DNA of 20,000 nt. It comes from an uncultured virus (IMG/VR IMGVR_UViG_3300008113_011796). Its lineage: Duplodnaviria; Heunggongvirae; Uroviricota; Caudoviricetes. Position numbers and translations under genes: made by a program. The notes below the pieces were generated by a model. The model was given only the letters and a program-made list of their open reading frames with translations. It did not search any database and was not told the origin of the DNA. How positions within the stretch are numbered: position 1 is the first letter of the stretch; every line of letters begins with the position of its first letter. Positions 1-20,000 of the stretch are shown piece by piece. The stretch lies in IMG/VR virus record IMGVR_UViG_3300008113_011796; one strand, written 5' to 3'.

Positions 1-517
1 GGAAGTGCTGTATGTCGCAGTACATGTAGTGGAATGATATGTTTGATTCCTTCTCGTTGTCGTTTATGAAGAACAATCCTTTCTTTCCGTCGTTCTGCAC
101 GATGCCCGGTATTCTCATCATGTTCTCGAGTGACATATCGCCCATCAGGTCGTCGACCTCTACCCTGTGGAAGTGCGTGTATCCGTATTCCTTGGCGAGC
201 CTGAGCGACTTGAAAAGGTTTCTAAGCACCGACAACCCGTGTCTCTGGACGCCGGTGACGACCTCCCAGACGTACATGTTCTCTATCCTGTGGAATAGCT
301 TGATGTCGTCGGCCTTCATCTCCTCGTTGAAAAGGTGGTTCTCGCTGTCGTATAGGAAATAGTCTACTAGTGAGAGTGTTTTCTTTCCAACCGGAGTGTT
401 CGATACTAGCATCGTCGATGCGCCCTTCGATTTCAGCCTCGTCAGGCACTCGTTGAGTTTCTTCTCTATCCTCTCGGTCCTCGCGAAGCAGTCAATTATG
501 AATATCGGCCTTGTCAT
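1..517 (-). CDS. Glycosyltransferase-like (GT-A-like) hypothetical protein, truncated by the window edge
   Basis: Not in the ORF track because it runs off the window. ATG at 517 opens a frame with no stop to position 1: MTRPIFIIDCFARTERIEKKLNECLTRLKSKGASTMLVSNTPV...LAKEYGYTHFHRVEVDD... Hydrophobic first strand, LVSN strand and YTHFHRVEVDD acidic motif resemble a GT-A layout; function is inference. Confidence 0.6.
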   Translation of the reverse strand, partial: MTRPIFIIDCFARTERIEKKLNECLTRLKSKGASTMLVSNTPVGKKTLSLVDYFLYDSENHLFNEEMKADDIKLFHRIENMYVWEVVTGVQRHGLSVLRNLFKSLRLAKEYGYTHFHRVEVDDLMGDMSLENMMRIPGIVQNDGKKGLFFINDNEKESNISFHYMYCDIQHF

Positions 518-586
518 AGTTTTCGAATTTTTTTATTATATTTGTTTCCTGCCGTGATTGTTTCGGATGCAATTTTATATAATACT

Positions 587-985
587 ATGAGAAAGTTATT
601 CCTCGACGACATCAGGTCGCCGAAAGACGCGATAGGCCTTGTTCCTTCGCACATGAACCAGTTCTACTGGTCCAACGACTGGGACGTTGTGAGGAGCCAC
701 GACGAGTTCGTCGACTTCATAGAGAAGAACGGTGTTCCCGACTTCGTCAGCTTCGACCACGACCTGGCGGACGAGCACTACGTGGAGTTTATGAACCTGA
801 GGGACAGGAGCTTCGAGGAGTACGTCCCGATGGAGAAGACCGGATACGAGTCGGCGAAGTGGCTAGTAGACCGATGCCTCGATCTTGGCGTGGCGCTGCC
901 GGAGTACCAGGTGCACTCCGCGAACCAGGTAGGCAAGCAGAACATCGAGTCTTATTTGGAGAACGCGAAAAAACATCTGTTTTGA
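587..985 (+). CDS. Cyclic-phosphate processing receiver-domain protein (stand-alone REC-like, 132 aa)
   Basis: ATG at 587 preferred over TTG 542. Motifs LFLDDIRxP, VSFDHDL, TGYExAKWL and VHSANxVG are the hallmark motifs of this family. Confidence 0.8.
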   Translation: MRKLFLDDIRSPKDAIGLVPSHMNQFYWSNDWDVVRSHDEFVDFIEKNGVPDFVSFDHDLADEHYVEFMNLRDRSFEEYVPMEKTGYESAKWLVDRCLDLGVALPEYQVHSANQVGKQNIESYLENAKKHLF

Positions 986-987
986 TG

Positions 988-1017
988 TTGTCGTTATGGG
1001 AAAAATCCCTATATTTG
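988..1017 (+). promoter_or_regulatory. Bacteroidota-type primary-sigma promoter (-33 TTG / -7 TAnnTTTG)
   Basis: TTG 988-990, 19-nt spacer, TATATTTG 1010-1017, upstream of ATG 1048. An ATATATA box follows at 1022-1028. Confidence 0.75.
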
Positions 1018-1047
1018 TGAAATATATAGAAAAGTAAATAAGAGACT

Positions 1048-2562
1048 ATGGTAATAAAGAACATTCACGAGAAGCTTTTGAACACGGTTCAGACGATGCT
1101 TATCGACACTAAGATCAACCTGCCCTACTACGGCGAGTTCAACCTCCACATCTCGTTCCACGAGCAGGACAGCATCGGTACCTGTGCGGTGAACGTTACA
1201 GGTAAGGGTATGAACTTCTACTACAGCCCTAAGTTCTTGGAGAATATGTCTCAGAAGGAGGTGAACTTCATCGACTTGCACGAGATATTCCACTTGTTGT
1301 TCGACCACCCTAAGCGTACAGTCTCAGGCCAGTACGACCACAAGATGTCTAACATCGTACAGGACATGATCATCAACCACATCATATGGGAGGATATCTC
1401 TCACGCTTTCGTGGAGATACCTAAGTCTGCTGACGGTAAGAATATGGCTCTTTTCGTGCCTAAGGAGTACACGGGCAAGCTTATCTTCGAGGAGCTTTAC
1501 GAGTGGATGAAGGACGAGAAGGAGAAGTGGCAGAAGGAGAACAAGAAGAACTCTGAGTGCTCTTCTTGTAACGGCTCTGGAAAGAAGCAAGATAAAAACC
1601 AGAAAGGCCAGCAACAAGGACAGGAACAAGGACAGCAACCTGGTGAAGGTCAAGGAGAAGGTCAAGGAGAAGGTCAGGGTCAAGGAGAAGGTAATCAACC
1701 TGGTCAGGGTCAAGGCGGTGGTGGACACGAACACGGTGATGGCGAGGCATGTCCTGATTGCAACGGCACTGGTAACCAAGGTGGCAAGGACTCTACGGGC
1801 AAGCCGTCTTACGGACCTTACGGCAAGAACCCTAAGAAGGACGGCGAGGGCTTGGACACCTGGTCGAAGGAGCAGATCTTCCAGGACATGGAGAACGGCA
1901 CCGGCGAGTACCTTGACAAGCACATCTCTGACGAGGTTCCAGAGGAAATGAGAGAGGCGATGGTGAAGGACGTTATGGAGAGGTTGGCTGCTCGTGGCTT
2001 GGCTGCTGGTAACGCAGAGGCTACGTTGAACAAGCTTAGAAAGAAGAGAAAGGACTACTTGAAGGAGATAAAGAGAAGTGTCTCTAACATCATCTTCGGT
2101 ACACAGAAGGTGCGTACCATCATCAAGCCGAACCGTAAGGGTATCTCTGGCTTGAAGGGTAACAAGAAGATCAAGACCGCAATCAATGTAATCTTAGATA
2201 CATCTGGTTCGATGGGTAACACGTTCGAGAAGGTGCTTTCTTACATCTACCGAAACGACATCACTGTCAACATGATACAGGCAGACACGCAAGTGAACTG
2301 GGTCGACAAGTTCATGGATAAGAAGAAAATTGAGAGAATGAAAATCTCTGGCTTAGGTGGTACTGTTCTGCAGCCTGCCGTAGACTTCTGCGTCGAGAAC
2401 TTCAACAAGTACAACACCTGTATCTTGACCGACGGCTACTGCGACAGCCTGGACCTTTCGAAGCTCAACGGGAAGGTGCTCATCATCTCCATCGGGACGA
2501 AGGTACCAATCACAAAGGGTAACAGCAAGGTCAAGCAGATCGTGGTCGATATCGACAAATAA
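1048..2562 (+). CDS. DUF2201-type metallopeptidase-VWA protein with Gly/Gln-rich linker
   Basis: HExxH (HEIFH) followed by NIVQDMIIN; C-terminal VWA with MIDAS DTSGS, GGT and LTDG; central low-complexity linker flanked by CSSCNGSG and CPDCNGTG. Confidence 0.85.
   Translation: MVIKNIHEKLLNTVQTMLIDTKINLPYYGEFNLHISFHEQDSIGTCAVNVTGKGMNFYYSPKFLENMSQKEVNFIDLHEIFHLLFDHPKRTVSGQYDHKMSNIVQDMIINHIIWEDISHAFVEIPKSADGKNMALFVPKEYTGKLIFEELYEWMKDEKEKWQKENKKNSECSSCNGSGKKQDKNQKGQQQGQEQGQQPGEGQGEGQGEGQGQGEGNQPGQGQGGGGHEHGDGEACPDCNGTGNQGGKDSTGKPSYGPYGKNPKKDGEGLDTWSKEQIFQDMENGTGEYLDKHISDEVPEEMREAMVKDVMERLAARGLAAGNAEATLNKLRKKRKDYLKEIKRSVSNIIFGTQKVRTIIKPNRKGISGLKGNKKIKTAINVILDTSGSMGNTFEKVLSYIYRNDITVNMIQADTQVNWVDKFMDKKKIERMKISGLGGTVLQPAVDFCVENFNKYNTCILTDGYCDSLDLSKLNGKVLIISIGTKVPITKGNSKVKQIVVDIDK
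1645..1692 (+). repeat. In-frame 12-bp tandem repeat (GAAGGTCAAGGA, encoding EGQG)
   Basis: Two perfect copies at 1645-1668, then degenerate copies to about 1692, inside the Gly/Gln linker. Confidence 0.8.
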
Positions 2563-2566
2563 AAAT

Positions 2567-2592
2567 AAACCAGTCTCAGGACTGGTTTTTTT
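2567..2592 (+). terminator. Rho-independent terminator
   Basis: AAACCAGTC-TCAG-GACTGGTTT hairpin followed by a T-run, just after the stop at 2562. Confidence 0.85.
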
Positions 2593-2601
2593 ATTCATTA
2601 G

Positions 2602-2632
2602 TTTGTTATATTAGTTTCTTTTTGTATATTTG
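2602..2632 (+). promoter_or_regulatory. Bacteroidota-type primary-sigma promoter
   Basis: TTTG 2602-2605, 19-nt spacer, TATATTTG 2625-2632, upstream of ATG 2653. Confidence 0.8.
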
Positions 2633-2652
2633 TAAAACAAAACAACGACGAT

Positions 2653-3258
2653 ATGATAGACTTCAGCCAATACACAATCGAGGAACTAGCTAACGCTCTT
2701 TATCTTAAGATGGAGACTGAGGGATTTTCCAAAGGAACCGACAAGACGAAGTGGAGAGAGCCAATCGTCGCTGAGAAGCTTGGTCACAAGGCGCACGCTA
2801 AGATCTCTTCTGGAAAGGGAACTGACGGATACGGTTCTGACGCGTTCGACCCTTCTGCTACCGAGTTCTGCGAGTACAAGTCTCAGGCAATAGAGGAAGG
2901 ACAGTTGAGAAACCTGTTGCAGGAAAGCAAGACTTTGAAGAATGGCTCTGTGAAGGAGTACGTTCCTTTGAGCATCACTGGTGTTTACAACGGTTTTAAC
3001 AACAACTTCGAGGTTGCGTCTGTTGAGTACGCTAAGAAGTCTCACTACTTCTCTATCTTCTTCAAAGAGAAGTGCGTTCTTGTGATAAAGGTGAACACAG
3101 AGCACGTAATGTCTACTTTGATCTCTAACTACGAGAAGTTCGCTGCCAAAGGATCTAAGGGTACTACCAACCTTAACAGCGTAACTGTTAGCCTAGCTGA
3201 TAAACATCTTTACGAAATAGCATATAAAGACTATGAATTCTTCAATACAAAACACTGA
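2653..3258 (+). CDS. Putative PD-(D/E)XK restriction-endonuclease-like protein
   Basis: WRE helix, then GSDA...EYKS, fits the E...(P)D...ExK catalytic pattern; overlaps the start of the downstream amino-methyltransferase. Confidence 0.6.
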   Translation: MIDFSQYTIEELANALYLKMETEGFSKGTDKTKWREPIVAEKLGHKAHAKISSGKGTDGYGSDAFDPSATEFCEYKSQAIEEGQLRNLLQESKTLKNGSVKEYVPLSITGVYNGFNNNFEVASVEYAKKSHYFSIFFKEKCVLVIKVNTEHVMSTLISNYEKFAAKGSKGTTNLNSVTVSLADKHLYEIAYKDYEFFNTKH

Positions 3259-3979
3259 TTGCCTTGAGTTTATCAAGAGCCTCGAGGACAACAGCGTGGA
3301 TATGGTGCTTACCGACCCGCCATACTTCATAGGCTTTGACGGCGGTAAGGGCTGGGACTCGCAATGGAAGTCCGAGAAGGAGTACCTCGACTGGTGCGAC
3401 GAGTGGTCGCGCGAGTGCGTGCGTGTTTTAAAGCCGGGCCGCATGATGATAGTCTGGGGAACGCTGAAGACCGACACCTTCTTGAAGTACAAGCTGATGC
3501 TCAGCGGGTACGAAGGCATGCACTCGCAGAACGAGATAGTGTGGTCCTACAACTGGGGCGGCAGGATCAAGAACAACTTCGCGCGCAAGCACGAGTACGC
3601 CTGGTGCTACACCAAAGGCAAGGAGTTCCTGTTCAACGACGCAGAGATAAGGGTTCCGCGCAAGCTCAAGAAGAACATTCGAACCGGAAAGGACTTCGAG
3701 CAGGGAACGATACCGACGTGCGTCTGGGAGAAGAACAACCACACCACTTCGAAGGACTACTGCGGATGGCACCCGACCACAAAGAACATAGAGGTTCTCG
3801 AGCGGATGATCAGTGCGTACACTAACCCGGGCGATGTCGTACTCGACATATTCATGGGTTCTGGATCGACCGCCATCGCGGCTGAGAGATGTGGCAGGAA
3901 GTACCTCGGATCGGAAAGAGACACAGATTACTACGAGAAGTCGCTCGTCAGGATAGAGGAAATGAGAGAGCTAGTATAG
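3233..3979 (+). CDS. Beta-class N4-C/N6-A DNA methyltransferase
   Basis: Motif IV TDPPY precedes motif I DIFMGSGST; HPTTK motif; N-terminal DCLEFIKSL typical of the N6_N4_Mtase family. Confidence 0.93.
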   Translation: MNSSIQNTDCLEFIKSLEDNSVDMVLTDPPYFIGFDGGKGWDSQWKSEKEYLDWCDEWSRECVRVLKPGRMMIVWGTLKTDTFLKYKLMLSGYEGMHSQNEIVWSYNWGGRIKNNFARKHEYAWCYTKGKEFLFNDAEIRVPRKLKKNIRTGKDFEQGTIPTCVWEKNNHTTSKDYCGWHPTTKNIEVLERMISAYTNPGDVVLDIFMGSGSTAIAAERCGRKYLGSERDTDYYEKSLVRIEEMRELV

Positions 3980-4008
3980 AAAATGCCACCCGAAGGTGGC
4001 ATTTTTTT
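3980..4008. terminator. Bidirectional terminator between convergent MTase genes
   Basis: AAAATGCCACC-CGAA-GGTGGCATTTT; on the minus strand the loop is the extra-stable C(UUCG)G tetraloop; A/T tracts on both sides. Confidence 0.9.
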
Positions 4009-4843
4009 ATATCTCGAAGTTCGATACGATTACCTCAGAGGTGTTCTCCTCGTAGGATACGGAACCTACGGCCGCGGCCCAGGCGTTGTACTTCTTGTCG
4101 ATGTACTTCACCCTGTACTTGCTGCACCAGTCCGTCAGCCTCTGGTTCTTCACGCCTCTGTGCGACAGCGTGTTCGATAGTATGAACCTGTAGCCCTTCT
4201 CGTCAAGCACGTCTATCCACTCCAGCAGCTCCTTCTCGTCCGGCTCGTTCCATCCGCCGTAGGTGAACTTAGATGCAAGGTACGGTGGATCCAGGTATAT
4301 TATGTCCTTCTTTCTGTCGACTTTTTCCAACGGCAGGTCCGAGTATTTCCCGTTTATGAACTGCGGGTTGAGCTTGCTCGACAGCCCCTGGTGTAGCCTT
4401 ATCCTGTCGACGTCGGCTTCCTTCCTGCCGAACGGGACGTTGTAGCCGTTCCTGCTGAACCTCAGGAGCGAGTTGAAGCCTAGCTGTATGAGCAGGTGTA
4501 GCATGTGTGCGTTGTCTTCGTTGGTTCCGTTCGTTTTCCAGTCCTCGTTGAAGTCGCTCCTGAGCCTCAGGTATCCCTCCTCGTTTCTTCCGTCGGGGAA
4601 GTACTCGTCTAGGCATTTCTGTACCCTGTCCGCGAGGCCTTCGGACTTCAGTGAGGTGTGTAGCGCGACTACGTTTGTGTCCGCGTCGATTCCGATGCCG
4701 CCCGACTTAGAGTTGTACATGCACACGCCAGAGCCTAGGAAGGGCTCGTGCACTCTTTCCGCGTCGGCGATTGCCTTCGCCAGGTGCGCTTTCATTATCT
4801 TGTATTTGTTCCCTGAGTAGGAGAAAGGTCCTTTGATTTCCAT
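4007..4843 (-). CDS. dam: Dam-like (D12 class, alpha) N6-adenine DNA methyltransferase
   Basis: PFSYSGNK (motif X), EPFLGSG (motif I), YLDPPY (motif IV), FILSN; recognition hairpin NSLLRFSRNGYNVPFG resembles the T4/E. coli Dam hairpin. ATG 4843 preferred over GTG 4858. Confidence 0.88.
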   Translation of the reverse strand: MEIKGPFSYSGNKYKIMKAHLAKAIADAERVHEPFLGSGVCMYNSKSGGIGIDADTNVVALHTSLKSEGLADRVQKCLDEYFPDGRNEEGYLRLRSDFNEDWKTNGTNEDNAHMLHLLIQLGFNSLLRFSRNGYNVPFGRKEADVDRIRLHQGLSSKLNPQFINGKYSDLPLEKVDRKKDIIYLDPPYLASKFTYGGWNEPDEKELLEWIDVLDEKGYRFILSNTLSHRGVKNQRLTDWCSKYRVKYIDKKYNAWAAAVGSVSYEENTSEVIVSNFEI

Positions 4844-4878
4844 GTCTTTTATATTCACTTCTACTATAATGTTTGTTT

Positions 4879-5379
4879 ATGAGCATCATTATGACACACA
4901 ACGCAGTATTCGTCGGTAAGGCCGACACCGATTTCCAGAACGAGCGTTATAGCTTCTCTTGTAACGTAAGGATCGACGAGGTCGACGGTAAGAGTACCGC
5001 GGTTATGATGAGATCGTCAAACCAGGGTAATCTTAGGTCCAAAAATATAAAAGACATATTTTCATCTCTTGGTAAGTTGGAGAGGTTCGATATGGTGGTT
5101 ATCACTTCTATTTGGTCGAAGACGACAGTGTGTGATGTGTATGCGGTCGAGTTCGTTGACTACAAGAAAAAGGTCAGTATGAACGAGTTTAACGACCTTG
5201 GTTTAGGACCTAACATAGACGAGAGGCTCGAGGTTAGACTCAGTGGTGGTTGGACTATCGACGTAGGTAACCGCGACAAGCTCGCCGGCATAGTGGTCGG
5301 TTACGGCGAGCCGTTCCCTTCCGAGAAAGACCTCGCAGCGATACGTAGAGAGATGAAGTTAGGCGGCCTTCTTGGATAG
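4879..5379 (+). CDS. Hypothetical protein ending in IRREMKLGGLLG
   Basis: Open frame filling the gap; start uncertain (ATG 4879 or 4891); overlaps the convergent gene by 21 nt. Confidence 0.7.
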   Translation: MSIIMTHNAVFVGKADTDFQNERYSFSCNVRIDEVDGKSTAVMMRSSNQGNLRSKNIKDIFSSLGKLERFDMVVITSIWSKTTVCDVYAVEFVDYKKKVSMNEFNDLGLGPNIDERLEVRLSGGWTIDVGNRDKLAGIVVGYGEPFPSEKDLAAIRREMKLGGLLG

Positions 5380-5649
5380 CACCTCGATTACGTCGTCCAG
5401 GTCTACGTACCCAATGTTCCCGTCATTGTCCCTGACCGTCACCTTCGGCTTCTCCGCGGATCCTTCCTCGTCCACGTCAATCGGCTCGAGTTCCTCATCT
5501 TCTTTGTGGTCTTTCAGACCCTCAACGTTCCTGACCTTTATCTTCATTCCGTCGGAAATCGCCTTCTGTATGTGTTCCGGCGTGATGAGATCTCCCTCGC
5601 CGTTGTTGGCAACGAATGCCTCGTAGGTCATTATTCTGTCATTTTTCAT
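5359..5649 (-). CDS. Small acidic hypothetical protein with capsid-targeting-like N-terminus (MKNDRIMTYEAFVA)
   Basis: 96-aa ORF with phage-like codon usage; TAATATATA box 4 nt upstream on the minus strand. Confidence 0.8.
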   Translation of the reverse strand: MKNDRIMTYEAFVANNGEGDLITPEHIQKAISDGMKIKVRNVEGLKDHKEDEELEPIDVDEEGSAEKPKVTVRDNDGNIGYVDLDDVIEVLSKKAA

Positions 5650-5653
5650 GCTT

Positions 5654-5677
5654 TATATATTAAGATTGTAATATATA
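5654..5677. promoter_or_regulatory. Back-to-back TAATATATA boxes (putative phage late promoters)
   Basis: Minus-strand copy 5654-5662 and plus-strand copy 5669-5677, each exactly 4 nt from the ATG of its divergent gene (5649 and 5682). Confidence 0.65.
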
Positions 5678-5681
5678 GTGT

Positions 5682-7007
5682 ATGAAGCATTTGAGAAGAT
5701 TTGACGAGGAACTCGACCCGGGCGTCTACAGAAGGGCGGCGCAGGGCAAGGAGAAGGTACACGGCGACGTTGACGCCGCGAAGGCGCTCAGGGACTGGGC
5801 GAAGAAGACCGAGTCCGGTGGGATGGGCTACGACATAGTGTATACTTGTGTAAGAGAGGGACGTCCTCTTTACACTGGGATTGAATACACCGCGAACATG
5901 GTGAAGCCGACGGTGGCCGGTGTCTTCTTCGGATCGGTACTTGAATACCAGAAGAACAGGATTGGTGAGAACACGGCAGACTCTATACTGGCTGAATGGA
6001 AATCGGGTAGCAGGTCGCTATCGGTCAGTATGGTCGTGAACTTCGAGAAGACCGAGACCGTGGACAGGTCATGGACCTACGAGGTCACGATCATCGGTAG
6101 CAAGATTGGTGAGGCAAATGACCAAGTACAGACCTTCAGGATAGAAAAGGAACACGAGTCCTCGGCACAGACCGCACTCGGCCAGAGCATAAAGGCTGCC
6201 TACCCTAAGATCATAGGCAGTCCGCTTAGGAGCGACGCGGTGAGGTGGAAGCTTGTGAAAGGGCCGAAGCTCGGTGTCGTGAAGGGTGGCGAGATGATGA
6301 GTAAGATCAAGGGCGTGGGCTGGAGCACTGGGTTCCAAGACTATACGAGCACGCTCTCGACCTTCGTCATCGAGGTTAGGCTTTCCAGTTCGACCTACGG
6401 TATGGCCGACCAGTACGCCTGCGGCGCGTGCGGTGGCATGGTCACTATGGACTGCTACGAGTGCGACGGCGAGGGAACGATGTGGAGCGACGAGGCGGAC
6501 GACGAAGTTCCCTGCACGGTGTGCAACGGGACCGGCACGTTCACCTGCGAGGAGTGCAACGGCGAGGATTTGACGGCCAAAGTATCTCCGTTCAAGTTCT
6601 TCGAGGACACGTTCTCGCCTGAGGTCACGATGAGGCCGATACCCGGCAAACAGAACTACAACAGGGACGAGGTTTATTCGCAGTATCCTTGGATTGGCAT
6701 GTTCAGGACCAGGGACGACGCGAGGAGGTTCCTAAGCGACAACTTGGAGAGGCTCATAAACGAGGATCCTAGGTCGAAGTACGGAAAGAACGGAGGCGTA
6801 GGTTCCCTCTTCGAGGCGATCACAGACCTCGTGAAGGAGGCGGTCGACGTGAACGACGACAAGTCGATGGACTACATGCAACAGTCGATTTCGGCGGTGG
6901 AGAACATCAGCGTCGCTGCGATGGTTCAGGACAGCAGCGCCAATCTTGCGGTGAGATCTGCCAACAGAGACTTCAGGAACATATCGACTTACAGACCGAA
7001 AAAATAA
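5682..7007 (+). CDS. Hypothetical protein with DnaJ-type CxxCxGxG zinc finger and capsid-targeting-like N-terminus
   Basis: Four repeats CGACGG, CYECDGEG, CTVCNGTG, CEECNG (about 6420-6563); no J-domain HPD; N-terminus MKHLRRFDEELDPGVYRRAA. Confidence 0.8.
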   Translation: MKHLRRFDEELDPGVYRRAAQGKEKVHGDVDAAKALRDWAKKTESGGMGYDIVYTCVREGRPLYTGIEYTANMVKPTVAGVFFGSVLEYQKNRIGENTADSILAEWKSGSRSLSVSMVVNFEKTETVDRSWTYEVTIIGSKIGEANDQVQTFRIEKEHESSAQTALGQSIKAAYPKIIGSPLRSDAVRWKLVKGPKLGVVKGGEMMSKIKGVGWSTGFQDYTSTLSTFVIEVRLSSSTYGMADQYACGACGGMVTMDCYECDGEGTMWSDEADDEVPCTVCNGTGTFTCEECNGEDLTAKVSPFKFFEDTFSPEVTMRPIPGKQNYNRDEVYSQYPWIGMFRTRDDARRFLSDNLERLINEDPRSKYGKNGGVGSLFEAITDLVKEAVDVNDDKSMDYMQQSISAVENISVAAMVQDSSANLAVRSANRDFRNISTYRPKK

Positions 7008-7014
7008 ATAGACC

Positions 7015-7809
7015 ATGAGATACCTGAGAAGATACAACGAGGAGCTTGAGCCCTATACTTATAGAAAGGCAGCGGATCAACTAATAAAAAAGGGTAGGTA
7101 CCACAGAAAAAGAGGTGAGGATATGCAAGAATATGCATCTCTTGTCGATTGGAGAAGACTCAGAGACAGATGCAAGCGTGCCGGAATACTGACGCTTAGA
7201 CTCGAGACAAGTGTGAAGCCTCCAAGTGGTCAGGCAACCCCGGACTACGTTGGAGAGTTCCACCCTGTTGTTGGACTTGGACTCGATATGTTTTCGGAGG
7301 AGGTAGGAGTCAATATAGCCGAGGGTAACACCGACTTCACCGTCACACTAAACTGGTTCGTAAGTGCGGTTCCGACAACGGAGGAAGGCTATGAGCAAGC
7401 ACACGCTGCTGCCAAGAAGAGGGTTCAGTGGGTCAGGGCCAGGGGAGCATACGATAAGAACTATGGGTTTCCCCTGGCCTTCTTTCACTTTGACGTCATC
7501 TTCTCGGGTGGTAGCTACGAATTCGGTACGCCTCAGTTTTACTCCAGTGACGATATGCAAGTAGATGCGCACTTAGAGGACAGGTCTGGATCAGGAAGGA
7601 TCAGGTCCGAGATACTCTGGGAACTGGATGAGAAGTCCGATGAACCTCACATCATCTGGCTAGACGGCAAGAGGCACGAATTCACCAACGGTTTTGGCGC
7701 GTTTGAGGCAATTCTGCAGTTCTACGGGCTGTCGACCGACTACGGACTTGATTCAAAGGCAGTCTACGATTATGTGAAGAAGATACCGGGTAGTTTTTTC
7801 ACCTGCTAG
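7015..7809 (+). CDS. Hypothetical protein whose N-terminus is paralogous to the upstream gene
   Basis: MRYLRRYNEELEPYTYRKAA aligns with MKHLRRFDEELDPGVYRRAA; ATAAATA box at 7004-7010, 4 nt before the ATG. Confidence 0.8.
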   Translation: MRYLRRYNEELEPYTYRKAADQLIKKGRYHRKRGEDMQEYASLVDWRRLRDRCKRAGILTLRLETSVKPPSGQATPDYVGEFHPVVGLGLDMFSEEVGVNIAEGNTDFTVTLNWFVSAVPTTEEGYEQAHAAAKKRVQWVRARGAYDKNYGFPLAFFHFDVIFSGGSYEFGTPQFYSSDDMQVDAHLEDRSGSGRIRSEILWELDEKSDEPHIIWLDGKRHEFTNGFGAFEAILQFYGLSTDYGLDSKAVYDYVKKIPGSFFTC

Positions 7810-7837
7810 TATGAATGACAGAAAAAAATAGACAGAC

Positions 7838-10195
7838 ATGAAGATATACAGTGACTTGGTTCTTGCCGGAGGGCTTACATACTCAAACACGATTGGAACG
7901 CACTCGTTTACGAGGAACATACAGAGCAAGGTTGTAGAGTCGGTTTCGGTGATGGACTTCGGTGCGAAGGGTAACGGTGTCAACGACGACTCTGCGGCCA
8001 TCAACCGCGCGCTGAACAACGTCATCTTCAAAGGCGGTGGGCAGCTTGTATTTCCTCCAGGAACTTACAGCATCGCTTCCCAGCTCGGGAAGAGGTGGAG
8101 TGGAATATCGGCGCAGAACGTGTCGCTTGATATAGTCGGGATTGATGCGACCATAGTGCCGTTGGTTCCTGTTCACACCTACGGTCTTTTCATAGGAGGC
8201 GACTTCAGGAGCGTTACAGTGAAGGATCTCGTCTTCGAAGGAAACTACATTCTCACTTCGGCACTCGTGATAGACGGATCCGGTGGGGTGACCCAATCCG
8301 GCGACATACTGGACTACTATGCGGACTCGATAGTGGTCGAGAACTGTAGGGTCTACAACCTTAGGGGCCTTACGCAATCTAGGGCAGAGATTTCGGGCAT
8401 AAAAGTCAGCAACGCGAGAAGCTGCATAATACGCAACTGCACGGTCGACGGCCTCGATCGATTGAGCTGGTTGACAAAGAGGGACCATAGTCTGTCTTGG
8501 GAGGACCAGACATTACCTGGTTACTGGATGGACGTGAGTGGGATATCGGCGATCGACTGCGACAGGCTGACGTTGTCGGACTGCATAATAAAGGACGTAA
8601 GCCACGGTAACTCCAGGAATATGAACCCGGAGGATCCGACTAAGCCGTTCCCAGGTAAGTGTATACCTGGTGGAACTTTCAGTACGTTCGGTACGCGTGA
8701 TGACGGTATCGGCACGAGCAAGTACCTGAGGCTCTACGACGCGAACGGCATCAGGGTCTACAACGGCCGCGACACGTTCAACAGAAGCCAGTATCTCAGG
8801 CAGCAGTCGATAATATCGAACAACACGATGATTGACTGCGAGAACAGGTACATAAAGCTACAGACCAACGGGCAGGCGATAATCGAAAACAACATATTCT
8901 ACCTGGGCCAGGATCCCAAGAAACCGGCCAAGCCCCTATGTGGATGGCAATGGGAAGGTCACCCTTTCTTCGGTGCGACACAGGGTAACGACAACATACC
9001 TTACCCTGGCGTTAGGATGGGCTCTCTTGCACTATTGATTGACTCTCAGATAGCCAACGTTAAGATTATGAACAACAAGTTCTACATCGACGACTACTTC
9101 GTGGGCAACAAAAACTCACTGTTCGACAATTTGGCGGCAGACGAGGAGGGTCTTACTGCGTCGGTCTACCTAGGGCATACCTACAGCAACGAATGGGCCT
9201 ACGGAGTAAAATTCTCATACAACGACAACGACTTCTCGCCACACGTCGTTCTTTTCCAGGCACCTTCGATTGCGAATATCGTCGAGCCGTACGAGAGCTA
9301 CTACTCGCAGTACGAGAACAACGAGCTTTACTCGACAAAGGTTTGGCGAAACGGTATAGGAATACAACCACCTAGGGCTGGTTCGACCTCGAGCATCTAC
9401 ACGACCATAAAGAACAACATACACTCGTCAAACGCCTTATTCTCGAGCAGCACGCTGAACTCGAGAGAGGACGTCGCACATAAGTACTTCCTGCGCGCGA
9501 CCGTGCCGTACGGACCGAGCGCTGCCTCTGGTCAGTGGATACTGGACGTCAGTGGCAACAAGCTATACACATACGAGATGAGCTACTTCTCGCTCAGTGG
9601 TACGTACAGCAGCACCGACGCTAACGGAAACACGCTCACCGTGGAGCAGCAGGCTCAGCTACCGAGGGACTACTCTAACAACTGGACCTGGCTGTTCTAC
9701 GACAACTTCAGGTATCCGCAAGCCGGTAACAACGAGGTGATAAGGTCCGGCTACGTGGTCTTGCCGGGTGAGACGATGCCATCAACTGCGTCGGCAGCAG
9801 ATATGTCTCCGTTCACAAGCAACATGCTGATTAGGAACAACGTGATAGGCGACGTAGAGGGCCAAATATCTTTTCCGTTCGATATGAAGAAGCTCGTCGA
9901 CGGCTGTGACTTCGCGATTGCCGGCAGCAGCACCTTCTTCAACAGGACCCTTGTAGACCTACGTCCTAAGAACGTGCCCAACGACGATGCGTATACCTAC
10001 AACACGTCCGTCCTGAACTCCAGGATCTACAAGCAGGGCAACTTCACGTACCTCGACGGCCCTTACAGGCTATACAGGTCGCGCAACTGCGTCACCTGGG
10101 ACCATATGAGCTACGGCCACTCTTCGCCGACATGGTCGAACGGCGGCGTAAGCACTCCTATTTCGGCGACGTTCCCCTCGGAGAACCCCCTTTAG
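7838..10195 (+). CDS. Right-handed beta-helix (pectate lyase 3-like) tailspike/polysaccharide depolymerase
   Basis: RNIQSKVVESVSVMDFGAKGNGVNDDSAAINRAL...GGGQLVFPPGTY is the canonical Pectate_lyase_3 start; many IxNN/VENC beta-helix rungs; Asn/Ser/Gly-rich. Confidence 0.82.
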   Translation: MKIYSDLVLAGGLTYSNTIGTHSFTRNIQSKVVESVSVMDFGAKGNGVNDDSAAINRALNNVIFKGGGQLVFPPGTYSIASQLGKRWSGISAQNVSLDIVGIDATIVPLVPVHTYGLFIGGDFRSVTVKDLVFEGNYILTSALVIDGSGGVTQSGDILDYYADSIVVENCRVYNLRGLTQSRAEISGIKVSNARSCIIRNCTVDGLDRLSWLTKRDHSLSWEDQTLPGYWMDVSGISAIDCDRLTLSDCIIKDVSHGNSRNMNPEDPTKPFPGKCIPGGTFSTFGTRDDGIGTSKYLRLYDANGIRVYNGRDTFNRSQYLRQQSIISNNTMIDCENRYIKLQTNGQAIIENNIFYLGQDPKKPAKPLCGWQWEGHPFFGATQGNDNIPYPGVRMGSLALLIDSQIANVKIMNNKFYIDDYFVGNKNSLFDNLAADEEGLTASVYLGHTYSNEWAYGVKFSYNDNDFSPHVVLFQAPSIANIVEPYESYYSQYENNELYSTKVWRNGIGIQPPRAGSTSSIYTTIKNNIHSSNALFSSSTLNSREDVAHKYFLRATVPYGPSAASGQWILDVSGNKLYTYEMSYFSLSGTYSSTDANGNTLTVEQQAQLPRDYSNNWTWLFYDNFRYPQAGNNEVIRSGYVVLPGETMPSTASAADMSPFTSNMLIRNNVIGDVEGQISFPFDMKKLVDGCDFAIAGSSTFFNRTLVDLRPKNVPNDDAYTYNTSVLNSRIYKQGNFTYLDGPYRLYRSRNCVTWDHMSYGHSSPTWSNGGVSTPISATFPSENPL

Positions 10196-10203
10196 AAATA
10201 AGT

Positions 10204-10241
10204 ACAAAAGAGAAGAGGCCTAATGGCCTCTTCTCTTTTGT
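10204..10241. terminator. Long perfect inverted repeat / terminator
   Basis: ACAAAAGAGAAGAGGCC-TAAT-GGCCTCTTCTCTTTTGT, 17-bp stem just after the stop at 10195. Confidence 0.85.
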
Positions 10242-10280
10242 CGCCTATTTTCTTATCTTAGCAGGACGATATATACAGAC

Positions 10281-11453
10281 ATGAAGAAGATAATGAGATA
10301 CGGCGGATTCCTGGAGAGCAAGTCGGCGGAGATGCCGCTGCCGCAGGACGTCATAGACATAGCCGACGCGTACCAGCGCGCGGGAAAGGAGATCTACGTG
10401 GTCGGCGGTGCCGTCAGGGACTTCAAGAAGGGCGTCGAGCCGAAGGACTACGACCTGGTGACGAACGCGCTGCCGGAGGAGTCCAAGCACATACTGAAGG
10501 GGTTCAACGTGTCCGACGAGCAGGGCAAGAACTTCGGCGTGCTCCGGGTCTACACCAAGGCGGAGCCGGAGGGCTATGAGATAGCGACCTTCCGTAGGGA
10601 CATTGCGAAGGGTCGCGACACCAAAGGCGACGATCAGAAGGTAGAGATGGGGCCTGACGTCACCATCCAGGACGACGTGATGAGGCGCGACCTCACGATG
10701 AACGCGCTGTTCTACGATATAGCGAAGAAGGAGATAGTCGACCTGGTCGGCGGCATAGACGACATCGAGAAGGGAAGGGTCAGCGCCGTCGGCGACGCGG
10801 GCCAGAGGTTCCTGGAGGACAGGCTTCGAATAATGAGGGTGTTCAGGTTCGCCGCTAGGACCGGAGGCCACATAGCGGACAAGACCGCCGACGCGATACG
10901 CAAGGACAACCGCCTACGAGAGGTCGGCCCCACCGACGACGTGTCGCAGGAGAGGATCTGGGAGGAGATGGTGAAGGCCTGGAAGCAGGCGAAGGACTAC
11001 TCTCAGTACCTAGGATACTTCGACGAGTTCGATATGTGGGGCCAGGTCTTCCCGGGCGTGACGGTCTCTTCTCCTGTCGACAGCGCGGACTTCGCGGTCG
11101 TGATCGCGTCTCTTCTCAGGGACAATCCGGCCGACTACCTCGACAGGAAGCTGGTGCAGGATTTCCGCATCGACACGCCGCTCGCCAAGAAAGTCGCGTT
11201 CCTGGTATCACTCAGGGACTTCGACGCCGAGTCGGTTCTGGATTACTGGAGGAAAAGACAGTCCTCCGGTGTGACCTACGAGACGATACTCGAGTGGCTG
11301 ACCAAAACGGCAAGCCAGAGACAGGATCTCGTAAGGTTCGTCGCATGGAGGCCTTCCGTGAAGTCCGAGGAGCTTATGTCCAGGGGTTTCAAAGGAAAGG
11401 CATTGGGTGAGGAGATAAAGAGGCTCGAGGTGGAAAAATTCAAATCCGAATAG
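10281..11453 (+). CDS. cca: Class II tRNA nucleotidyltransferase (CCA-adding-type), no HD domain
   Basis: VGGAVRD...DYD (motif A), EIATFR, RRDLTMNAL (motif B), EDRLR (EDxxR template motif), ERIWEE, C-terminal GFKGKALGEEI; lacks the GRRF-type poly(A) polymerase signature (has QGKNFG). Confidence 0.88.
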   Translation: MKKIMRYGGFLESKSAEMPLPQDVIDIADAYQRAGKEIYVVGGAVRDFKKGVEPKDYDLVTNALPEESKHILKGFNVSDEQGKNFGVLRVYTKAEPEGYEIATFRRDIAKGRDTKGDDQKVEMGPDVTIQDDVMRRDLTMNALFYDIAKKEIVDLVGGIDDIEKGRVSAVGDAGQRFLEDRLRIMRVFRFAARTGGHIADKTADAIRKDNRLREVGPTDDVSQERIWEEMVKAWKQAKDYSQYLGYFDEFDMWGQVFPGVTVSSPVDSADFAVVIASLLRDNPADYLDRKLVQDFRIDTPLAKKVAFLVSLRDFDAESVLDYWRKRQSSGVTYETILEWLTKTASQRQDLVRFVAWRPSVKSEELMSRGFKGKALGEEIKRLEVEKFKSE

Positions 11454-11465
11454 AATATATACGAC

Positions 11466-11942
11466 ATGGCTATAAAGAGATACGACGGGTTCAGAGAGTC
11501 TGCCGACTACACCCTTGCGATGGTGAACCAGATGGCTGAGTTCGACAGGTACCAGACGCCGCAGCTCAACACCGTCGACAAGAAGTACAACGAGGACCTT
11601 ACTCGGTTCCTATGGGACATCGCCGACGTTAAGAGGATAGACGCGATAGGTGGCACCGAGGCGAAGCCTGGTATGAGGAGGTACAGCATCGACGAACTGG
11701 TCGACTTCGAGGACGTGGTCCATATGGCGCCGACCGGCATCGCCTGCGGAATAAAGGTCTGCAAGTACCCGATGGGATCCTATATGGAGTATCAGACCTG
11801 GCCAGGCGGCTACATCGAGGGCTTCATAAGAATGGACAGCGACGACGCGAGGTTCGACGAGTACTTCGTCTGGACCTATATTCGGATGGAGCACCTCAGA
11901 AATATAATAGAGAGGTTCGATGGTAAGATTAAGTTGTTTTGA
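11466..11942 (+). CDS. Hypothetical protein with capsid-targeting-like N-terminus (MAIKRYDGFRES)
   Basis: 158-aa ORF; ATATATA at 11455-11461, 4 nt before the ATG. Confidence 0.8.
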   Translation: MAIKRYDGFRESADYTLAMVNQMAEFDRYQTPQLNTVDKKYNEDLTRFLWDIADVKRIDAIGGTEAKPGMRRYSIDELVDFEDVVHMAPTGIACGIKVCKYPMGSYMEYQTWPGGYIEGFIRMDSDDARFDEYFVWTYIRMEHLRNIIERFDGKIKLF

Positions 11943-12373
11943 AAAATTGGATTGATATGTTTAACAAGGTTGATTTTGTAAAGGATTCGAAGGGAATGAC
12001 CCTTCTTTCGATGCAGTTGGAGCCATCTGTCGTGCACGGTCATCTCGAAGACGAGAAGGCGGCTACTGGTGATTACGAGGTCGTTGTCGTGGACTCGGCA
12101 GAGTGTTTCAAGCTCACGAACGAGATTGGTATGAAGTCGCTTGTCGAGGCAGTTCGCAGGTTCCAGGCCATCGAGATAGACGACCTGGTTTTTGGCGAGG
12201 TGGAAATCAATGAAGGCGATGGCGTTTCCAGGTTCTCGGTGAGCTGCGACTCAGAGAAGCTCCACTCGTTCAGGAACGTTCTTGGCCTGCCGGTCGTTGA
12301 GTTCGAGTTGGGCTTCGAGGTAAGCAAGCAGTCAAAGGGCAGAAAGAAGGAAAACACTAAAAGCGATATATAG
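11939..12373 (+). CDS. Hypothetical protein, possibly a degenerate 2H-phosphoesterase-like fold
   Basis: TTG start overlapping the upstream TGA (TTGA coupling); alternative ATG at about 11957. Segments YEVVVVD...EIDDL...VSCDSEKL..FRNVLGLP..EFELGF recall phage 2H phosphoesterases but without HxT motifs. Confidence 0.6.
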   Translation: MKNWIDMFNKVDFVKDSKGMTLLSMQLEPSVVHGHLEDEKAATGDYEVVVVDSAECFKLTNEIGMKSLVEAVRRFQAIEIDDLVFGEVEINEGDGVSRFSVSCDSEKLHSFRNVLGLPVVEFELGFEVSKQSKGRKKENTKSDI

Positions 12374-12401
12374 TGAGACTTTTGAAAAAATAATTTTAGT
12401 A

Positions 12402-12689
12402 ATGAAGCTATACACATACTACAGCATAGACGAGTGCAAGGATACGAAGAGGATCAAGAAGGAGTTGAACGTCTTTGACCGAGAGGGGAAGATAGAGTAT
12501 GAGATAGACCGTATCACTTCCGTGCTGAAGATTGAGGACATCGACCTGGAGGACGCGGACATCGAGTACCTGGTCGAGCTTTTCGAGGATCTTGAGGTCT
12601 ATCCGAACATGGATATGGAGGAAGACGACGAAGACGGTGACGACTACGGTTACTACGACGACGACGGTTCGGACGACGAAGACTACTAA
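12402..12689 (+). CDS. Small, highly acidic hypothetical protein
   Basis: 95 aa with a D/E-rich tail (EEDDEDGDDYGYYDDDGSDDEDY); followed by a terminator. Confidence 0.8.
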   Translation: MKLYTYYSIDECKDTKRIKKELNVFDREGKIEYEIDRITSVLKIEDIDLEDADIEYLVELFEDLEVYPNMDMEEDDEDGDDYGYYDDDGSDDEDY

Positions 12690-12715
12690 AGGCCCAGAAT
12701 GGCCTTTTTCTTTTT
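12688..12715 (+). terminator. Rho-independent terminator
   Basis: AAAGGCC-CAGAAT-GGCCTTT followed by TTCTTTTT. Confidence 0.75.
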
Positions 12716-12780
12716 AATATGTTTTATATTTAAGGTATTTGGCACGGCATGTGTTTGTTAGTTGCGTAATATATAAGTCA

Positions 12781-13050
12781 GTGAAAAAGATGATTTTGGT
12801 CATATCGATGCTACTCTGTCTTCCTGTGTTCTCGCAGGCCAGGAAGAAGCCTGCCAGGTTGGTTCGGGACAGCGTGGTCGAGATACTTTACACCGACGGA
12901 ACCAGGAGGAAGATGGTCTGGGTGAACGACAGCACCGTTATGCTCGTGATCACGGACCTGAAGGGACGTCCGTTCTCGAAGGCGTACGTCGATCCGGAGT
13001 TCGCCGAGAACCAGAGAAGGATTTATTTCATAATAAAAATAGAGGAGTAG
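12781..13050 (+). CDS. Small secreted/periplasmic protein with Sec signal peptide
   Basis: GTG 12781 (or ATG 12790) gives MKKMILVISMLLCLPVFS|QARKK: basic n-region, hydrophobic core, VFS cleavage site; ATATATA at 12769-12775, 5 nt before the GTG. Confidence 0.7.
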   Translation: MKKMILVISMLLCLPVFSQARKKPARLVRDSVVEILYTDGTRRKMVWVNDSTVMLVITDLKGRPFSKAYVDPEFAENQRRIYFIIKIEE

Positions 13051-13081
13051 TTTGGTGGTTCGCGGCAAATGCCTATATTTG
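13051..13081 (+). promoter_or_regulatory. Bacteroidota-type primary-sigma promoter
   Basis: TTTG 13051-13054, 19-nt spacer, TATATTTG 13074-13081, upstream of ATG 13128. Confidence 0.8.
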
Positions 13082-13127
13082 TAGAGAAGATAACGAACAA
13101 CAATAATAACTCTAAAAACTCTATACT

Positions 13128-13751
13128 ATGGCTAATCTATTCGCGAAGGCAAAAAAGGCAGCACCTGCTAAGACTACTAAGGCTAAAGAACAAAAAGTGA
13201 GAATCCCGGTTGAGGATCCAGACTTCTTCGAGAAGGTTTCCAAGCTGGAGCAGTTGCAGGACACCTTGAAGTCCGCTAAGGCGAAGGCTGACCTTATCTC
13301 GGACGAGCTGAAGGGTATCGCCAAAGACAAATGGGTAGAGCTTTACGAAGACAACAAGAAGAACCCAGAGTCTGTGATGATCGTTCAGGAGAACGCTGTC
13401 GGCGACACCGCGCAGTTCATGTTCGTACCTACGGACAAATACATCACAATCAACGAGGAGCGTGCGGAGGAGCTGAAGGAGGCCTACGGCGACGACATCG
13501 TGGACGAGAAGACCACATTCTCTTTCGACGACGCGATGATCGAGAAGTACGGCGAGATACTTTCTGAGTTGATCGAGGGATGCGACGAGATACCTACAAA
13601 GGACAAAGAGAAGATAATCAAGGCGGTTACGACTTACTCTGTCGCTAAAGGAACGATTGACAAGTTCTTGGTGTACGGCGAGGCAGCAGAGTTGATGGAG
13701 ACCGTGAAGCCGGTCGTCGCAATCAAGAACGTCGAGGTAATCAAAGGATAA
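13128..13751 (+). CDS. Hypothetical protein with Lys/Ala-rich N-terminal tail and coiled coil
   Basis: 207-aa ORF behind a consensus promoter; AKAKKAAPAKTTKAK N-terminus, helical segment LEQLQDTLKSAKAKADLISDEL, acidic body. Confidence 0.85.
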   Translation: MANLFAKAKKAAPAKTTKAKEQKVRIPVEDPDFFEKVSKLEQLQDTLKSAKAKADLISDELKGIAKDKWVELYEDNKKNPESVMIVQENAVGDTAQFMFVPTDKYITINEERAEELKEAYGDDIVDEKTTFSFDDAMIEKYGEILSELIEGCDEIPTKDKEKIIKAVTTYSVAKGTIDKFLVYGEAAELMETVKPVVAIKNVEVIKG

Positions 13752-13825
13752 ACAAACTCGCGAGTTGGCAATCTGCCGTAAAACCCTGGTTTCTCGCTTT
13801 ATTTACTAATACAAAAGAAGATAAT

Positions 13826-14023
13826 ATGAGCTACGTTATTGACACGAAAACGAAGGAGACGATAGTTGGCTTGGCCAAGCAGCTTCCGAACGACCAGGAC
13901 CTTGGCAAGCGTTTCAGGGGCGGCCAGGTCTTACACGGCATCTGCCTGGAGTTTCCGAACGACCAGGAACTGGGCAGGGAGTTGAGAAAGATTTACCTCT
14001 CGACAAAAAAAACAGAGGCCTGA
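13826..14023 (+). CDS. Small protein with duplicated PNDQxLGxxxR motif
   Basis: LPNDQDLGKRFR and FPNDQELGRELR; identical 16-mer TTCCGAACGACCAGGA at 13884-13899 and 13953-13968. Confidence 0.75.
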   Translation: MSYVIDTKTKETIVGLAKQLPNDQDLGKRFRGGQVLHGICLEFPNDQELGRELRKIYLSTKKTEA

Positions 14024-14046
14024 TGCGCCGGGTAAAGAAAAAGCAT

Positions 14047-14054
14047 TACATTTG
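14047..14054 (+). promoter_or_regulatory. -7 element TAnnTTTG (TACATTTG) upstream of the AAA ATPase
   Basis: Matches the -7 consensus in an intergenic gap and is followed by an A-rich leader; no clean -33 TTG at 19 nt. Confidence 0.55.
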
Positions 14055-14093
14055 TAGAGTAGAACATAAAAACATAAACTAAAAATAGAAGAT

Positions 14094-15251
14094 ATGAGTA
14101 ACGATTTAGCGACAAAGAATATGGAAAACACGAAAGCAGGCAGTATGCCGCAATGGATGCTTGATAAGCTCCACTTATTGACAGACAAGGAAAGTGAGTA
14201 CTTGTCATTGATGTGGCCTAAGTACGGCGTTTTGTTCATCACGGCTAAGCCTGGTGTTGCGAAGTCTGCGATTGGTTTGTCTATCGCTAAGAAGTTAGGC
14301 ATGAGGTATATCGACATGCGTTTGTCGATGTCCGACGAGGGTGACTTCAAATACCCTTACTTGGAGGACTTGGAGTACGACGGCAAGACGTACAAGGTTT
14401 CTGGCTACGCAGTTCCGCGCTGGGCCTTCGACGCCAACCAGACACCGACAATCATCCACTTCGAGGAGTTGAACCGTGCGCCTCAGTTCGTGAGAAACGC
14501 CGCGTTACAAATCCTTTTAGAGCGCGAGATTGGAGACTTCAAGTTCAACGACAACGTGTTGATGATGGCGTCGGGTAACTTAGGTGACGAGGATGCTACA
14601 GACGTAGAGGAGTTCGACGCTGCCTTGAACAACCGTCTTATTCACATCGACCACGTGTTGGCAGTGAACGAGTGGATCGAGGACTTCGCCAACGAGAAGT
14701 GTCACCGCTTGATCGTTAGCTACATCAAGACACACCCAGAGCAGTTGTACAAAACTTCAGACAACGCCAAAGGCTACGCAACGCCGCGTTCCTGGACGAT
14801 GATGTCGAAGTTCATCACTGAGAACTTCGGAATTGAAGCAGACCCGAGAGAGTTCTTGCCACGCTTGAGAAGAGTAGCACACGGCTACGTAGGAAACTCG
14901 GCTCACAAGTTCCTTCAGTACTGCGAGGACATGATGAACATCAGCATCCAGGACGTGTTGAACAACTACGACGGCATCAAGAAGGACTTGGCGAAGTACA
15001 ACCGCGACAAGAACTCCGAGTTGATCCAGTCCTTGAAAGAGTTGAACATCCAAGATTTCACAGAGAAGCAGCTTGGTAACATCGTGAAGTTCTTGAACGG
15101 TGTAGGCGACGACGAGAAGACAGCGTACTTGTTGTGGATACTTGACAACGTGCCGAACATCGGCGAGCCGAAAATCAAGAAGTTCTTGCTCAAGTTCGAA
15201 GACCTCTTGAGAACCATCAAAAAAATCAACAAGCCTGGTTCGGCTAAATAG
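14094..15251 (+). CDS. MoxR-like AAA+ ATPase (AAA_5-type), probable partner of the DUF2201-VWA protein
   Basis: Walker A-like AKPGVAKS, YIDMRLS, Walker B-like IIHFEELNRA, sensor-1 MASGN, Arg finger DAALNNR, ATPRSW. Confidence 0.88.
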   Translation: MSNDLATKNMENTKAGSMPQWMLDKLHLLTDKESEYLSLMWPKYGVLFITAKPGVAKSAIGLSIAKKLGMRYIDMRLSMSDEGDFKYPYLEDLEYDGKTYKVSGYAVPRWAFDANQTPTIIHFEELNRAPQFVRNAALQILLEREIGDFKFNDNVLMMASGNLGDEDATDVEEFDAALNNRLIHIDHVLAVNEWIEDFANEKCHRLIVSYIKTHPEQLYKTSDNAKGYATPRSWTMMSKFITENFGIEADPREFLPRLRRVAHGYVGNSAHKFLQYCEDMMNISIQDVLNNYDGIKKDLAKYNRDKNSELIQSLKELNIQDFTEKQLGNIVKFLNGVGDDEKTAYLLWILDNVPNIGEPKIKKFLLKFEDLLRTIKKINKPGSAK

Positions 15252-15255
15252 AAAG

Positions 15256-15279
15256 AGGCGCGTAAGCGCCTTTTCTTTT
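15256..15279 (+). terminator. Rho-independent terminator
   Basis: AGGCGC-GTAA-GCGCCT (GNRA loop) followed by TTTCTTT. Confidence 0.8.
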
Positions 15280-15327
15280 AAACATACTTCCACGGCGCAT
15301 ATATAAAACGACATACACTAACTAGAA

Positions 15328-15978
15328 ATGACAGATACAATAGACTTCCGTGACAAGTTCAAGAAGTTCGGAGGCGACTTCATCCCCGACATCCTGGACT
15401 ACCTCAGGGACTACCTGTTGCAGGACCCTGGAGTCACCATCACCGTGGGCTGCGACTCGCTTCAGCTGAGACGCAAGACTGTCTACGCTATGACGATAAT
15501 GCTTTACAACACCGACGTGAGGAGAGGCGCGCACGTCGTCTTCTTCAGGATGTCTTGTCCTAAAATCAGGGAGAACCAGGAGAGGCTCTACAAGGAGGCT
15601 CAGTATCTACACGATCTGGCTGTTTACCTCGACGAGGGACTTTCCTCTTTCTACGAGAGGAAGGATCTGAGCGAGATTGAGAAGAAAAGGTACAAGTACC
15701 ACCTGGCTAAGTGTGCTGGCGAGTACTCTCACGTTCCTTTCCACCAGGAGGAGGGCGTCATCAGGAACCTGATGCTCACGCCATCCGACCTTATGGAGCC
15801 TAGGCTCGTGGACATACACGTAGACTTCAACCCGGACGAGGGCCTGAACGGCCAGAACAAGTCGCACATCGCGTACAAGAGCTTCGTTCCTTGGTTAAGG
15901 GGACTCGGCTTCAGAGTGTGGGGTAAGCCGCTTGCCCACGCCAGCACCAGCGCGGCTGACTTACTACTTAAAGGATAG
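15328..15978 (+). CDS. YkuK/DUF458 RNase H-like protein
   Basis: ITVGCDS, RLYKEA, IHVDFN and KPLAHASTSAAD match the family pattern; extra segment between the E-helix and the IHVD strand. Confidence 0.82.
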   Translation: MTDTIDFRDKFKKFGGDFIPDILDYLRDYLLQDPGVTITVGCDSLQLRRKTVYAMTIMLYNTDVRRGAHVVFFRMSCPKIRENQERLYKEAQYLHDLAVYLDEGLSSFYERKDLSEIEKKRYKYHLAKCAGEYSHVPFHQEEGVIRNLMLTPSDLMEPRLVDIHVDFNPDEGLNGQNKSHIAYKSFVPWLRGLGFRVWGKPLAHASTSAADLLLKG

Positions 15979-15981
15979 ATT

Positions 15982-16143
15982 ATGGAAGAGAAAAAGGATA
16001 AGAGGTTCAAGGCATATCACGGAGATCAGCCATCGGACTTGCTTGAAAGAATGGAAAGAGCACTGGCCAGTTACGGCTTGAAGGTCGTGAAGAAGGACAA
16101 AGCAGACTTTTACGTAGAATACGAAATTGAGGTAATAAAATGA
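15982..16143 (+). CDS. Small hypothetical protein (53 aa)
   Basis: Below the ORF-track cutoff: MEEKKDKRFKAYHGDQPSDLLERMERALASYGLKVVKKDKADFYVEYEIEVIK. It fills the gap exactly and its TGA overlaps the next ATG (ATGA). Confidence 0.75.
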   Translation: MEEKKDKRFKAYHGDQPSDLLERMERALASYGLKVVKKDKADFYVEYEIEVIK

Positions 16144-16730
16144 AAAGAAAGCAGTTGAAGGTGATGGGTCTGTCTTACAGCCAGTCACAGATCGGTTCGT
16201 ACGTGGTCGTGCTGTCCGAGAAGAAAGGAAACACAAAGATCCCAGTGATTATCAAGCCGGGCGACGCACAGAACATCGCGGTGAAGCTTGAGAACATAAA
16301 GGTCGCCAGGCCGTTGACGCACGACATAATGAAGTCGATGACCGACATGTTTCAGATAGACGTGTTCGAGGTTTTCATCTACGGCCTGGTTGAGGGCATG
16401 TTCTACGCGAAGCTTCTCGCGACGAACGGTACGGAGGACGTGGAAATCGAGTGCTCTATCGGCGACGCGATAGCACTGTCGCTGGTCTACAAGTGCCCGA
16501 TTTGGATAAAGACCGAGATACTTGAGCAGGCGGGCATCAACCTCAACGACGACGGTACAGAGTTCGACGAGCTTGACATTGAAGACGAGACAGAGGAGGA
16601 AGAATTCGTCGAGTCTAAGACCTCAATCGAGGACCTCGAGAAGCTTATGGAGAGCGCCATCGCCAACGAGGAGTACGAGATAGCCGCCGAGATACGCGAC
16701 AGGATAAGCAAGTTGAAGGATCACGAGTAG
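16140..16730 (+). CDS. Bifunctional nuclease family (DUF151/BFN) protein with C-terminal UVR helix pair
   Basis: LSYSQSQIGSYVVVL, IPVII, RPLTHD, GMFYAKL, DAIAL; C-terminal AIANEEYEIAAEIRDRI (UvrB/UvrC motif). Confidence 0.9.
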   Translation: MKRKQLKVMGLSYSQSQIGSYVVVLSEKKGNTKIPVIIKPGDAQNIAVKLENIKVARPLTHDIMKSMTDMFQIDVFEVFIYGLVEGMFYAKLLATNGTEDVEIECSIGDAIALSLVYKCPIWIKTEILEQAGINLNDDGTEFDELDIEDETEEEEFVESKTSIEDLEKLMESAIANEEYEIAAEIRDRISKLKDHE

Positions 16731-17068
16731 AGAAACCTCTCGTATTTGGCCTCGTCGCTGAGGTCTATGTCCATAAGCACCTCCTTCAAAGGAGTGTTGA
16801 AAGAGACGGCCACGTGATATATGTGCTCCGTCTTTTTGTCTTCCAGTATCTCGTCGAGTAGAAGATCTCTTATCAGGTCTTTGTCGGACCACTCCTCGAC
16901 CGTCTCGATTCTGAGGTTGACCTTCCAGGGCAGCCTTTTGTTTACGTATGCGTATACGGACTGTCTGTAGACGTTCGGCTGTCTGAACTGACGCTTGTAG
17001 AGGAACAGACCGAATATAACTATTCGCGTGATGTAGTTGTGGTAGACCTCGTTGACGTCAAGTTTCAT
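16721..17068 (-). CDS. Hypothetical protein
   Basis: 115-aa ORF; minus-strand AATACATA box at 17073-17080, 4 nt before the ATG; contains DLIRDLLLDEILE. Confidence 0.7.
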   Translation of the reverse strand: MKLDVNEVYHNYITRIVIFGLFLYKRQFRQPNVYRQSVYAYVNKRLPWKVNLRIETVEEWSDKDLIRDLLLDEILEDKKTEHIYHVAVSFNTPLKEVLMDIDLSDEAKYERFLYS

Positions 17069-17137
17069 AGGTTATGTATTAAACATCGTCGCGCCGTGAT
17101 ATATAAACATAGAAAACAAAAAAGCATATAATAGACT

Positions 17138-18211
17138 ATGAAGCAACTAAAAGTTATATCACTATTCTCTGGGTACGGAACCCAAGAGCTCGCGCTCGAC
17201 TACTGTGGCATAAACTACGTGGGCGTCGCCAACTGCGACATCCTCAAGACCGCAAACACCGTCTACGACGCGATACACAAGACCGAGCTCGGCAACCTGG
17301 GCGACGTGTCTAAGGTCGACGAGAAGACCTTCCCTGACTGTGACTTCCTAACCTATTCGTTCCCTTGCCAGGACATCTCAATCTCCGGCATACAAAGGGG
17401 TATAAAGAAGGGTACCCGTTCAGGTCTACTCTTCGAGGTCGAGAGGATCGTCGAGCACAACAAGCCAAAGTACCTTCTCATGGAGAACGTGAAGAACCTC
17501 GTGTCTGAGAAGCACATGGGTCCTTTCCAGGAGTACATCGACAAGCTCGAGTCTCTCGGTTACGGAAACTCCTGGATCGTTCTCAACGGTGCGGACTTCG
17601 GGTGCCCACAGAACCGCGAGAGGGTTTTCATGATGTCCGTTCTCGGCGAGACCAGCGAGAGCGTTAGGGAAAAGCTCTACTCGGTCGAGAAGGTCCCGAT
17701 GGAGGCTGGCAACACCAACCCTATGAGGCCGTACCTCGAGAAGGACGTGAACGCGTCATTCTTCATCAACCCGCCGTACACCGTGAACACGCCTAAGGCG
17801 AACAGCGTTTGTAGGCTTGTTGCGAGAAGGGACGACATCAAGTACGACCAGACCAGGAGGATCTACTCAATCGACGGTGCGTCTCCGTGCCTCACGACTT
17901 CAGGGTCGCCCCAGATCATGCTAGACGACAAGAGGATCAGGACTTTGACCGCGAGGGAAGGATACAGGTTCATGGGAGTTCGCGACGCGGACATCGACAG
18001 GATCCTGGAGAAAACCAACCTGAGCGACAAGGCGCACATCGCGCTCGCTGGAAACTCTATATGCGTTCCTGTGATGATGGCGATATTCGACAAGTTCTTC
18101 GGTGATTACAAAGTCGAGGATGCGGCCAGGCCGGTCGAGACGCCTGCCGCCGTTGTGCAGACGAACGTATCGCAGGAGGTCGAGTCCGACGAGGACTTCT
18201 GGAACGTTTAG
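17138..18211 (+). CDS. C5-cytosine DNA methyltransferase
   Basis: LFSGYG (I), SFPCQD (IV, catalytic Cys), MENV (VI), QNRERVF (VIII), RTLTARE (IX), AGNSI (X). Confidence 0.95.
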   Translation: MKQLKVISLFSGYGTQELALDYCGINYVGVANCDILKTANTVYDAIHKTELGNLGDVSKVDEKTFPDCDFLTYSFPCQDISISGIQRGIKKGTRSGLLFEVERIVEHNKPKYLLMENVKNLVSEKHMGPFQEYIDKLESLGYGNSWIVLNGADFGCPQNRERVFMMSVLGETSESVREKLYSVEKVPMEAGNTNPMRPYLEKDVNASFFINPPYTVNTPKANSVCRLVARRDDIKYDQTRRIYSIDGASPCLTTSGSPQIMLDDKRIRTLTAREGYRFMGVRDADIDRILEKTNLSDKAHIALAGNSICVPVMMAIFDKFFGDYKVEDAARPVETPAAVVQTNVSQEVESDEDFWNV

Positions 18212-18239
18212 TAACCCCGGTTACGGTAACGTCCGTTAC
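18211..18239. repeat. Tandem pair of GTAAC-N4-GTTAC palindromes
   Basis: GTAACCCCGGTTAC (18211-18224), one G, then GTAACGTCCGTTAC (18226-18239). Confidence 0.75.
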
Positions 18240-18254
18240 AGAGAATATTTCTCG

Positions 18255-18281
18255 AAAAAGTCGCCGTTGGCGGCTTTTTTT
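18255..18281 (+). terminator. Rho-independent terminator
   Basis: AAAAAGTCGCC-GTT-GGCGGCTTTTT hairpin (one G-U pair) with T-run. Confidence 0.8.
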
Positions 18282-18284
18282 GTT

Positions 18285-18292
18285 TATATTTG
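18285..18292 (+). promoter_or_regulatory. -7 element TATATTTG
   Basis: Consensus -7 box directly after the terminator and 15 nt before ATG 18308; -33 element not evident. Confidence 0.55.
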
Positions 18293-18307
18293 TCTAAACT
18301 AAAAGAT

Positions 18308-19168
18308 ATGGCAGAATATAGCAGAGATAGATTGTTCGAGCAGCTTGACCAGCTGAAGATTTACAAATCGGGTGGCACGGTAATCACCGAGCACAGAGGT
18401 CGCGTCATCAACAGCACCGACGTGTCCGAGAAGTACGAGATATTCGACATCGTGAAGTACTTCAAGGAAAGGATCGACGAGATTGAGAAGTCGTTCACTA
18501 TCGACAAGTACTTCCTTACAATCAAAGGCGGTAAGCAGACATTGGACCTTGTTTCCGAGGAGGTCGAGATTGCCGGCAAGAAGTTTCAGAAGACCTTCCA
18601 TATGCAGAACTCAACTGACAGGTCGCGCAGGTTGAGTTTCAACACGGGTCTGTACAGCGTAGACGACAAGTACGTGATCATAAGTGCGGTGAACCGAATA
18701 AGCCTACACAAGGCGCACGTGAAGGGAGTGACGAAGGCTGCCGAGGACGCCAGCAACGGAATATCAGCGGAGACCTTCGACGAGCAGATCGCGTCTTTGA
18801 ACGAGTTGGTTGGCCACAGGGTCGCTTTCTCTAAGATACGTGGTGTAATACTCGGCGACGACGAGAAAGTGCCTCAGATCGCGCACAAACGCTTCGACAC
18901 GTTCGTCGCTTCGTTGAGGTCTGCTAGTCGTGCTGAGATAACTCGCGAGGACTACAACAGGTACAAGTTCCCGAGACAGAGGTCAGAGTACGTGAAGGAG
19001 ATAAAGTCCGTGGACGACTTCTTCATCGACGCCTTCGACGTGATAATGTGTTATCTTAGAGCCTTCGGTGGACAAGAGACACACGTAATCAAGAACGAGT
19101 CAGAGAGAATAATGAAGATCACTCAGTGGTCGGTCAGAAACGACGCGCTGGCGATGCTAGGAATATAA
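18308..19168 (+). CDS. DUF932-like phage protein (divergent)
   Basis: ATG 18308 preferred over TTG 18290, which lies inside the -7 box. MQNSTDRSRRLSFNTGLY...HKAHVKG resembles the DUF932 NSxDxS...G...H core. Confidence 0.55.
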   Translation: MAEYSRDRLFEQLDQLKIYKSGGTVITEHRGRVINSTDVSEKYEIFDIVKYFKERIDEIEKSFTIDKYFLTIKGGKQTLDLVSEEVEIAGKKFQKTFHMQNSTDRSRRLSFNTGLYSVDDKYVIISAVNRISLHKAHVKGVTKAAEDASNGISAETFDEQIASLNELVGHRVAFSKIRGVILGDDEKVPQIAHKRFDTFVASLRSASRAEITREDYNRYKFPRQRSEYVKEIKSVDDFFIDAFDVIMCYLRAFGGQETHVIKNESERIMKITQWSVRNDALAMLGI

Positions 19169-19198
19169 ACAAACCGGTCTCTCGTATGTATAAAGCCT

Positions 19199-19939
19199 AT
19201 GAGAGACTATCTTTTAAAGCAGCTCGAGTGCTTCAAAGACCCGGACTTCGTTTTCGATCCGGGCCTTCACCGTTACACGTACCACGGCGACGTGTTCCAG
19301 TCGGTTACGACGCTCGTCGGGACTTTCCACAAGCCGTTCGACACCGAGAAGATGTCGAGGAAGAAGGCCGAGGATACCGGGTTCGACCAGGAGTGGATAA
19401 AGGCCGAGTGGGCCGAGACGAACCGCTACGCAAACGAGGTGGGTACCGCGACGCACGAGTGGATCGAGAACTACTTCAACGAGATTTGGCAGCCGCTTCC
19501 TACCAGCCAGGACGTCATACACAGGATCAACAAGTTCAACAGGATATTCGCGGACAAGCTTCACAGGCTTGAGCCTCTGGCCTTCGAAGTCAGGGTGTTC
19601 TCGAAGAAGTGGAAGAAGGCAGGTACAATCGACTCGCTCTTCATAAAGGACGGAAAGCTTTTCATACTCGACTGGAAGACGAACAAGAAGTTCACGCACG
19701 ACGACCATCCTGACGGCAGGTACCAAAGGCTGCTGTGGCCATTCGAGTGCTTCCACAAGAACCACCTGAACGAGTACTCTATACAGCTTTCGATGTACGC
19801 GGCGATACTAGAGGAGTGGGGCTTCGAGGTCGGAGGCGCTTACCTGGTCCACATCGGCCCAGGAGACGAGCCGGCGCAGATACACAAATGTCACGACATG
19901 CGTCCTTACCTCGAGACGTACTTCGAGGAGAACCAATAA
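19199..19939 (+). CDS. PD-(D/E)XK exonuclease (RecB/Cas4-like, no Fe-S cysteines)
   Basis: SVTT, GTATHEWIE, AGTIDSLF, ILDWKT and YSIQLSMY motifs. Confidence 0.88.
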   Translation: MRDYLLKQLECFKDPDFVFDPGLHRYTYHGDVFQSVTTLVGTFHKPFDTEKMSRKKAEDTGFDQEWIKAEWAETNRYANEVGTATHEWIENYFNEIWQPLPTSQDVIHRINKFNRIFADKLHRLEPLAFEVRVFSKKWKKAGTIDSLFIKDGKLFILDWKTNKKFTHDDHPDGRYQRLLWPFECFHKNHLNEYSIQLSMYAAILEEWGFEVGGAYLVHIGPGDEPAQIHKCHDMRPYLETYFEENQ

Positions 19940-19966
19940 AAAAAGAGACCGTACGGTCTCTTTTTT
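19939..19966. terminator. Bidirectional terminator (perfect 28-bp palindrome)
   Basis: AAAAAAGAGACC-GTAC-GGTCTCTTTTTT. Confidence 0.88.
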
Positions 19967-19969
19967 CGT

Positions 19970-20000
19970 TTAGCTGTAGTATCTTTTTCTTCTTGCGCCT
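19970..20000 (-). CDS. Probable 3' end of a convergent gene entering from beyond the window
   Basis: Minus-strand frame ...GARRKRYYS-TAA ends just before the bidirectional terminator; only 9 sense codons visible. Confidence 0.35.
   Translation of the reverse strand, partial: GARRKRYYS

Follow-up and report, generated by a model that had tools for sequence, protein, structure and literature searches.

The window analysed here, a 20,000-nucleotide stretch of an uncultured virus that we predict to be a Mahaphage-type huge phage with a Bacteroidetes host, contains on its plus strand a gene for a class II tRNA nucleotidyltransferase, probably a CCA-adding enzyme (positions 10281..11453; 390 aa, starting MKKIMRYGGFLES), recognised from its ORF, from Pfam and PHROG matches, and from an AF2 model compared with solved structures by Foldseek. 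Five nucleotides before its ATG stands an ATATATA box (10269..10275, + strand), which is promoter-like and, judging from the genome of a relative, probably of late type. A second such box (11455..11461, +) is found 4 nt before the next gene (11466..11942, +), whose 158-aa product, by its ORF translation, has an N-terminal leader of the same type (MAIKRYDGFRES), has no assigned function and matched no homologue. On the other side, a hairpin with a 17-bp stem, terminator-like on both strands (10204..10241), separates the nucleotidyltransferase gene from an untagged gene for a tailspike-like beta-helix protein (7838..10195, +; pectate-lyase-like matches in Pfam and a tail-spike PHROG at E 1.4e-12). 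Further upstream there are a 264-aa protein of a paralogue family, with the variant-1 leader MRYLRRYNEEL (7015..7809, +) and with homologues only in two uncultured huge-phage records; a 441-aa protein with the variant-1 leader MKHLRRFDEEL (5682..7007, +; ATATATA box at 5671-5677, 4 nt from the ATG); and a 96-aa protein with the leader-like N-terminus MKNDRIMTYEAF (5359..5649, - strand; box at 5654-5660 on the same strand, 4 nt from the ATG). This brings the window ORFs with a leader-type N-terminus to five, namely the CCA gene and four neighbours. Neither head genes nor tRNA genes were found in the window, and a megablast search of its whole length against 50,697 phage records gave no match. 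The sequencing runs that contain this DNA are labelled as freshwater, lake and 'fungus' metagenomes.

The original prediction described a complete class II nucleotidyltransferase with an intact EDxxR motif, and this description is borne out, as EDRLR occupies residues 179-183 and all the catalytic motifs are present. The PolyA_pol head domain (PF01743) covers residues 38-167 (E 6.2e-29) and is the only Pfam match in the protein at E<=0.01, and the PHROG match to tRNA nucleotidyltransferase has an E-value of 4.5e-54. Judging by the sequence and by alignment invariants, the catalytic motifs are GGAVRD at 42-47, DYD at 56-58 and RRD at 135-137, with EDRLR and then ER...E (224-229) as the further ones; RRD, EDxxR and ER...E are what we take to be motifs B, D and E, respectively. 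Across alignments of 47 and 84 sequences, the five class II motifs are all retained with little or no variation, including G42, G43, V45, R46, D47, D56 and D58, and R135 R136 D137, E179 D180 R181 L182 R183 and E224 R225...E229 are conserved in both. A first AF2 model, built from 47 close homologues, had a pLDDT below 50 in the head domain and was of no use for the leader, and a deeper alignment was substituted. The resulting model (mean pLDDT 91.6, pTM 0.87) has the complete head-neck-body-tail architecture, with about 380-415 columns aligned by Foldseek to 6QY6, 4X4W and 1MIV.

The gene product is most likely CCA-adding and would then have ordered C-C-A specificity, as opposed to the addition of A only or of poly(A), although sequence by itself does not decide between CCA-adding and poly(A) activity. 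Whether the protein is instead a poly(A) polymerase, or adds only A or only CC and not the full CCA, is a question separate from that of the tag, and we consider this quite unlikely. Pairwise scores do favour poly(A) polymerase, since the best solved-structure match by sequence is PcnB (3AQM, E 1.2e-29, versus 3.4e-23 for the best CCA enzyme) and the best NCBIfam match is the PcnB model TIGR01942 (158 bits), while motif D (EDxxR) by itself cannot tell CCA-adding from poly(A) activity. However, the scores stay below the cut-offs of both PcnB models (158 versus 305.65 bits for TIGR01942 and 119 versus 702 for NF008634), as is also the case for the NCBIfam CCA equivalogs (PRK13299, 130 versus 290 bits; PRK10885, 102 versus 451; others lower), and neither PolyA_pol_arg_C nor any other PcnB C-terminal domain was found in the protein by Pfam at E<=0.01. 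The fold of the whole chain is also nearer to that of CCA-adding enzymes: the best Foldseek matches are full-length enzymes of that kind (6QY6, 6QXN, 4X4W and 1MIV; TM 0.60-0.68, rmsd 5-7), and E. coli poly(A) polymerase (3AQL/3AQM), which shares the head domain, ranks lower (TM 0.55, rmsd 11). Moreover, the catalytic strand is followed, before RRD, by a long loop of low confidence (pLDDT 62 at residues 111-120), and CCA enzymes require a loop of this kind to add A. The context is also rich in tRNA and RNA repair genes. In its catalytic motifs and its fold the phage protein is like the class II CCA enzymes of B. stearothermophilus (1MIV), Planococcus (6QY6) and jumbo or huge phages, but it differs from the solved ones in having an N-terminal tag of about 17 residues, in reaching no equivalog cut-off and in being without an HD domain. 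It belongs to a divergent, largely metagenomic branch, represented by 454 sequences at E<=1e-30.

Alignments and the AF2 model agree that the leader (residues 1-17, MKKIMRYGGFLESKSAE; 10281..10331, +) is not part of the enzyme proper but a real add-on, as had been proposed. The normal first helix of the protein extends from residue 22 to 33, so that the leader, up to about residue 17, precedes it and is not the first helix of the cellular homologues, and a conserved MPLPQD leads from the one into the other. Residues 1-13 are modelled as floppy (pLDDT <50) in a model that is otherwise confident. Residues 5-184 of the B. stearothermophilus enzyme (1MIV) align to phage residues 21-210, and the leader is not present in the enzymes of two cultured phages, a Brevundimonas phage and a Cronobacter phage. 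An extension seen in GAP31-like phage enzymes, which aligned from residue 2, was set aside, the annotated start lying later and the extension being read-through into the upstream ORF. Among 99 distant representatives, 24 are without the leader and start at most 30 residues from GGxVRD (41 in the window protein), 21 have an aromatic-x-x-aromatic tag and four have a different leader. In contrast, all 120 close homologues keep the leader, with Y7 and F10 invariant, and by eye none of them starts at helix 1; the LP[QN]D motif lies at least 11 residues from the start in 116 of them, the other four being unmatched by the regular expression.

This leader is a copy of a tag that is portable and occurs at the N-terminus of about one tenth of the proteins in this phage lineage. 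In the closest complete relative, an uncultured huge phage of 634,780 bp (W01), 95 of the 866 ORFs that were called with a crude custom script (about 11%) begin with one of two strict forms of the tag (77 and 18), versus 0-1 at six internal control offsets. The two variants are MK[YH][LI]Kx[FY]... and M-I-x-K-K-Y-x-x-F-I-x-E, and when a tagged W01 protein has a recognisable domain, this domain begins only after residue 23-39. Such proteins include an Rnl1-type RNA ligase, a 2H phosphoesterase with an RNase T-like exonuclease, NFACT-R and DHH proteins. The original prediction had drawn on the position of the enzyme next to a tailspike and other tagged genes. The tagged neighbours are indeed there, whereas the tailspike is incidental: its gene is not at the matching position in the syntenic blocks of W01 and of a second syntenic huge phage (W02), and the adjacency therefore has no weight as evidence. 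A tag of the nuclear-import type was considered and set aside, because none of the 20 DNA-metabolism proteins is tagged.

ATATATA is a genome-wide promoter-like motif that is enriched before head, tail, lysis and tagged genes. It occurs nine times in the window versus 0.69 expected, a number reached in none of 200 shuffles, and ATATATAC occurs twice (at 10269 and 11455) versus 0.19 expected, which 7 of 200 shuffles reach. As read by eye from the coordinates, all nine boxes are co-oriented with the downstream gene and eight are intergenic, the one at 12366 being inside the 3' end of the preceding ORF. The claim that the enzyme is not behind a host-type promoter agrees with the sequence just upstream of its gene, where the box is present but a sigma-70-like site or TAnnTTTG found no match. 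In W01, the box is upstream of 47 of the 95 tagged ORFs versus 164 of the 771 untagged ones (OR 3.6, p 1.8e-8). When annotated genes are sorted into functional classes after the fact, 7 of the 12 structural and lysis genes have the box upstream, compared with 12 of the 59 others (p 0.012). Such enrichment before head, tail and lysis genes fits late synthesis, which would also be the timing of the CCA gene. The label 'late' is statistical rather than clean, since 5 of 20 DNA-metabolism genes have the box in front of them as well, and no box lies within 45 nt of the CCA orthologue in W01.

The core of the tag is Y-x-x-F-[ILV]-x-E, or more loosely aromatic-x-x-Phe-[Ile/Leu/Val]-(x)-Glu, and looks like that of the peptide at the start of T4 internal proteins known as the capsid targeting sequence (CTS). 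In T4, a CTS is a propeptide of 10-20 residues that puts unrelated proteins into the prohead, and T4-type prohead proteases cleave after Glu, according to the portions of PMC5694885 and PMC3012670 that deal with them. The T4 proteins IPII and IPIII start with MKTYQEFIAEA and IPI with MKTFKEFTST, and for IPII and IPIII the likeness to the tag can be written as MKTYQEFIAE against [KR]-Y-x-x-F-[ILV]-x-E. As with the CTS of IPI, IPII, IPIII and Alt, the tag is a short peptide found at the N-terminus of proteins that are otherwise unrelated, its genes cluster in variable regions, and it finishes in Glu, the residue of cleavage by T4-type prohead proteases in the relevant part of PMC5694885. Within the first 14 residues, Y..F[ILV].E is found in 12 of the 866 W01 ORFs versus 0.52 expected, a pattern too short to show common descent, and it is also found in many CCA homologues. 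The leader of the window protein itself reads Y-G-G-F-L-E, one residue shorter than the T4 pattern, which would put Phe at P3, whereas P3 at the sites of T4 gp21 is Ile or Leu. Both W01 and W02 have, adjoining the capsid gene, a 707-aa fusion of a putatively T4-like protease and a scaffold, with about 12 repeats of YSEY[LI]AENLDKNI; the Peptidase_S77 (PF03420) match in these two relatives of the window phage is weak and below the Pfam cut-off (E 1.1e-4 and 1.8e-5), and the HK97-type protease PF04586 is absent in both. The notion that the tag mimics the scaffold repeat was dropped as too weak, the best window scored by a PSSM of the tag ranking 50th of 148,812 and the repeat units being in the top 0.18%. 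The tag also departs from the T4 system in several respects: there are about 95 tagged ORFs per genome rather than a handful, two tag variants exist, RNA-repair enzymes are among the putative cargo, and the host is predicted to be a member of the Bacteroidetes. Among the listed titles on the capsid targeting sequence in phages, none concerns huge phages, and a search for N-terminal capsid targeting in huge phages found no paper.

One may also ask whether the tag directs proteins somewhere other than into the capsid. As an address or docking peptide it might bring them to a common hub, for example the ribosome, an assembly for RNA repair or a viral factory, and the CCA enzyme would then be active only in the infected cell. 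This is unlikely in our view, yet the tagged proteins with known domains, the CCA enzyme included, all act on RNA or the ribosome, and tags occur on 3 of 10 RNA-related annotated W01 proteins versus none of the 61 structural, lysis, DNA, methylase and other ones (p 0.002, for classes assigned post hoc). Tagged genes also keep together, 45 of the 95 having a tagged neighbour versus about 20 expected, and several tagged clusters flank tRNA arrays in W01, as read by eye from the coordinates. However, 83 of the 95 tagged proteins have no known domain, so that the RNA theme rests on a handful; a hub of this kind would leave unexplained both the match to the T4 pattern and the link to a motif found in front of head, tail and lysis genes, and no candidate hub protein was found. 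If, alternatively, the tag were an N-terminal degradation or regulatory signal that sets the lifetime of accessory proteins, its reader could be a host protease or one of the phage's own, for W01 encodes a Lon-like ATP-dependent protease (phrog_4871, E 3.8e-250) and a separate 245-aa protein that matches head-maturation/ClpP-like protease PHROGs, and a short, exposed and disordered N-terminus would suit such a role. We regard this as highly improbable: nothing ties the Lon-like and ClpP-like proteases to the tag, the T4-like pattern and the association with the structural-gene motif would again go unexplained, and it is not obvious why one tenth of the proteins, enzymes among them, should be marked in this way.

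A different kind of explanation would dispense with a protein signal altogether and regard the shared N-terminus as a by-product of translation start on mRNAs that are leaderless or have very short leaders, with the box 4-5 nt before the ATG. This would account for the gaps between box and ATG, which in W01 have a bimodal distribution, one mode being sharp and at 4-5 nt, and in the window are 4-5 nt for the four tagged genes with a box versus 14-32 nt for untagged genes, as well as for the enrichment of the box at tagged ORFs. It nevertheless appears very unlikely, since genomes that differ widely in GC content have the tag conserved at the level of amino acids, Y7 and F10 being invariant. The Ser that follows FLE is coded by AGC, AGT, TCA or TCT depending on the copy, i.e. 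by both AGY and TCN codons, which indicates that selection acts at the protein level, and Leu is coded by CTG, TTA or TTG. Moreover, about 75 untagged W01 ORFs share the short gap by our own count, the box is absent at 47 of the 95 tagged ORFs, and tags are also found at gaps of 19-27 nt.

The reading that we prefer, i.e. a CCA-adding enzyme with a portable CTS-like tag that is made late, packaged and delivered, has as a whole somewhat less than an even chance of being correct. Under it, the ATATATA late-type promoter would have the CCA gene transcribed along with the head and tail genes, the tag would bind the protein to the scaffolding core of the procapsid, a T4-type prohead protease would cut the tag off after Glu, and the enzyme would enter with the DNA at the next infection, together with other tagged RNA-repair enzymes. 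Its enzymatic job would be to build or rebuild the 3' CCA of tRNAs, the likely substrates being the numerous tRNAs of the phage and host tRNAs with 3' damage. Since the tag resembles the label with which T4 loads its head, repair enzymes may travel inside the particle, and we regard virion delivery of the CCA enzyme as plausible and give it roughly even odds; by analogy with T4, the tagged proteins would be expected to dock, to be cleaved, to be present in virions and to be injected. A broader version is more tentative and has distinctly less than an even chance, namely that a T4-like tag on about 100 proteins packs a tRNA-repair kit (the CCA-adding enzyme, the Rnl1-type RNA ligase, the 2H phosphoesterase/exonuclease, NFACT-R and DHH proteins), which is injected to undo tRNA-cleaving or CCA-trimming defences before any phage gene is expressed. 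To our knowledge, 95 different cargo proteins would go far beyond any known CTS system. For the enzyme taken by itself, an ordinary cytoplasmic role suffices without any packaging, as it could mature phage tRNAs, of which W01 has 59 genes, none encoding CCA.

That a huge phage should have a gene for the CCA enzyme is in itself to be expected. Large phages were already known to encode CCA-adding enzymes, as the original prediction stated, and in the sections of PMC7162821 and PMC7824862 that concern them these enzymes likewise occur in genomes with many tRNA and RNA-repair genes. The tag is another matter. If it loads capsids, the largest known phages would inject a far richer set of proteins than any phage studied, with enzymes for translation repair among the first weapons to arrive, and this would change how one views tRNA-targeting defences and the counter-defences against them. 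It would then also be a simple sequence rule by which candidate virion cargo could be listed in uncultured huge phages, and it might be put on foreign proteins to bring them into capsids, a use already made of the T4 CTS. If the tag goes elsewhere, a sorting signal on one tenth of a phage proteome is still undescribed biology.

Delivery of head-packed enzymes with the DNA, active before phage expression, has been described for polyvalent proteins in the part of PMC5512222 that treats them, and the proposal shares this concept with them and with other injected enzymes, such as T4 Alt and the virion RNA polymerase of N4. That no virion-borne CCA enzyme had been described was part of the original prediction, and we too found no such description in the portions of the literature on CCA-adding enzymes and phage virions that were covered, where supplements could hold virion lists; among the domains listed in the available part of PMC5512222 there is no CCA-adding enzyme ('CCA' has 0 occurrences). 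Polyvalent proteins differ in their construction, as the phage CCA enzyme is a protein of a single domain family with a short tag and no fusion. Distant relatives of the nucleotidyltransferase are found in multidomain proteins of 1,000-2,700 aa with HD, 2H, Fic or ankyrin domains, and in the 30 of 51 fusion proteins that were scanned the RNA-end-healing domains comprise cREC, HAD_SAK_1 with HD_4, HD in three proteins, and 2H.

The window gene at 10281-11453 (+ strand) encodes a 390-aa protein with a PolyA_pol head domain (residues 38-167, E 6.2e-29) and a match to the PHROG 'tRNA nucleotidyltransferase' (E 4.5e-54). It had been predicted to be a complete class II nucleotidyltransferase with EDxxR, and indeed GGAVRD (residues 42-47), DYD (56-58), RRD (135-137), EDRLR (179-183) and ER...E (224-229) are all present and conserved in alignments. 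Its best protein matches (residues 4-388) are in W01, an uncultured huge phage of 634,780 bp (LR745206.1; 48% identity), and W02, a second such uncultured phage of 642,428 bp (40%), and the gene order flanking the enzyme is kept in both. Genomes of this type are described as a 'Mahaphage' clade with predicted Bacteroidetes hosts (Al-Shayeb et al., PMC7162821), and CCA-adding enzymes are already known from jumbo and huge phages (PMC7824862, PMC7162821). A search of phage records found no near-identical record for the whole window; the sequencing runs containing its DNA are labelled mainly as freshwater and lake metagenomes.

Sequence by itself is not decisive between CCA and poly(A) addition. 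Among solved structures compared by sequence, E. coli poly(A) polymerase is the best match (E 1.2e-29, versus 3.4e-23 for the best CCA enzyme), and a PcnB subfamily model scores best in NCBIfam, where no PcnB or CCA model reaches its cut-off. An AF2 model built from close homologues was poor and was superseded by one from an 84-sequence alignment, which is confident (mean pLDDT 91.6, pTM 0.87); its top Foldseek matches are full-length CCA-adding enzymes (6QY6, 6QXN, 4X4W, 1MIV; TM 0.60-0.68, rmsd 5-7), with poly(A) polymerase below them (TM 0.55, rmsd 11). At E<=1e-30, 454 relatives were retrieved from 1.84 billion representatives searched without a profile. Long N-terminal fusions occur in 51 of the best 150, and the partners in the 30 of these 51 covered by a domain scan (including cREC, HAD_SAK_1+HD_4, HD in three, 2H/Acb1-like, Fic and ankyrin) are largely RNA-end-healing domains. 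Finally, ARAGORN finds 59 tRNA genes in W01, none of which encodes CCA. The fold ranking, the fusion partners and these CCA-less tRNAs together favour a CCA-adding or repair enzyme; that it has some other specificity, as the sequence ranking might suggest, appears quite unlikely. The W01 tRNA arrays lie at ~342.5-344.0, 364.9-369.3, 387.9-390.3 and 406.9-408.1 kb (loci L023-L026), and all 59 genes stop one C after the discriminator base, mostly with AAA following; such conservation of C74 in the absence of C75-A76 is odd, and might bear on the processing of these tRNAs.

The leader (residues 1 to ~17) had been proposed to be an add-on, and alignment with bacterial and phage CCA enzymes agrees, since it precedes their homologous region. 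Residues 5-184 of the B. stearothermophilus enzyme align with residues 21-210 of the window enzyme, helix 1 of the model spans residues 22-33, and pLDDT is below 50 at residues 1-13 while the remainder is confident. For a Brevundimonas phage enzyme the start corresponds to window residue ~17, and for one from a Cronobacter phage to the first strand. Of 99 distant representatives whose domain lies close to the N-terminus, 24 start no more than 30 residues before GGxVRD, a distance of 41 in the window protein, and typically with M-x-[IL]-P-x-D; 21 bear an aromatic-x-x-aromatic tag and four a different leader, MNLLREYI[KR]E.... The latter, found on relatives from other lineages (P0174, P0188, P0228, P0263 and others), again contains aromatic-I-x-E, so different phage groups may put different tag versions on the same enzyme. 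Every one of the 120 closest homologues, at 63-100% identity, has residues ahead of helix 1; a few of their gene calls start at a Met inside the leader. Neither Y7 nor F10 varies in 47 aligned sequences, and codons vary where residues agree (Ser AGC, AGT, TCA or TCT; Leu CTG, TTA or TTG), indicating that the conserved entity is the peptide. A 595-kb huge phage (LR756511.1, L042 2845-4371) has a CCA-type enzyme with an N-terminal extension of ~90 residues starting MRTTFLEFMGLKE, and in a 636-kb phage (LR756504.1, L043 59-2986) the enzyme is untagged and two large adjacent paralogues begin M..V[RK][TS][YW]G.FLG.LNH.G.

The same kind of N-terminus is found on four more window ORFs, as the original prediction held for neighbouring genes, and on nearly all ORFs around the enzyme in W01 and W02. 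The beta-helix tailspike-like gene that precedes the CCA gene in the window (domain and PHROG matches), and that is closed by a 17-bp hairpin terminator (10204-10241), is absent from that locus in both relatives, so that the emphasis placed on this neighbour was not upheld. ORFs in W01 were called with a simple script that took the first ATG, a minimum of 60 aa and greedy non-overlap, and that worked on separate 20-kb pieces, losing genes that span piece ends; the 866 ORFs called cover 85% of W01. The strict form M-[KR]-x-[LIV]-[KRNST]-x-[FY] opens 77 of them and M-I-x-K-K-Y-x-x-F-I-x-E a further 18, versus 0-1 for both at six internal control offsets; a looser pattern gives 95 ORFs, versus 10-17 at control offsets. 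For 83 of these 95 no Pfam family was found (E<=0.001). Tagged W01 proteins with recognisable domains, which begin only past residue 23-39, include the CCA enzyme, an Rnl1-type RNA ligase, NFACT-R and DHH proteins, and a 2H phosphoesterase + RNase T-like exonuclease. When all 228 W01 ORFs of >=230 aa were run against PHROGs, the tag fell, among those that could be classed by function, on 3/10 RNA-related proteins and on none of the structural (0/7), lysis (0/5), DNA-metabolism (0/20), methyltransferase (0/9) or other (0/20) proteins (RNA-related versus the rest, Fisher p 0.002, with classes assigned post hoc). Tagged genes also cluster, 45/95 having a tagged neighbour versus ~20 expected. A literature search, supplements aside, found no published description of such a tag system in huge phages.

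The predicted ATATATA box lies at 10269-10275, after the hairpin terminator and 5 nt ahead of the ATG. The window holds nine copies versus 0.69 expected, all oriented toward the downstream gene, with a gap to the ATG of 4-5 nt for the four box-bearing tagged genes and 14-32 nt for others. In W01 the box (extended consensus TTAATATATA) occurs <=40 nt upstream of 206/866 ORFs, the gap being sharply bimodal (4-5 nt and ~18-30 nt), and precedes 47/95 tagged versus 164/771 untagged ORFs (OR 3.6, p 1.8e-8). By function it is found on 4/7 structural (portal, capsid, sheath, decoration), 3/5 lysis, 5/20 DNA-metabolism, 1/9 methyltransferase, 2/10 RNA-related and 4/20 other W01 ORFs, i.e. on 7/12 structural and lysis ORFs versus 12/59 of the rest (p 0.012, classes post hoc). 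TAnnTTTG, the Bacteroidetes -7 promoter consensus, is rarer before tagged W01 ORFs (7/95 versus 121/771 untagged, p 0.03) and is not enriched across the window (9 versus 6.8 expected). Sites of this type (TATATTTG or TACATTTG) lie upstream of the untagged window genes at 1010, 2625, 13074 and 14047 and are absent upstream of the CCA gene, in line with the earlier proposal that it does not sit behind a host-type promoter. We infer from these motif patterns that the box is a phage-specific -10 element of T4-late-like type; where the gap is 4-5 nt, the mRNAs would be leaderless or nearly so. In the 32-nt intergenic region at 5650-5681, two opposite-strand boxes, each 4 nt from a divergent tagged-gene start, leave no space for -35 elements.

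The T4 capsid targeting sequence (CTS) is described as a propeptide, 10-20 residues long, which brings unrelated proteins to the scaffolding core before the prohead protease removes it by a cut after Glu (PMC5694885, PMC3012670). According to the T4 record, MKTYQEFIAEA is the N-terminus of both IPII and IPIII, and MKTFKEFTST that of IPI. The second tag form has the identical core Y-x-x-F-[ILV]-x-E, which falls within the first 14 residues of 12/866 W01 ORFs (0.52 expected from its internal frequency) and recurs in many CCA homologues (e.g. ...KKYNQFITEN), whereas the window leader is one residue shorter (RYGGFLES). Between the portal and the major capsid gene, and directly upstream of the latter, W01 (L044 6047-8170) and W02 (L038 1447-3360) encode a 707-aa protein. 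Its N-terminus weakly matches Peptidase_S77, the T4 gp21 family (E 1.1e-4 and 1.8e-5, under the cut-off), and its middle has about twelve 14-residue repeats, YSEY[LI]AENLDKNI, followed by a very acidic stretch, so that it looks like a protease-scaffold fusion. [LIV]-x-E, present in each repeat and in the tags, would fit a T4-like cutting rule; the likeness of tag and repeat by PSSM is only weakly suggestive.

Injected phage enzymes are known (PMC5512222), and a literature search, supplements aside, found no paper on a virion-borne CCA enzyme, in line with the original statement that no such description was known. Four independent lines suggest that the tagged set, CCA enzyme included, may be loaded into the capsid: the portable add-on tag, the T4 CTS pattern, the T4-like (if weakly matching) protease-scaffold in the head module of W01 and W02, and the box common to tagged genes and head, tail and lysis genes. 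On the other side stand a weak protease match, found in relatives; a window leader that deviates from the CTS pattern; a cargo of about a hundred species, which would be unprecedented; and the obvious job that a CCA enzyme has in the cell. We therefore regard capsid loading as a serious candidate, with a little under an even chance. A portable peptide could also direct proteins to another protein-level destination, which would leave the CCA enzyme to its in-cell job but not draw on the CTS pattern, and which we consider unlikely. The short gap between box and ATG might make the shared N-terminus a by-product of translation start, a very unlikely reading given that the peptide itself is conserved; and a degradation signal, which would not account for the CTS-like pattern, is slightly less likely still.

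The window (GC ~50%, third-position GC 0.55-0.82) carries a mostly co-oriented, phage-type gene set, in which domain and PHROG matches identify three DNA methyltransferases, a MoxR-type ATPase (14094-15251), a DUF2201 VWA/metallopeptidase protein (1048-2562), a bifunctional-nuclease/UVR protein and a PD-(D/E)XK nuclease. The cREC_REC (cyclic-phosphate-processing receiver) domain of the gene at 542-985 (E 1.1e-20) is also fused to one CCA-enzyme relative (P0161), which links this gene to RNA-end repair. The MoxR-type AAA ATPase and the DUF2201 protein are conserved in W01 (522980 and 511257), MoxR-type ATPase and VWA protein being a known pairing; the PHROGs label 'HNH endonuclease' on the latter looks like a mislabel. 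The DUF2201 protein has a long Gly/Gln/Glu-rich low-complexity insert and shares with a tagged 441-aa protein (5682-7007) CxxCxGxG-type cysteine clusters, which presumably resemble DnaJ-type zinc fingers. The TTG start given for ORF 18290-19168 overlaps a promoter-like TATATTTG at 18285-18292, and its true start is therefore probably a downstream ATG; similarly, the probable start of ORF 12739-13050 is the ATG at 12790, from which the signal-peptide-like MILVISMLLCLPVF begins.
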